64,000 nt of DNA, from IMG/VR virus record IMGVR_UViG_3300003618_000228; one strand, written 5' to 3'. The position numbers and the translations under genes are program-made. The first letter of the stretch is position 1; every line of letters begins with the position of its first letter. Source of the DNA: an uncultured virus (IMG/VR IMGVR_UViG_3300003618_000228). Its lineage: Duplodnaviria > Heunggongvirae > Uroviricota > Caudoviricetes. The notes beneath the pieces are model-generated. The model worked only from the letters and a program-made list of their open reading frames with translations. It searched no databases and was not told the origin of the DNA. This document shows, piece after piece, positions 1-64,000 of the stretch.

Positions 1-360
1 TACTTGTATAAAATACAAATCAAGCAAATATTGCTTGTCTAATTTGTTTAATATTACATTCATTGGAGGGTTGTCGTGAAATCGTCTAAATGTTGTCCAT
101 TGTATGATCCAAATTTTAGGACATTTCTGGGATATTGGCATCCGGACGCCGAACGGGTTCATTGTTGGATATTCTCTCCGGAAAGAATAAGGATATTCTT
201 TTGTTGATTGTACTATACCAGCGTTGTCTTTACCGTTTTCACCAAAATTTGCTACATATGGGTAATTGAGCATATTAGACAATACGTATGGCCACGCTTC
301 ACTATACGGCTTATTTAACTCATCTCCATAAGTAAAACTATCTCCATTAGTGAAAAGCAT
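1..360 (-). CDS. SGNH/GDSL-like hydrolase family protein (3' end runs off the window; absent from the ORF track)
   Basis: Manual translation from ATG at 360 gives MLFTNGDSFTYGDELNKPYSEAWPYVLSNMLNYPYVANFGENGKDN..., open to base 1. It has the same GDSFTxGxEL motif as 747..1655 and 1627..2445 and a TAATG overlap with the Smr gene stop. Confidence 0.75.
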   Translation of the reverse strand, partial: MLFTNGDSFTYGDELNKPYSEAWPYVLSNMLNYPYVANFGENGKDNAGIVQSTKEYPYSFRREYPTMNPFGVRMPISQKCPKIWIIQWTTFRRFHDNPPMNVILNKLDKQYLLDLYFIQV

Positions 361-602
361 TACATAACTGGCCGGTATTGATCAGCAATAGTAATGTACC
401 AACAACCTCCATCATTAGTTGGTTCATACTTTTTTATATAGGAATTTTTTTCTATCCACATGGGAAATTCACGGCCGATTTCTCCTTTGCCAGTAATTAC
501 TTTTACTGTTATTTCCTTTTGAGTATACATATCTTTAAGAAATTCTAATGTTTCTGTGTATGCATCTTGTAGTGTATAACCATGTAAATCTAGAACGTTC
601 AT
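360..602 (-). CDS. Stand-alone Smr (small MutS-related) domain protein
   Basis: LDLHGYT...VITGKG...NDGGC motifs are diagnostic of Smr domains; 80 aa. Confidence 0.85.
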   Translation of the reverse strand: MNVLDLHGYTLQDAYTETLEFLKDMYTQKEITVKVITGKGEIGREFPMWIEKNSYIKKYEPTNDGGCWYITIADQYRPVM

Positions 603-736
603 TTGTATATAAAAGGATCCTTCTTTTTTAATTCCTTCATACGTTTTCGATATTTTATTTCTCGTTTTAATGTAAGTATTTTATTTCTTATCCAGCGATA
701 ACCCCTACTAGGTGTATAAGTTACTAAACTTTTCAA
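599..736 (-). CDS. Small basic hypothetical protein (45 aa, TTG start; absent from the ORF track)
   Basis: Reads (M)KSLVTYTPSRGYRWIRNKILTLKREIKYRKRMKELKKKDPFIYK*. It fills the gap and has an ATGA overlap with the Smr start. Start codon uncertain. Confidence 0.55.
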   Translation of the reverse strand: MKSLVTYTPSRGYRWIRNKILTLKREIKYRKRMKELKKKDPFIYK

Positions 737-746
737 TTTTTCTGCA

Positions 747-1655
747 TTACTTGACAATTTCTTTGACTCGTTCATATATTAACTCCGCGGCATCTTCATG
801 TGCCTGTTCCATCGGGTGGCTAAGACCATACTCATACTTATTTGCTCGGGCCCAGTCATTGAACCCATTCTCAGAAATAATAATTTCATCATACCGCTCG
901 TTGTTCCTATCATAATGCTCTTCCACAGTTTTTACAGAGTCAGGAAACTTATACCAATCATCAAACTTTATATTATCACGTAAACTATTTAAAAATTTAT
1001 CAGCATTTCTGAATGATTGGGTCAATCTGTCCAACACATGAAAACTAACATACGTATACATGTATTTAATATTTCTGTTCTCTAAAAAATTTTGTAATAA
1101 TAAAATACTTTTAAGCGATATATAAAGATCATTTAAATTAGATATTATCGTATAATAATGTTTAACAAAATCTGTTATTCCTTGTTCTTTGCGTAAATTA
1201 TATTCACCATGTAATAAATTAGCAAATCGGTCTGCGTCTGTTTCACCATTTGCAAATTTAAAAGCTGCTTTTTTTATTTGTTCCAGAACCCATTGAGACT
1301 TAGACTCGTCTTCGGCTGCACCTGGAAATAAATAATACCATGGTGAATCAAAAGGTAATTTAGTATCAAAATTCACAGCTATTTCGGACCTGTCAACATA
1401 TGTTAGCATTACTTGAACAAATATTTCTTCAGGTTTATAACCCAAACGCAATGCTTGATTTACTTTATAAATCACATGTCTAGTAATAAAAGAATTGCCA
1501 CGAGCACCACGTCCTGTATTACAATGCTTGGCACCTAATTTATTTGCTATTAAATTGGCCCAACAACTTCTACTTGGACTAAGTTCACCACGTGTGTCAC
1601 TTAATTCGCTACCAAATGTAAAACTATCACCGCCTGATATTACTAATGTGATCAT
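747..1655 (-). CDS. SGNH/GDSL-like hydrolase or acyltransferase (paralog A)
   Basis: N-terminal GGDSFTFGSEL (block I Ser), GARGNSFI (block II) and C-terminal SHPMEQAH. Confidence 0.7.
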   Translation of the reverse strand: MITLVISGGDSFTFGSELSDTRGELSPSRSCWANLIANKLGAKHCNTGRGARGNSFITRHVIYKVNQALRLGYKPEEIFVQVMLTYVDRSEIAVNFDTKLPFDSPWYYLFPGAAEDESKSQWVLEQIKKAAFKFANGETDADRFANLLHGEYNLRKEQGITDFVKHYYTIISNLNDLYISLKSILLLQNFLENRNIKYMYTYVSFHVLDRLTQSFRNADKFLNSLRDNIKFDDWYKFPDSVKTVEEHYDRNNERYDEIIISENGFNDWARANKYEYGLSHPMEQAHEDAAELIYERVKEIVK

Positions 1656-2445
1656 ATATTAATTCCGCGGCATCTTCATGTGCCTTTTCTAATGGATGGG
1701 ATGTTGCGTATTCATATTTGTTAAATTTTGCCCAATCATCAAAACCAACATACTTGTCATCACCCGGAAATTTATACCATTCATCAAATTTAATAAAGTT
1801 ATGCAAACTATCTGTAAATTTTTCTGTGCTAATGAGTCCGTTCATTACATGTTTATTTACATATGTAAACAAATATTTAATATTCTTTTTTTCAAGCATT
1901 TCCTGTAACGAAAGAATTTCAAAAAGTGAATTATATGTGTGATGCAAATCACTTATAATTGAATAATATGATTTTGCATAATCTACTAGTCCTGTACTTT
2001 CGTTTTTTAGATATCGTTTATGCATTGCATCGCGAGATTCTTTCCAATTTTCCGTATCCTTAGGTACTTTTATAAACCAATCTGATTTAGATTCATCTTC
2101 ACATACATAAGGATCTATAGGAAACCACGTGTCTGTTGGCCAATCGACAGTTATAGCAATTTCTTGTCTTGCAACAAATGTCCACATTACTTGTACAAAT
2201 ATTTCTTCAGGTTTATAATCATACTGTAATGCTTCATATATTTTATTAATAATATGCCTTACAATAAAACCATTGCTACGACCACCTACTGCAACATTAA
2301 TATGTTTAGCATCTAACTTATTTGCTACTAAATTTGCCCAAGATAATTTACTACCGACATGTTCAAGAATAGTCCCGTCATCATCATCTAGTTCACATCC
2401 ATAAGTAAAGCTGTCTCCACCTGAAATTACTAACTCAATAGACAC
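1627..2445 (-). CDS. SGNH/GDSL-like hydrolase or acyltransferase (paralog B)
   Basis: GGDSFTYGCEL, GGRSNGFI and SHPLEKAH; clearly paralogous to 747..1655. Confidence 0.7.
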   Translation of the reverse strand: MSIELVISGGDSFTYGCELDDDDGTILEHVGSKLSWANLVANKLDAKHINVAVGGRSNGFIVRHIINKIYEALQYDYKPEEIFVQVMWTFVARQEIAITVDWPTDTWFPIDPYVCEDESKSDWFIKVPKDTENWKESRDAMHKRYLKNESTGLVDYAKSYYSIISDLHHTYNSLFEILSLQEMLEKKNIKYLFTYVNKHVMNGLISTEKFTDSLHNFIKFDEWYKFPGDDKYVGFDDWAKFNKYEYATSHPLEKAHEDAAELIYDHISNIRR

Positions 2446-3574
2446 CGGGCATTGCCTCTATTGACATATTCACAAATTCATCATCATACCAACGATAATT
2501 CCATTCTGCATATGCATCTGATGTTTTCATGCTTTGCACGTCTAAAAAGTTATTTAAAATATACCAAACAATTGGTGTATTGTCTGTATTAAAAGAGTGT
2601 TGTAAATCTACTTGGCCTACCTTTGGATGTCCTAATGTCAATGAAGGATCATCTGGATCTAAATTATTACTTCGTAGCCAATCACAAAACTCAATTATTT
2701 TACGTTGCCGCCATTTATGTTCTTCAAAATGTTCGTTAGGCGACCAATTTATGTCAAAATCGCCGGCGGCTTTAGTTTGTGTGTATAAGGCAGTTGTAAC
2801 CTCTCCTAGTGAGCCGGGTTCACCTCCTTCATCATTGAATACTTCCCAGTGAGTTTTACCTACTGCTTTATTAACACCTACATATACACCGCCGAAGTTT
2901 TTAGTAAGAGCGTGGACACCAAACTCTGTAAAGTCCTCGTCGCTATCAAGGTTGAACCTAGGAGCGTTTAGCCAACACATTAGTTGCGACTTTTGCATCC
3001 ACTCTGGTGCTTGGACTAATTTCCTATTGCTCAGTGCCCACGTCTCAAATTCGTGACATAATAAGTTTAATTGCCTAATGTAATATTTTGTTTCTTTGTT
3101 TGATTGCCAATAATAAGGTGTCATTGATGTTTTAAGATTACCAGTATCATGTCCTTGCAAATCTTCAAACCATCTATGTAGCCAATTAAATCTTTCATGG
3201 TTAATCATTAAACCAGGCAAGTCTATTCCAACTTCACCATATTGTATACAATTTTCTAAATTATATTCATCTGTTTCTATATTGTAATCTATATTACTAT
3301 GTTCGTTTAAAAACGTAATTGCATTATTAATTTCATTTAAAATTACTTCGCCACCCCTTTGACCAAATATAAATCCCATGAAACAATAGTTCTTTTCTAG
3401 TATTAACTCTTGATCAAGGATATCATTTAGTGCTGTTAACCATTTACGTCCTAAACTTGTGTCATAAACATCTATATACACATCCATAGTACTAAAATCT
3501 TCACTACGTAAACGCATTGTAATTTTATCAAGTATCTTCATAAATTTCAAATAACCTTTGTTTAATTTTAGCAC
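2435..3574 (-). CDS. Hypothetical protein (true start probably MKILDK at 3541)
   Basis: Long ORF overlapping both neighbours in the operon; no family recognised. Confidence 0.7.
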   Translation of the reverse strand: MLKLNKGYLKFMKILDKITMRLRSEDFSTMDVYIDVYDTSLGRKWLTALNDILDQELILEKNYCFMGFIFGQRGGEVILNEINNAITFLNEHSNIDYNIETDEYNLENCIQYGEVGIDLPGLMINHERFNWLHRWFEDLQGHDTGNLKTSMTPYYWQSNKETKYYIRQLNLLCHEFETWALSNRKLVQAPEWMQKSQLMCWLNAPRFNLDSDEDFTEFGVHALTKNFGGVYVGVNKAVGKTHWEVFNDEGGEPGSLGEVTTALYTQTKAAGDFDINWSPNEHFEEHKWRQRKIIEFCDWLRSNNLDPDDPSLTLGHPKVGQVDLQHSFNTDNTPIVWYILNNFLDVQSMKTSDAYAEWNYRWYDDEFVNMSIEAMPGVY

Positions 3575-3986
3575 TAACTAAACTCATGTCTACCTTTCCT
3601 TGCCCTTTGGGTTTTATCCAACCCATTACTTTACCCATCTCTTTAATTGTTTTTGCGCCAGTTGCGACAAAGGCATCGTCTATTAACGCATCTACTTCTG
3701 CTTCACTTAACTGTTTAGGCAAATATTCCTCTAACACTACTAACATTGCTTCTTCTTTATCAACAAGGTCCTGCCTATTACCCTTTGCAAATTGATCAAT
3801 GGAGTCTTTACCTTGTTTTACCATTTTTTCTATGACACCTATTACTCCTGCTTCGTCTAACTCTGTGCGATCATCAACTTCACGTCGTTGAATAGCGGCA
3901 CGAACCAAACGAATTGTTTCCAACCTTTGCTTGTCCTTTGAACGCATTGCGTCCTTCATGTCTTTTAGAATTTTATCTTTGAGCAT
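3528..3986 (-). CDS. yqeY: GatB/YqeY domain protein
   Basis: LKDKILKDMKDAMRSKDKQRLETIRL...KQGKDSIDQFAKGNRQDL...YLPKQLSE...MGKVMG is the canonical YqeY pattern. Confidence 0.92.
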   Translation of the reverse strand: MLKDKILKDMKDAMRSKDKQRLETIRLVRAAIQRREVDDRTELDEAGVIGVIEKMVKQGKDSIDQFAKGNRQDLVDKEEAMLVVLEEYLPKQLSEAEVDALIDDAFVATGAKTIKEMGKVMGWIKPKGQGKVDMSLVSAKIKQRLFEIYEDT

Positions 3987-3991
3987 TAGTT

Positions 3992-4489
3992 CTAAGCAAG
4001 TTCTTCCTCAATTGTGTCAGCGTCATCAGCAAATTCTTCATCATCAATAGGTTCACCAGGCCATGGTTTTGTATAAAAATCCTGACCTATTAAATCTAAT
4101 ATACGTTTCGACAAATATGCGGCATTTATTGCGCCTGCTTTGCCAATAGACATACATGCTACGGGTACACCCTTTGGCATTTGGGATATACTTAACAAAC
4201 TATCCATTCCATTTAGTTCGGAAGTCATTGGAACCCCAATAACCGGTAACGAAGTATAAGCGGCACACATGCCAGGCAATGCGGCCGCCATTCCAGCCGC
4301 GGCGATAATTATTTTATTGCCACGACCCTCGGCCGACACTACCCAATTATATACTTTATCCGGATCTCTATGTGCTGATGCTACAATTATGTCAAAGGGT
4401 ATACCTTCTTCCTCTAAAACCTCTACACAATTGTTCATAGTTTCACTATCGGAAGCACTTCCCATGATAATTCCTACTAATCCTGCCAT
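3992..4489 (-). CDS. purE: PurE (N5-CAIR mutase / AIR carboxylase)
   Basis: IIMGSASD, VASAHR, AAGMAAALPG, PVIGVP and DSLLSISQMPKGVPVA motifs. Confidence 0.95.
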   Translation of the reverse strand: MAGLVGIIMGSASDSETMNNCVEVLEEEGIPFDIIVASAHRDPDKVYNWVVSAEGRGNKIIIAAAGMAAALPGMCAAYTSLPVIGVPMTSELNGMDSLLSISQMPKGVPVACMSIGKAGAINAAYLSKRILDLIGQDFYTKPWPGEPIDDEEFADDADTIEEELA

Positions 4490-5208
4490 GCTTGTAACCT
4501 CCTCTTAACTTCTTTATACCCGGCAAGTAAGTCACCGGTGTCAAACCTAAACAAATCTTTATCAAAGGACTGCATTGTGTTAATATCCCATAGACGCATT
4601 GTGTCTGGACATATTTCATCTGCTAAAATTATGTCACCATGACTGTCTCTTCCAAATTCTAACTTAAAATCTACTAACACTAACCCCAAAGCGTAAAAGA
4701 TTGCCCTAAGATACTTGTTAACATCTTCAGTCATTACTGTCATTGTTACTAAATCGTCTTCTACTTCCGGATCCAATGCTACAATTGCCTCCCATGCTAT
4801 AGGAGGGTCACCTAAATCGTCATCTTTAACACAATACTCTACAATAGAACTATGGAGTTCAGTTCCACTTTTTAAACCGTAACGTTTACAAAAGGTTCCA
4901 GCGGCAACATTGCGTACAATTACCTCTATAGGAACTATTTTTACATGCTGGGCAACTATTTCTCTATCACTAATCTTCTCTACATAATGAGTTGGTATGC
5001 CTAAGTGGTCCATTGCACGTAAAAGTACGTCACTAATCCAACAGTTAAGTTCACCTTTGCCTTCAAACTGACTTTTCTTCTCTGCGTTAAACGCCGTAGC
5101 GTCATCTTTAAAGTACATAATACACTGATTGCGGAATTGTTGTCCTTCAATTGAAAAAATCTTCTTTGCCTTACCTTCGTATAGCATATCTTTTGCAATA
5201 TATTTCAT
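4477..5208 (-). CDS. purC: SAICAR synthetase
   Basis: [51 protein letters not shown] and FDKDLFR motifs. Confidence 0.97.
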
Positions 5209-5417
5209 TTTTGTTTACCCCTCCCGTATTTTGCTTCAAATTTACCTACCCTTCCTGCTTGTCGTAACATGCCTTGTTTACCTGTATAAAAAGGATGGCA
5301 TTTTGAACATACTTCTACATGTAAATCTTTACATAGGGTGGACCTGGTTTCGAATTCTTCGCCACAATGACATTTTACTGTTATTTTCTCATATTTTGGA
5401 TGTATATCTTTTTTCAT
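5205..5417 (-). CDS. rpmE: 50S ribosomal protein bL31, zinc-binding (C+) type
   Basis: MKKDIHPKY...CHCG...TRST...[15 protein letters not shown]...GRVGKF. Start refined to the ATG at 5417. Confidence 0.95.
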
Positions 5418-5418
5418 G

Positions 5419-6459
5419 TTACCCACCAATTGCCATACTTGGCTCTAAAATTTTTAATGTATTAACAATGTGTCTAATAATACGATATGGATCTGCATTA
5501 CCTGCTGGACGTCTGTCTTCCAAGTAACCATTCCAATCATTTTGTACAGTATAAATTGGAATACGTATACTGGCACCACGGTCACTTACGCCATAACTAA
5601 ATTCATCTATGCTTTGTGTTTCATGTAACCCAGTTAACCGTTGGTCATTGTCTGAACCATATTCTTTTATAGCAAGTTTATGTGCTTTGCCCAATGCTTC
5701 ACACATTTTATTCATCATGTCTTCCGTTCCATGACTCCTCATCTCATTATTAGAGAAATTTGTGTGCATACCTGTGCCATTCCAGTCACCCTTTACAGGT
5801 TTAGGTGCAAGGTTAATTGACACGCCATGTTTTTCTGCAATTTTAATTAAAATGTATCGTGCCATCCAAAGGTCATCACCTGCTTTGACGCCTTTTCCTA
5901 AAACTTGGAACTCCCATTGCCCTAAAGCAACCTCTGCATTGGTTCCAGTTATGCCAATTTCTGCATTCATACATGCTTCAGTATGTCTATCTACAATTTC
6001 TCTACCAACAACATTGTCTTCACCTACACCACAATAGTAATCACCTTGTTCTCTTGGCTCTCCATCTTCTGGCCAACCTAATGGACGCCCATCTTTATAC
6101 ATGAAGTACTCTTGTTCAAACCCAAACCACCAGTTCTCACTAATATCCTTTACCGCATTGCGTGTATTACTAGGGTGTGGATTGTTTTCTGCGTCTAAAA
6201 CTTCGCACATGACATAAGTTGCGCTCATGTCACCGCCTCCAATAACTCTTGTTGCGTCTGGTCTAATTCTATCAAGCATAAAATATTGTGAAACGGGATT
6301 TAATATGCAATCTGACTTCCCACCTTCCGCTTGTTGCGTCGATGAACCATCAAATGACCACTTTACTGCGTTATTGTCTATCTTTACTTTACTTCTTAGG
6401 GAAGGTTCTGGCTGATAACCATCTAACCAGACGTACTCAAACTTTTTTCCGTGATTCAT
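5419..6459 (-). CDS. glnII: Glutamine synthetase type II
   Basis: [64 protein letters not shown] and YLEDRRP. About 346 aa, which is GSII size. Start at 6459 has a GGAGA SD. Confidence 0.95.
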
Positions 6460-7763
6460 AATGTCTCCCACCATGTTAATAATTGATCTTTAAGTATATC
6501 TTCTAAACGAACCTTGTCGTTTCTTATGTTTTCTATCTTTAGTACTCTTTTCTTACCACCCTTTGCCCCCTTTATGTATTCTTCGGGCCATTGCTCCTCG
6601 AAGTTAGGTCGATTCTTTAAGTTTTGTAGGACATCTACTAAGGGTTTTTGCTTCCAGGTGTAAGGTTGGCAATACTCCAACAGTTCATCTATAAAACTAT
6701 TTAGTATTCCCCTGGGTAGTGACATAGGAGACATGATTATGTCAGGGGTAAATGCAAATGTCACCTTGGCCAACAGTGGAGTATCCAATTCTTTACTCAA
6801 GTCAAACATATTTTTTACTTCGTAAAGGCCTGGAAGGGTTAAAGTAAAGTCCAAACGCATTTGTCCTGGATGTTTTTCGTATGTCATACCCAACTTGTAG
6901 TATTCCAACCACTTGTCATACTCAAGACCATCCCGAATGTACTCACCAATGACACCTGTGCCATCAATTGACGCACAAATTTGCCAATCACGAATGTTTT
7001 CTAGTATGTCATTAAACAAATGACATCCCTTGTACTCTATTCTTGATAGGTTTGTGTTATACCTTGCATAAACATTGGGGCCATCACCCTGTTCGATGAT
7101 CTTCTTCATGTAATACCAGTGTTGTTCGAACATTAGTGGCTCTCCACCTACCCAATATATCTCTTCCACCCGGTGATCACTCACTGCATCGGCAAATTCT
7201 TTCTCTACTACACTACTTTGGAACTCACTTATCTCTTTTCTTACATCAGGTCGCATCCAATTGTTGGACATGTCACTGTAATTAACCATGTCATTAACTT
7301 TTTCTTCCGATTCCCACGCACTACTTAACATGTCACCACACATCCGGCACTTAAAGTTACACAAATTACTAAATCGGTAGTCCCAAGAGACTGGTTCCAT
7401 GGTAGTATACCCAGTATCATCTGTTTTTTCCCATATGTCATCATACTTTTCTTTGAATAGGTGCCAAAAGTAGTCCCGGTACACATCGGTATTGAGTAGT
7501 TTCTCATTGCACACCTGGCATTCGGGTATGATCTCCCCGTTCATATGGGCCAACCGTACTCTTTTCATGTGGTCACTGTTCCAATGTTGGGCCAATGTCA
7601 CTGGTTTATACGTTCCTGTACCCGAATCGGTGTCGATATACTGTGTAAAAGCACTGGCCGGCTCTCTACTAGCACAACATAAGCGTCTTTCTGATTGTGG
7701 TGAAATGTAGGTATGCANNNAAGGGGCAAGACAGAGCGATTGTGGTTTTACTTTTGGTTTCAT
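6456..7763 (-). CDS. Radical SAM protein with N-terminal twitch/SPASM domain
   Basis: N-terminal CLAP..H...RLCC...CQVC, core CNFKCRMC and GGEP. Ambiguous bases (nnn) at 7718-7720. Confidence 0.9.
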   Translation of the reverse strand: MKPKVKPQSLCLAPXXHTYISPQSERRLCCASREPASAFTQYIDTDSGTGTYKPVTLAQHWNSDHMKRVRLAHMNGEIIPECQVCNEKLLNTDVYRDYFWHLFKEKYDDIWEKTDDTGYTTMEPVSWDYRFSNLCNFKCRMCGDMLSSAWESEEKVNDMVNYSDMSNNWMRPDVRKEISEFQSSVVEKEFADAVSDHRVEEIYWVGGEPLMFEQHWYYMKKIIEQGDGPNVYARYNTNLSRIEYKGCHLFNDILENIRDWQICASIDGTGVIGEYIRDGLEYDKWLEYYKLGMTYEKHPGQMRLDFTLTLPGLYEVKNMFDLSKELDTPLLAKVTFAFTPDIIMSPMSLPRGILNSFIDELLEYCQPYTWKQKPLVDVLQNLKNRPNFEEQWPEEYIKGAKGGKKRVLKIENIRNDKVRLEDILKDQLLTWWETL

Positions 7764-7876
7764 TGTTTTAAATTATCTTTCTGCCCTTGGTGCCTGAACC
7801 CCACTTTTTAATGGTTTTTACAACCAGAAGACCACTGATTCATGTCATTCCCAAAGTTTTCCCGGAGCAGATCTAC

Positions 7877-9130
7877 TTACAATTGACTAAGAAGCTCGTT
7901 CTCAAGCCTAATATAGCTGTAATAAGGGTGCGCCATGACTTTGTGAGCAATCTCTTGCCACTCGGAGTAATGCTCAGAGCCTTTGACATGAACTCGTTGT
8001 TTAAGAAACTCTGGCGGCGATGGATGTGATCCGTACGTGCCCCAGTTTTGAATGGCTTGAACAGTTCCTGTCGAATTGTACTTCTGACACAGGTCTACAA
8101 AATTTGGTAAATCGTTCATGTTTTCATAATGAAGCACAAAGTTAAAAGAATAAACAGACAATGTTCCTGGACGTGCTGATAAGTTGAACAGCACGTCTAA
8201 CGAGTCCATAAGCGCCTTCCATTTCCCTGGACGTCGAACTCTTTCATACACTTCCTTAGAGCCCGCGTCAATACTAATAGAAAACTTCTCCAATTGATTC
8301 ATGATTTGAGAGTCTTTAATCCTAGACGACACGAGCGTACCATTTGTTTTTAAAATAAACCTGTGCAGAGGGTTTGGTTTGTAATTATAAATCATGTCGG
8401 AGTAGACTTTTGAAGAGAATATCTCCCCGTCGCCCCCAATCATAATCACAGCAGGATGATCAAACGAATCTAACAACTTACAAATGTGCTCAATCATACG
8501 CTTTTTATATTCAAACATCGGACCTTTATTGTTGTGGTGAATCATAGCAGGTCTACAAGTAGCACACTGTAAGTTACAACTGTCGTCAATAGCGATATTA
8601 ATTTGGTAGCAATTTATATAATCAACATTCTCCGGAGTAATAAACCCAAAATATCCTCCAGGACCAGCAGCTTTAATATTCCGCACTGGAGAGTCATCAG
8701 GAAAACGTTTGTCAAACGTAAATTCATAAGTTGAGGTATCTTCTATCCCACACGTGAGCGTGTTACAAAACTTAAATGAACCTCCAGGACGAGTAGACTC
8801 CTGTATTTTTTTAGCGACTGGATCAGCCCAAATCTCTTCAAATGATTTAAAGTTTAATATGTTTTCTACCGGGTAAGGAACCCAAGCAGGACACGAACAT
8901 ACAAAACATCGACCACTGTAATCAATTGTAACCGTACGACTCGGCTCACGACACCCTACTTCAATTGGAGGAATTAAATGACGGGAAGTACGGTTTCGAC
9001 GAGCGTGTTTGTGAACTTGTGCTCTGCCACTCCCACGGTAATCTTTATAATTTTTGTACTTACCAGCATGCCGTTTAATAAAGTCGTCGACAAGTGACCC
9101 CTCCTCTGCCGAGGAATCAAATTCCTTCAT
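7877..9130 (-). CDS. Radical SAM protein with N-terminal SPASM-like Cys cluster (divergent type)
   Basis: CREP...GRCFVCSC...FCNTLTC, core CNLQCATC, GGDGEIF and SIDAGSKEVYERVR. Confidence 0.88.
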   Translation of the reverse strand: MKEFDSSAEEGSLVDDFIKRHAGKYKNYKDYRGSGRAQVHKHARRNRTSRHLIPPIEVGCREPSRTVTIDYSGRCFVCSCPAWVPYPVENILNFKSFEEIWADPVAKKIQESTRPGGSFKFCNTLTCGIEDTSTYEFTFDKRFPDDSPVRNIKAAGPGGYFGFITPENVDYINCYQINIAIDDSCNLQCATCRPAMIHHNNKGPMFEYKKRMIEHICKLLDSFDHPAVIMIGGDGEIFSSKVYSDMIYNYKPNPLHRFILKTNGTLVSSRIKDSQIMNQLEKFSISIDAGSKEVYERVRRPGKWKALMDSLDVLFNLSARPGTLSVYSFNFVLHYENMNDLPNFVDLCQKYNSTGTVQAIQNWGTYGSHPSPPEFLKQRVHVKGSEHYSEWQEIAHKVMAHPYYSYIRLENELLSQL

Positions 9131-10904
9131 TTGAACCCCGTAACTTTAATGCACTGTCCCAACCATGTTCTTTAAAGAATTTAATCCTGTCATGATCGTG
9201 ATCAGCGTCTGAAGGTAATGATGCTTTAACTGACCCTGGGTCACCACGCGTCGGCCATGCGATTCGCATAGTGTCTTCATTATAGCCAATGGCTTCTGCT
9301 AATTCTGGATCAACGTCATGAAGTTTTTGTTTCCTAATGTAATCTATTTTGTATATTAAATCATGCAATTGAGACCTTGCTTTTTCGACACTGTCAGTAA
9401 CTACAACTGAATCGTTATTCATATAGTCGACTATACTCATGATGTCCGAAACATAGTCTTTACCGTCCTTTAACGTTTTAACTCGCTTGAAGTTACCCAT
9501 ATGACCACCTCGACTCTCAATACCACTACTGTCAACAATAGGTTCACGTCCAAAATTCATCTCAGTAAGTAAATCATCATGATCCCAGTTATAATTCGTT
9601 AGTAAATCTGTTACAATCTTCTTATAGTCGTCCGGCAATATGGTNATATTAAAATGATTTGGCATATGCATTAGGTTCAAGTACCATAGATCAACGTTAA
9701 TCGAGCGTATCCATTCGAAGATATCGGGTATACTCTTTATGTTCAATAGGCTTATTGTACTGCATATCTCTGTAGTCATGTTAAGAAACTTATTGTCGCA
9801 TAGGTAATTTATATTATAGTTAACTTCTTCCCACTTAGCACCGTACCGTTGATACTCGAATTTGTCTCCAATATCGTCTATACTGAAGGACATTTTAACC
9901 CACTTAAAGTGTGGCCAAATTTCTTCTAATGCGTGTTTAGGCAGCTGTGTACCATTGGTATTATAGTGTAGGTCAATATTTTTAGCATAGCCTTTGTCTA
10001 TAGCTACCTGCAGGAAGTCAAAATGTTCTTGTATAAGCCATGATTCACCCCCGGTAAACTCTAAATGTACTATATTCGGCAGTAATTCATCTGCTAAGTT
10101 GCGCCAAAAAGCATCATTCTCACGTGGCCAATTACCCAATTTTAATCTCTTATACGACATAGTTCGTTTTAAATGTTCTTTTGGCACGTTCTCAAACTCG
10201 TATGCTATATCCATCTCATCCTGAGACCATTTAGAACTACTAGCACTACCGCATATTCGGCACTTCAAATTGCATATAGAGCCTAATTTTAAATCAAGAT
10301 ACTTCATTGAAGAATCAGTTACCTCGTCAATGAATATAGTATTACTAACGTCGGAATGTTGACAAAAAGTTTCTGCCCAATGTATACGTTTACTCTTTAT
10401 ACCGGCATCTTCTTCATCCCAACATTTTTTACATGAACGTGGCTTTTTACCTGCCTTAAAGTCCGATCTCAACTGTTTCATATAGTTGGATTGGAATACT
10501 TCAGACAATGTTGAATTATTTAAATGCCATACAGTTGGAATTGTTGCATGCATACCATGGTGCCAATAATAATTATTAGGGTGAACTTGAAGTTTCTCTA
10601 TAGTCAAATCTTCTTGTGTTAATGGCCAGTGTTTTGGGTCGGCAAGCTCGGCTGGTAATTCATTTGCTGATATTACATTGTCTGGCATTGCCGCAATCTC
10701 TTGATCTTCAGGGGATAATTCACTTAGATCCTTAAAGATTGGATTCTCTGCCATACAGCATTGCTTACATTCTCCTGTTGCACTCGCTTCTAAATGCATG
10801 AATGGTAGATAGCATAGTGTAGGTACTGCTTTAAACGCTGGACTCTTTCTCGTGATAAACTCTATAGAGTCTTTTAAATTATTTTTTGCTGATGATTCGG
10901 TCAT
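9117..10904 (-). CDS. Radical SAM protein with N-terminal twitch domain (long, with insertions)
   Basis: CYLPFMH...CKQCC...CKKCW, core CNLKCRIC, TGGE and YNTNGT. Confidence 0.9.
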   Translation of the reverse strand: MTESSAKNNLKDSIEFITRKSPAFKAVPTLCYLPFMHLEASATGECKQCCMAENPIFKDLSELSPEDQEIAAMPDNVISANELPAELADPKHWPLTQEDLTIEKLQVHPNNYYWHHGMHATIPTVWHLNNSTLSEVFQSNYMKQLRSDFKAGKKPRSCKKCWDEEDAGIKSKRIHWAETFCQHSDVSNTIFIDEVTDSSMKYLDLKLGSICNLKCRICGSASSSKWSQDEMDIAYEFENVPKEHLKRTMSYKRLKLGNWPRENDAFWRNLADELLPNIVHLEFTGGESWLIQEHFDFLQVAIDKGYAKNIDLHYNTNGTQLPKHALEEIWPHFKWVKMSFSIDDIGDKFEYQRYGAKWEEVNYNINYLCDNKFLNMTTEICSTISLLNIKSIPDIFEWIRSINVDLWYLNLMHMPNHFNXTILPDDYKKIVTDLLTNYNWDHDDLLTEMNFGREPIVDSSGIESRGGHMGNFKRVKTLKDGKDYVSDIMSIVDYMNNDSVVVTDSVEKARSQLHDLIYKIDYIRKQKLHDVDPELAEAIGYNEDTMRIAWPTRGDPGSVKASLPSDADHDHDRIKFFKEHGWDSALKLRGSNEGI

Positions 10905-11035
10905 ATTAAAGATTTCCCCAGTAAGATCTACTATAGTAAACCACTGTGTTTATTACTCTGTCGTATACGGTTCGGCATAGTCAACCATTCACTGGAAGCC
11001 ATCCTATAGAGCGGGCTCTGTCGCAACGTTCTTAT

Positions 11036-11064
11036 ATTATAACATTGTATAGTCATTATGTCAA
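11036..11064 (-). promoter_or_regulatory. Consensus sigma70-type promoter
   Basis: On the minus strand, TTGACA (11064-11059), 17 nt, TATAAT (11041-11036), with an extended -10 TG. Confidence 0.8.
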
Positions 11065-12300
11065 CCCTTTAAACTCTGGAAAGGTATTACTGAATGATTC
11101 GTTACGGATGGAATCCATCTTGGCCGTTAATTTGATAAAGTCTTCTAACAATGTAGGTATACTCGGTTGTTGAATAAAGTTTATAGCACTCTTATAACCA
11201 TTGGTTGCTCTTTGCATTGAGTCGATAGGACTGATATAGTCGATATGTTTATAATACTTAGCTATAATCGCTTCCTTGTCTATATCTTTAAGATTGTCTA
11301 TACGGTAGTAGGGTGGATTCATCAGTATGTTAATGTTGAAATCTTGTGCTTTAATTAAACCCTTATCGATCCACTCACGGTGAAAGTCTGGCATATGATA
11401 CGAATTCAGTATACTCAACGTGCAACTAATGTAGAAGTCAACGTCTGGGCATACCCGTAACATCTTCTCACGATTGGACTCTATATCTCCCCATACTGTT
11501 TCCTTCCTTATATACTCTCCTCGTATACCCGAACCGTCTAATGAAGCACCTATACTAACGGAGTCAAACTCTTTCCACATATCCAGTATACTCAATTGCT
11601 TATATTTGAGTTGCGAAAAATTGGTATTGTATATTAACTTAACGTCTGTTCGACCTTGCTTAATCAACTCCGCAATAATCTCCCAATGTGCGGCCATCAT
11701 TAGGGGTTCTCCACCAGCGAAATATATCTGTTCTACGTATGGTATATGCCTTAAACATTCTTCTATATCCAGGTTACACTCAATTACTTTAGTATGATCA
11801 GGCTTACTACCGTGTAATGCCTCATAGTCTTGATACCAATTAGAGCTAAAGAGTGGACCACACGATCGGCAACGGAAGTTACATAGGTTACTAAACCGAA
11901 CATCCCAGTATACTATCTCGAACGGTGGCTCTATAGAACGCGCCTTACTAACGTGATGACCGAAATGTTTATTAGCTGATACCCGGCCGCTCATAAAGCC
12001 ATTCTTATCTTGTTCATAACACTTAGTACACTCTGGTAATGCTATACCGTTTATCATTTTACGTCTTACGTTTACCATATGGTCACTATGCCAAATCTCC
12101 TCTAGGGTATTGTCGTTAAGATTACCTATAGGCATATCCATATCAGACATACAGCATAGGTGAACGGTAGAGTCTGGGTATGCGTGAGTATGAATCCACG
12201 GTAAGATACAGAACGTAGGGTTCTCCGTTAATACTAATTGTTCGTATCGTGGAAGGTCTTCTAGGTTAACCTTTACTGGTCGTTTATCGTTATAGTCCAT
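11056..12300 (-). CDS. Radical SAM protein with N-terminal twitch domain
   Basis: FCILPWIH...HLCC...CTKCY, core CNFRCRSC and FAGGEP. Confidence 0.92.
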   Translation of the reverse strand: MDYNDKRPVKVNLEDLPRYEQLVLTENPTFCILPWIHTHAYPDSTVHLCCMSDMDMPIGNLNDNTLEEIWHSDHMVNVRRKMINGIALPECTKCYEQDKNGFMSGRVSANKHFGHHVSKARSIEPPFEIVYWDVRFSNLCNFRCRSCGPLFSSNWYQDYEALHGSKPDHTKVIECNLDIEECLRHIPYVEQIYFAGGEPLMMAAHWEIIAELIKQGRTDVKLIYNTNFSQLKYKQLSILDMWKEFDSVSIGASLDGSGIRGEYIRKETVWGDIESNREKMLRVCPDVDFYISCTLSILNSYHMPDFHREWIDKGLIKAQDFNINILMNPPYYRIDNLKDIDKEAIIAKYYKHIDYISPIDSMQRATNGYKSAINFIQQPSIPTLLEDFIKLTAKMDSIRNESFSNTFPEFKGLT

Positions 12301-12487
12301 AATTGATTATATTCCTTTCGTTGAATAAAAGTTTATACGTTTAAACAAAATAAAAAAGTTTTCAAAAACGTTGGGGCAATGTGACACAGAATAATATTTG
12401 GGCATGTTATGGCCTATGCATTTTTTTAGTCGCTCGAAATATTCTGCCCTATAGGAAAAATTTTTCTCTCGTTCGTGTAACGTAGAA

Positions 12488-12754
12488 TCATCCGTCTCTG
12501 CGATCAATTGATATTTGCCAAATTCCTTCCCAACCTCTGCCATAACTTACTTCATGCCCGGCCGGGTTCCAATCTACAGGATAAAACAGTACCTGTGGAA
12601 ATGATGGTGCTACTATAAAGGATCCTTCTAACCATTTACCATTTATTCTAACTAAAAATTTCTCACCCGGGTAATCTACATTCAACGTCATACGCTTTTG
12701 ACCACTGTTGGATTTCAATAATACATCCAAGTTGATTGGGTACAGTGATATCAT
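12488..12754 (-). CDS. Small hypothetical protein
   Basis: ORF track, same strand as the operon; no family recognised. Confidence 0.45.
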   Translation of the reverse strand: MISLYPINLDVLLKSNSGQKRMTLNVDYPGEKFLVRINGKWLEGSFIVAPSFPQVLFYPVDWNPAGHEVSYGRGWEGIWQISIDRRDG

Positions 12755-12796
12755 GTTTAATTAAAGAATAGCAACATAATAAGTGGCTGAGAATTC

Positions 12797-13123
12797 TCAA
12801 AGAAGGGCACCATAAAACAAGGTACGTATAGAATATTGTCTATGATCATACGAGTATTTAGTGTGCTTACTGTTATGTTCATTCATAAATTCACGATACT
12901 CGTCAATCTTATTTTCATGCACACATGCAAGTCTAACCATTGCAACTTTATTTTCAAATATAGTATTGAAACTTTCCAATACTTGTTGTTGAAATGCTGT
13001 ATCCACTATTTGTGTTTCACATAAATCATTAGTTTCAAACGTAGTTACTTCATTAATAGTATACCAGTATTGAGGAAGTCCACTATTAAGGAGTACTACT
13101 ATCATAGCAATAATATAAGTCAT
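12797..13123 (-). CDS. Hypothetical protein with N-terminal hydrophobic/signal segment
   Basis: MTYIIAMIVVLLNSG... followed by a soluble region with two Cys. Confidence 0.55.
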   Translation of the reverse strand: MTYIIAMIVVLLNSGLPQYWYTINEVTTFETNDLCETQIVDTAFQQQVLESFNTIFENKVAMVRLACVHENKIDEYREFMNEHNSKHTKYSYDHRQYSIRTLFYGALL

Positions 13124-13201
13124 GTTGTTCCGATCCTATATCTGTAGTGTATAAAATTTTCGCCAGACCAGGTATTCGGCTGGGTGTGACTCGGCGCCGC
13201 C

Positions 13202-14515
13202 CTACTCATTGTATAATTGCCCTAGTTCTGGGAATACTTCTAATAAGTTTTCGTTGCGATGCGTGTCGTATTTGTTTATTTCTTCTTTAAACTTCGGTAG
13301 TAAGTCTGTTCTGTCTTCGCTCATCATAAAGTTTATTGCGGCGTCAAAGCCGTTTGATGCTCGTTGAATATCATCTGTATCCTTAATATTATTTAAATGT
13401 TCTGTGTATAGTACTTTTATTTCTTCCTTCATCGTTGTTGGTAGTATAGTAGTTCTGTAGTAGTCGGGTCCTTGTAATATGTTTACGTGGAAGTCGAACA
13501 CTTGTATTAATCCTTTATTGACCCAATCATTGTGAAAGTCTGGTAAGTGATAAGCGTTTAATACTTGTAGCGTGGCACTTGGGAAGAAGTCTACATCAGG
13601 ACATACTTGTAGCATTTCGGTTCTGTTGCGTTCTATTGTGTCCCAGTGTGTTCCTTTCCTGATGTATTCTGCTCGCTTTCCCATTCCGTCTAGAGATGCG
13701 CCTATGGAAACGTCTTCGAACTCTTTCCATACATCAAATACTAAGCGACCTTTATACTTAACTTCACTAAAATTAGTGTTGTATATTAACTGTGTATCGA
13801 ACTTCTTTCGTTTAACTAGTTCATCTATTAGTTTCCAATGCTCTTCCATCATAAGAGGTTCGCCGCCAGCAAAGTATATCTTGTCCAAGTTATCTATGTA
13901 TGGTTCTATCATTTCCCAGTTGGTGTGTTTGTTGCCTGTAGTGTATTCTATTTTAAACGAAGTACCGCCATACATCTCATTAAGCTCTTTACCCCATACA
14001 GAACTAAATTGTGGTCCACACATGCGGCATTTAAAGTTACATTGATTGGTAAAACGTGTGTCCCAGTATATAATATTAGGCAACGAAGCACCATCATGTA
14101 GTGTGCCGTTTATTGTTTCTATAGCGTATGCGAAGTTTCTATTGCTTTCGTTACGTAATGAGTAGAAGCCATTACGTTCTTTCTCATAACAGTTAACACA
14201 TTCTTTACACGGGATACCATTGAGCATGTTGTGTCGCATGGTACGATATGGCGCATCATTCCATATATCTTCTACTGTGTCGTTACGTAAGTTGCCTACT
14301 GGTTCTTCGGAGACAGATATACAACATGGATAAGCTTCTCCAGTAGACGAACCATGTATGTGTATCCACGGCAGTATACAAAAGTGTTTGCTTTCCGTTA
14401 ATAAATTATATTGTTTGGGTGTAAAAAATTCTACAGGTAATTGTTGTTTGTTCTTATCTAACAGTACTGTTTTGGAATCGTAAGGGTTGTCCTTACTTAA
14501 AAATCCCTTATCCAT
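13202..14515 (-). CDS. Radical SAM protein with N-terminal twitch domain (close paralog of 11056..12300)
   Basis: FCILPWIH...YPCC...CVNCY, core CNFKCRMC and FAGGEP. Confidence 0.92.
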   Translation of the reverse strand: MDKGFLSKDNPYDSKTVLLDKNKQQLPVEFFTPKQYNLLTESKHFCILPWIHIHGSSTGEAYPCCISVSEEPVGNLRNDTVEDIWNDAPYRTMRHNMLNGIPCKECVNCYEKERNGFYSLRNESNRNFAYAIETINGTLHDGASLPNIIYWDTRFTNQCNFKCRMCGPQFSSVWGKELNEMYGGTSFKIEYTTGNKHTNWEMIEPYIDNLDKIYFAGGEPLMMEEHWKLIDELVKRKKFDTQLIYNTNFSEVKYKGRLVFDVWKEFEDVSIGASLDGMGKRAEYIRKGTHWDTIERNRTEMLQVCPDVDFFPSATLQVLNAYHLPDFHNDWVNKGLIQVFDFHVNILQGPDYYRTTILPTTMKEEIKVLYTEHLNNIKDTDDIQRASNGFDAAINFMMSEDRTDLLPKFKEEINKYDTHRNENLLEVFPELGQLYNE

Positions 14516-15878
14516 TAGATAGTGTTCCGTACCATCGTTCTAAGTTAGGAAACGTCTGTATGAGGTTTTTGCCTCTACGTTCATCATATTGTCTATAAAA
14601 GTGATAGAAGTCATTCTCTAAAGCAGGTTGTTCAAACGTATCGCTGTGTGGTTTGTCTACTACATCTAAGTAGTCTATTAAACGGTTTATATGATTCTTT
14701 TCCATCTCATGCAAAAGCGGGTTATCAAAATTAAGTATTCGCCACAAACTTAGGGTATAACGATAACTCGAGCGCAAGTATTTTGGTAGCACTAACGGTG
14801 ATTGGAATGATGGAAAGCGTAATATGTTTAGAGTAAACGTTGGAAAATCCTCTCCGTACTCGCTCTTTAACAGCAGTACAAAGTCCAGGAACTTAGGTAA
14901 CGAGTCTAAACATAAACTGTTTACAGTACACATCATATGAAAGCCTTCTAAGTTGCCTTCTTTGCACACACGATGGACGTTATTAACCCAAGTATCCCAC
15001 TCTAACCCGTCTCTAATATACTCTGCTTGTGCGCCAAATGCTTCACAAGATGTGTATAGATGTAAGTGGGGTACGTGTTGTGCGTTTTCTATAAAGCGAT
15101 CTATTAGATCGTCTTTAGCACCTAAGTTAGAGTTAATAGCGAGCCGCATATCGGACTTCTTATTGGTAGTTCTAAACCAATCAAACAACTTCCATATCTC
15201 ACCAGCCATCATAGGTTCACCACCAGTAATGCGTAGTTCGTCTAGTGTGTCGTGTAACTCTAACTCCCACCATTTCCAAAAGGCTTCTACGTATGGGTTA
15301 ACTTCGTCGTGCTTGTATAACTGTGCTTCGTTGTGTTCGTGTGTAAAATGGTTGCGTCCGTCTGACTTTAACTGTGTATACGCACCGTTGTTCTTTACAT
15401 CTTTAACCCAAGAACTACTAAAGGCGGGATTGCAATAAGAGCAACTAAAATTACAAGTCCTATCAAAGGCAATTTCCAATGTACGTAGAGCAAAATTCTC
15501 TGTAGGTTCTTCTTGTTTAACATGATATACGTCTTCCTCGTCGTATATAACAGACTTATGGACACGATCAGAGATAGCGTCGGGTCCAATGTCTTCTATC
15601 TTCCAGCAATACTCACAGCCTGGTGGACGTTCGCCCGCAAGCATTTGTGTTCTATCCTGCTTCTTTTGCTGTGTGTTGTGTATAGCGGCAGGGTTTGTTG
15701 CTAGTTCTTTAATGTCTATCTTATGTGCTGGAGGGTGATGGCAACTAGTAGTCATACCACTCCCAAGCCATATGGTAGCATTGCGCCATTTAGCCATACA
15801 AAAGGATGGACTTACTGTGGTGTTAAGCCATCGCTTAATGTCTAAATCTGTTTCCCTACCCGGCGTTCTTAGCGTCAT
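14508..15878 (-). CDS. Radical SAM protein with N-terminal twitch domain (second subfamily)
   Basis: FCMAKW...SCHHPP...CEYCW, core CNFSCSYC and TGGEP. Confidence 0.92.
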   Translation of the reverse strand: MTLRTPGRETDLDIKRWLNTTVSPSFCMAKWRNATIWLGSGMTTSCHHPPAHKIDIKELATNPAAIHNTQQKKQDRTQMLAGERPPGCEYCWKIEDIGPDAISDRVHKSVIYDEEDVYHVKQEEPTENFALRTLEIAFDRTCNFSCSYCNPAFSSSWVKDVKNNGAYTQLKSDGRNHFTHEHNEAQLYKHDEVNPYVEAFWKWWELELHDTLDELRITGGEPMMAGEIWKLFDWFRTTNKKSDMRLAINSNLGAKDDLIDRFIENAQHVPHLHLYTSCEAFGAQAEYIRDGLEWDTWVNNVHRVCKEGNLEGFHMMCTVNSLCLDSLPKFLDFVLLLKSEYGEDFPTFTLNILRFPSFQSPLVLPKYLRSSYRYTLSLWRILNFDNPLLHEMEKNHINRLIDYLDVVDKPHSDTFEQPALENDFYHFYRQYDERRGKNLIQTFPNLERWYGTLSNG

Positions 15879-16210
15879 AACATTCCCATTTCTAGTTTAG
15901 CATGTTCTGGTATCATCTCTGGCCCCCAAGTTGGGTCAAACGTCATATCTACTTTAATGTCATTGAGACCACCAACGTCACATGCCTCATTTACTTGTTG
16001 ATATAACATGTCGCCAACAGGGCAAAACGGTGATGTTAACGTCATTGTTACTGTTAAGTTTAAATCCTCAGTAATATCTATGTCATATATTAAACCTAAG
16101 TCGTATATATTGATATGTATTTCAGGATCATATATCTGTCGTAAGTTGTTTACTATTTGATCTACTATAGGATCAATGCCTTCTTCATATGTTGTTGCGT
16201 GTGTGTTCAT
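15875..16210 (-). CDS. SufT/PaaD/MIP18 (DUF59) Fe-S cluster assembly protein
   Basis: LRQIYDPEIHINIYDLGLIY...MTLTSPFCP...FDPTW motif. Confidence 0.92.
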   Translation of the reverse strand: MNTHATTYEEGIDPIVDQIVNNLRQIYDPEIHINIYDLGLIYDIDITEDLNLTVTMTLTSPFCPVGDMLYQQVNEACDVGGLNDIKVDMTFDPTWGPEMIPEHAKLEMGML

Positions 16211-17637
16211 AATTGTGCTAACCTCTTACATTCTTCCCACCAGTCTATCATCTCTGGGAATGTTTCTATAAAGTTAGTGCCACGACGGGTGTCGTGCTCG
16301 TTAAAAAAGCGATAAAAGTCTGCTTTACAATTGTTTACATATACTGGATCTAACTTACTACCTTCCTGCCACCATGCTAAGTCTCTATGCATACGTTGAA
16401 TTTCATAATCTTTAAAGCCTTTAAAGCGAGATTTCTCGTCTTCCATGTTATCTAACATCCAACATGTGTTCTCTTCGTGTATATCTTGGTATGGTTCAGG
16501 CAATAACTGTATGCTTTGCCAAGCAGGCTGTCGTAATAGCGGTGTATCAAACCATATACGTTGATAAGTTTCACTATATGCTTGTCGCAAACCGTGTATA
16601 TAGCCTAATAACTTATCCATTCCTGTAATACTTAAATTGTTATATGTTATAATAAACGTTAAAGAGTTTCTATACGGAACTTCCGTTAAGTATGTGTTGA
16701 TATTATCGCACATCTTATTAAAGTCTAACCCATTACGTATATACTCGGCTTGTTCCAGCCAACTGTCTACACTAACGTATTGCATAAAGTGTTCTACTTT
16801 CTCTTCCAAGCATATGCGTTTAACTTTTTCTAAGTATTTGTCAAACAATTTGTTGTCTACTGGACTAAAGTTACTTGTAACGTTTAAATGTAAGTCGCTT
16901 TTGGGATTGTCTATAATGTAATCAAATACTTTATGTGTATTTTTATCCATCATAGGCTCACCACCAGTCATACGGAAATGCTTTAAGTCTTTATATAAGT
17001 CAGGCCACCACTCCCAAAACGCTTCTACATAAGGATTATACTTGCTGTGTGGTATGCAAGGGTTAATCTCAAAGTGTTCAGGTGCGTTATGTGGTTTAGA
17101 TGTAGGCCAGGCACCGTGTTGTTTCATTTCTTTATCCCACGCAGTACTAAATTGCGGACTGCAATAACTACATTTTAAGTTACAGTTGTGGTTAAAGTTT
17201 ACTTCTACATAACGCGGGTTCTTATCAGCATCCCAAGGAGCATTAACTACTTCGTCAAAGTCCATTGCGGCCCACGGCTCACCACTTCTGTAATGCCTAT
17301 CACTCATATGCCCAGTATCTTCTATGTTCCAACAGTACTGACACTCGCTAGGACGTACACCTTCTAGCATAAGTTTACGCATTTCTTTCTTATGTTGGGT
17401 GTTGTGTAGAGCAGACGGTGTGCCTAACTCCATTTTATGTAGTGGTGGGTGGTAACAACTGTTGTTTAATCCAGTTGGTAAATGTAAACTAACTTGGTTC
17501 CACTTTGCAAGACAAAAGGATGGTGATACAGAGTCTAACTGTACTTTAATATCCTCGGCACTTCTATAGAAATCTGACTTAAACTTACCATCCTTAACTT
17601 CTATTTTGTCGCCCTTATTGTCTTTAAAAAGTTCCAT
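16207..17637 (-). CDS. Radical SAM protein with N-terminal twitch domain (paralog of 14508..15878)
   Basis: FCLAKW...SCYHPP...CQYCW, core CNLKCSYC and TGGEP. Confidence 0.92.
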   Translation of the reverse strand: MELFKDNKGDKIEVKDGKFKSDFYRSAEDIKVQLDSVSPSFCLAKWNQVSLHLPTGLNNSCYHPPLHKMELGTPSALHNTQHKKEMRKLMLEGVRPSECQYCWNIEDTGHMSDRHYRSGEPWAAMDFDEVVNAPWDADKNPRYVEVNFNHNCNLKCSYCSPQFSTAWDKEMKQHGAWPTSKPHNAPEHFEINPCIPHSKYNPYVEAFWEWWPDLYKDLKHFRMTGGEPMMDKNTHKVFDYIIDNPKSDLHLNVTSNFSPVDNKLFDKYLEKVKRICLEEKVEHFMQYVSVDSWLEQAEYIRNGLDFNKMCDNINTYLTEVPYRNSLTFIITYNNLSITGMDKLLGYIHGLRQAYSETYQRIWFDTPLLRQPAWQSIQLLPEPYQDIHEENTCWMLDNMEDEKSRFKGFKDYEIQRMHRDLAWWQEGSKLDPVYVNNCKADFYRFFNEHDTRRGTNFIETFPEMIDWWEECKRLAQL

Positions 17638-17807
17638 AGTTTACTTAGGCTTTTTCTTTTTCTTTGTTTTATCTTTACCTGGTTTGTCTCTACTTTTACT
17701 TTCCATCCTTGCCTCCCTTTTTTTCTAGTTGTATCAGTAGGTCCAAACTCTCCCATGCTTTTACCATGTAGTTTAGTTCTACTAAAGTTATAAAGGTCAT
17801 GATTCAT
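17601..17807 (-). CDS. Small Lys-rich hypothetical protein
   Basis: 68-aa ORF coupled to the upstream stop (TAATG at 17807). Confidence 0.5.
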   Translation of the reverse strand: MNHDLYNFSRTKLHGKSMGEFGPTDTTRKKGRQGWKVKVETNQVKIKQRKRKSLSKLWNFLKTIRATK

Positions 17808-18733
17808 TACCAGCCTTCAATGCCGCGTATTACATCTAATTCTTGTATCATTATATCATAGTTTGTGTGCTTGCTGTAATGTGTTTTAAAGAACTTACTT
17901 GCTTCAGCATCCATTTCGCATATAGGCATACCTAATTTGTTCTGTAATATTTCTCCTATACGCTCTGCTTCATCCCATGGGTTTTGCATTTCGTATTCTC
18001 CATGATATATCTCATTGAGGTATGTAAAGTCTCTTACATTAATGTAATCCCAATCGGTAAGCATAGTTAAATATGTGCCTAACCGTGCGCCGTATATACT
18101 CCATATGCCGTGCTCAACATCGCGTCCTACAGTTTGCCATATACATAAGTTATCTAAGTTACGAGCGTGTATTTGTTGTTCAAATGTTTTTAAATCAGGT
18201 TTAGTTCCTTTGTTTAAAACCATCTTAACACCTTCTCTAAACCCAGCACGCCATGCGTGTAATGCTGAACCATTTGGGTATGTTGTGCTATAGCAGTTAT
18301 GCATTGGTCTGTAGTTGTCGTCAAAACAAAACTCTACTAATGTTTCATCAGAACCATCAGTGTTCTCATGTGTAGTCATGTTTAAAACAAAGTCCACAGG
18401 CCAACAACTTAACCCACCATTACCATACATTAGTCCGTTTATAATATTACGACCCTTCCATCTAAACACACAATGTTTAGTAACATCATCCAATGTTAAT
18501 TGTAAGTTAAAAAACTCTGGGTCGGGTAAGTTATCACCGTCTATTAAAACAAATCGTCCTGAGGGAGAAGCTCTAGCCGCGGCCTTGTGTGCGGCATCTG
18601 ATCCTTCTATACCATCAATGTGTATTGCCCATGGCACCATGTTTAGTATCTTGGCCCAAAACTCATCCTTTTGTGGCTCATCGTATGTTAAGTATATGCA
18701 ATCTAAGTCAGCAATGTCAACTATTTCAGTCAT
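17807..18733 (-). CDS. Putative glycosyltransferase (GT-A fold)
   Basis: IYLTYDEP...GSDAAHKAAA...FVLIDGDN (DxD)...YGNGGL. Start refined to MTEIVD at 18733, which has an AAGGA SD. Confidence 0.65.
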   Translation of the reverse strand: MTEIVDIADLDCIYLTYDEPQKDEFWAKILNMVPWAIHIDGIEGSDAAHKAAARASPSGRFVLIDGDNLPDPEFFNLQLTLDDVTKHCVFRWKGRNIINGLMYGNGGLSCWPVDFVLNMTTHENTDGSDETLVEFCFDDNYRPMHNCYSTTYPNGSALHAWRAGFREGVKMVLNKGTKPDLKTFEQQIHARNLDNLCIWQTVGRDVEHGIWSIYGARLGTYLTMLTDWDYINVRDFTYLNEIYHGEYEMQNPWDEAERIGEILQNKLGMPICEMDAEASKFFKTHYSKHTNYDIMIQELDVIRGIEGW

Positions 18734-19076
18734 ATTCCTTCCTAAACATATCAAGACATATTCGATAGTTAATACATTTTACTAAGTGGTGGTGTCCGTT
18801 TGGATAAAATGAATTTGGCCGTGCCGCCAGGCCTGGCCATGACCGTCTTTGTTCGGATGTTCTCGCAAGTAATTCTTTTCTACATATAGCATCCATACGT
18901 AAATTAGGATTAAAGTTCTGGAATATACGATGTGTAGTCATTATATCTTGCGCCGCACCCCGACACTCTCCTTCCGAATGCATTCGTATTTGATACCAAA
19001 CATCATTCTCACCTTGGTAATGTCCACTAAATGGACCTACACTCAACATTATCATTAATAACCATGGTTCCCACAT
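18726..19076 (-). CDS. Hypothetical protein, possibly exported
   Basis: Hydrophobic N-terminus MWEPWLLMIMLSVG; AAGGA SD upstream. Confidence 0.5.
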   Translation of the reverse strand: MWEPWLLMIMLSVGPFSGHYQGENDVWYQIRMHSEGECRGAAQDIMTTHRIFQNFNPNLRMDAICRKELLARTSEQRRSWPGLAARPNSFYPNGHHHLVKCINYRICLDMFRKEYD

Positions 19077-19086
19077 TGTTATTTCC

Positions 19087-19347
19087 TTAAGGGTAAATTA
19101 CTCCAAACTTATCAGAGTCTTTAGTATTAAACTCCTTTTCAAATTTGTTTGCTTCTGCCCTTCGTTTGAACATTACTTTCACACCAGCGGCGTAGACAGT
19201 GTTATCTACTATATATTCATTTTCACAGTTTTTTTCACACCAAGTTTTTACACTTCTGTAAATGCCAACTGCTTTTTTAAACTCGTTGTTTTCTATAATT
19301 TCCCCTGTGTCAGCTTCCCATGGGAATGTTGCATGTTTTGTTATCAT
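19087..19347 (-). CDS. Hypothetical protein
   Basis: 86 aa; ATGA overlap with the upstream gene; GGAG SD. Confidence 0.65.
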   Translation of the reverse strand: MITKHATFPWEADTGEIIENNEFKKAVGIYRSVKTWCEKNCENEYIVDNTVYAAGVKVMFKRRAEANKFEKEFNTKDSDKFGVIYP

Positions 19348-19757
19348 TTTTTCTCCTGTTGTAATTGATAATAATTTTCATCTTTATTGAATTTTACTTT
19401 ATCAGCAGTAATAATTTCTTTAATAATCCTATGATCCTTGTCTGTAACATATACGGGTAAATCTGGATCTAATTCTGTTGCGTGTGTTACTTTAGTATAT
19501 TTTCTTAAACGGTTATATACGTCATGTTTAATTGGTTCTAACTTACCATTAATTATTACCCAATCAGTAATGTGATTAGTGTCTAACCATTTAGAAGGGA
19601 CTTTAATATGAAGACGGAACTCATCTACATATATGGATGCTTCATATATAATGCCGTTATCATGATAATATAAGCAGTAATCTACTTTAGCAACTTCTAA
19701 TTCTTCCTGTGATTCAATTGCTTCTATTAAATCATCTATTCCTTTAATCGTGCTCAT
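19344..19757 (-). CDS. Hypothetical protein
   Basis: 137 aa, overlapping both neighbours. Confidence 0.65.
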   Translation of the reverse strand: MSTIKGIDDLIEAIESQEELEVAKVDYCLYYHDNGIIYEASIYVDEFRLHIKVPSKWLDTNHITDWVIINGKLEPIKHDVYNRLRKYTKVTHATELDPDLPVYVTDKDHRIIKEIITADKVKFNKDENYYQLQQEKK

Positions 19758-20607
19758 AGTATTCTATTGTTTTATCTGCTAGGTACTCTTTACACTCTGC
19801 ACCATGTACTGGATATATTTGCGGCTCTACGCCTAATATTAAACCAACGTCATCACTATACTCTATATTAATAATATCTTCTATCTCATGTTGCTCTGGC
19901 CAACCCAGTATGTTGTTTTTCATATGCACAAATGTTGGGTAGTCTAACACATTATTTGTATGTGTATATTCTGCTTCTTGTAACACTAATGCTATTGCTA
20001 ACGCAACATCAGTAGTAGGCTTTTCATCTCTACAATTTTTTAAACATTCAGATACTTCATCCCAATTTTTATAAACCCATTTAAGTGCTCTAAACAGTTT
20101 TAAACTTTCTTCTCCATAACGGAAGTACATAAACCCACTATAAGTGTTAGGTAAGTTGTTGATATCAAAGAGTTTTCTGTACTTGCGTGAGTTAGATATA
20201 GAACCGTCTAGTTTACGAACATTGGTCGCAATCATTACTTCCTGCTCACGCATAAACGTCCACCAATGATCTATATTGCGTGTAAACACAATATCACAAT
20301 CTAACTTAACTGTCTCTTTAAATGGTGTTATTGACCATGCTTTCCATTCATTGCCTAACTTCCATGAGTCATCCTCACTATCATCGCCCCACGGAATGTC
20401 TACTACATAGTCAAATACTTTGTAATGCTTTTCTGTTAATTGTTCTTTAGTTGGTTTATCTACAGCGATGGCAAACTTGTTTATAGTTTGTGTTGCTTTT
20501 AGACTTAATCCACAGGCGTATGCTAGTTTTAAATAGTCAGTATCGTTGTTATTTTGAACAAATGTGAAGTACCCAATTTGTTCATTATGTTCCTTGATTC
20601 TTTTCAT
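19744..20607 (-). CDS. Putative glycosyltransferase (GT8-like, GT-A fold)
   Basis: DYLKLAYACGLSLK...FDYVVDI...TPFKETVKLDCD (DxD)...YSGFMYF...TDVALAIA...FVHMK. Confidence 0.7.
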   Translation of the reverse strand: MKRIKEHNEQIGYFTFVQNNNDTDYLKLAYACGLSLKATQTINKFAIAVDKPTKEQLTEKHYKVFDYVVDIPWGDDSEDDSWKLGNEWKAWSITPFKETVKLDCDIVFTRNIDHWWTFMREQEVMIATNVRKLDGSISNSRKYRKLFDINNLPNTYSGFMYFRYGEESLKLFRALKWVYKNWDEVSECLKNCRDEKPTTDVALAIALVLQEAEYTHTNNVLDYPTFVHMKNNILGWPEQHEIEDIINIEYSDDVGLILGVEPQIYPVHGAECKEYLADKTIEYYEHD

Positions 20608-21463
20608 ATGTCACATGCGTTTTTTGATTTGATATAACAGGTTGAAACACATAATCTAATATCTCTTTAGCACAATTTATTATACTATGCTTGTTCATAA
20701 TATGAATATTAGTATTTGTTATATAAGATACTTCTATTTTATTTTTATTTTCATATTCATATATTACACTAGTATCTGGTTTTACTCTAGTTAATGTGCT
20801 TTCTGAAGGGAGAGTAAACAAAGGACTCTGAAAATAACTATTACAGTTTAATAAATTATATGCAATACTTATAGCATAGTCATTTCTGTATGGGCCACTT
20901 CTGAAATTATATAAATTGTAATAATATTGATAGTTATCTCGTACTAACTTAACAAGATTAAAAAACTCCTTTGCTGTATTATTTTTAGTAAAATATAATA
21001 CAGTTGCCCATAACATTGGAGTACTACTCCAGTGTAATAGTTTGTCATCTATAAAACTGTTTTTACCTGTAATGTCATAAACATTATTATGGCATATTAA
21101 TTCTTGATCAGATTCAAATAGCCATTGCAACGAGTTATTAAACATAAGATAATCTACGTCTAATAGTAATGTTTTTTCGTATGGGGTTAAATCATATGCG
21201 TGTGGGCGAGTTTTATTGTGCCAAGTAACTTCTTCTGTCTTACCATTAGGAATTCTAAAAGTGCGGTGGCCACTATCACCTGCCTCAACTATGATAACAT
21301 CATCAAAAGGATGTCCTTCATCTATATTTTTATCAGTGACTAGGGTTACACCACAATGTGGTAAATGTTTTTTAACTAATAATGTACAGAGCTTAGCTAG
21401 TTCTGTATATTTTATTGATTCATTATTGTATGCAAACAATAATATGCCATTTTCTGTGGCCAT
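20585..21463 (-). CDS. Putative glycosyltransferase (GT8-like, GT-A fold)
   Basis: GILLFAYNN...FDDVII...TPYEKTLLLDVD (DxD)...WATVLYF...RNDYAISIA...HIMNK. Confidence 0.7.
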   Translation of the reverse strand: MATENGILLFAYNNESIKYTELAKLCTLLVKKHLPHCGVTLVTDKNIDEGHPFDDVIIVEAGDSGHRTFRIPNGKTEEVTWHNKTRPHAYDLTPYEKTLLLDVDYLMFNNSLQWLFESDQELICHNNVYDITGKNSFIDDKLLHWSSTPMLWATVLYFTKNNTAKEFFNLVKLVRDNYQYYYNLYNFRSGPYRNDYAISIAYNLLNCNSYFQSPLFTLPSESTLTRVKPDTSVIYEYENKNKIEVSYITNTNIHIMNKHSIINCAKEILDYVFQPVISNQKTHVTYEKNQGT

Positions 21464-21464
21464 C

Positions 21465-21815
21465 TTATAGCTGCTCGGGCTTTCGTATTCCCCTAATCTT
21501 GTTCATTTGTACCATATATTCGTTATTAACTTCATAATATCGTTGCCATAATTTTTCACAAAATTCTTGTGAGTTTTCTATTAATATAGGATTATCATAT
21601 GAATCTAATATTATTGTGGGATTTGCTTTTAAATCTGCTGATTGTGCTATTTGTTGGCGTAACGAAAGCATTTCAGCAAATGTAATTAATTCTCTGGTTA
21701 CTTTAAATAAACCGCTGTTATAGGGGAGGGATAATAAACCTAGAGTGGCTTCACGCATTGTTGCGTGGGCCACTTTTTGGTTAAACTTCTTTTTAACTGT
21801 ATCTTTTACACTCAT
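21465..21815 (-). CDS. Hypothetical protein (first gene of the accessory operon)
   Basis: 116 aa, starting just downstream of the consensus promoter. Confidence 0.7.
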   Translation of the reverse strand: MSVKDTVKKKFNQKVAHATMREATLGLLSLPYNSGLFKVTRELITFAEMLSLRQQIAQSADLKANPTIILDSYDNPILIENSQEFCEKLWQRYYEVNNEYMVQMNKIRGIRKPEQL

Positions 21816-21822
21816 ATATAAT

Positions 21823-21851
21823 ATTATACATGAATTCTTTCATTATGTCAA
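21823..21851 (-). promoter_or_regulatory. Consensus sigma70-type promoter driving the leftward accessory block
   Basis: On the minus strand, TTGACA (21851-21846), 17 nt, TATAAT (21828-21823), with an extended -10 TG. Confidence 0.85.
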
Positions 21852-21854
21852 CTA

Positions 21855-22769
21855 TTATGTTTGAGCAAAACTACCCACTAATGCATATGCAGGAGCTGCA
21901 CTCCAACTAGCATTATTTAATTGAGTAGTATTGGGTGTTCTATGCGTAATAGTATTAGTTACTGTACCATCGACGGTATCATTAAAGTCATCAGCTGCGG
22001 CGTCTGCCCACGTAATTTTCATAGTTACAACTTCGCCAACGTCTGCGTTACTACCTTGTACGCCGTTAGATTTAGCTTCTACTAAAATATAACTTGCTGT
22101 ATAAGGAGTAGTACCTTCAAACTGCTTAAATATTGTTTGATACGATGTTGTCATATCATAATAACCAATAGTTGTTGCTATGGTGCCTGGTGTTCCAGAA
22201 CCACCTGACTTGGTTGTGCCCTGTGCGGCAAAAATAATTGTGCCACAAGCAGTTGCTAAAGCAGTCCATTCTGTGTTTTTAGTGTTACTGGTGCTAGTAC
22301 TTTTAGCGAATGATAGTCGTGTTGAACCACCCGCATTGTAATAATATCTTACTGCATCAGCACTTGCAAATGTTAGTGTATATTCATGAATTGTTGTTAC
22401 TGTCCAACTGCCTGCACCGCTACCAGTACTAGTAGTATCAGTGTAGTTGCCAGTATCAATATTCAATCTATTCGTGTTAATCAACGCCGTGTTTGCAGTT
22501 AATGCTGTAAATGCGCTAATTGTGTCGCCCGCACTGGGTGATGTGATCGATGTTAGAGATGTGCCTTGGTGGGCCGCGGCCGTTGTCTCTCTTGCTAATA
22601 ACGTAGACCATTGCGTGGCAGTTACAGTATCACCAATCGAAACATCAGCAATTGTGTTAGACTGGCCGTAGCCTTGGTCTCCACTGCCAGTGCCCCAGTT
22701 GGTGTTAAAATCTCCGCGAAAACTACTATAATGTGAAGCTAATATAGTATCGCCAGTTGAGTATGCCAT
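21855..22769 (-). CDS. Virion structural protein (tail fibre/collar-like, Thr/Gly/Ala-rich)
   Basis: MAYSTGDTILA...WGTGSGDQGYGQ; beta-strand-rich composition; AGGAG SD; TAAATA late promoter upstream. Confidence 0.6.
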   Translation of the reverse strand: MAYSTGDTILASHYSSFRGDFNTNWGTGSGDQGYGQSNTIADVSIGDTVTATQWSTLLARETTAAAHQGTSLTSITSPSAGDTISAFTALTANTALINTNRLNIDTGNYTDTTSTGSGAGSWTVTTIHEYTLTFASADAVRYYYNAGGSTRLSFAKSTSTSNTKNTEWTALATACGTIIFAAQGTTKSGGSGTPGTIATTIGYYDMTTSYQTIFKQFEGTTPYTASYILVEAKSNGVQGSNADVGEVVTMKITWADAAADDFNDTVDGTVTNTITHRTPNTTQLNNASWSAAPAYALVGSFAQT

Positions 22770-22877
22770 ATTCGATTTCTCCTAGGATTTATCTAAATTT
22801 AAATATCGTTTATATATAATTTCTCGAGAAATGACTTTATAAAGTCATCTACACTTATTTAGTATAAATCGTTATAT

Positions 22878-24422
22878 TTAAACAACCCGCACTATGCAAT
22901 TTACTAGTGTAACATGTGATTCTTCTTTATCAGTATCACTTTCTAAGGCGCGACCAATAACATTCCAGGAAGTACATTCTTCTTTAGTTGCCTTCCTTGC
23001 TGTACCATTACCTGCTGAAACTAATCTATCACCTTTTGTAATTGACCCTGTTACTTTAACTGGAACACGTCCTGATATTGCTACTGAAACACCATCTTGC
23101 TCACTATTCATTAAGTATGCTGGATACGAACTAACAACACCTAACACATCTTCTGAAGCATCATTTTCACACATAGTAACTTCTTTTTTGCCACCAATTT
23201 GTAATACTGTTCCTGGATCATATGCATAATCTGCTGTAAAGTTTTCTGCCAAGTCAGCATATTTCGCTTGTGATGATATGCCTGTCATTGTAGCACAATG
23301 CATGTTAGCATATGAGTCAATTGTTACATTGCCTGCTGTAGAACCTGTTTCAGTTGTATTAACTGCGGCCCATTCGTCTGCTGTTTCATCCCAAAAGAAA
23401 CCAGTATTAGTACTAGAGCCACGCTCTACTATTAGACCAGCATCAAATGCTGGGGTGCCAGTTACATTTTTAGCAACAACAATTAAAGGATCTTCTACAA
23501 GCAAATTATTTGTATTAAGTGTTGTAGTTGTACCACTTACCGTTAAATCACCTGCGATAGTTACTGAGTTTGTTGAACCATCAATAGTAACAGAAGTTGC
23601 TGGTGAACCACCTTGGTTAATACCAAGTAGTATGTTACCATTACTTGTAACATTTTTAATTGTTACATCATTACCAGATACACTCATTGACAAGTCTGAG
23701 TCAACACCAACGGTCATACCATTATCGTTGACAACACCTAGTGTTCCACTTGTTGTGTCGTTAGCATTTGAACGCAAGTAATTTGCGGCCGCTACGCCAC
23801 CCAATGCATCTGAGTCTGTTGCTGTGCCTTTGTACTTTGCACCTGAAACGTTTGTACTTAAATTGTAGCCTGGACTTACTGTTGTAAATCCTGTAATAGC
23901 AACGTTTGGTGTAAAAACAGTATCTTTAGAAACAATTGCTACTAATGAATCTGCTACATACATTTTTACTACTGTATGTGATACTGCTCCATTGTCTACT
24001 ATTGAATCTACTATTGCACCACTAATTACACCACCCGAGTAACTAGGACCGATAACGATCCAGGCACTACCATTATATGCTTTAAGCTGATCAGCAGTGG
24101 TGTCATACCATAAATCACCTTCTACTGGACTAGCTGGTTGTGTTGCCGATGATGTAGTACCACCTGATTCTACCCAGGTTGTTCCATTGTATACTTTGAG
24201 TGCAGTATTAGTTGTGTCCCACCAGAGTGTTCCAGCTAGTGGTGTTGACGGAGCGGATGAATTTGCAAAATTTTCTAATAATTTTACAAAGTTTTCATTT
24301 TGAATTTCACCATAACCGGCATAGTTTTTGCCGATCAGAGTCAAGTTAGTTGTTGTATCTAACGTGCCATCCGCTACGACCGCCAGAACTGCCCCACTTG
24401 TTTTATTTACAGTATATGCCAC
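22878..24422 (-). CDS. Tail fibre protein with C-terminal intramolecular chaperone (peptidase G2/IMC-like)
   Basis: LTLIGKNYAGYGE..NENF..LLENFA N-terminus, GDLWYD repeats and C-terminal AKYADLAE...GTVL...GVVS..PAYLMN...GRVPVKV..KGDRLVS. Confidence 0.75.
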   Translation of the reverse strand: MAYTVNKTSGAVLAVVADGTLDTTTNLTLIGKNYAGYGEIQNENFVKLLENFANSSAPSTPLAGTLWWDTTNTALKVYNGTTWVESGGTTSSATQPASPVEGDLWYDTTADQLKAYNGSAWIVIGPSYSGGVISGAIVDSIVDNGAVSHTVVKMYVADSLVAIVSKDTVFTPNVAITGFTTVSPGYNLSTNVSGAKYKGTATDSDALGGVAAANYLRSNANDTTSGTLGVVNDNGMTVGVDSDLSMSVSGNDVTIKNVTSNGNILLGINQGGSPATSVTIDGSTNSVTIAGDLTVSGTTTTLNTNNLLVEDPLIVVAKNVTGTPAFDAGLIVERGSSTNTGFFWDETADEWAAVNTTETGSTAGNVTIDSYANMHCATMTGISSQAKYADLAENFTADYAYDPGTVLQIGGKKEVTMCENDASEDVLGVVSSYPAYLMNSEQDGVSVAISGRVPVKVTGSITKGDRLVSAGNGTARKATKEECTSWNVIGRALESDTDKEESHVTLVNCIVRVV

Positions 24423-24510
24423 GCTAATTCTCCTATTTAATCGATTAAAGTGTATACGGCCATCTCTTGGCCAATTATTGAATGCTTATAGCATAATATA
24501 CGTATATTAT

Positions 24511-24518
24511 TATTTATA
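24511..24518 (-). promoter_or_regulatory. T4-type late promoter TATAAATA
   Basis: Exact T4 late consensus upstream of the fibre gene. The TAAATA core also lies upstream of minus-strand genes at 22856, 25268, 43628, 49343, 55562 and 56714. Confidence 0.7.
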
Positions 24519-24586
24519 CCTAGACTAAAATAAACGCTTTTAAATTACAGAAAACGCCTATTTTGTTCTAAATCTATTTATGAATA

Positions 24587-25261
24587 TTAAGTAGCACTAC
24601 TTAAATTTGTGAGTGTTTGAATTCTAACTGTATAATCTATTTGAATTAAGCGATTAAGTGATTTTTGCACTGGGTGAAATACTACATGTGTTAATAGGTT
24701 GCCTGTGGCGATACCACCTACTTCCCAACTTTTTAAACCCAATTCATCAAAAACATATGCTCCATCTAGTGCTGATGAGTTATCAAATGCTTCTTGCCCG
24801 GCTGGCTCTCCATAATCAAGCAAACAAGTTACTAAAATATCTGTATAAATTGTGCCACTAGTATGGGTTATTGTCATTTTATTTCTTGTAGGATCTGTAT
24901 TTGAGGAACTACTTCCATCAACTACTTTATAATAAGTTTTATTATACAAATCCGAAGAGGCGCCTGAGTTATTGGCAGGCAAGTAAGTTATGATGCCAGT
25001 TGTTGATACTGATGTACCACCATTGCCGAAGTGCATTTCATGTATAAATCCAGTAGTTTGGTTGGATATACTGTCTGCTAATGCTTTAGAAAAGTTTTCA
25101 TAATGAATAGCGTTACGTTGTTCTACAAATACTTCGTCTGTGTCTGGGTCAAATATCTTAATAAACCCTTCAACATTTACGCCTGGAATTTCGTTAGGTT
25201 GCTTTTCTTCCATTTCTTCGTGCTCTTCGCTGGTGTCTTGCTTGATTTCGTTGTTGTCCAT
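24587..25261 (-). CDS. Putative virion (baseplate/tail) protein
   Basis: Lies in the structural module. The FDELGL...LLTHVVFHPVQKSLNR..IDYTVRI pattern resembles tail-collar/baseplate proteins. Confidence 0.55.
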   Translation of the reverse strand: MDNNEIKQDTSEEHEEMEEKQPNEIPGVNVEGFIKIFDPDTDEVFVEQRNAIHYENFSKALADSISNQTTGFIHEMHFGNGGTSVSTTGIITYLPANNSGASSDLYNKTYYKVVDGSSSSNTDPTRNKMTITHTSGTIYTDILVTCLLDYGEPAGQEAFDNSSALDGAYVFDELGLKSWEVGGIATGNLLTHVVFHPVQKSLNRLIQIDYTVRIQTLTNLSSAT

Positions 25262-25278
25262 CTGAAGTATTTATCCTA

Positions 25279-28200
25279 TTATATTACCTTGGGAGTTGAT
25301 AGCGGTGCCTCTTTAAGGAACGTTACTTGTTTGGATGTTGCCATACCTAGTCCTAAACTGTTTGTGGCAGTTGATCCGCCTTGATCATACCAAACTTTAG
25401 TATGAACATCTGTGCCTGGTATTAATTGTTGTTTACTGCCATCTACTACTTCACTTGCTGTAGCATGTGTAGCATGAGCACCTGTGCCCCATGTGCCACG
25501 ACGTATTCTTTTTAGTTTGTTACCATCTATTTCCCAATATTCTATACGCTCGCCATTAATGAATATTACACCTGGCGTTGCTGTTGTTGGAACAGGCGTC
25601 AATAATTTAGTTGCGTCTGTTACGTTAATTTCTATATCTGTTAAAGCCAATGCTGTAGACAATGTTGTTGTGTTTGCTGTTGCAATTCTATAGTAAGATG
25701 TTTTGTCAAACATATCCTTCCAAATTCTAAAAGCAATGCCATCTCGTTGTTCTGCTTTACGCATGCCGGTTACAGTAATCATATCTGTTGCTAATATACT
25801 ACCAGCTGCTGGAGTCATTACTAAATTAGTACCAGTTATATAATAATCATGGTTTGCAATTTGTGGTATGCCATTTAACCATACCCATACATAGTTTATA
25901 TTTCTTTCTAATACCGATATATCATAAACTGGTGTTGAAATTGATACACTAACATCACCTGCATATCCACTAGTATCAAAAATTATTGTATCAAATCTTT
26001 CTAAATGTAATAATGTTGCAACTGATGTGCCTTTTATTACAAGTGTTTTGCCTTTACTGTATCTTTGATTAGAGAATGATTGTACAAATAATTTGTCACC
26101 AGTAGTTATTGTTCCAGCAGTAACAGATACACCACTACCATTTTCAAGTATAACTTGGTAATCATTTTGGATCCAATATTGACCATTTCTAATCGTAATT
26201 CCTATTTCTGCGCCTGTTGCAGGAATATTACCAACAGTAAATGTTATTTGGTCACGTGCAGGTGATCCACCAGTAAATGTATAATGTGTTGTAAGTGTTT
26301 GCAATACACCATCTACATGTACTTGAACATCAGCATCAGTTACTGATCCATATGCAATAGTTGGATTAGCTGGACCATCATATACCGCTAATACTCCGTT
26401 ACCTGTATAGTATTCTGTATCTGGTGGATTTAATCGTGTGTTGTTCAAATATACAAATGCTTTTGCGGCATCAGGGCCAAATTCAAAGAAGTTATCCTGG
26501 CCATATGTATATGTGTAACTTGCAGGCCATGTTGGACTACCAGGAACTGTAATTGTTTGTTCTTCACTTTCAACTTTAACAAATGGTCTAATTGCTTCTA
26601 TTTTGCCATCTGTTACAATAGCAGTTGCGGTTGCTGTGCCTGTAATTGCAACAGTTGGTGCTGATGTATATCCAGTACCTGCGTTTGTTACAATTAATCC
26701 ACTTACCTTGCCTTCAGCATTAATAACTGCTGTAGCCGCCGCGTTAGCGCCGCCACCCCCACTAAATGTTACTGTTGGCGCTGATGTGTAGCCACTACCT
26801 GCATTTGTAATTGTTAATCCTGACTTATTAAATGTATGCACTCGTATACGATCGTTATTTCCTGGTGCTGAAGCAAATGTTATTTTTGTTTTCTTATAAT
26901 AACTTGATGCTGTCCATGTCGGAGCGTTTTCTATACCATTTACAGTTATGTACAAGTATTGTGCATATTCATATGGTACATTCACAATAAACTGTGTTGT
27001 TGAAGTATCACCAATAAAGTCTTGTTTGGTTGATGTAACCGTATCACCACCTGTTTCAATTAATACAAAATGTATTAATTGTCCTGCTGGTACAGGAGAT
27101 ACCATTGTTATAATATTCGTCTCCATATCAATAGTATAATTTGTTGTTAATTTTTGTAATATTCTATCAATATATATTCCAACACCGGTAACATTTGTGG
27201 GTAATTTACCTTTAGAACTAAAATCATAAATTACAGCAGATCCATTACCTTCAAATGTATACTTTTTAATAGTAACACCAGTGTCTCGTGGTGATGGCAT
27301 TTCGTATACTTTGATATCTAATGTATCAAATACACGACCAGGTACTTGTTCTTCTGGTGCGTGTGATGTATATTCTGTTACAAAACCATCACCATCTACA
27401 GCAACATTGGCAGGATCAATACCACCACTTGTACTAAAATCACCACCACTTAGGTCAGTATCTACGCTTGATATAATTTTTACACCTTCTGGACTTATTT
27501 CAAAATCATCAAATTTTGATGAGGCATATGTTGCCCTGTCATAGCCAGGCTCCATATCAAATGTGGCACCAACTACCTTATTTGCTTTATATTGTAATCC
27601 AGAATCTGCTATAACAGCATCATATGTTGGAATGTTTGCTGTTTTATTATCCCAGGTTTTTGTACTGCCGGTGCCTGTTTGTCCACCAGAGTAAAATAGT
27701 GTTAAGCGATCACTATGCTTTTTAGCGGCCGCTTCATGTGCTGTTTCCAACTTATTGTAGGATGAGTATGAAACTGTTGCTGTTGCCGCGGCACTAGTAC
27801 CACCGCCACCACTAAATGCTACGGTTGGTGCGGCAGTATATCCTGTGCCTTCTTGTTCTACGACAACTGCTGTTACTGCTCCACCGGAAATAACTGCTTT
27901 GGCACTTGCTCCACCACCTGTTGTATCTCCTGCGGCATTTGTTATTGTTATCGTAGGTGCTGAGGTGTATCCACTGCCTCCAGCAGTTACGGCAATAGTT
28001 GTAACGTGTGATGGTGAATCAACACGATCAAACTTAATTGTTTCTTTAATATCTCTTACTTTATAATTTTCTAAATTAACATAACCAGTTGCTCCACTAC
28101 CACTACCACCTGAGATAATTACCTTCGGGGTAGTTACATATCCGGTACCAGCTGATGTTACGGTAATAGAATCTACCGTATCTAATCCAGGTGTTTTCAT

Positions 28201-31200
28201 TACAGGAATAGCTGTAGCACCACTACCATCTCTGTGTGTGCCATCTTCTAGTGCTGAAATTCTAAAGTAACCATAATTTAAGTTACTTGGATCATTTTGT
28301 CTAAAAGTATATGTTGAACCTCTATATAGTGTAATATTGGGTCGTTCTATACCATCAATATAAAAATCAGGACTACCTGTACTATCTAATACTACAGTTA
28401 TAGCAAATATTTTGTTTTCATTAGGAGTTACTTTATCCTTAATTGTAAATTTCCAACCCATATCTTTCCATTGAGTAGAATTTTGTTCAGTACCACTATA
28501 ATACCATAATATATCTGGGGTATGCTCTGGTACAACAAGAACAGCATTAGCAGTGGCCGCACCAGGTATTGCTGACACAGAATATGAGTAACCTAATTCC
28601 CATTGCGCGCCACTTGAAATAGTAACTATTGGTAGTGATGCTGAAATTGCACTAAAATCATAACCAGTTGTGTCATGTCCAATAGAATCATATGTAGTTG
28701 TAGATGTAGTAGCATAATTACTGCCAGCAGTTAATACGTCAACACTGGTCACTTTCTTTGTATAATGATTATACCAATCAATCCAAGGTGTTGTAAGCAT
28801 TCGAACATCGTCGTCCGCTTCATATACATTAGGTGATCTAAATAGTTTGTCTGTTGTATCATAATAACCTGGTAAATCAAAATCACTATTACCTATTTGT
28901 GGAAGTTCAGTATAATTGTAACGGAATACATGTTCTCTAATATTAGTTCTATATGGTTTCGCTTCATTAATATAATCTTTAATGCTATCTTCTATGTCAT
29001 AACTGTAATTTACAAGTTCAGATAGTTTACGTACTGTTTGATTAATTGTTATAAAACTTGTCTTAAATGCCCAATCAACTCGCTGAGTTTGGTCATATAA
29101 AACATATTGAATTAATTCAAACCATAATTTATTAAATTCTATTGCTATTGAGCTTATAAACATTTCAGTATTCAAAGCATCTATAATATAATGAAGTTCT
29201 GTTAATGGTGTAGTTGTTGTATACAATGTTGTCTTAAATTTAATTGTAGCATTTTGTAGACCAATAACATCATATGTATCAGATGCAGTATTTGTATTCT
29301 TATATAATACCCATTTATTTTGTCCATCATTTAATACCTTAACTATATCGCCAAGTTTAGTGTCTAATTTTTTACGATCATTTTCTGTTGCAACCGTATA
29401 ATCAACAATGGTATTAGCATTATAGCCAGTAGCATACCAGTCTATATAATCCCAATATTTTGTTGTGTCATACTTTTGTTTCTTTTCAAAATTCCATCTA
29501 TTTTCACTAGTATTCCACTGATATGTTGTCCAATAATTGCCTTTTGTTTCATCTTTTGTTATGAGTACTTTATAACCATTTGCAATTGTGCTTGTATTAA
29601 TATAAGTTAGTTCAGTATATGTTGCTACGGTTTCACCGTAACCATATGTTGGTGCTTTTTCTGCTGATGAAATTTTTACTAGACTATAGTCTAATGCTAT
29701 TTTATTTTTAGCAAATACGGTATTACAAAAGTTAACTAATACTTTAATAGCACCTAATCTATCAATAAACATACTTTGTCGTGGATATTCCATTATACCA
29801 TAACGTGATCCAACATGCACGTTTAGATCTGGTACTAGGTTCTCTTTAGCATCTTTACCTGCTAAACTTTCTCCAAGTTTAGTAATTAGATAATTGTTTG
29901 GTTTGGACAGTGGGTTATTTGACTGAACTAATTGCCATTCTGTATGTAAAGGTATATCATTTTTAACAGTATCATATTCAATACTTAAAATAATATTATC
30001 AGCAGTTAAATTTGTCTGTAAGTTATGCCCAACAAACGCATTCGGCGCGGCAATACCTATATATTTTAATCCGTATTCTGTAGGATTTTTTAGTATTGTT
30101 GCGACAGTCTTTGCTGGCAATTTTCGTGTAGCGGCTGGAATAAAACTTTTTAATTCAAGTTCATTACCATACGCCGCAAATTTAATCTGTCCATTAGCGT
30201 CCAAATACGTTGTAGATACTTCTGGAACAGAAGTTTTGTTTTTAACCCAATAATAATAGATTGGTTCTAAAGAATTTGTTGTAATATTATACTGCTGATA
30301 TTCAACATATGCCGCATCGTTAGAGAATTTAGGCGTCCCGTCACCTCCATTTATTACATATGATGATGGCAATGTATCACTTTCAACCCATTCGTATATA
30401 TTAATTTGTGCACCGGGGAATAATTTACCCCAATTAAGTTTGCGATATTCCATATCACCCTGTTCGTAATCAATATATTTTGTATTGGTTAAATCCCACC
30501 ATAATGTACCAACTTCATTTGGACCCCAGTGGTTATTTAGATCGTTAACTACTGTTGTATCGGTTGTAATGTTATATACTGCTGGATCATATAACGTTTT
30601 AAAACTAATTTCCTCGTCAGCAATGCCTGGTATTTTACCTTTAATTGGATCAATATAATCAATATAATCAATAAACGTATTAGATGATTTATCATATGTA
30701 ATGACCTTATTAATAGTATTAATGTCTACCTTGTCATTTTGTGTACGTTTACTGTTCCATGAAATTTTGTTTAATTTGTTAGTCGCCTCCATAACAGAGC
30801 CAGTATTCTGTGTAAATTTCTTGACTGCTATCACTGATGTTGCAACTGGGATTACTGTAAATGTTACTGAGCTGTTTGGTGATGCATTATCACTACTATA
30901 CTCTGATGTAAGCATTACCCTACCGTTCATTGTAATTTCTAAATCAGCAGTAGCAAATTGTCCTGTTAATGCATACGTCGATGCAATTCCATCCGCTGTT
31001 ATTGTTTGTGTTGTATAATAATCGTCACCAGGAGCACCAATTAATGCTGTATTGCCAACCATTACTAAACCTGTGCCAAACTTATCATTCTTTCTACGTC
31101 CTGCCCAATCTACTCGCTGTATTAATGAATATGACAAATCAGTATTAATATCGTAAATTAATGCCGAACCAGAGTCTGCTTGTATATCAGAAATTATTGT

Positions 31201-34200
31201 ATTCCCATTATCAAAAGTAGTAATGTTAGTGTCTAAAGACATAACAAATTCACTAGAACTTGTCGGACTTCCGATTGTGATCATTGTTGCTGTATTATTA
31301 AATGCAATATGTTCACCATAATAAGCATTTTGCGGACCATCTGGGTGACGCAATCCTGATTTATATGTGTATAGTGTTAGGCCGAATGCTGTAAACACTA
31401 CATCACCATTCGTCGTGCCTGGACGTATTGTAAGTTTGGCATTAGCATCGGTTTTTGTACTAACAATTTTTAATTTATTATCACTTGTAGCAGATGCAGT
31501 TATGTGTGGAATTGCTTTTGTTGTGATATCACCTACTACATTAGATAATGCTGTGCCAGTAAAGGTTACTTCAACATCATTAATGACGAGTTTATCACCA
31601 ATACTCACAGTTGGATTGGCAACAGTACCAGTTATTATACCACTATGTTTGGCATCATCTATCCAGCATTCTACCTCACCAGAATTGGTTGCTGATACAG
31701 TTGAGTCTGTTACAACAATAAAGTCAGCGCCTGGTGAACCAATAGCAATTATATGTCCGTCCACACCACACTCAACTTCCCTACCAAATTTCTCATTTAA
31801 ATCTGTTACGTTGCTCTTAATATCTTGTATTTTAAAATAAGTATCGGTAGGTGTTTTACCCCAAACTTCGATAGCACCTGCTGATAATATTGTATTATCT
31901 GCTTTGTTTGGTTGTCCAATATATGCAATGGCACCATCATCACTTATAGCAACACTACGCCCAAAGTCTGTACCCGACACACCAGTAAATGTTTTAATGA
32001 CACTATAGTAGTTTCCTTTCTTTATATGGATATTGTCAGTACCAGTTGGAGGAACAGTTATAAATGTAATTTGTGTAGCACTTAAAGTATAATCTAAAGC
32101 TTCAATCATAATTTGGCCATCTACAATTACAGTTAGTTCATTTGTGTTACTATGTGTTGTTGTAGAAAATACAAACACATTAGTAGAATTGTCTCCATTA
32201 AAATATTCATTATTAGCAGTAACACCAGTGCTTAATTTATACATATATGCTTTAAGTTCACCTGGTGCACCTACTAATACGTATGTACCATTTTTACTTA
32301 CAGCAACATCATAACCAAATAATCCGTTTGTTGTAGGACTTGATGAACGCATAATGTCAAATGGTTCGTATGTCTTGTCTGTTTTCTTTTTAAGTACGAT
32401 AGCATAGCCTTCACCACTATTACTATTTGGAGCACTTGTTATAATATAGTCATCTGTGCTTGCCGTATCAAATTGCCAACCTGCCCAACCACTATTCTTC
32501 AATTTACTACCATCTATAACAGTATTGCTATATGTAAAATCTCCAGGTGTTAATGCAACTGTTAGTGCATTACTACCACCCGGATCTAATGGCACTGTGT
32601 CTGTTTCTAATGTTGGTATCTCTTTATATGTTGGTCCAATAATGTAAGGATACACTACTGTTCCATCACTTTTAATTGTTAAGAAGTAAGCATAAGTTCC
32701 ATCAGGATAATCTGGCGTTACACAGTAACGACCATTATGCTTATCTAATGTACCTGCACTGGTAACAATACGATAATCTTGTATAAATGTTCCTACAGGA
32801 TATTCTGTATATGTATAACCACGACCAGAAACTGGCTCTGGATAGGCTTTATATGTTGATGTCATACGTGTTGGCGTGGTTGTTGAATTTGTGGCAGTTG
32901 AGTAGCCAAATGGGCCATAGATTGGATAACCATCATATGCATAGCCTAGGATTTTGGAGTGCCCGTCAGTGTGCCTCCAGTGATCACCACTATAATTGGT
33001 GCCTTGATAATATGTATTTGCTTGATATACATGGTAATCCCATTGACTTAAAAATTTGCCGCTGTGGTAATGGTACTGATCATCTTCTTGCGGATGTCCA
33101 TGTGAAGCATCCATACCAACTGCCGTTGCGTTTACTATACCGTTCCATTCAAATCCTGTTGGAGCAACACCCTTGGCTGGGCCATTATCGTTTGGTAGTG
33201 TTGCCGTTGCTGAAGGACTTGCAAATATAACGCCGTTTGCCGCAATACCAATACCACCTAGTGGTACAGTTACTTGTGGAGCTGCTGTAGTATTTGTTCC
33301 TACACGAGTTTTAAACGTATGTTTGTAATTGCGTGTTACAACTCTATTTGGATTTTTTCCATCTGCTGTGGGAAATGTTCCAAATGGTGCTGGGTGTGGT
33401 AATCCATCACTTTCTACTGTTAGTAAGTAACCTGAAGTACTTAATGTACTTAATGTTTGTGATGTGATATCACTTACAAATATGCTTTTAACATCAAACA
33501 CTGTAGCAACATCACGTGTCCATTGTTCAATATTACCTGCTGATGTTGTATCATATACCGCACTAACTAATATTGTCGACAGGTCTTTATTGCCTGCGAC
33601 ACCTTGTCCAAATCCTGTATTAATTGTTTTACTATTAGGAAATAATTGTTTTCCTAATGTGTAAGGATCTTTCTTTTCAAGCATAGCCCATTTATTAGTA
33701 CTATTATGATTATCAATCCAAGCATAGTCACCATCTTGCCAACCATATGTCGGTGATGTTCTATTGAGTAATGCAGAAGTAGTTGCATATCTGGAACTTT
33801 CTAATTTTAAAAATTCTCCAAAAGCAGGAAACGCGTCAACAGTGCCAGTAAGTTGAACAAATGCTATATTTTGTACGGTATTAGCATGTAATACTAAAGA
33901 ATTGACACCAGTACTTGATAAGTTAGTTTTAACTTTATAAATTCCACTATAGTCAGTACCATCAACTGCGTCAATAAATCGACGTAATATAATATAATCA
34001 TTGGCTAATATGGTACCAACTGGATTTTTAAAACTTACTTTAATTTCATTAATTGCTGGTGAAGAAATACTAGTTATGCTACCAAATGTTGCACTAATTC
34101 TATATACGTTCCAGTCATTTGAATTCTCTAGGTATGTTGATGGGTATGTAGTAGAATTTGCTACCCAAATTTTGTCTCCTATTTTAAAGGAATTCAAATA

Positions 34201-37200
34201 TGTACTTTTAGCAGTGAGTTTTATAGCGTCATCGACACCAGTTACTACGTATTCTCCAGTTTGATATGAGCTTGGAGTCGTAAATACCGACTTAAACGAA
34301 ACTACCATACCATTTGTTAAAGTTACAATAGATCCTGTTGTTGTAGTATAAGATGATTTTCCAATTAGTTGGGTGGTTACATTTAATTGTTCGATGATAA
34401 CTACTGCTACTTCTGGCACCCAATCCTCTAAACTTAATATTGTATGTTGTATGTCATCTAAGCGAGGATATCCGGCATCAGGCAAGTGGTCTCTTGTGCT
34501 AATATCTTCTGATAATTTTTTAAATATATTTTTATTAAACTGTCTTGGTTCTAATGGCTTTTGATATAAATCTTCAGGCCGATGAGTAATATTTGTATTC
34601 TTGTATTGTTCAGCAGTATTGATAACTTCAATTAATTCTGGATTATCAGTAAATTCATTTTCTTTTAATTTAAATTCAATTAATTGTGTACTTGCTACAG
34701 AACCATATTCACCAACTCTAAATGCCCATTCTTCGTATAAGTTAAGTGTGCTATCTATTGCTGGCAGTTTTGCTCTTAACAATTTATTAATAACAGATGA
34801 AGTTCCTTTTTCTTTAATAAATCCTTGGTAGAATTTCTTTTGTGCTACATCATCAATTTGCAAATTTTCTAGGAACTTTCTCTTTTGGAAACCAATTAAG
34901 TTAGATGCTAAAGATGAGGTCTTAATAATACGCCCATCTTCTTCTATATCATAATATCCCCTAAAATTATCTGCTTTAGAATCTAAATTGCTTAATAAAC
35001 CATTGTTTACTTTTTCTAATTGTTTCCATTTACTATGATCAAATTTTTCTAATTCAATTAAATCATTAGGATTATGTGTTATTTTACTTGTGTAAAATTT
35101 ACTTTTATATTTAATTATATCACCAATTTTGTAACTTGTATTCGCATCCCATTCATTTACAGAATCATCTAATAATACATATCCTGGTAATTGTTGTGTT
35201 CCATCCCATAACTCAGTTCTATATCCGATAAGTTTAATTCTATTTTGTCGACTGCCAGTCATTTGTGACCAAATAACATCTTTAAATACAGTCTCATTTT
35301 CAATAATTAACAGATGTTCTGTTTGTATTGGATTTAATTGAGCCGAATATATACCATCAATTTCTGGACTAGCACTTAATTCAAAAACGTTATCTATACG
35401 ACTATAAAATAAATCATTTACTATAATACGTTCCTTATTTTGGTTCAATACATTAGTTGGCAACATATTATTTGCTAATTTATCGATTTGTGATGATGTT
35501 AAATTTAATTTAATTTTATTACTACCAGCACTTAATGATATTAGCGATCCAACATTAAAATTACTCAAAGTCCAAAATAAAAACTCATTTGCTGTATTAT
35601 TCCAATCTTCTATTAATCCAAAACTATTTGTTATGTTGTCAAACACAAACCCTATATTTTCTAAATATCGTCCATAACTAATTAGAAAATCAAATGTTTC
35701 TTGAATTGAATTATATTCTTTGCCATATGGAATTGATACTGGTTCTGTTTCCCATTCATCATAACGTACCGCACCAATACCACCAGTTTTGGGTAACGCG
35801 TCTAATTTATAATAGTTGCCTCTATCTGTTTCCAGATCCGATGCTGTAAAATCAGCCGTTACCATGTAAAACTCATTACCAATTTTTATTACATCACCTG
35901 TTTTATATGATTGTCCTGTGAGATAATCAATAAATGCTGATTCTAAACCACCAATAGACACATTTATTTTTTTATTAGTAGTGACTATACTTGGCAATAT
36001 TTTAAAATGTGGTTGACTAGTGTTATATCCATTAATTTTATATCCATTAATTGTTTTTTCAAGTATAACACCACTATAATTAACACTTTCGATAGGACTA
36101 CTTTCCAGTAAATGTAAATTATAGTCTTCTTGTGGTATAAAAATATCTGTTGTAGATTTAGATGGAGATATTTGTTCTAATACAATCTTTAATTTGTCTT
36201 TGTCAGTAAATCCTGCCATTTTAACTGCTAGATTAAGATTTAAATGATTTAATTCCCAATTAAATTTTGTAGTACTAATACCTAACTGCTTTGCATAATC
36301 AATTATCCAGTTATTATAGCCTAATGTATAATCAACTGATAAGTCTGTATTAACATATGAATTGGTTTTAACGCTATTAGGTACAATTGGTAAATTTGTT
36401 ATTTTATCAATTTTATGTCCTATTGCGCTGGTTGATAACTTACTCGGATCAAACATTAATTCAAAATATTTTGCTGGCTTTGTTAGTGCTAATAATAATT
36501 GTACAGCATATGGATAATAACTGGATCGGCGCCAAGCAGTTTCTGCTGGGCCGTGATCACCAATTGTAAAATTAGCCGCTAAATCAGTATCTATAGGACC
36601 AAGTATGCCAATGGCTTGTGGTGTTTTTAACTTACCAGTAGCATCTGTTGGAATATAATTAGCAACCATGCCGGTGCGTTTGTATTCATCATACGTGCCT
36701 GCCCTGCTACCACTTACAATTTTTCCTGCTTCTAAGTCTGCCCACAGCACTAGGTTATCTCCAGTGTATGGAGCAGGACCGTATGTTGTTTCCCACCAAC
36801 TTGGTTTAATAGTAAAGCCAAGCATTTCCCAAGGATGTGAATGTGGACGATCTGTGTCGTAAAAATATTTATAAACGCCGCGCCAATATCCTGGCAATGC
36901 TTCCGTTCCGCCAAATCTGTCTTTTACTTGACTAAAATTCCAAGTAAAATCATTAGTACCGGCATATACTGTATTTTTGGTATAATCAACATTAAAGTGA
37001 TTTGCCCATTTTGAAAAATGCATTGCTAAAATATTATTATTTTGTGCTAATGTATATGTTGTTGGTCTATATTTTGTCGGGAAGGTGTCCGTTAATTTAA
37101 TTAAATCTATATCGTAAACTGCTTTTATATTATTATAAATTCGGTTCTCTAATTCTAATAATAAATTATCTCTATAGTCATTATATGCTGGTGTAATAGA

Positions 37201-39822
37201 ACCGTCATGTCCTTGTATTACGTTAATAGCAACAGTATATGTATCATCAGAATATTTGCTTGGAACATATTTAGGATACAATCCTAATTTAGTTGGTGTT
37301 GGTGGTATAAAATTACCGCCAGTGTTTATATACTCAACAATTTTAATAACGTCATTCTCTACTAATATAATATTGCTTGTTAAAGTTACAAACGGTGTTG
37401 TAGTAGAAAATATATAATCTTGGTCCTTTAATAACATTACATTATTTTTATAAACTAATACTGCGGATTGTCCAGGAATTGTATCATTATATGTTGTGTT
37501 GAGCTCAAATTGTTTATTGTCAACATCAAATACAGTATATGATAGTGTTGTTGTGTCGGTTGAAAACGCCACCATGTCACTATCATAATATGGCATTGAA
37601 TTACTTTTACCTGAAAACATTGTATGTAAAATATTATTAACATATTTTGAAGTATCTGTTAATTGTTCCATTTTAGCAGCTTGATTTAAGAATTGATTTT
37701 TAAATCTGTTGTACTCATTACTAGCATAATCTAGTGCTTGAAAAAAATTATACTGTTTATTAGACAACATATAACCTGCCTTAAGCATACTGCCTGTATT
37801 TTGAACGACTTTGGTACCGAGTAATGCAATGTTTTCAATATCTCGTATATTATTGTTACCCAAAGCTGCGCCAGAAAATTCTAAACTATTCTCAATACAA
37901 CTGCTAATATGATCCCTAACTTGTCCTAATGTAAAATTAGTTGTGGTTAACATACTATTGAGAGGATTATTGCTCAAGTTATTTGGTATTGTATAAAATT
38001 CACCACTAGTTAATTTTTCAATACTAGTATCAGTATGTACTTTAATAACTAAAATATCACCAACTGTTAAATTATTTGTAAAGTTAACATATTGGAATCC
38101 AATGTCTGTTGTAATAAAATAATCTTTTGTTGTTGTACTTCCAGTACCTTTTTCTTTTAATTTACCATTTACTGTAACAATTAAATTCTTCGCATTAGTT
38201 TCTGCTCTTGGAACAGTTGTTACCTTAAACACTTTGTACTCGGAACCCACGACAATAGTTTGTTGTATTAATTGCCTACTTTCAAATGGAGCTTTTATCC
38301 AATTAGAAAGTGTGGAATAAGTGGTTACGGCCGTATTCTTATGTAAAAATCCTGTAGCAAGTCTTACAGATGTTGTAGTGCCTGCTATGGCATCAGATGT
38401 ATATGAAAAACTATCTCTAACTAAATTATCATTAAAAATAATGTCACCAATGTTGGTGAAGTTTTTATATGTTAGGGCAAACCCTAATTCTGTGTCAGCA
38501 ATACCGGCACTGTTTACCGCATAACTAAAAATATTTGATCCAGCAAACGTGCTACTTGCGTATGTTGAAAAACTATTTCCGTTTTTATCAAATACGTCAA
38601 ATAATGGTGCTTGGTTCAATCCAGTTTTTACTTGTCCTTTATTCCATTTGCTATTTTTATAATACCATTGTGTGCCTTTGTTAACAACACCTTGATTAAC
38701 AATAATAGTATTATCAGTAACAGGGTCTGCTACTATAGTGTTTTTTTCTAAATGTATTACCTCGTTGCCACCAATGGTTACCATTTGTACGTCATATATA
38801 TGACCATTAACTAATGGGTCAGTGTCGGAGGTGAAGATAACTTGTTGCCCAGCGGCTAATACAACACCGTCAATGTAACCACCAGGTTTGCCTTCTAATT
38901 CTGTAAAGGCATCAGTAAAAGTTGCATCAACTAAATCAACAGTTGTTAATAATTTTGTGCCATAATCATATAGTTTAAGATCATTATCGAATTCTATAAT
39001 AGGGCGTTTTGCTCTTACTGCTGAATCATGTACAGCAATACTTTTATTATAAGTTGCTGTTATTTCAATAATTTCTTCATGGAACCAACGGTTGTTATTA
39101 CTCCATTGGTTTCCATCTATAGCACCACGTTTAATGGTTAGATAATCTTTACTTAATGTAAATACGGCTGATTCTGGTGTATATAATTCACTTAACGGAA
39201 TTAATCTAATACTGGTGCCTACGTCCGCAACAATATAGTCAATGTTTGCTTGTGTTGACGGCGTAACTGTGCCAGTAAATCGTACTTTAAGACCTGTTGA
39301 AAATTTTAATGTTTTAAGTCCATCTAAAGATATATATGTATAAGTTTTCTTCCCTACAATATCACTAATAGTAATCGGATCTGTAATGTCACATCTATCT
39401 GGACCTGATTGTAACCAATAGTATTTTGTGTAGTTAATAGTTTTATCATAGTCAATTGGTGGTGACCACACTGTATATTCATTGCTGAATAATTTGTTAT
39501 GATTATAATTATCACCACCTTCGGCTGCAATAGAGTTAACAATATCAACATATGTTGAGGCAAAATCATATTTTGTTTCAGATAATTCTTTTTTAATAGT
39601 AACTGCTGGTTCAAGTTGATAATTTAATCTATCGCTGTCTATTTCCACAACATAACTATCTGTAGTTTTAAAGTTATCTACATCCCGTCTCCCAACAAAC
39701 CCATTAATTACATCAACTGTTCCTGGTGATACTAATTGGTCTAATGTAGCATTTAAGAATTTTTTATTAACATCAGTTTGGAACTGTTGTGGTAATAAAT
39801 TTACAGTTTTACGTATGGCCAT
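25279..39822 (-). CDS. Giant (4,847 aa) baseplate/adsorption protein with FG-GAP propeller repeats, a YHYH domain and GxGYTxAPT repeats
   Basis: Single uninterrupted ORF downstream of the gp6-like gene. Contains FG(Y/R)xVA..GAPG repeats, a YHYH domain at ~32630-33420 and AGSGYTSAPTV repeats at ~26600-28200. Confidence 0.8.
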   Translation of the reverse strand: MAIRKTVNLLPQQFQTDVNKKFLNATLDQLVSPGTVDVINGFVGRRDVDNFKTTDSYVVEIDSDRLNYQLEPAVTIKKELSETKYDFASTYVDIVNSIAAEGGDNYNHNKLFSNEYTVWSPPIDYDKTINYTKYYWLQSGPDRCDITDPITISDIVGKKTYTYISLDGLKTLKFSTGLKVRFTGTVTPSTQANIDYIVADVGTSIRLIPLSELYTPESAVFTLSKDYLTIKRGAIDGNQWSNNNRWFHEEIIEITATYNKSIAVHDSAVRAKRPIIEFDNDLKLYDYGTKLLTTVDLVDATFTDAFTELEGKPGGYIDGVVLAAGQQVIFTSDTDPLVNGHIYDVQMVTIGGNEVIHLEKNTIVADPVTDNTIIVNQGVVNKGTQWYYKNSKWNKGQVKTGLNQAPLFDVFDKNGNSFSTYASSTFAGSNIFSYAVNSAGIADTELGFALTYKNFTNIGDIIFNDNLVRDSFSYTSDAIAGTTTSVRLATGFLHKNTAVTTYSTLSNWIKAPFESRQLIQQTIVVGSEYKVFKVTTVPRAETNAKNLIVTVNGKLKEKGTGSTTTKDYFITTDIGFQYVNFTNNLTVGDILVIKVHTDTSIEKLTSGEFYTIPNNLSNNPLNSMLTTTNFTLGQVRDHISSCIENSLEFSGAALGNNNIRDIENIALLGTKVVQNTGSMLKAGYMLSNKQYNFFQALDYASNEYNRFKNQFLNQAAKMEQLTDTSKYVNNILHTMFSGKSNSMPYYDSDMVAFSTDTTTLSYTVFDVDNKQFELNTTYNDTIPGQSAVLVYKNNVMLLKDQDYIFSTTTPFVTLTSNIILVENDVIKIVEYINTGGNFIPPTPTKLGLYPKYVPSKYSDDTYTVAINVIQGHDGSITPAYNDYRDNLLLELENRIYNNIKAVYDIDLIKLTDTFPTKYRPTTYTLAQNNNILAMHFSKWANHFNVDYTKNTVYAGTNDFTWNFSQVKDRFGGTEALPGYWRGVYKYFYDTDRPHSHPWEMLGFTIKPSWWETTYGPAPYTGDNLVLWADLEAGKIVSGSRAGTYDEYKRTGMVANYIPTDATGKLKTPQAIGILGPIDTDLAANFTIGDHGPAETAWRRSSYYPYAVQLLLALTKPAKYFELMFDPSKLSTSAIGHKIDKITNLPIVPNSVKTNSYVNTDLSVDYTLGYNNWIIDYAKQLGISTTKFNWELNHLNLNLAVKMAGFTDKDKLKIVLEQISPSKSTTDIFIPQEDYNLHLLESSPIESVNYSGVILEKTINGYKINGYNTSQPHFKILPSIVTTNKKINVSIGGLESAFIDYLTGQSYKTGDVIKIGNEFYMVTADFTASDLETDRGNYYKLDALPKTGGIGAVRYDEWETEPVSIPYGKEYNSIQETFDFLISYGRYLENIGFVFDNITNSFGLIEDWNNTANEFLFWTLSNFNVGSLISLSAGSNKIKLNLTSSQIDKLANNMLPTNVLNQNKERIIVNDLFYSRIDNVFELSASPEIDGIYSAQLNPIQTEHLLIIENETVFKDVIWSQMTGSRQNRIKLIGYRTELWDGTQQLPGYVLLDDSVNEWDANTSYKIGDIIKYKSKFYTSKITHNPNDLIELEKFDHSKWKQLEKVNNGLLSNLDSKADNFRGYYDIEEDGRIIKTSSLASNLIGFQKRKFLENLQIDDVAQKKFYQGFIKEKGTSSVINKLLRAKLPAIDSTLNLYEEWAFRVGEYGSVASTQLIEFKLKENEFTDNPELIEVINTAEQYKNTNITHRPEDLYQKPLEPRQFNKNIFKKLSEDISTRDHLPDAGYPRLDDIQHTILSLEDWVPEVAVVIIEQLNVTTQLIGKSSYTTTTGSIVTLTNGMVVSFKSVFTTPSSYQTGEYVVTGVDDAIKLTAKSTYLNSFKIGDKIWVANSTTYPSTYLENSNDWNVYRISATFGSITSISSPAINEIKVSFKNPVGTILANDYIILRRFIDAVDGTDYSGIYKVKTNLSSTGVNSLVLHANTVQNIAFVQLTGTVDAFPAFGEFLKLESSRYATTSALLNRTSPTYGWQDGDYAWIDNHNSTNKWAMLEKKDPYTLGKQLFPNSKTINTGFGQGVAGNKDLSTILVSAVYDTTSAGNIEQWTRDVATVFDVKSIFVSDITSQTLSTLSTSGYLLTVESDGLPHPAPFGTFPTADGKNPNRVVTRNYKHTFKTRVGTNTTAAPQVTVPLGGIGIAANGVIFASPSATATLPNDNGPAKGVAPTGFEWNGIVNATAVGMDASHGHPQEDDQYHYHSGKFLSQWDYHVYQANTYYQGTNYSGDHWRHTDGHSKILGYAYDGYPIYGPFGYSTATNSTTTPTRMTSTYKAYPEPVSGRGYTYTEYPVGTFIQDYRIVTSAGTLDKHNGRYCVTPDYPDGTYAYFLTIKSDGTVVYPYIIGPTYKEIPTLETDTVPLDPGGSNALTVALTPGDFTYSNTVIDGSKLKNSGWAGWQFDTASTDDYIITSAPNSNSGEGYAIVLKKKTDKTYEPFDIMRSSSPTTNGLFGYDVAVSKNGTYVLVGAPGELKAYMYKLSTGVTANNEYFNGDNSTNVFVFSTTTHSNTNELTVIVDGQIMIEALDYTLSATQITFITVPPTGTDNIHIKKGNYYSVIKTFTGVSGTDFGRSVAISDDGAIAYIGQPNKADNTILSAGAIEVWGKTPTDTYFKIQDIKSNVTDLNEKFGREVECGVDGHIIAIGSPGADFIVVTDSTVSATNSGEVECWIDDAKHSGIITGTVANPTVSIGDKLVINDVEVTFTGTALSNVVGDITTKAIPHITASATSDNKLKIVSTKTDANAKLTIRPGTTNGDVVFTAFGLTLYTYKSGLRHPDGPQNAYYGEHIAFNNTATMITIGSPTSSSEFVMSLDTNITTFDNGNTIISDIQADSGSALIYDINTDLSYSLIQRVDWAGRRKNDKFGTGLVMVGNTALIGAPGDDYYTTQTITADGIASTYALTGQFATADLEITMNGRVMLTSEYSSDNASPNSSVTFTVIPVATSVIAVKKFTQNTGSVMEATNKLNKISWNSKRTQNDKVDINTINKVITYDKSSNTFIDYIDYIDPIKGKIPGIADEEISFKTLYDPAVYNITTDTTVVNDLNNHWGPNEVGTLWWDLTNTKYIDYEQGDMEYRKLNWGKLFPGAQINIYEWVESDTLPSSYVINGGDGTPKFSNDAAYVEYQQYNITTNSLEPIYYYWVKNKTSVPEVSTTYLDANGQIKFAAYGNELELKSFIPAATRKLPAKTVATILKNPTEYGLKYIGIAAPNAFVGHNLQTNLTADNIILSIEYDTVKNDIPLHTEWQLVQSNNPLSKPNNYLITKLGESLAGKDAKENLVPDLNVHVGSRYGIMEYPRQSMFIDRLGAIKVLVNFCNTVFAKNKIALDYSLVKISSAEKAPTYGYGETVATYTELTYINTSTIANGYKVLITKDETKGNYWTTYQWNTSENRWNFEKKQKYDTTKYWDYIDWYATGYNANTIVDYTVATENDRKKLDTKLGDIVKVLNDGQNKWVLYKNTNTASDTYDVIGLQNATIKFKTTLYTTTTPLTELHYIIDALNTEMFISSIAIEFNKLWFELIQYVLYDQTQRVDWAFKTSFITINQTVRKLSELVNYSYDIEDSIKDYINEAKPYRTNIREHVFRYNYTELPQIGNSDFDLPGYYDTTDKLFRSPNVYEADDDVRMLTTPWIDWYNHYTKKVTSVDVLTAGSNYATTSTTTYDSIGHDTTGYDFSAISASLPIVTISSGAQWELGYSYSVSAIPGAATANAVLVVPEHTPDILWYYSGTEQNSTQWKDMGWKFTIKDKVTPNENKIFAITVVLDSTGSPDFYIDGIERPNITLYRGSTYTFRQNDPSNLNYGYFRISALEDGTHRDGSGATAIPVMKTPGLDTVDSITVTSAGTGYVTTPKVIISGGSGSGATGYVNLENYKVRDIKETIKFDRVDSPSHVTTIAVTAGGSGYTSAPTITITNAAGDTTGGGASAKAVISGGAVTAVVVEQEGTGYTAAPTVAFSGGGGTSAAATATVSYSSYNKLETAHEAAAKKHSDRLTLFYSGGQTGTGSTKTWDNKTANIPTYDAVIADSGLQYKANKVVGATFDMEPGYDRATYASSKFDDFEISPEGVKIISSVDTDLSGGDFSTSGGIDPANVAVDGDGFVTEYTSHAPEEQVPGRVFDTLDIKVYEMPSPRDTGVTIKKYTFEGNGSAVIYDFSSKGKLPTNVTGVGIYIDRILQKLTTNYTIDMETNIITMVSPVPAGQLIHFVLIETGGDTVTSTKQDFIGDTSTTQFIVNVPYEYAQYLYITVNGIENAPTWTASSYYKKTKITFASAPGNNDRIRVHTFNKSGLTITNAGSGYTSAPTVTFSGGGGANAAATAVINAEGKVSGLIVTNAGTGYTSAPTVAITGTATATAIVTDGKIEAIRPFVKVESEEQTITVPGSPTWPASYTYTYGQDNFFEFGPDAAKAFVYLNNTRLNPPDTEYYTGNGVLAVYDGPANPTIAYGSVTDADVQVHVDGVLQTLTTHYTFTGGSPARDQITFTVGNIPATGAEIGITIRNGQYWIQNDYQVILENGSGVSVTAGTITTGDKLFVQSFSNQRYSKGKTLVIKGTSVATLLHLERFDTIIFDTSGYAGDVSVSISTPVYDISVLERNINYVWVWLNGIPQIANHDYYITGTNLVMTPAAGSILATDMITVTGMRKAEQRDGIAFRIWKDMFDKTSYYRIATANTTTLSTALALTDIEINVTDATKLLTPVPTTATPGVIFINGERIEYWEIDGNKLKRIRRGTWGTGAHATHATASEVVDGSKQQLIPGTDVHTKVWYDQGGSTATNSLGLGMATSKQVTFLKEAPLSTPKVI

Positions 39823-39830
39823 AATATTTC

Positions 39831-42800
39831 CTAACTAGTAACAATTGTGCCGCTTGCTCTAATCTTAGAAGCAGTTACAGCATCTATAATTTCTATATCT
39901 TCTACTTTAGCATCACTAATAAAAATTTCATTACTGTTGCTTTGTATTTCAAATAAACTACCAAAATTTTGGTTAGTGCCTTTAGGCACAATTAAAATAG
40001 TAGCAATATATGGAGTTAATTGATTATGGATATATGCTGATAATTCTGTAAAATAAAAAGTATCGCCAAAGTCCCAATTATTAATATTAAAATAGTCATT
40101 AATTGCTTTAATTGTTTGTGTTTTAATCTCAGTATCTGTTATAGTAGTAGCAGAATTTTTTACAATTTTAAATGATGCTTGCAATGTTGCATCTGACTTA
40201 CTACCAAATAATGATTTATATTTTACTGGATGAAAAATAATTTCATCACTTAACATTTTATAATCTAATAAATTATTAAACTGTGTACTTAATTCACTAG
40301 TAGTACTTGTGACAGGTGATATTATAACACCTGTATTGTCTTGAATGTATGTTGTATAGGCATTACTATATGCTCTTGTTAATACGTACATGTCAATAAT
40401 ATTACTTAGGCCTGGGTTAATCCGCCTATCTGATGGTGAATTATGTTTGTAATTAAATTTAAGTGTTTTACGTCCAGTATATTCTTTATAATCTGTACTG
40501 ACTAAAAACGTGCTATCAGTTTTATTAAACACTCTAAATGCTTTATCTGTAGTTAAGTAAATTACTTCCTTATCAGTAAACAATGTTGTAGAGGCCGCGG
40601 CTAATGCTGTTGCTGTGGCATATGTTACGTTAACTGTTTTGGCTGTTAACTGAAATTGATCTGCTCCACTTGAAGTTGTAAATTTTTCAAGAAATACTAA
40701 TTTATTATTTGGATTTACTGATGGGGCGACAACTAGTGTAAACTGATCTGGGTTGTCAGGGATGCCATCAGCATCACTATCCAAAAATGTTACTAGTACT
40801 CTGCGTGAATTGGTTGCGCCTGAAAATTCTGTATCCAATCCGTAAATTTGCCAAATGTGATCTCTATCCATTGCTGTAGAGGAATCAGGCCGGGCATTAA
40901 TACCAAGTATATTAACTTGATCTGTGATTGTTTTTGCTGTGCGTGAATTATAAATTTTAACGGAATCATCAAAGTAAAAACGTGTTTCCATGTCGCTTTC
41001 AATACTATACTTTAATCCTCTATATGTTGTTGTATACGTTGTTCCGTTGCTTTTAAGTTTAATTAACCAGCTTGAATCTTTTCGTAATCCAGTTGTATCA
41101 CCAGCATACGCAAATGAGAAATCAGAAGTTATATCCATATCCGCCGCCAGTATAAGTATCCACGCTCTTGTTGTAGCATCAAAACGTAAACCAAATTCTT
41201 CATGATTAAAGATTTTAGTTAGCATTGCTGTTTCCATAGAGGATGGCAAATCTGTTACAAACTGCGGAATAATTTCAGCAACTTCAGCACCGTCACCAAT
41301 TAGTTCACTAATTGTTACAGGGCCCAGTCCTGTTGCTAAATTGCCTGCGCCACTGTTGTGTCCATCACCGGTTATACTTTTAATCATTGCCCAAATATTA
41401 GCAAACGTGCCCGGATCACCAACACTACCAGTATGTAAACTACCGTCTGATTTAAAATACTTGCCACTTGGTGCGTTAAATTTTACTAGGGCATTTGCGG
41501 TCAAATACTTTCTGTTATCTGACGATGGCGCAGCTGCTCCTATAGGAACTGATGCTCCTAAACTATTTTTAAAATATCCCGTGCTTGAATTAGTACTTGT
41601 GGTACTTTGTTCCCATGTTGTTACACTAGTTGTAATTCTGTCATATTTGTCAAAGTAATAATGTTTACTAGCAACGTTACGTAATACTGGTTCTATTTTG
41701 TCACGAATTACTCGTAATATATCCATCTCATTGGCAAATTCAAAGTCAAATACATTAGAGAAAAATTCCCTAAACAATATACCGTCTGTACCAAATACAT
41801 TGGTTGAAGAATATTTTGCTGTTGGGTCTACTACATCCAAGTACCGAGAAATACCACTTGATGTTCTGTTTGTTGCTTTTGCTTTAATAATATCATTAGT
41901 TGTAGTAATTGGAAAAATATTATAATCTTCTCCAGTTACCATGCGATTTTGAGTGTAGTAACTTTGCGGTGCTTTTATTCTAATATCATCTAGTGTTTCT
42001 CGTTGTGCAGAATTACTTATTAGTGTTTCTAAACTTAAAGTCATTGTTAAGGAATGTCTAATATTGTTTCTATTAATATATGCAATAATAAGTGTGACAT
42101 TTTGTAAATCGTCTGTTTTAATAGTATAATTTAAGCCATTTCCTTTTCTAAAATATCCTCTATAATTCCCTCGTGGAATATCAGAAAAGATACCATCCCC
42201 AAATACATAAGAGATTTGATCATTTTCACGTGAGTTAACACTGTATAAAGTGCGGGTATCTCTTGCTAAACTATTATAGATAATATTATTACCACTAGAT
42301 GCCGGAACTTGTGTCCACAATACAGATAGATCATTATTGTCATCTAATTCATATAACCAAGTATCGTCATTAGTAATATTACTTGTATTAACTAATACTT
42401 GCCTGTTAGGTAATGCATCATCTATAGTAAAATCAGCACTTTGTAATGATCCTTCTTTAAAATATACAAAAAATCCGGTATTACTACTACCGTTGCCCTT
42501 TCCGTCGTTTTTATAAAGCATACTAAAAGGAGACACATTACTCGGCGCATCTTCATAAACATATGGTTTGCCTTTAAATGTGGCATTCACCACCTCAAAG
42601 TTCATTGTAATACTATCAACTGATGAGTCAAATGGATATATTGGGAGTGTGCCTGCTGGTATATTAAGTTGGTATTGTTCAGTTTTAATGTCATTAATAG
42701 TGCTTGACATATTCGGTGTGCCAATTTTTTGTGTTGATACCATCGCCGCATTTAGTAACAAATTAAATTGCTCTGTATAGTCAATATTATTAATATCATT

Positions 42801-43232
42801 CCAGGAGATCACTTTATTTGCTAAATTTTCACCATTGGAATCGTATACATCTTCTGATGTAGTAATACTTTGTAGTTTTAAATATCCCGATGAATTTGTA
42901 GTACGTTTTGCATTGTAACTTACTAGCCTAGCTAATCGTAAAATACTTTCTCTACGTTCAGCAGTTGATAAAAAGTTTTCTCTAGAATTTAAATCTACTC
43001 GGTAACTAATATTTTGTCCCATGTATGCAATAAGGTCAATCAATGCTACAAATTCTGAACTCTCAATAAAATCATTAAAATCTTCAGGATAATATTGTTT
43101 TAGATAATCAATCATTGATTTACGCAATGTCTCAAAATCATAACTCTCAAAGTCAGCATTGATAAAAGATTGATATAATACCTTCCAATCTTCTGCTTTG
43201 TATATTGTATTTTGTCTTGTTGTTAATGCCAT
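39831..43232 (-). CDS. gp6: Baseplate wedge subunit (T4 gp6-like)
   Basis: YDFETLRKSMIDYL...FNDFIESS...LIDLIAY...ENFLSTAERRESI..LA..VSY, FGDGIF, and ETLDDIRIKAPQSYYTQNRMVTGEDY. Confidence 0.85.
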   Translation of the reverse strand: MALTTRQNTIYKAEDWKVLYQSFINADFESYDFETLRKSMIDYLKQYYPEDFNDFIESSEFVALIDLIAYMGQNISYRVDLNSRENFLSTAERRESILRLARLVSYNAKRTTNSSGYLKLQSITTSEDVYDSNGENLANKVISWNDINNIDYTEQFNLLLNAAMVSTQKIGTPNMSSTINDIKTEQYQLNIPAGTLPIYPFDSSVDSITMNFEVVNATFKGKPYVYEDAPSNVSPFSMLYKNDGKGNGSSNTGFFVYFKEGSLQSADFTIDDALPNRQVLVNTSNITNDDTWLYELDDNNDLSVLWTQVPASSGNNIIYNSLARDTRTLYSVNSRENDQISYVFGDGIFSDIPRGNYRGYFRKGNGLNYTIKTDDLQNVTLIIAYINRNNIRHSLTMTLSLETLISNSAQRETLDDIRIKAPQSYYTQNRMVTGEDYNIFPITTTNDIIKAKATNRTSSGISRYLDVVDPTAKYSSTNVFGTDGILFREFFSNVFDFEFANEMDILRVIRDKIEPVLRNVASKHYYFDKYDRITTSVTTWEQSTTSTNSSTGYFKNSLGASVPIGAAAPSSDNRKYLTANALVKFNAPSGKYFKSDGSLHTGSVGDPGTFANIWAMIKSITGDGHNSGAGNLATGLGPVTISELIGDGAEVAEIIPQFVTDLPSSMETAMLTKIFNHEEFGLRFDATTRAWILILAADMDITSDFSFAYAGDTTGLRKDSSWLIKLKSNGTTYTTTYRGLKYSIESDMETRFYFDDSVKIYNSRTAKTITDQVNILGINARPDSSTAMDRDHIWQIYGLDTEFSGATNSRRVLVTFLDSDADGIPDNPDQFTLVVAPSVNPNNKLVFLEKFTTSSGADQFQLTAKTVNVTYATATALAAASTTLFTDKEVIYLTTDKAFRVFNKTDSTFLVSTDYKEYTGRKTLKFNYKHNSPSDRRINPGLSNIIDMYVLTRAYSNAYTTYIQDNTGVIISPVTSTTSELSTQFNNLLDYKMLSDEIIFHPVKYKSLFGSKSDATLQASFKIVKNSATTITDTEIKTQTIKAINDYFNINNWDFGDTFYFTELSAYIHNQLTPYIATILIVPKGTNQNFGSLFEIQSNSNEIFISDAKVEDIEIIDAVTASKIRASGTIVTS

Positions 43233-43621
43233 TATGCTGTGCTCAGTGTTGCTTGTGTATTAGAAGTATTAAAGTCAAATAATAAATTTTGTACTATTTG
43301 ATCAGGTATATATTTTAATTCTAATTGTATCATCATACCATTTTCATATTGGTCAACCAATACACTTTCCGCTTCTATTCTTGGATCATATGATATAATT
43401 TCTTTTATATCATCTTCTATATTTTGTGCTTGTATGTCGGTTAATGGTTCATATAATGAATCCCAGATTATTGATCCAAATGTTGGATTAAATAATTTTT
43501 CTCCCTTGCGAATGTTAAAATGATTTAGTAAATCTTGTTTTGCAAGTTCAAATCCACTTAAAGTAAATGAATTAGAGAAATTTTTATTGTGAGTTGAAAA
43601 CCCTTTATATCTTATCGCCAT
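43232..43621 (-). CDS. gp25: Baseplate wedge subunit (gp25/GPW family)
   Basis: KQDLLNHFNIRKGEKLFNPTFGS.IWD.LYEP...YDPRI. Confidence 0.88.
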   Translation of the reverse strand: MAIRYKGFSTHNKNFSNSFTLSGFELAKQDLLNHFNIRKGEKLFNPTFGSIIWDSLYEPLTDIQAQNIEDDIKEIISYDPRIEAESVLVDQYENGMMIQLELKYIPDQIVQNLLFDFNTSNTQATLSTA

Positions 43622-43664
43622 AATTAATATTTAGTTATTTTAATAATATGCTACTATATAGAAA

Positions 43665-45221
43665 CTATGTATATGTAGCAGCTGTGGGTTTTTCTGTAAT
43701 ATGTGGAGTAGTGCCAGCTTCGGGTGCCGTTGCTGTTTGGTGGCCACGTTCATCTGGTTCATGCATTGGAACACGTTGCATTGCTGATGTATACTCGTAA
43801 GTGCCATCTACCTTAAATGTTTTAGAAGTACTTTCTAAAGTAACCCACGGAGTTGCGTATAATGGTATATGAGATGCTTCTTCAGCAGGATTTCCTGCTT
43901 CTGTATTAAGTTTAATTGGATGTTCCTTCCCACCACCACTCTTAAGAAATATACATGCTAATGATGTAACACTAATTGCCTCTTTACTAGTAACATTAAA
44001 CCAATCTGTTGTTTTAATATTATATGTACCAGTAGTAGTTTGTTTCATATTGCCATTAATAAAGAAATGAGCATGTCCCTTACCACTTACTGAACTTGGA
44101 TTTGTTTCAACTCTTAAATTGTGTCCAGCAAGCATAACCAAATCCTCACCAGATTGTATATGAACATTTTTATCTGCAAGTAAATTCATATTGCCTTCAG
44201 TATGCACACTAACATCTTGCTTACTAAAAATATCAATTTGTCCTGCGTTTGTCATCTCAACCCAGGCACTACCTGTAGCATTGCCTATATAGATAATACC
44301 ATCTGTATCATTTAATAATATTTGATGACCAGTTCCAGTGCGTAAACGTATAAGTTGACTTTCACCACTATTGTCACCATCATCCATAATAAAAGTGTGC
44401 CCGGTTTTACGTGACGATGGCCATTTATATCCACTATCGTCAACTTTACTAACCAACCCTTGGGTTTGTTCTGGGCCGCCGGTATTTAATGGGCCTGGTG
44501 TGGAGATTCCAAATACGTTTGAAGGAGATTCTCGTTGAGCACCGGATGTTGACAGTCCTCTTGCATAATCACCTTGTAACCCTTGTTCTAATAGAGTGTC
44601 AATTAATGGGTGTACTGGACGTGGTATGTTGCCCCATGCTTGTGATGTCTTATGTCCAATTTTATTATACTCTGCTACTGGTACTTGTGCAGCTTTATCA
44701 GCAGATACTGCGCCTTTGCCAGCTGCTGAAAATAATTTTGCTTCAGTTGTTCTATCAGTTTTATGAAAAGTAGGACTTACAGGAATACCTGGAACCATAT
44801 GTAACATGAAAGCATCTGGTATATAAGATATAATATATCCTTTCTCTCTATCTCCCTCGACAAATATTACTAATACTTGGCTGTCAACATCAGGAGTTGG
44901 GAACCACATACCATATGATTTGGTAGTATTGTCATAACTCTCTGGTGTTGCTCCTTGAGCATTTGTTCTGCCATAATATGGCAATGCTAGATTGCATAAT
45001 ACTATATTTTCTATCAATTCATGTTTTTTTGCAGGATTAATTTCACTAGATAAACGTTGGCCAACTAAAGCAGGTATATATACAGCAATTCGACCCATGC
45101 CGGTATCATCGCCATATCCTTTAACAATTCCTATATATGGACCAGCATTGGGATTAACTGATTTATTATGTTCGCCGGCCGGCTGGCGCGCCGGAAGGCC
45201 TGGACCTGTTGATGTTGCCAT
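43665..45221 (-). CDS. Baseplate central spike / hub protein (gp5/VgrG-like, no lysozyme domain seen)
   Basis: OB-fold GRIAVYIP...GMWFPTPDVDSQVLVIF, followed by GHTFIMDD...RTGTGHQILLND beta-helix repeats. Confidence 0.75.
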   Translation of the reverse strand: MATSTGPGLPARQPAGEHNKSVNPNAGPYIGIVKGYGDDTGMGRIAVYIPALVGQRLSSEINPAKKHELIENIVLCNLALPYYGRTNAQGATPESYDNTTKSYGMWFPTPDVDSQVLVIFVEGDREKGYIISYIPDAFMLHMVPGIPVSPTFHKTDRTTEAKLFSAAGKGAVSADKAAQVPVAEYNKIGHKTSQAWGNIPRPVHPLIDTLLEQGLQGDYARGLSTSGAQRESPSNVFGISTPGPLNTGGPEQTQGLVSKVDDSGYKWPSSRKTGHTFIMDDGDNSGESQLIRLRTGTGHQILLNDTDGIIYIGNATGSAWVEMTNAGQIDIFSKQDVSVHTEGNMNLLADKNVHIQSGEDLVMLAGHNLRVETNPSSVSGKGHAHFFINGNMKQTTTGTYNIKTTDWFNVTSKEAISVTSLACIFLKSGGGKEHPIKLNTEAGNPAEEASHIPLYATPWVTLESTSKTFKVDGTYEYTSAMQRVPMHEPDERGHQTATAPEAGTTPHITEKPTAATYT

Positions 45222-45230
45222 ATTATTTGC

Positions 45231-48200
45231 CTATCTGTCGATATCTGTAAAGTATCCGATTTGTTTCCAAGTGCGGGTAATATTACCATATTTACCATGC
45301 GTGTTTTGATTTTCTTTACTTGCTGAATTGCCGATATCAAATGCCGCTTTGCGATCAGCCGCCGCCTGGGATGAAATAATTTCTAATCTTTTTTGTTGCA
45401 TTAATGAATCATTGGCTCGTACTAATCCTTGATCAACGGCATTATAATTACTAGTGTTGGGATGTATTTCGGACCCAACCAATCCCAGTCCTTTCTTGCT
45501 AGATAATAAAATACGGCCAGCACCGTCTTGTATTACAACACCACTCGTAGTTACATTTGTTGCGACTGTTCTACCTTCCGCCGCCCTCCAAGCTGCTCCT
45601 TGTTGTGCTAATCTTTCTTGGCGAGAGGCAGCTACTGGTGATTTTTCATTTAAAACTGGAGTCATTGTATCACTCATTCTAATACTAAAATTATCATGTG
45701 GATTAGCTCTGCCAGCAAATGTAGTAGTATCCACAGAGGTAGTAGCAATATTTTCTATACCAGCTCTCCTTGCTTCGGCTGCTCTAAACGCCACAGCATT
45801 TTTTGGATTATTATTTTGTATTGCATTTGTATTTGCATCCATAAAAGTATCCTGTGCTCGAGATTCAACTGAGCCTCTACCACCTGAAAATGCATCAAAA
45901 TTATCTACACCATCTACCGAACTGTTGTTTGCTTGCTCGTTTACTAAGGCATTTTTCTGATCAGGCAGGCTTGAAAAATCGTCAACAGGAGGCGTACCAA
46001 AAGCTGGTGCATTACCACTTGTTTCAATATCCATGCCTGACTTAATTCTGTTGTTTAACCAAGAAAAATCGTCTACTTCGGCATTGGACTTTAGGTCGTT
46101 TGGATCTTTATAACTTAATGGATTTGTTGCTTCACGAAATTGATTATATTCTCGCGTCATATCCAAAGATTGCAAAAACTCACCATTATTAAAAGTATTC
46201 TTAACGGTCCAAACCCTGTAATAGCCACCTAATGTACTATTTTTAAATCTCTTATCACCTATATTAAAATCTGTTATGCCTGTTGCTTCATTTATATCTT
46301 CAGGTGTTCTATATACAAGGTATACATGACAGTCTGCTTGGTCACATAATACTGCACCACTAGCAGGATCTACGGCCAGTTTTTTATTATTAGTGCAAAC
46401 TTTATTCTTTGTTGTCATAGCAAGTATACCATCTTGCTGTAAATAAGCTGGATCGCCTATAATGTTTAATGTGGCACTCATCATATCAGAACCAACTTGC
46501 CTGTATAAGTTTTCCATTAAAGTGCCAGCAGCTTGTTGTACTCCTGTTGCGTTATTTGACTTTTTAAATTTGGCCTTCGCATCAGGATTTTGACCACCAC
46601 CACTTGTCATATCATAACCTGCTTCTTGAGTTCCAGCTGGTGGCACGATTGCAACAGATGTTGAGTCACTATCTCCGCTTTTATCGCTTGTACCCAGTCC
46701 CATCATTGCCATAAGGAATGAATTTTCAAATTTAATTTGTAAATCAAGAATATCAAGATTTTGTCCCATATATTGATATTGATAGTTACGTGCAACTGGT
46801 GGCATATCACCATCACCAGGTTTTGCCGTAGCATCAGTAGCCACTGGGTCAGTTATTAAAAAAGGATCTATTTGTATAATAGTTGTAGAGGAATATGCGT
46901 TTCGTATATTATCATATTCATTTAATTTTTTAGCATATGTTATTTTCCACCACTTTAATCCTGCGCTTGGATTTTTTAATACTCCCTTTTTACGTAAATC
47001 TTTAACAGCAGATGCTTCCATTGCAGCTATTGGATCATTTAATTGATCAGTAATGTAAGTACTGTCACGTAATAATTGCTCAAGTAATGACAAATATGAT
47101 TGTCCGTTGTCGGCAATCACCCATCTTTCTTCACCATCAGTGCCAGTTCCAGTAAATCGGACATTTGTTTTGTGTTTATAAACTTTATCTGCTTCTTTTA
47201 TCTTTACGCTTGCATGAGGCCCTGGTCGGCGCGTTGCACCTGTGTGTATCATTGTTTGCTTGGCTACTTGTGGGGGTATAAATCCCTTTGCAATTTCAGG
47301 TGCGATAGAAAATTCTATTCTATCAGCAAATTCTTGTTTTGCCGGGGCGATCACTTTCGGTTCACCAGTCCCAGAAGTTCCTCTTCCCGCAAAACTCCCT
47401 GTTGCGGCTTTTGAATTATCTAGGGTTAGTGCGTCCTGTTCTTTGCTAAATGATTCTTTAATTTGGGTACAAAATTCCTCTATATTTTTTCCTGTTAATG
47501 TTTTCATATGCATTGCATTTGTTATGGGATTTTTCTTAACTACTGCCGATGCTAAAAAATCTAATGCATAATTAGTACCACTCGCTGTTAAGTCAAAAGT
47601 CATACCAACTAATCTAACTGGAAGCCATCTTGTTGCTGGTTTAATTTTTGTGGGGTTGCCTGCCTCATCATATCCAGTAAACTCAATTTGAATTAATAAA
47701 GGTTTCTCTGTCCAATTTGGACCGTCTTCAGTTAATACTGATTCCATTCGTTCTAATAACGTAGTACCAAGTGGTTCAACCACTTCCATAGAACATTCAA
47801 ATACGTTAGTAGCTCTAGTATTACCACTCATACCCATCATTGCTGTAGTTTGAAATGCCGCAATATAAAAATCTACATTAAATGCATTGTGCCGTCTTTC
47901 TGTTTGCACACCGCCACTAGCAAATAATACTTTAGTATTATTTGGCACCCAACCGTGCATCATTTGCCATGAACCGTTTTCCACCATTATATTATATTCT
48001 CGATTCGAATTAAATGACAGCACTGATATGTTATAAGTGTAATTGGCGTAATTGTGTAAAATATTATCAGGTGCTTCTGGTCCTTTTTTATTTTTTACTA
48101 TAGTTTGCACACCAGAAATACTTTCTACACTATCAGAGGCACTTTTAGTTGCGCTTGTTGGTCCCCCTCGTCCAGAATGAACTGGTGACGTAGAACTAGT

Positions 48201-48293
48201 TGTGCCCGCGGTTGTTGAAGTAGATGAACTTGGTGTTGTAGTACTTGATGTGGCGGATGTGGTATCTTTCTCACTGATCCTTATCAGGCCCAT
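45231..48293 (-). CDS. Putative baseplate hub protein (gp27/gpD-like) with low-complexity termini
   Basis: NILHNYANYTYNISV...VVEPLGTTLLE...LNIIGDPAYL...GYYRVWTVKNTFNNGEFLQSL; position between the gp53-like and gp5-like genes. Confidence 0.6.
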   Translation of the reverse strand: MGLIRISEKDTTSATSSTTTPSSSTSTTAGTTSSTSPVHSGRGGPTSATKSASDSVESISGVQTIVKNKKGPEAPDNILHNYANYTYNISVLSFNSNREYNIMVENGSWQMMHGWVPNNTKVLFASGGVQTERRHNAFNVDFYIAAFQTTAMMGMSGNTRATNVFECSMEVVEPLGTTLLERMESVLTEDGPNWTEKPLLIQIEFTGYDEAGNPTKIKPATRWLPVRLVGMTFDLTASGTNYALDFLASAVVKKNPITNAMHMKTLTGKNIEEFCTQIKESFSKEQDALTLDNSKAATGSFAGRGTSGTGEPKVIAPAKQEFADRIEFSIAPEIAKGFIPPQVAKQTMIHTGATRRPGPHASVKIKEADKVYKHKTNVRFTGTGTDGEERWVIADNGQSYLSLLEQLLRDSTYITDQLNDPIAAMEASAVKDLRKKGVLKNPSAGLKWWKITYAKKLNEYDNIRNAYSSTTIIQIDPFLITDPVATDATAKPGDGDMPPVARNYQYQYMGQNLDILDLQIKFENSFLMAMMGLGTSDKSGDSDSTSVAIVPPAGTQEAGYDMTSGGGQNPDAKAKFKKSNNATGVQQAAGTLMENLYRQVGSDMMSATLNIIGDPAYLQQDGILAMTTKNKVCTNNKKLAVDPASGAVLCDQADCHVYLVYRTPEDINEATGITDFNIGDKRFKNSTLGGYYRVWTVKNTFNNGEFLQSLDMTREYNQFREATNPLSYKDPNDLKSNAEVDDFSWLNNRIKSGMDIETSGNAPAFGTPPVDDFSSLPDQKNALVNEQANNSSVDGVDNFDAFSGGRGSVESRAQDTFMDANTNAIQNNNPKNAVAFRAAEARRAGIENIATTSVDTTTFAGRANPHDNFSIRMSDTMTPVLNEKSPVAASRQERLAQQGAAWRAAEGRTVATNVTTSGVVIQDGAGRILLSSKKGLGLVGSEIHPNTSNYNAVDQGLVRANDSLMQQKRLEIISSQAAADRKAAFDIGNSASKENQNTHGKYGNITRTWKQIGYFTDIDR

Positions 48294-48294
48294 A

Positions 48295-48597
48295 TTAAAT
48301 CTCCAAAGAATTTGTTAAGGTTGCTTGTTGTGGGAGATATATAGTTACGCCTGTTATAAAATCAAATACAGGATCTTTTAATACATCTGGATTACGCACA
48401 GCAAAAACCCACCATAAACCTGATTTACCATATAAATCATATGCTAATAAATCTGGTCTATTATTATACACAGGATCTATTTCATATATTAAGTCATCTT
48501 GCTCGGCATTAAAAGATCGCTTAGCCATTAATCCTAATTTATTGTTATTTCTAGGAGTAGTATAATATGGACTTGTTGAAGAATATTCACCAGCCAT
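48295..48597 (-). CDS. Baseplate wedge protein (gp53-like)
   Basis: RPDLLAYDLYG.SGLWWVFA.RN...DP motif. Confidence 0.75.
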   Translation of the reverse strand: MAGEYSSTSPYYTTPRNNNKLGLMAKRSFNAEQDDLIYEIDPVYNNRPDLLAYDLYGKSGLWWVFAVRNPDVLKDPVFDFITGVTIYLPQQATLTNSLEI

Positions 48598-49319
48598 TAA
48601 ATAAAGCCTCCTTGACTATCACTACCCAATAAAGAACCATCAGCAAAGTTTTTAAGACCAAATCGTTTTGCTGTAGCAGCTCTCGAGTATGCTGGTTTCA
48701 AGTTACAAGTAAGTGTAGTACTTGCTGGAACCATCGTTTTCCCATCACTTGTTGCTATATAATCAACAGTATTTGCCATATCTATTGTGAAGTTAGTAAC
48801 AACTACAGGAACATTTTTAAAAATATGATCACCATATGCATTTAACCTTAACACTGGTGGTGGCGTTCCTGCTTTTGGATCTTGTCCAAAATACATTTTA
48901 GTAACTGTTCTCATAAAATGCAATGCGGCTCGAAACATATCTGCTTCTACTTTGCTATTTGCTGTAAATGGACAAGTTATTTGTATTTCACCAATATTAT
49001 GGCTTTCAAAAGCTGGATGATCATAATTAGAATGTGTTAATCCTGTTGAGCCATAACTTGCAGTTTGTTGTATGAAAATTATAGGAGTATATGGAAATAT
49101 AATACCACCTGCATCTTGAAACTTTGTTGGAAACACAGGTCCTGTTATTAAGTCGGCTGCTCCAGAACCTACAGTGAGTTTTGTTCGCCAATCTCTTTGT
49201 TGTGTTGACGGAAATAAACTAACGGTTGGTGATGTTTGACTTCCAAAAAGAGAAGCACCAAACGGTATGTGTTTTGCAATCAAGTTTCCTAGTCTTGGTG
49301 ATAGTCCACGTATAGCCAT
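48597..49319 (-). CDS. Baseplate/tail-tube initiator-like protein (gp48/gp54-like)
   Basis: IIFPYTP...HSNY...GTPPPVLRLNAYG..FKNVPVVVTNF...VDY. Confidence 0.6.
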   Translation of the reverse strand: MAIRGLSPRLGNLIAKHIPFGASLFGSQTSPTVSLFPSTQQRDWRTKLTVGSGAADLITGPVFPTKFQDAGGIIFPYTPIIFIQQTASYGSTGLTHSNYDHPAFESHNIGEIQITCPFTANSKVEADMFRAALHFMRTVTKMYFGQDPKAGTPPPVLRLNAYGDHIFKNVPVVVTNFTIDMANTVDYIATSDGKTMVPASTTLTCNLKPAYSRAATAKRFGLKNFADGSLLGSDSQGGFI

Positions 49320-49349
49320 ATTTTTTTCCTAATTTATAACATTATTTAT

Positions 49350-49390
49350 TTGACTTTTTAATATGCATGTATTATAATATAGTATAAATA
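49350..49390 (+). promoter_or_regulatory. Sigma70 promoter plus T4 late promoter in the divergent intergenic region
   Basis: TTGACT (49350-55), 17 nt, TATAAT (49373-78), then TATAAATA (49383-90) before the gp55-like gene. Confidence 0.75.
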
Positions 49391-49408
49391 TGATGGAGCA
49401 AAACATTA

Positions 49409-50248
49409 ATGATATACTTACGAAACAAAGATATATTAGAAGAAATACACAAATCAAAAATCAGTTATAGTAGTTATCTAACCTCAATCGACAAAGATTA
49501 TGATCTAATTCTTCCTAATATAGAAAAAATAAACATACGTTCTGTTGCACAAGCTAAACGAAATCGTGCCGCAAAAATAGCAAAAGAAAATCATGCTATT
49601 GCTACGGCGGAAAACACAAATAAAAAGAAAAAACCTAGACTAATAGATTATCAATTTAATTGGAAAAAAGTACTAAAAGAAGATCTTGTATTTAGAATAT
49701 CATCTTTTGAACACATACCACTACAACATGGACGGGTTAAAACACCCAAATCTGTTGCAGATCATTATGAAAAATTACCTTTCCCGCCTTACCAGCACTT
49801 TCGTTTCGATGGCAATACTAAGGAAAGTGAATTAACGTGTGTTGGTAAAAGTCATTGGAAAGGTGACTTAGAAACAGGAGAATTTTGTAAAGATCATGGG
49901 GATATGACCGATACATTAGCACGAATGTTTATTAAACTATGTGATAGATACGGAACACGATCTAATTGGCGTGGTTATACATACAATGATGAGATGCGTG
50001 GTCAAGCAATATTACAACTAGTTCAAGTAGGATTATTGTTTGATGAAAGCAAAAGTCAAAATCCATTTGCTTATTATACAGCAATAATTACTAATTCCTT
50101 TACTAAAATTTTAAACACAGAGAAGAAAAATCAAAACATTCGTGATGATATTCTAGAAATGAATAACATGGCACCAAGTTATACGCGGCAAAATCAAAAC
50201 TCACCCGCTCGCACAGTACCAGTACCAAGTAAACCAGTTACTACTTGA
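49409..50248 (+). CDS. gp55: Late-transcription sigma factor (T4 gp55-like)
   Basis: YLRNKDILEEI...NWRGYTYNDEM...FDESKSQNPFAYYT.IITNSF..ILNTEKK matches gp55 conserved blocks. Adjacent to gp47/gp46. Confidence 0.8.
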   Translation: MIYLRNKDILEEIHKSKISYSSYLTSIDKDYDLILPNIEKINIRSVAQAKRNRAAKIAKENHAIATAENTNKKKKPRLIDYQFNWKKVLKEDLVFRISSFEHIPLQHGRVKTPKSVADHYEKLPFPPYQHFRFDGNTKESELTCVGKSHWKGDLETGEFCKDHGDMTDTLARMFIKLCDRYGTRSNWRGYTYNDEMRGQAILQLVQVGLLFDESKSQNPFAYYTAIITNSFTKILNTEKKNQNIRDDILEMNNMAPSYTRQNQNSPARTVPVPSKPVTT

Positions 50249-50273
50249 CAATTTACTTTAAGTGCGTTATAAT
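50245..50273 (+). promoter_or_regulatory. Consensus sigma70-type promoter for gp47-gp46
   Basis: TTGACA (50245-50), 17 nt, TATAAT (50268-73). The ATG is only 7 nt downstream, suggesting a leaderless mRNA. Confidence 0.8.
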
Positions 50274-50280
50274 AATATAG

Positions 50281-51306
50281 ATGAGTACAGATAATTTATT
50301 CAATAAAATAGCAGTATGTACAGACATTCATTTTGGTAATAAAAGCAACTCTTTAACACACAATAAAGATTGCGAAGATTTTGTAGATTGGTTCATAGCA
50401 ACCGCACAAGAAAACAATTGCGAAACTGCCATATTTTTGGGAGACTGGCACCATCATAGGGCCAGCATTAATGTCAGCACACTGAACTATAGCCTGCGTA
50501 GTTTGGAAAAACTAGGCACTTCGTTTGATAATTTTTATTTTATCACTGGCAATCACGACCTATATTATAGAGATAGGCGTGATCTCAATAGTGTAGAGTT
50601 TGCTAGTAGATTTAAAGGTATTACAATAGTAAATGAACCGTTTAATGCGGGAAATTGTGCTATTGTGCCTTGGCTTGTGGGTGATGATTACAAAAAACTA
50701 AAAAAAGTAAAAGCAAAATATATCTTTGGACATTTTGAATTACCACATTTCTATATGAATGCAATGATACAAATGCCCGAAACTAATGAATTACATGCTG
50801 AAGATATGCATAAAGCAGATTATGTTTTTAGCGGCCACTTTCATAAAAGACAACAACGCAAGAATGTTGTATATGTAGGCAATTGTTTCCCACACAACTA
50901 CAGTGATGCTTGGGATGATGATCGTGGGATGATGATGTTGGAGTGGGATGGTGAGCCAGAGTTTGTTGCGTGGCCTGATGCACCATCATATAAAACATTA
51001 AAATTATCGCAGTTATTGGATGATCCTAGTAGCTATCTAACTGATAAAACTTATGCTCGAGTTGTTATGGATATCGACATTTCTTATGAAGAGGCAAACT
51101 ATGTTAAGGAAACATTTGCTGAACAATTTAAAATGCGTGAGTTAAGTTTATTACCAGATAAAGAGAAACTAGATTTAGATATATTAAATGAAGATATAGA
51201 GTTAAATTTTGACAGCATTGACTCTATAGTTATAGACCAACTTTCTAATATTGAGAGTGAACATTACGATCCACAAATGCTACTAGACATATATAGGAGC
51301 ATTTAA
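50281..51306 (+). CDS. gp47: Recombination endonuclease subunit (gp47 / Mre11 / SbcD-like)
   Basis: TDIHFG, FLGDWHH, TGNHD, FGHFE and FSGHFH metallophosphoesterase motifs. Confidence 0.93.
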   Translation: MSTDNLFNKIAVCTDIHFGNKSNSLTHNKDCEDFVDWFIATAQENNCETAIFLGDWHHHRASINVSTLNYSLRSLEKLGTSFDNFYFITGNHDLYYRDRRDLNSVEFASRFKGITIVNEPFNAGNCAIVPWLVGDDYKKLKKVKAKYIFGHFELPHFYMNAMIQMPETNELHAEDMHKADYVFSGHFHKRQQRKNVVYVGNCFPHNYSDAWDDDRGMMMLEWDGEPEFVAWPDAPSYKTLKLSQLLDDPSSYLTDKTYARVVMDIDISYEEANYVKETFAEQFKMRELSLLPDKEKLDLDILNEDIELNFDSIDSIVIDQLSNIESEHYDPQMLLDIYRSI

Positions 51307-53063
51307 TGCTCGTCCTAAAGAATTTAACAGTTAAGAATTTTATGAGCGTGGGTAATCAAACCCAAGCAGTAAATCTAAACAGACAAGATCTCACATTAGT
51401 ATTGGGTGAGAATTTGGACTTGGGTGGTGATGATGCAGGTGCTCGTAATGGCACTGGAAAAACTACTATTGTTAATGCATTGAGTTATGTGTTGTATGGT
51501 TCAGCATTAACTAATATTAAAAAAGATAACCTCATAAACAAAACTAATGGTAAAAACATGTTAGTTACTGTTGAGTATGAGAAGGATGGTCAAGACTATC
51601 GTATAGAGCGTGGGAGACGGCCCGCTACATTAAAATATTTTAAGCAAGATGAAGAAAGTTCAGCACAAGGTGAAAATAGGCAAACACAAGAAGAAATAGA
51701 ACGAGATATAGGGTTGGGACATACTATATTCAAACATATAGTAGCACTTAATACATACACTGAACCATTTTTAGCGATGCGTGTTGCAGATCAACGCGAA
51801 GTAATTGAAGAACTATTGGGTATAACTTTGTTGAGCGAGAAGGCAGAAAGTTTAAGAGAAGTAGTTAAAGTAACCAAAGATAAAATAACTGAAGAAGAAT
51901 ACGCAATAAAAGGCATAATAAAAGCAAATGAAAGTATAGAGACAACAATAAACAGTTTAAGATTAAAACAAAAAGTATGGGAAGAATCAAAAAATATAGA
52001 AATAGATAAACTAAACAATGCTATTGATAAATTAGTAGCGGTGAATATAGAGGATGAATTAGCATTACATACTAAAAAAGCAAATGTTGAAAAAATAGAA
52101 TCTAAATTACGTAGTTATGAACGTGAGCGTAAAACATCAGAGAGTTCATTAAAAAAGTATGAGAGAGAACTTAAAAATTATAATACTAATTTAGCGTCAG
52201 CGGAAGAGAAAAAATGTCATGCTTGTGGACAACCATTACATGATGAATTACATCAAGAAATGCTTTTAGATATTAACACTGAAATAAATGAACATAAAAG
52301 CACAATAAAAAAGGAAAAGAAAAAATTAAAATCTATAACTAAAAAGATAGACGAAATAGACAATACAGATCTTGGAATAGAAACTTTTTATGAAACTATA
52401 GCAGATGCTTATAAACATGATTCAAGTTTAGAGTATTTAAAAAAGGAATTAGCAGATAAAATAAAGTCAACTGATCCATTTAATAGCCAAATTGAAGATT
52501 TACAAGATTCAGTATTACAAGAAGTAAATTATGATAAATTAAATAAGATAGTAAGATTACAAGAACACCAAGAGTTTTTATTGCGTTTGCTTGTTAATAA
52601 AGATTCATTTATACGCAAGCGTATTATAGACCAAAATTTGGCATTCTTGAATAAACGTTTAAGTTATTATTTAGATAGAATAGGATTACCACATACTGTG
52701 GAGTTCCAAAATGATTTAAGTGTTGAGATAATGGAATATGGACGAGACTTAGACTTTGATAATTTAAGCAGGGGCGAACGCAACAGACTTATATTAAGTT
52801 TAAGTTGGGCATTTAGAGATGTTTGGGAACATTTATATAGTAATATAAATTTATTAATTATAGATGAATTAGTAGATAGTGGGATGGATACACTAGGATT
52901 AGAAGGTGCGATAAGCATACTTAAAAAAGTTTCTAGAGATAGACAGAAAAGTGTGTTCTTAATATCCCATAAAGATGAACTGGCGGGGCGTGTTCATAGC
53001 GTTTTGACAGTTACAAAAGAGAACGGATTCACAAATTACAGTGATGACGTGGAGATAATGTAA
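51306..53063 (+). CDS. gp46: Recombination ATPase subunit (gp46 / Rad50 / SbcC-like)
   Basis: KNFMSVG, Walker A NGTGKT, coiled coil with CHAC zinc hook, LSRGE signature, LLIIDE Walker B and ISH. Confidence 0.95.
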   Translation: MLVLKNLTVKNFMSVGNQTQAVNLNRQDLTLVLGENLDLGGDDAGARNGTGKTTIVNALSYVLYGSALTNIKKDNLINKTNGKNMLVTVEYEKDGQDYRIERGRRPATLKYFKQDEESSAQGENRQTQEEIERDIGLGHTIFKHIVALNTYTEPFLAMRVADQREVIEELLGITLLSEKAESLREVVKVTKDKITEEEYAIKGIIKANESIETTINSLRLKQKVWEESKNIEIDKLNNAIDKLVAVNIEDELALHTKKANVEKIESKLRSYERERKTSESSLKKYERELKNYNTNLASAEEKKCHACGQPLHDELHQEMLLDINTEINEHKSTIKKEKKKLKSITKKIDEIDNTDLGIETFYETIADAYKHDSSLEYLKKELADKIKSTDPFNSQIEDLQDSVLQEVNYDKLNKIVRLQEHQEFLLRLLVNKDSFIRKRIIDQNLAFLNKRLSYYLDRIGLPHTVEFQNDLSVEIMEYGRDLDFDNLSRGERNRLILSLSWAFRDVWEHLYSNINLLIIDELVDSGMDTLGLEGAISILKKVSRDRQKSVFLISHKDELAGRVHSVLTVTKENGFTNYSDDVEIM

Positions 53064-53088
53064 ATACAAATACCAAAGGAGTATAGAG

Positions 53089-53268
53089 ATGTCGACAATA
53101 CATGAGCAAATTTTAGATCAAGTAGACAGTTATTTGAAAGAATCAGCAAAATTCGAAGATAAAGGTGTAAAGGCGGCCGCCGCCCGTGCTCGTAAAGCAC
53201 TAGGTGAAATAGGCAAACTATCTAAAGCACGTAGAGCAGAAATTCAAGATAAGAAAAACTCTATGTAA
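53089..53268 (+). CDS. Small histone H1-like (Hc1-family-like) protein, 59 aa (below the ORF-track cutoff)
   Basis: MSTIHEQILDQVDSYLKESAKFEDKGVKAAAARARKALGEIGKLSKARRAEIQDKKNSM*. AAGGAG SD, upstream TAAATA and a TAATG overlap with the next gene. Confidence 0.75.
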   Translation: MSTIHEQILDQVDSYLKESAKFEDKGVKAAAARARKALGEIGKLSKARRAEIQDKKNSM

Positions 53269-53855
53269 TGCCTAGTAAGCAAAAAATAAAAGGCGCCACG
53301 TGGGAACGAGATGTTGCAAAACATCTAACAGAATTATATGGTGAAACATTTATTCGAGTTCCTCATAGTGGAGCTTACATCGGCGGATCAAACAAAGTAC
53401 GTAAACAATACCTACATGAGGGAGTAATAAGAACCTTTAAAGGAGATATTATTCCAGGGCCTAGTATGCCCTATTTAAATGTAGAATGTAAAGCATATAA
53501 AGATTTCCCCTTCCATCACTTGCTTACAGGTGATGCAAAATTATTAGATGAATGGATTAATCAAGTATTAGATTCAGCAGATGAACATGACTTCAATATG
53601 TTAATAATGAAGTTTAATCGAAAAGGCAAATACGTAGCAATAGAAGACAAACATTTACATCATAGATTTAAAAGGCACATTAATTACAAAGGATGGAATT
53701 TTAGTGAATACGACCAATTCTGGAAACTAAATTCCAAAACAGTAAGATTACAATCAGCGATAAAAAAAAGGCAAATTAAATATAATATGAAATCAATAAC
53801 ACAACCCACTTTTGGCTCCCATAGGCAAGTAAAAGAAACTAACATAGCAACCTAA
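53268..53855 (+). CDS. Holliday junction resolvase-like PD-(D/E)xK nuclease (Hjc-type)
   Basis: KQKIKGATWERDVA...RVPHSGA...GDII...VECKAY. The last ~30 aa may be a spurious extension over the downstream RNA. Confidence 0.8.
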   Translation: MPSKQKIKGATWERDVAKHLTELYGETFIRVPHSGAYIGGSNKVRKQYLHEGVIRTFKGDIIPGPSMPYLNVECKAYKDFPFHHLLTGDAKLLDEWINQVLDSADEHDFNMLIMKFNRKGKYVAIEDKHLHHRFKRHINYKGWNFSEYDQFWKLNSKTVRLQSAIKKRQIKYNMKSITQPTFGSHRQVKETNIAT

Positions 53856-54170
53856 ACGCAGTTAAGAGCTGCTCGCCTCGAGCACGTAGCATAGGCACGT
53901 GAGTACAAGAATTGGCGAAGTTGCAACCCAGGCTAAGGGCGCCAAAAGATGTGGATACAAGAAAAAGAAACCACAACTATTTTAATGTTGATACTATAGC
54001 ATTAAAGTAGTCCCGCTATGACGAAAGTCAGAAGTCTGAGGTAGGGGGTACAGGGTAACCGCCTCCGTGCTAACGCAATCCTCAATAGTATATAATGAGT
54101 TAAACGATGGAAAAAGTACTCATGCTTCTCCTCACCAGGAGAAGTGTGAATAAAACTTCGGGAAAAAGAT
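53790..54170 (+). ncRNA. Putative large structured non-coding RNA of unknown family
   Basis: At least 10 helices readable by eye, including long-range pairs, a GAAA tetraloop and a 7-bp pseudoknot. GC-richer than its flanks, with TAAATA/TATAAT at 53777-86 upstream. Boundaries approximate. Confidence 0.7.
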
Positions 54171-54238
54171 AACAAATAAATATTACTAAACGTTCAAGGT
54201 TCGAATGTAATGAAGAACCAGTTGAACGTAGTTCAACT

Positions 54239-54946
54239 ATGCAATATACATACGAAACACACTTCGGAAAACAAGAAACTCGAAATGTAATAATAAATTA
54301 TGTAAGTTTACGCAACGTAGATCCACGGGAAGAATATCTAGCACTTGAAAAGGGATTTGCTTTAGATATTGTTAAAGGTAAAGAAGAATGGTTCATGTCG
54401 CGTAATACGCGAATTAAATTATCAGAAACAAATTATGATAAGTTAGATTGGCAGTTGGGGTTAGCATGGCATTCAAATATAAAAGAAATGCCTAGTATGT
54501 TTCAAAACATTTTAACAAAGTATATACATCATAATAATTTCAAAAACATTTGGACTGTTAATGAAGATCATGATCGGTACCGATATATTTTATATTATCA
54601 TAAAGGTAATATAGTGGCAATAACTAAAATGCTTCATTATCATCCACCATTTCCATTTGCTGATCATGACATATTAGAAACAAACTTTTTTATATGGAAT
54701 TATCATGAACCTGAATTACATTTAGGAACTCTGACATTGGAACATGAGATTGCTTGGGCAAAAGAATTAGGTTTAAAGTATTTGTATACTGGTCCTGGAT
54801 ATGAGCAAAGTAGCATATACAAATCCAAATTCGACGGTTTTCAATGGTTTAACGGAATGGAATGGAGCACCGACGTGGAAAAGTATACACTACTTTGTCA
54901 ACGGGATAGTAAAATACGGAGTTTTAAAGCGTATACTGAGATTTAA
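54239..54946 (+). CDS. Aminoacyl-tRNA-protein transferase-like (ATE1/Bpt C-terminal, GNAT fold) protein
   Basis: LGTLTLEHEIAWAKELGLKYLYTGPGY...IYKSKF resembles the ATE_C motif LGxxxxLxxIxxAxxxGxxYxYLGY...YKxxF. The N-terminal ALEKGF...RNTRI resembles ATE_N. Confidence 0.65.
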   Translation: MQYTYETHFGKQETRNVIINYVSLRNVDPREEYLALEKGFALDIVKGKEEWFMSRNTRIKLSETNYDKLDWQLGLAWHSNIKEMPSMFQNILTKYIHHNNFKNIWTVNEDHDRYRYILYYHKGNIVAITKMLHYHPPFPFADHDILETNFFIWNYHEPELHLGTLTLEHEIAWAKELGLKYLYTGPGYEQSSIYKSKFDGFQWFNGMEWSTDVEKYTLLCQRDSKIRSFKAYTEI

Positions 54947-55491
54947 TCAATATACTTTTTAAATTCTTCTGGAGTGGATTCAAAGCGCCATAGTGTGACC
55001 CAACTTAAATGTTCTTTTGTCCAACTTTTGTAATAGTTTGTATTTTTTGCGAGTGCTAGTGATGCGGAATTTAAAACATCCAGCCTTGCCACTAGAAACA
55101 AAGCCGCTTTGCCGAAGTTTAGTTCTAAGCCTTCGTGCGTTTCAACGTTGTGTGGGTGATCATCTAATGCTACTAAATTCATAGGCATTAAGTAATCGTT
55201 GATTTCATCTGAAATCTTTGTATACTCCTCTGCGGAGTATCTTTCTGTAGGTGTAATTACTGCTAGAATTTCAACACCTTCGTCTGTCCAAGTATCACCA
55301 AACTCCTTTAACTTGTTAAACAAGTCGTCATAAACAATTTCAACTCTCATTGTATTGTCTCTTAAAGCTGCTTGAGCATATGGACATGCTGGCAAATTGC
55401 CAAACTCTTTGTGCTTCTTGGCTACAAAGTTGTTGATCCAATCGTATAAAGCGTCGATGATTTTATTTTGTTCAATAATGTCATTTGTCAT
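54943..55491 (-). CDS. DUF1415-like protein
   Basis: WINNFV...NLPACPYA...LDDHP motif; strong AGGAGG SD; converges on the transferase gene. Confidence 0.55.
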   Translation of the reverse strand: MTNDIIEQNKIIDALYDWINNFVAKKHKEFGNLPACPYAQAALRDNTMRVEIVYDDLFNKLKEFGDTWTDEGVEILAVITPTERYSAEEYTKISDEINDYLMPMNLVALDDHPHNVETHEGLELNFGKAALFLVARLDVLNSASLALAKNTNYYKSWTKEHLSWVTLWRFESTPEEFKKYID

Positions 55492-55599
55492 TTTTTACCT
55501 CCTATGATCAGAATTATTGTGGGGATTTTACAGCGGGGTTTTACTACGGGTGTAGTATTAATATTTAGTCGTCCGGCACAATAGTAAAGTAAGTATGTT

Positions 55600-55812
55600 T
55601 TAGAAAAAAGGCATACCAGTGTCTTTTGTTGTTTTTAAATTTTCAGTAATAATTTCATTAATTATTTTTCTATCTTTGAAAGAAGTGCCGTAGGCTTCCG
55701 TAATGGTTATACCGCCTCGCATATACCATGTTATTTTTAGAAGTTCTTGTTTTATGGCCCCTACTTCTTTCTCGTAATTGTCAATTAATGCAATTACGTC
55801 TTCATACCCCAT
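55600..55812 (-). CDS. Small hypothetical protein (baseplate hub assembly-associated)
   Basis: WYMRGGIT..EAY...R..I pattern, directly after the gp26-like gene. Confidence 0.65.
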   Translation of the reverse strand: MGYEDVIALIDNYEKEVGAIKQELLKITWYMRGGITITEAYGTSFKDRKIINEIITENLKTTKDTGMPFF

Positions 55813-55823
55813 GGATAGAAGCC

Positions 55824-56669
55824 TTATACGAAAAAACTTGAATAATCAAATAGTAATGGCATATTTGATTCGTGTTCACATTCAGGACATGTTATAACTA
55901 CAGGAGCAAGTGCTGTTTTTTCTCGTATTGTTTCCAATGTAGCAGTAATTTTATTAAACAATTTTATACTAGTGTTATTAACAAAATCTATTATTTCTTC
56001 TTTGTTTACAACAAGTTGTCCGTCTGGTAATTCTATACCATGGATTCCAGAAGTTATAGTACTAATATTAATATCAGTCATATTTTTAAGTATTTTATTA
56101 TATATTTCTTTTACTTCGTCTGGATCCATACCCTCAGAATTAGATGCTAGTTGTATTGCTTGTTGTTCTTCAAAAGCTCTTCGTTGCAATAATGATAATT
56201 CTAAATAAGATAATGGTTTAATATGAACTTTTATTTCTCCATACGTGATAATAGTAAGTTCATTATTGAATGTAATATTGCTTAATTTGTCAATGTATCC
56301 ATCCAAATTTAATCCTACAACATGTTCATGATTGCATTCACCACATGTTTGTTCTATTTCCATTTGGTTACCATATGATGCTATACGTATTGCTATTAAA
56401 ATGTAATCAACATCAGATGCTGGCATTGACCATGCATCTTTGATACTTGGAATACAACTTTGAATAACTTGCGCTACTGCCTCTCCAGATATTAACGCGT
56501 CTGGTGTTTTGATGATAATATCATCCTTTGCTGTCATTGGATATACTGGTACTTCTCCCGTTGCTGGCATCTCCAGCGTGCCTTCTGGATAAAATTGCCC
56601 TCCACTTGGTAATGTGATGTATATCTCTGGTTGCCTATAATATTGTATTAGGACACTATCTGTACTCAT
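55824..56669 (-). CDS. Baseplate hub assembly protein (gp26-like)
   Basis: YRQPEIYITLPSGG...PMTAKDD...DVDYILIAIRIASYG; two CxxC pairs (CGEC, CPEC). Confidence 0.75.
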   Translation of the reverse strand: MSTDSVLIQYYRQPEIYITLPSGGQFYPEGTLEMPATGEVPVYPMTAKDDIIIKTPDALISGEAVAQVIQSCIPSIKDAWSMPASDVDYILIAIRIASYGNQMEIEQTCGECNHEHVVGLNLDGYIDKLSNITFNNELTIITYGEIKVHIKPLSYLELSLLQRRAFEEQQAIQLASNSEGMDPDEVKEIYNKILKNMTDINISTITSGIHGIELPDGQLVVNKEEIIDFVNNTSIKLFNKITATLETIREKTALAPVVITCPECEHESNMPLLFDYSSFFV

Positions 56670-56691
56670 TCGAAACCCTCAAAATTTGATG

Positions 56692-56699
56692 TATAAATA
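56692..56699 (+). promoter_or_regulatory. T4-type late promoter TATAAATA
   Basis: Exact consensus upstream of 56748..59234. TAAATA cores also lie at 59268 and ~60970. Confidence 0.7.
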
Positions 56700-56747
56700 A
56701 TAACATATTACAATATTTACCCAATGTAATTAACTACGTATATTATT

Positions 56748-59234
56748 ATGGCATTAGATCCAGTAGAACAAGCGGCGATAAATCGAATAAACTCTTTATT
56801 TGCGAGTGTCGGTGCGGAAGCAGGCAATGCAGCTAGTAGATTAGGTGACGTAGCACGAGCTGCAAGCGATGCATCTGGTGGCCTTGGTGGATTTGTATCT
56901 TCTCTTGGTAGTGCTAGTTCTGGCGTTACTGGTTCCACTAATAAAATGACAAGTTCAATGAATGCAAGTGCTGGAAGTATTACGACTTCTGCCGGTATTC
57001 TTGCCGACGCATCTCAAAATATTATAGGAAAGATAGCATCTGCCGTATCTGGAGGAACTGCAAATTTTGCTGATGCTGGCGGACTAGCAACAGGTATGAT
57101 GGGTGGCGTCACTAAAGCTTCGGGACTACTGGGTAAGAAATTCGCAGGAATGGCCAAACCTTTAGCTGTAGTTGGTAAAGTCGCTGGTGTTTTAGGTACA
57201 GCCTTGGGCGCGGCCGCCAATTATAATAATGATTTATTACAAAATTGGCGTGGCTTAACTCGAACTGGTATATCATTACAAGGTGCGATGGAAGAAGTTG
57301 GTATAGCACAAGGCAAAGCAAATTTATCATTACACCAACTAAGTAGCCATTTGAGTAGTAATAGTGAAGCATTTGCTGTGTTAGGTGGAACAGCAAGTGG
57401 TGGTGCTGAAGCATTTCTACAACTTCAGTCAACATTACAATCTGTAGACCTTGGTTATGATAAATCCAGTAGATCTTTTAGGGAATCGTTAGAGACATTG
57501 GGTATTACTTCTGATGAAAGTGCTAGTCTTATTACTGATATGCTTGGAAGCCAAATGCTGGCAGCTAAATTTAGGAATCTAGATGAAAAATCCCAGGCTG
57601 AAAGTACTGCTGATTATATTATGAATTTAGATCAGTTATCCAAATTAACTGGTAAAAGTAGAGAACAACTAGCACAAGAGCAAAAACAAATGGCCAATGA
57701 TACTCAATTTCAAGCGGCTATGAATGGAAAATCCGCAGAAGAAATGGCTGCTATGCAAAGTGCAATGCAGAGAATTCAAGAGGTTGGCGGGCCAGCAGCT
57801 GTTGAAGCATTTAAAGCAAGACTAGCAGGCGTTGTTCCTGCAGGTAAAGAAGCACGGATGTTATTGGCAACACCAATGGGTAAAGTTGTTGAAGAAATGG
57901 CTGGAGAAATGGCCGGCGCATCCGGCGCTGATCAAATAGGCGGAATAGCCGACAGTTATACTAATGCGTTGGGTGAAGGTGCTAAACAATCACGTGATAT
58001 GTTATTACCATTGGCTAAAGCAGGCGGATTAGTAGCAGGCGAGTTTAGTTCATTATTTGGTGTAATGAACAAAACTGTAATAAGAAATCAAGGATTAATT
58101 GACCAACAAGAAAAATTGACAGGAACTGTTGTTGATTTAAACATAGCGATGCGAGCAATGTTAGATAGTGTATCTGGCACTAAAAGGGAAGATCCAACAG
58201 ATCTAGATAGTGAGATAGTACAAGTTGGTTCAGATTTAACTAATACAGTTACTGAAGTGACAACATCATTGCAGGAAATTGTTAACTTCGTACAAGTAAA
58301 GTCTGCGGAACTTTCTAGGGATTATGTACCACCTGCACTTAAGGCGGCGATGGGCGCATGGAATGGTGCAATGGCCCTGGGTGAAGAGGTTGGTGAATTT
58401 TTCGGCCAGAGTTGGGACATGCCTAGAAGCGCATATAATCGTGATGTACGGAATGTAGAAGGCGATGCTCCCCCAACCCGGGCCAGAAGAGCCCAGGGCC
58501 CTACTAATGCGGAAGCTCCCCAGTTGGATAATGCCAATCAGGCAACGTTAGACGCTATTGACGCACTCACGGCTCAAAACGCCATCCGTCTTTCCCAGGG
58601 GAATCCCGCGTCTGACAAGGGTAGACTGGGTCAGGCAACCAGAGACGCTATTGCCCCCGCTACAGAACAAACAAATATGCCCGTGGATCGCCTCGCGGAG
58701 ATGCAGAATGCAGTTGGCCAGCAACTAATGAATACACTTAATGCATTATCAGCTGATGAATTAATGAATGCTGACCAACTTCAGAAAATCCAACAACAGT
58801 TTATTGAACGAGAAGTTGCAGCTATTGAGAACTTAGGTTATACGATGACGGACTCACAGACTATTACTTCACAAAAATTTGATGAACTTGTGAAAATATT
58901 TCAGAAAGCACAATATCAACAAATAACTGGTGCTAGTGACGCAGATGTTGACGCAATGCTTTCGACCGCACCTGGCGAGCAAATTGTCGATATTGCTAAA
59001 GTGTTAGGAAAGACAATCGAAGACAATAGAGCGGCGGAAGAATTAGTGAATAGGAAATTATGGGTAGGCACTAGTAATCAAGATTTAGCAACGTTAATTG
59101 CTCAGTCTCAAAAAATATCCGCTGACAGGATTATTGAAGCTATTGAGATGGCAGGCAAAGGTTCTCCTACACCGCGACCATCCAATAACGACATCGCCGG
59201 CAACGAATATGCAAAACAAGAAGGCGTCCGTTAA
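56748..59234 (+). CDS. Tape-measure-like protein
   Basis: 828 aa, Ala/Gly/Met-rich and helical, with LDQLSKLTGKSREQL; located between gp26-like and portal. Confidence 0.65.
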   Translation: MALDPVEQAAINRINSLFASVGAEAGNAASRLGDVARAASDASGGLGGFVSSLGSASSGVTGSTNKMTSSMNASAGSITTSAGILADASQNIIGKIASAVSGGTANFADAGGLATGMMGGVTKASGLLGKKFAGMAKPLAVVGKVAGVLGTALGAAANYNNDLLQNWRGLTRTGISLQGAMEEVGIAQGKANLSLHQLSSHLSSNSEAFAVLGGTASGGAEAFLQLQSTLQSVDLGYDKSSRSFRESLETLGITSDESASLITDMLGSQMLAAKFRNLDEKSQAESTADYIMNLDQLSKLTGKSREQLAQEQKQMANDTQFQAAMNGKSAEEMAAMQSAMQRIQEVGGPAAVEAFKARLAGVVPAGKEARMLLATPMGKVVEEMAGEMAGASGADQIGGIADSYTNALGEGAKQSRDMLLPLAKAGGLVAGEFSSLFGVMNKTVIRNQGLIDQQEKLTGTVVDLNIAMRAMLDSVSGTKREDPTDLDSEIVQVGSDLTNTVTEVTTSLQEIVNFVQVKSAELSRDYVPPALKAAMGAWNGAMALGEEVGEFFGQSWDMPRSAYNRDVRNVEGDAPPTRARRAQGPTNAEAPQLDNANQATLDAIDALTAQNAIRLSQGNPASDKGRLGQATRDAIAPATEQTNMPVDRLAEMQNAVGQQLMNTLNALSADELMNADQLQKIQQQFIEREVAAIENLGYTMTDSQTITSQKFDELVKIFQKAQYQQITGASDADVDAMLSTAPGEQIVDIAKVLGKTIEDNRAAEELVNRKLWVGTSNQDLATLIAQSQKISADRIIEAIEMAGKGSPTPRPSNNDIAGNEYAKQEGVR

Positions 59235-59292
59235 ACCAAATTAAAATAATAATAATATAAAATAGGGTAAATAGTAGTAGAGAGTAATTATA

Positions 59293-60969
59293 ATGACTTG
59301 GAAGAAATATTTTACACAGCCTAGCAATGTCGTTCCATTGCGTAATGGCACACCAGATGTAGGTTTTAAAAACTACAGCTCAATATTACCTGAAGTATAT
59401 TCAGGACATCCTAATCGTATTGAACGTTATGTTCAATATGATGGTATGGATCAAGATAGTGAGGTTAATTCAGCACTAGATATTCTTGCTGAATTTTGTA
59501 CACAAACCAATACGGAATCTGGCATTGCTTTCAAAGTTCATTACCATGAAGATGCTACAGATACTGAAGTAGATCTTTTACAATCACAATTACGACATTG
59601 GTATAACTTACAAGGGTTTGAGCGCAAAATATTTAAATTATTTCGTAATGTATTAAAATATGGCGATCAACTTTTCATTAGAGATCCAGAAACGAAAAAA
59701 TGGCACTTTGTAGATAGTGCTAAAGTAGAAAAGATTGTTGTTGATGAAAGTGCTGGCCGAGAAATTGAACAATATACAATTAGAGATATTGCTGTAAATT
59801 TTGAAACTTTAGCAGTTACTGAAAAAGATACCACAGGTAGTACCATTCCTAACTTAACTAACAGGCAAGGAAGTCCAACAAGTCAAACAATGGCAGATTC
59901 GGCAAAATATAGTTATGGTAAAAAGTCTGTTGCTGTAGATGCAAAGCATATTGTTCATATTAGTATGACAGAAGAAATGGATGGCAGTTGGCCATTTGGT
60001 AATAGTATTTTAGAAAATATTTTTAAAACTTATAAGCAAAAAGAATTGCTTGAAGATGCTATTATTATATACAGGGTACAACGAGCACCAGAGCGCAGAG
60101 TATTTTATATTGATGTAGGTAACATGCCGTCTCATATGGCTATGGGTTTTGTAGAGCGTGTTAAAAACGAAATACATCAACGTAGAATTCCTACTACAAC
60201 TGGCGGTGGTACTAAAATGATGGATTCAACTTATAATCCATTGTCGATAATGGAAGATTACTTTTTCCCACAAACAGGCGAGGGGCGTGGTAGTAAAGTT
60301 GAAACATTACCAGGTGGTGAGAACTTAGGCCAAATTGATGATTTAAAATTCTTTACTAATAAAATGTATCGAGCATTACGTATTCCAAGTAGTTATTTAC
60401 CATCAGGTCCAGATGAAGGTGTAGCAGGTTATACTGATGGTAGAGTTGGTACAGCATTAATACAAGAGTATAGATTTAATGAGTATTGTAAGAGATTGCA
60501 AACTATTATTGCTTCTGTTGTTGATGATGAGTTTAAATTATTCATAAAATCACGTGGTATTAATATTGACAATAGCATTTTTGAAATTAAATTTAATGAG
60601 CCACAAAACTTTGCATCATATAGACAAGCAGAGTTGGATAATACAAAAATTTCAGCATTTGCACAATTAGAGCAATTGCCATACTTGAGCAAACGTTTTA
60701 TGATGGTGCGTTATTTAGGATTAACTGAAGAAGAATTGTTACAGAATACTACAATGTGGCAAGAAGAAACAGGAAATTCACCTAGTGCTAATATTGAAGG
60801 TTCTGATATGAGATCAATTGGTATTACTCCAGGTGGATTAGAAAGTGATATGGGAATGGCAGAAATGCCTGAACTTCCAATGGAAGAAGGTATGGATGGA
60901 ATGGAAGGTGAGGCAGGAATGACGCCCGGCGCACCTGAAGTAGCACCTACAGAACCAACACCAGTTTAA
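59293..60969 (+). CDS. gp20: Portal protein (T4 gp20-like)
   Basis: LLEDAIIIYRVQRAPERRVFYIDVGNMP, MEDYFFPQ..EGRGSKVETLPGGENLGQIDDL.FF..K.YRAL.IPSS. Confidence 0.96.
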   Translation: MTWKKYFTQPSNVVPLRNGTPDVGFKNYSSILPEVYSGHPNRIERYVQYDGMDQDSEVNSALDILAEFCTQTNTESGIAFKVHYHEDATDTEVDLLQSQLRHWYNLQGFERKIFKLFRNVLKYGDQLFIRDPETKKWHFVDSAKVEKIVVDESAGREIEQYTIRDIAVNFETLAVTEKDTTGSTIPNLTNRQGSPTSQTMADSAKYSYGKKSVAVDAKHIVHISMTEEMDGSWPFGNSILENIFKTYKQKELLEDAIIIYRVQRAPERRVFYIDVGNMPSHMAMGFVERVKNEIHQRRIPTTTGGGTKMMDSTYNPLSIMEDYFFPQTGEGRGSKVETLPGGENLGQIDDLKFFTNKMYRALRIPSSYLPSGPDEGVAGYTDGRVGTALIQEYRFNEYCKRLQTIIASVVDDEFKLFIKSRGINIDNSIFEIKFNEPQNFASYRQAELDNTKISAFAQLEQLPYLSKRFMMVRYLGLTEEELLQNTTMWQEETGNSPSANIEGSDMRSIGITPGGLESDMGMAEMPELPMEEGMDGMEGEAGMTPGAPEVAPTEPTPV

Positions 60970-60980
60970 TAAATACTAAT

Positions 60981-61226
60981 ATGCTTTTACTAGAGATTTT
61001 TACAGATATTGACATGAAAGAACCTGACACGGATGATAAGCATTCACGTTATGATCCTTCTGATGATCAAACTGTAATGAAAAAAGATGATACACGAAAA
61101 ACTCGTTTAACATTAAAACAAATTAATAAAATTCGTCGAATGCAAGAATTACGAACATCTGAACAATTAGAAGACGAAAAACAATATGCAATCCAATATG
61201 CCCCAGCACCAGCGGCACCTATGTAA
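60981..61226 (+). CDS. Small hypothetical protein (head module)
   Basis: DTRKTRLTLKQINKIR; lies between the portal and prohead genes. Confidence 0.7.
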   Translation: MLLLEIFTDIDMKEPDTDDKHSRYDPSDDQTVMKKDDTRKTRLTLKQINKIRRMQELRTSEQLEDEKQYAIQYAPAPAAPM

Positions 61227-61343
61227 AATTACCCCTTTTCACTCATTTTACCCCTATAATCAAGTATATTAGCAAATTATAATTAAATATAATTATATAT
61301 TTGTAATTTGTACCTTTATGAAATAAAAAGGAGTGATTTCGCT

Positions 61344-62081
61344 ATGAGTAATAAATTTGAGCAGTTGCTCGATTATATCATCAACGAAGAGCAAGATAAA
61401 GCCAAAGAGCTTTTCCATGAAATTGTTGTGGATAAGTCTCGTGAGATTTATGAAGGCTTGATTGATGAGCAAGATCTTGAAGCTATTGAAGAGGAAATTG
61501 AAGAAGTAGAAGAAGAAATTTCCGATAATGAAGTTGATGATTTTGTTAATGATATTGAGAGCGACGAAGAAGGTATGTCACTAGAAGATGCTGGTGAAGA
61601 CCTTGAAGACGTTATGGACATGGATGCCGATGCCGATGCAGAAGGCGAAGAAGAAATGTCCGATGAAGAAACAGATGAAAGGATTAGTGATCTAGAATCT
61701 GCATTTGATGATTTACAAGCAGAATTTGACAAGTTGATGGCAGAAGTTAGTGGTGAAGAAGGTGTCGAAGGTGAGGAAGAACTTGCACCTGAAGAAGACC
61801 TAGAATTTGAATCAGTTGAAACTGATGAAGAGCCAGTAGAAGAAGCCAAAGACGATGACGATGACAAAGAAGAAGTTACAGAAGACCTAACACCAGCACC
61901 AGCACCAGTAGGTGATAAGAGTGATAGTGGTTCAGGTCCAGTAGCAAGTAAGAACCCAATGGACGCAGGTGGTGCAAACGCATCAAACCTTGGATCTAGT
62001 AGTTCTGAGTCAGGCGCATCAGACCCAGCAGTACAAAAGGGTAAAATGTCACCAAAAGCTGAAGTAAAAAACAAGGCATAA
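61344..62081 (+). CDS. Highly acidic prohead core-like protein
   Basis: Glu/Asp-rich; sits in the T4 gp67/gp68 position. Start refined to MSNKFEQ with an AGGAG SD. Confidence 0.65.
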   Translation: MSNKFEQLLDYIINEEQDKAKELFHEIVVDKSREIYEGLIDEQDLEAIEEEIEEVEEEISDNEVDDFVNDIESDEEGMSLEDAGEDLEDVMDMDADADAEGEEEMSDEETDERISDLESAFDDLQAEFDKLMAEVSGEEGVEGEEELAPEEDLEFESVETDEEPVEEAKDDDDDKEEVTEDLTPAPAPVGDKSDSGSGPVASKNPMDAGGANASNLGSSSSESGASDPAVQKGKMSPKAEVKNKA

Positions 62082-62087
62082 TTTAAG

Positions 62088-62711
62088 ATGACTTATCTAA
62101 AAGAACACTTGACATTTGACCAAGCACGTATGGTAACCGAGACTGATGCAGACGGCAAGGATTTATATATGAAGGGTATTTGTATTCAAGGTGGTGTAAA
62201 GAATGCAAACTCAAGAGTATATCCAGTCAATGAAATACAAGACGCCGTATCAACATTAAATGAACAAATCAATCAAGGCATGTCCGTATTAGGTGAGGTT
62301 GACCATCCAGACGATCTTAAAGTTAATTTAGATCGTGTTTCCCACATGGTTACAGAAATGTGGATGGACGGACCCAATGGCTATGGAAAACTTAAAGTTC
62401 TTCCAACACCAATGGGTAATTTAGTCAAAACAATGCTAGAGTCAGGTGTTAAATTAGGAGTATCCTCCAGGGGTTCCGGAAATGTAAAGGAATCATCCGG
62501 AGATGTTTCAGAATTTGAAATAGTCACGATTGACGTCGTGGCACAACCAAGTGCTCCAGATGCATATCCAACAGCAATTTATGAAGGCCTTCTCAATATG
62601 AGAGGCGGCCATCAATTGTTAGGAGTAGCAGCTGAAGTACGTGAGAATCAACAGGCGCAAAAATATCTCAAAGAAGGGATTTTGCGTCTCATAAAGGACC
62701 TAAAAATTTAG
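62088..62711 (+). CDS. gp21: Prohead protease (T4 gp21-like)
   Basis: GICIQGGVKNANSRVYP, LGEVDHP, GVSSRGSG and DVVAQPSAPDAY. Confidence 0.95.
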   Translation: MTYLKEHLTFDQARMVTETDADGKDLYMKGICIQGGVKNANSRVYPVNEIQDAVSTLNEQINQGMSVLGEVDHPDDLKVNLDRVSHMVTEMWMDGPNGYGKLKVLPTPMGNLVKTMLESGVKLGVSSRGSGNVKESSGDVSEFEIVTIDVVAQPSAPDAYPTAIYEGLLNMRGGHQLLGVAAEVRENQQAQKYLKEGILRLIKDLKI

Positions 62712-62720
62712 GAGAGCATT

Positions 62721-63833
62721 ATGATAGAAGTATTCAAACCACTTATCGACAATAACCTAATCTCAGAAGAAGCAAGAGATGAACTTCAGGAGGCTTGGGA
62801 CACCAAGTTGACAGAAGCTGCTGAGCAAAACAAAGCGGAACTCCGTGAAGAGTTTGCACAGCGTTATGAGCATGATAAGGAAGCAATTGTCGAAGCCCTA
62901 GATACAATGGTTACAGATTCTCTAAAACAAGAAATCCAAGAATTTGTTGAGGATAAGCAAGCAGTAGTTGTTGAGCGAGTTGCATACAAGACAGCAATTG
63001 CAGAGCATGCCGATATGCTTAACACATTCGTAACAAAAAATCTAACAAATGAAATGCAAGAGTTTCGCACAGACAGAGGTTCGCAGACTGAAGCATTTGG
63101 TAAGTTAGAGGATTTCGTAATCAAAGCATTAAGTGAAGAAATTGTCGAATTCAATGAAGACAAACAAGACGTAATTGATACAAAAGTTAAGTTAGTATCT
63201 GAAGCGAAAGCAAGACTAGCAGAACTTAAGAAGACATTTATTGAGCGTGGTGCTAAGATGGTGGAAGAGACTGTCACCAAAACTATTAAGGGTGAGATGT
63301 CACAATTAAAAGAAGATATCCAAAGTGCTCGTGAGAACAACTTTGGACGTCAGCTATTTGAAGCATTTGCCGCCGAATATTCAAATTCATATATGAATGA
63401 GAAGACTGAAGTAGCAAAGCTAATGAAGCAACTTTCCGATAAGGAAAACGAACTTGCGGAAGCAAGTAAAGAAGTAACAGAAAAAGATGCACTTGTAGAA
63501 GCAAGAGAGAGTGAGATCAGAATTATTAATGATCAAGCAAGCAGAAAAGAAGTTCTTTCAGAAATGCTTAACCCATTGGCTAAGGATAAGAAAGAAATTA
63601 TGGAAAGTTTACTTGAATCAGTTCAAACTGATAAACTTAAAGCATCTTTCGACAAGTACCTGCCCGCAGTTATTAATGGCGATGGTAGTGGTATAAAACG
63701 CAAACTAACTGAGTCAGTAAAGAAAGAAGTTACCGGTGATCGTGAAATCAAACAAGAAACTCAACCAGAGAACGATATCACCACTTCTAACATTATTGAT
63801 ATCAAGAAGTTGGCGGGATTAGCAGTTAATTAA
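62721..63833 (+). CDS. gp22: Prohead scaffolding protein (T4 gp22-like)
   Basis: Long coiled-coil acidic protein between protease and capsid; AGGAG SD. Confidence 0.8.
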   Translation: MIEVFKPLIDNNLISEEARDELQEAWDTKLTEAAEQNKAELREEFAQRYEHDKEAIVEALDTMVTDSLKQEIQEFVEDKQAVVVERVAYKTAIAEHADMLNTFVTKNLTNEMQEFRTDRGSQTEAFGKLEDFVIKALSEEIVEFNEDKQDVIDTKVKLVSEAKARLAELKKTFIERGAKMVEETVTKTIKGEMSQLKEDIQSARENNFGRQLFEAFAAEYSNSYMNEKTEVAKLMKQLSDKENELAEASKEVTEKDALVEARESEIRIINDQASRKEVLSEMLNPLAKDKKEIMESLLESVQTDKLKASFDKYLPAVINGDGSGIKRKLTESVKKEVTGDREIKQETQPENDITTSNIIDIKKLAGLAVN

Positions 63834-63855
63834 TTAAAGAGTTTAGGAGACACAA

Positions 63856-64000
63856 ATGTCAGAACTATTAACAGAACGTTGGGAAGAAACCAAAGAAGCC
63901 TTATGTGAAGGCCTTGAAGGTACGCAACGTAGCACAATGGCAGTAACTCTAGAGAATACAAAGCAGTATCTCTCAGAAGCTGCAACAGCAGGCGCGACTG
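63856..64000 (+). CDS. gp23: Major capsid protein (T4 gp23-like), 5' fragment
   Basis: AGGAGA SD, then MSELLTERWEETKEALCEGLEGTQRSTMAVTLENTKQYLSEAATAGAT, open to the window end. The W...L.....V.LEN pattern and the synteny fit gp23. Confidence 0.85.
   Translation, partial: MSELLTERWEETKEALCEGLEGTQRSTMAVTLENTKQYLSEAATAGAT

Follow-up and report, generated by a model that had tools for sequence, protein, structure and literature searches.

A conserved, pseudoknotted RNA of about 440 nt in uncultured T4-like phages is a candidate stand-alone, trans-acting RNA

What is encoded downstream of a resolvase-type gene in an uncultured T4-like phage, where a GC-rich gap is filled with potential helices? 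The window analysed here is a stretch of 64,000 nt from a T4-like source record of 322,647 bp, and an initial annotation had proposed that this gap specifies a large, ornate plus-strand phage non-coding RNA (ncRNA) with a pseudoknot. Strong covariation support confirms that the RNA at window positions 53800-54238 (+) is real, highly structured and pseudoknotted. With a probability of roughly 60%, we regard this region (~53800-54238) as the gene for a stand-alone, compactly folded ncRNA of ~440 nt that is present once per genome in an uncultured lineage of T4-like large or jumbo phages and acts in trans as a tertiary-structured RNA, being a candidate ribozyme or RNP subunit or scaffold.

All sequence strings quoted in the initial annotation were found at the coordinates given there, and the GC enrichment was borne out (0.40-0.44 over 53800-54199 vs 0.27-0.34 in the flanks). 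The interval first assigned, 53790-54170, does hold the RNA, but its 3' limit was set too early, since the element continues to 54238. The gap is also not entirely ORF-free as had been described: the upstream ORF (53268-53855) overlaps this interval by 66 nt, although its last ~29 codons are unmatched in homologues, in which residues 1-166 are matched. A protein-coding reading of the gap was rejected, as its ORFs comprise just 32-57 aa and indels of 1, 2 and 4 nt separate the homologues. The minimum free energy (MFE) of the plus strand was -112.4 kcal/mol (z = -4.81), which none of 100 shuffles equalled, while the minus strand reached z = -1.96 with 3 of 100 shuffles equally good. The G-U pairs favour the plus strand as noted before; near-invariant wobbles in the three-way junction of the 3' domain (GU in 83 and UG in 89 of 90 sequences) would be A-C mismatches on the opposite strand and thereby support the strand assignment.

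For the comparison of homologues, two covariance models were built, R1 for the 3' domain and R2 for the 5' domain. An R1 search of the complete source record found the RNA once. The 3' domain was analysed in alignment A7, which comprises 90 distinct sequences, and its features in the window, together with the preceding central hairpin and the following 3' module, are these:

53950-53975 (+): central hairpin TGTGG 53950-54/CCACA 53971-75 with an A-rich loop (GAAAAAG...), family-wide form GCUCUGnGAAAnAGAUnCAACC
53976-54011 (+): 14-bp hairpin, stem 53976-89/53998-54011, with loop ATACTAT (53991-97) engaged in the pseudoknot; helices 1-2 of A7
54019-54030 (+): TGAC-GAAA-GTCA hairpin, a variable or optional insertion; helix 3 of A7
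54031-35/54155-59 (+): GAAGT/ACTTC, closing helix of the 3' domain; helix 4 of A7
54037-54084 (+): three-way junction with outer helix TGAGG 54037-41/CCTCA 54080-84; helices 5-8 of A7
54040-54066 (+): near-invariant core GGUAGGGrGUACAGGnnAACCGCyUCC within this junction
54068-54077 (+): variable hairpin within the same junction
54085-54091 (+): 3' strand of the pseudoknot, ATAGTAT, directly 3' of the helix 54037-41/54080-84
54095-54123 (+): hairpin ATGAGT/ACTCAT, length varying by clade; helices 9-10 of A7
54124-54145 (+): 9-bp hairpin GCTTCTCCT 54124-32/AGGAGAAGT 54137-45, GNRA-capped in most clades and followed by a conserved GU(A/G)UGA; helix 11 of A7
54198-54238 (+): 3' module of hairpins A and B, outside the interval first assigned
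within 54198-54238 (+): hairpin A, stem GGTTC/GAACC, internal loop GA...GAA and an inner stem of 2 bp
abutting hairpin A (+): hairpin B, AGTTGAAC-GTA-GTTCAACT, ending at the ATG of the next ORF (54239)

Over the whole 3' domain 89.4% of the alignment cells were paired, compared to 42-50% with slid partners; such paired percentages are somewhat inflated, because the alignments were fitted to the model's own structure. Compensatory changes on both sides were found in 41 of the 52 pairs, and the covariation score was reached by none of 500 shuffles. Most helices proposed from the single sequence thereby gained comparative support. The stems of the central hairpin covary (GTGG/CCAC, GCGG/CCGC, GGGG/CCCC, CGAGG/CCTCG), and GCUCUGnGAAAnAGAUnCAACC is the string with the highest conservation in the family; by its loop pattern, at least 120 viral stretches were retrieved. 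In the 14-bp stem, 12 of 13 pairs are changed on both sides. The TGAC/GTCA hairpin shows gaps in 40-60 of the 90 rows and, where present, compensatory changes in 4/4 pairs. The closing helix GAAGT/ACTTC is paired in 75.6% of the cells with both-side changes in 4/5 pairs, and the TGAGG/CCTCA helix with its two inner hairpins in 88-99.6%. Further 3', compensatory changes occur in 5/5 pairs of ATGAGT/ACTCAT (81-85% of cells paired) and in 7/9 pairs of the 9-bp hairpin (94.4%). One long-range helix had to be abandoned: other clades do not conserve the pairing of TCCC 54011-14 with GGGA 54160-63, and the 14-bp stem already takes up T54011. The GAAAAAG string, seen earlier as a threefold junction repeat, does occur at 53961-67, 54110-16 and 54162-68, but only the first copy is conserved family-wide.

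The predicted pseudoknot between 53991-97 and 54085-91 was likewise upheld, with 55 distinct complementary pairs among the 90 sequences and at least six contiguous complementary bases in 66 of them; the mean complementary run was 6.4, compared to 4.3 for non-cognate pairs or shuffled loops. A one-column offset in the first MAFFT alignment had made RNAalifold pick the pseudoknot pairing over the 14-bp stem, and the structure was therefore assigned by hand. The 3' module follows the 3' domain in 72 of the 90 sequences, with 40 distinct stems per hairpin. It was rejected as a generic phage terminator, as the window contains no second copy.

Upstream of the central hairpin, the 5' domain and a possible 5' leader have the following features:

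53809-16/53941-48 (+): tentative outer helix around the 5' domain, CTTTTGGC/GCCAAAAG, from the MFE fold
53822-53829 (+): copy TAGGCAAG of the motif (A/T)AGGCA, which recurs in the family just 5' of the RNA
53847-53924 (+): 5' domain junction with outer helix GCAAC 53847-51/GTTGC 53920-24
53858-61/53869-72 (+): hairpin GCAG/CTGC, enclosed by the GCAAC/GTTGC helix
53874-77/53914-17 (+): helix CGCC/GGCG, enclosed likewise
53883-87/53897-901 (+): hairpin CACGT/ACGTG, enclosed likewise
53927-53939 (+): small hairpin CCC/GGG; the stem has 4-5 bp and the loop reads UAACUnnAG in most clades

The R2 seed was a MAFFT alignment with register errors, and the model realigned clades A and B incompletely; the 63.4% of paired cells on the R2 alignment (30-45% with slid partners) thus understate the 5' domain, and a hand-curated, script-checked helix table was used in its place. 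In 10 of 11 clade representatives the four junction helices keep their order with differing, yet complementary sequences; the extracted sequence of the eleventh is incomplete. This comparison supports CACGT/ACGTG and pairs GGCG 53914-17 with CGCC 53874-77 instead of the competing helix TTGGCG 53912-17/CGCCAA 53940-45 suggested before. The stems of the small hairpin vary among clades yet remain complementary (GAAC/GTTC, TTGC/GCAA, GAAAC/GTTTC, GGCT/GGCT). The outer helix CTTTTGGC/GCCAAAAG is invariant in the window's clade, has an analogous pairing in clade C (by eye) and none in sister clade B.

R1 and R2 together recover the RNA in every related clade. All 33 first-round sources were matched by R1 at full length (E <= 1e-10). 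R1 also matched 75 of 80 loci fetched by an independent motif. The window itself scored 217 bits with R1 and 88 bits with R2, with the central hairpin and 3' module present; as it is a seed of both models, these scores follow by construction, and the independent support comes from the matches in other clades. In total, the RNA is conserved in >100 contigs of large, uncultured T4-like phages from marine and other metagenomes, and in 3 of 5 records tested the gp23 major capsid gene lies 8.5-10 kb from it. A blastn search ('distant' mode) of 50,697 GenBank phage records with the window's RNA and its relatives L019, L026, L053, L126 and L100 yielded no homologue, but a single 28-nt chance match. 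R1 detected no RNA in the complete Salicola phage SCTP-2, Pseudomonas phage PA5oct and Sinorhizobium phage Phosso, nor in the record of L016, which has a gap of ~78 nt at the position, though a related resolvase is present in each. In 185,579 species-representative genomes the core pattern had no match and the central-hairpin pattern six. Five of these were rejected as chance, having no R1 match and, with R2, no match at all in three and only the hairpin in two; the whole RNA is present in the sixth (L197), which is a contig of 6 kb from a Flavobacterium MAG. L068, retrieved in the metagenome scan, was discarded because it fits the core pattern by chance (9.4 bits).

The RNA was also compared with known classes. 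The Rfam scan gave no match at gathering score in the window and only a chance match at E <= 10 on 53600-54400. In agreement with the initial annotation, tRNA, tmRNA, RNase P RNA and group I/II introns were not detected by Rfam or ARAGORN, the latter finding neither tRNA nor tmRNA genes in the window. The earlier suggestion of a new family holds in so far as no Rfam model matches the window, but the 5' domain of some relatives is the Polynucleobacter-1 motif (RF01718, gathering score 37 bits). This model was found in 4 of 43 distinct second-round loci, namely L100 (91.5 bits), L142 (83.2), L090 (83.2) and L094 (38.7), in each case directly 5' of the shared central hairpin, which is followed by the R1 3' domain. 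R1 matched L100 (58.5 bits), L142 (51.2) and L094 (34.9) at full length and L090 up to the contig end; the record of L094 also carries a T4 gp23 gene. RF01718 matched neither the window at gathering score, nor 53600-54400 at E <= 10, nor L026, L053 and L040 at E <= 1. Because RF01718 adjoins the shared central hairpin and 3' domain in four contigs, we infer that the motif is a fragment of one branch of the larger family, to which it belongs together with the window's RNA, in similar phages. It models 141 nt only, without central hairpin, pseudoknotted 3' domain and 3' module, and the window has a 5' domain of another type (R2).

The GOLLD and ROOL RNAs (Rfam; Kretsch et al. 2025, PMC12286853), to which the element had been compared in complexity, and other large ornate RNAs of phages and bacteria are likewise large, multi-domain, GNRA-rich, phage-borne and discovered from sequence alone. 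The window's RNA differs from them in its smaller size (~440 nt), in having no tRNA gene neighbours (0 in the window) and in the lack of any sequence or structure match; the Rfam covariance models of GOLLD, ROOL, OLE, HEARO and raiA gave no match in the window. The packaging RNA (pRNA) of phage phi29 is likewise structured and encoded by the phage, and it works in trans as a component of a machine. No similarity of the window's RNA to it was found, the phage type differs, and the analysis yielded no link of the RNA to packaging.

Whether the RNA is a gene of its own or part of an mRNA can be assessed from its neighbours. In the window, the preceding gene is:

53268-53855 (+): PDDEXK_15 (RusA-like, resolvase-type) endonuclease gene (Pfam E = 5.9e-28), context outside the RNA

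The most serious competitor of the preferred reading, though unlikely, is a cis-acting part of an mRNA, either a 3' UTR that stabilises or terminates the resolvase or endonuclease transcript, or a leader (riboswitch-like or protein operator) of the next gene. Polynucleobacter-1 is graded as a likely cis-regulatory RNA in a table of Weinberg et al. 2010 (PMC2864571), and a same-strand ORF upstream of the RNA is the rule across loci. Four studies contributed one RNA run each, and their contigs, mapped on 53100-54900, demonstrate that the RNA sequence is present in RNA libraries. One contig extends unbroken from the upstream genes to the 5' domain (53100-54017), making co-transcription with these genes possible, and another joins the 3' domain to the downstream ORF (54007-54323). 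Depth is similar over the RNA and the genes around it; contigs give no transcript ends, strand or level, and carry-over of DNA is possible. Hairpin B reaches right up to the ATG at 54239 in the window's clade, and translational control would fit there. However, the downstream neighbour is a same-strand 235-aa gene in two clades and a convergent gene in others, and downstream ORFs lie on either strand, in many loci on the opposite one, and among the 64 scanned belong to many unrelated families or none, without a constant same-strand position ahead of one gene class, so that no common regulated gene exists. This variation in identity and strand argues for a gene of its own rather than a leader. 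The upstream gene is not constant either (a PDDEXK resolvase in 13 and a SegE GIY-YIG homing endonuclease in 29 of 65 other loci), and an RNA of ~440 nt with a pseudoknot, >15 helices and numerous invariant bases left unpaired is excessive for a terminator or stabiliser.

The frequent SegE-type genes upstream and NUMOD3 endonuclease-type genes downstream (3 of 64 loci) could also point to a mobile or self-processing ribozyme tied to these endonucleases, i.e. a degenerate or novel intron-like or a self-cleaving element, which we consider improbable. T4-like phages have group I introns associated with GIY-YIG endonucleases (td/I-TevI and the like), and these too are pseudoknotted, GNRA-rich RNAs beside such a gene; in its many GNRA loops, pseudoknot and conserved junction core the fold is like the large ribozymes. 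Here, however, no gene is interrupted: there are no interrupted exons, the upstream ORF stops before the element, the downstream genes differ, and the endonuclease gene, located outside the RNA, is missing in many loci in which the RNA is complete beside a resolvase. In 53600-54400, models of group I, group II and small-ribozyme families had no match even at E <= 10. The (U)GA...GAA loop of hairpin A resembles half a hammerhead core; in a hammerhead, three stems meet at CUGAnGA and GAAA cores, and a cleavage site is present. In the same region and at the same threshold, the 3' module had no hammerhead match in Rfam and no third stem; the loop lies in one hairpin, C3 is not conserved, and bases of the string are engaged in a stem. 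The layout rather suits free-standing endonucleases homing beside a conserved target, as established for the T4 seg genes.

It is very improbable that the element works only as DNA (replication origin, packaging site or endonuclease recognition region), for which the nearby homing endonuclease and recombination/replication genes (gp46-like SMC, resolvase) would speak, as compensatory changes preserve pairing including strand-specific, near-invariant G-U wobbles, the fold is asymmetric between the strands, and pseudoknot and GNRA loops are RNA features.

As a stand-alone ncRNA, the element would act in trans during infection, either as a tertiary-structured candidate ribozyme or within an RNP, for which it would provide the RNA subunit or scaffold, with the invariant junction nucleotides and G-U wobbles forming a putative active or binding site. 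Its invariant sequence may be exploited as a landing site by the flanking homing-endonuclease genes. The RNA is single-copy and syntenic, and the repeated arrival of homing endonucleases at its side suggests that the phage conserves it and that it matters to the phage. More tentatively, and with appreciably less confidence than for the trans-acting ncRNA as such, it could be a core gene of a widespread T4-like jumbo lineage and represent a class of large phage RNAs not recognised before, with RF01718 as no more than a fragment of it and with the three-way junction and pseudoknot core as the active site of a ribozyme or RNP subunit. To our knowledge, large intricate RNAs with many invariant unpaired bases are rare, and where their function is understood, as for the ribosome, RNase P and introns, they perform basic chemistry. 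The Rfam entry of 2010 covers just the 5' quarter of one branch of a far larger RNA, and with boundaries, secondary structure, pseudoknot and two covariance models now defined, this RNA is directly testable.

Some observations concern possible transcript ends. In 84 loci with 330 nt of upstream sequence, AGGCA occurs 174 times on the RNA strand vs 6 times as reverse complement, with a peak ~20-30 nt ahead of the 5' domain, while the window at large is not enriched; the (A/T)AGGCA motif is possibly a 5' leader element, a start or a processing signal. TAGGCA as a general phage promoter was rejected, as the 64 kb hold 15 copies on one strand and 16 on the other, against ~11 estimated by chance. 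The TAAATA string at 53777, previously taken as a late-promoter core, is present, but a consensus scan found no plus-strand promoter upstream. The 3' module may serve as transcript end or stabiliser. In L100, a sigma-70-like site (10/12) lies upstream of the RNA, and TTTC follows hairpin B.

In the initial annotation, a structured RNA had been proposed at 53790-54170, and all sequence strings quoted for it were found at their positions. The GC enrichment described there was reproduced, with 0.40-0.44 in 53800-54200 vs 0.27-0.34 in the flanks. Folded as RNA, the + strand of 53790-54170 reached a minimum free energy of -112.4 kcal/mol (z = -4.81), which was equalled by 0 of 100 shuffled sequences; for the - strand, z was -1.96. 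Since the junction core has G-U wobbles that are near-invariant among homologues (83/90 and 89/90 sequences), the RNA is assigned to the + strand, as the G-U pairs had already suggested. What is conserved is a pseudoknotted, multi-domain + strand fold; a DNA-level element has a next to negligible probability. The Rfam search proposed at the time (Rfam 15, whole window) gave no match at gathering score, and at E <= 10 a single chance 14-bit match in 53600-54400, outside the element. Using ARAGORN, neither tRNA nor tmRNA was detected in the window, in agreement with the lack of such signatures noted before.

Homologues were collected in two rounds and searched with two covariance models, R1 for the 3′ domain (207 positions, 52 pairs; seed of eleven sequences from two clades, structure set by hand) and R2 for the 5′ domain (145 positions, 32 pairs). 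In the first round, the resolvase protein encoded upstream was used as query and yielded 15 viral loci, 13 of which carry the RNA behind the resolvase gene according to blastn. The other two were L015, an incomplete locus, and L016, with a gap of only ~78 nt and no match to R1. Next, the best-conserved stretch was made into a 23-letter pattern, which yielded 21 viral and 33 metagenome loci, corresponding to 36 distinct sequences (one a chance hit) in about eight clades; compensatory changes in the stems and the proposed pseudoknot were already visible by eye in the first alignments. For the second round, the pattern GCTCTGNGAAANAGATNCAACC from the central-hairpin loop, the family's best-conserved string, was used. 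It gave at least 120 viral stretches, of which 80 were fetched; R1 matched directly downstream of the pattern in 75 of these and R2 in all 80, in some over the hairpin alone. After exclusion of duplicates and cut-off loci, 93 sources of both rounds were given to R1, and 90 distinct sequences matched at E <= 1e-5.

R1 was found at full length in 33/33 first-round sources (E 1e-10 to 1e-64). In the first-round alignment, 90.4% of cells were paired vs 44-50% with slid partners, and 35 of the 52 pairs showed changes on both sides. Covariation among homologues had been set as the test of the RNA: in the 90-sequence alignment, 89.4% of cells were paired (42-50% for slid partners), both-side changes occurred in 41/52 pairs, and none of 500 shuffles reached the covariation score. 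In every clade, the loop of the 14-bp hairpin (53991-97) is complementary to the strand just 3′ of helix 54037-41/54080-84 (54085-91), with differing sequences such as ATACTAT/ATAGTAT, the pair predicted for the window, AAACTGT/ACAGTTT, CTGATAT/ATATCAG, GTAAGAT/ATCTTAC, GTCTATTC/GAATAGAT, CTAGTAT/ATACTAG, and GCTAATTA/TAATTAGT. At least six contiguous complementary bases were present in 66/90 sequences, with 55 distinct pairs. The mean complementary run was 6.4 vs 4.3 when loops were shuffled or pairs non-cognate, short runs resulting mostly from misextracted loops. A clade-specific insertion of ~50 nt (L022:642-900) forms an extra hairpin in the arm matching window 54095-54123.

R2 was found in 33/35 sources, and 63.4% of cells were paired vs 30-45% with slid partners, a modest value because the seed alignment had register errors. 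The count was complemented by a hand-curated, script-checked helix table of 11 clade representatives. Six helices occur in constant order with differing complementary sequences in ten of them, the eleventh being incomplete as extracted:

53847-51/53920-24, +, 5′ helix 1
53858-61/53869-72, +, 5′ helix 2
53874-77/53914-17, +, 5′ helix 3, CGCC/GGCG
53883-87/53897-901, +, 5′ helix 4, CACGT/ACGTG
53927-29/53937-39, +, 5′ helix 5
53950-54/53971-75, +, central hairpin, TGTGG/CCACA

Thereby, the earlier CACGT/ACGTG and TGTGG/CCACA helices were confirmed, and the 'competing' TTGGCG/CGCCAA pairing was replaced by CGCC/GGCG; the outer helix CTTTTGGC/GCCAAAAG is tentative. One clade has a ~30-nt insertion in the central-hairpin loop (L067:760-1176). 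Upstream of the 5′ domain, the motif (A/T)AGGCA was counted 174 times on the RNA strand vs 6 times as reverse complement (84 loci; window 53768-53829), and L100 has two copies of the motif between the RNA and a sigma-70-like promoter site (444-473). Possible roles are those of a leader motif, a protein-binding site or a processing signal.

Two abutting hairpins follow 20-70 nt 3′ of the 3′ domain. In hairpin one, a (U)GA...GAA internal loop encloses a 2-bp stem and a tetraloop; hairpin two has a 6-8 bp stem with a loop of mostly GUA or GAA. A strict detector found this module in 72/90 sequences, with 40 distinct stems per hairpin, and once in the window, reaching to the ATG that starts the following ORF:

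54198-54238, +, 3′ module

The proposed interval thus does contain structured RNA and falls short at its 3′ end, as the RNA extends to 54238. In many second-round members (L087, L108, L124, L126, L129, L137, L151), the spacer 5′ of the module carries a small UUCG-capped hairpin (e.g. GUGC-UUCG-GCAC or CUGC-UUCG-GCAG), which the window's clade lacks.

In four of 43 distinct second-round loci scanned, RF01718 (Polynucleobacter-1, 141 nt) was detected just 5′ of the central hairpin and R1 domain, with 91.5 bits in L100, 83.2 each in L142 and L090, and 38.7 in L094 (gathering score 37). R2 covers only the hairpin in these loci, so in this RNA family RF01718 is an alternative 5′ domain. Weinberg et al. 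2010 (PMC2864571) list Polynucleobacter-1 in a table as likely RNA and likely cis-regulatory, occurring in Burkholderiales and fresh water or estuary, with a count of 16 representatives. The suggestion of a possible new family is therefore only partly supported: the window's RNA has no Rfam match, but the 5′ domain of one branch was entered in Rfam in 2010, with no function assigned to it. New is the much larger, phage-borne ~440-nt RNA subsuming this motif, of which a literature search found no description.

T4-like large phages carry the RNA as one syntenic copy. It occurs once in its own record (322,647 bp; estimated completeness 90%), and the T4 gp23 gene lies 8.5-10 kb away in 3/5 records tested (340 kb and 289 kb records among them); the record of L094 has a gp23 gene. 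Among GenBank phages, blastn found the RNA in none, and among 185,579 species-representative genomes it was found in one 6-kb contig only, binned into a Flavobacterium MAG. R1 did not match Salicola phage SCTP-2, Pseudomonas phage PA5oct or Sinorhizobium phage Phosso, including unannotated gaps near the resolvase genes of the cultured jumbo phages Phosso (~1 kb, L073:1987-3000) and PA5oct (~0.66 kb, L072:1479-2141).

Six RNA runs contain 19-34% of the sampled words of an 801-nt stretch. Four of these runs, which come from four studies, have contigs covering the element and, at similar depth, its neighbours; individual contigs span 53100-54017, 53872-54159 and 54007-54323. Such contigs indicate presence only, since the libraries may contain DNA and transcript ends, strand and level are invisible in contigs.

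The following genes surround the RNA in the window:

51306-53063, gp46-like SMC/AAA protein, near the RNA
53089-53268, +, Hc1-type histone H1-like protein, 59 aa (Pfam E = 1.4e-11)
53268-53855, +, PDDEXK_15 resolvase-type endonuclease, upstream neighbour
54239-54946, +, 235-aa ORF with weak ATE_C match, downstream neighbour
55824-56669, strand opposite to the RNA, T4 baseplate protein

Across loci, the upstream ORF is mostly on the strand of the RNA and encodes (n=65) a SegE-type GIY-YIG homing endonuclease (29), PDDEXK_15 (13), DUF454 (3), NUMOD3 (1) or one of three other families (weak Porin_4, PNP_UDP_1, TctC), with 16 lacking a Pfam match. Downstream ORFs (n=64) occur on either strand, convergent in first-round clades C to G, and comprise DUF6614 (8), NUMOD3-bearing (3), hexapeptide transferase (2) and metallophosphoesterase (2) proteins, 6 in other families and 43 without match. 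The RNA is thus tied to no particular neighbour. Since neither side has a constant gene, it is unlikely to be the leader or 3′ UTR of any one gene, and the same argues against a cis-acting mRNA element, to which we assign a low probability. Homing-endonuclease genes cluster on both sides, which gives the RNA gene the appearance of a homing hot spot; a self-processing ribozyme linked to the endonuclease is quite improbable. With a probability of roughly 60%, the RNA would act in trans as a stand-alone molecule, with the invariant junction core and pseudoknot as putative active or binding site. The 3′ module may end or protect the transcript, and homing endonucleases could have settled alongside the RNA gene because its sequence is invariant.

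Homing-endonuclease genes lie upstream in L077, L084, L087-L089, L091, L093-L097 and others, and NUMOD3-bearing ORFs downstream in L111, L123 and L141. In the window's clade, the resolvase ORF overshoots the ends of its homologues (167-177 aa) by ~29 codons (window 53767-53855, +) and so reaches 5′ sequence of the RNA; the extra codons are either a genuine overlap or spurious. The ATE_C (arginine-tRNA-protein transferase C-terminal domain) match of the 54239-54946 ORF is sub-threshold (E = 1.7e-4, 22.6 bits vs cut-off 25); its ATG lies immediately 3′ of hairpin two of the 3′ module, and clades A and B are the only ones in which this ORF follows the RNA. The 59-aa Hc1 ORF is located directly 5′ of the resolvase gene, and L006, L007 and L010 have this same 59-aa ORF in that position.
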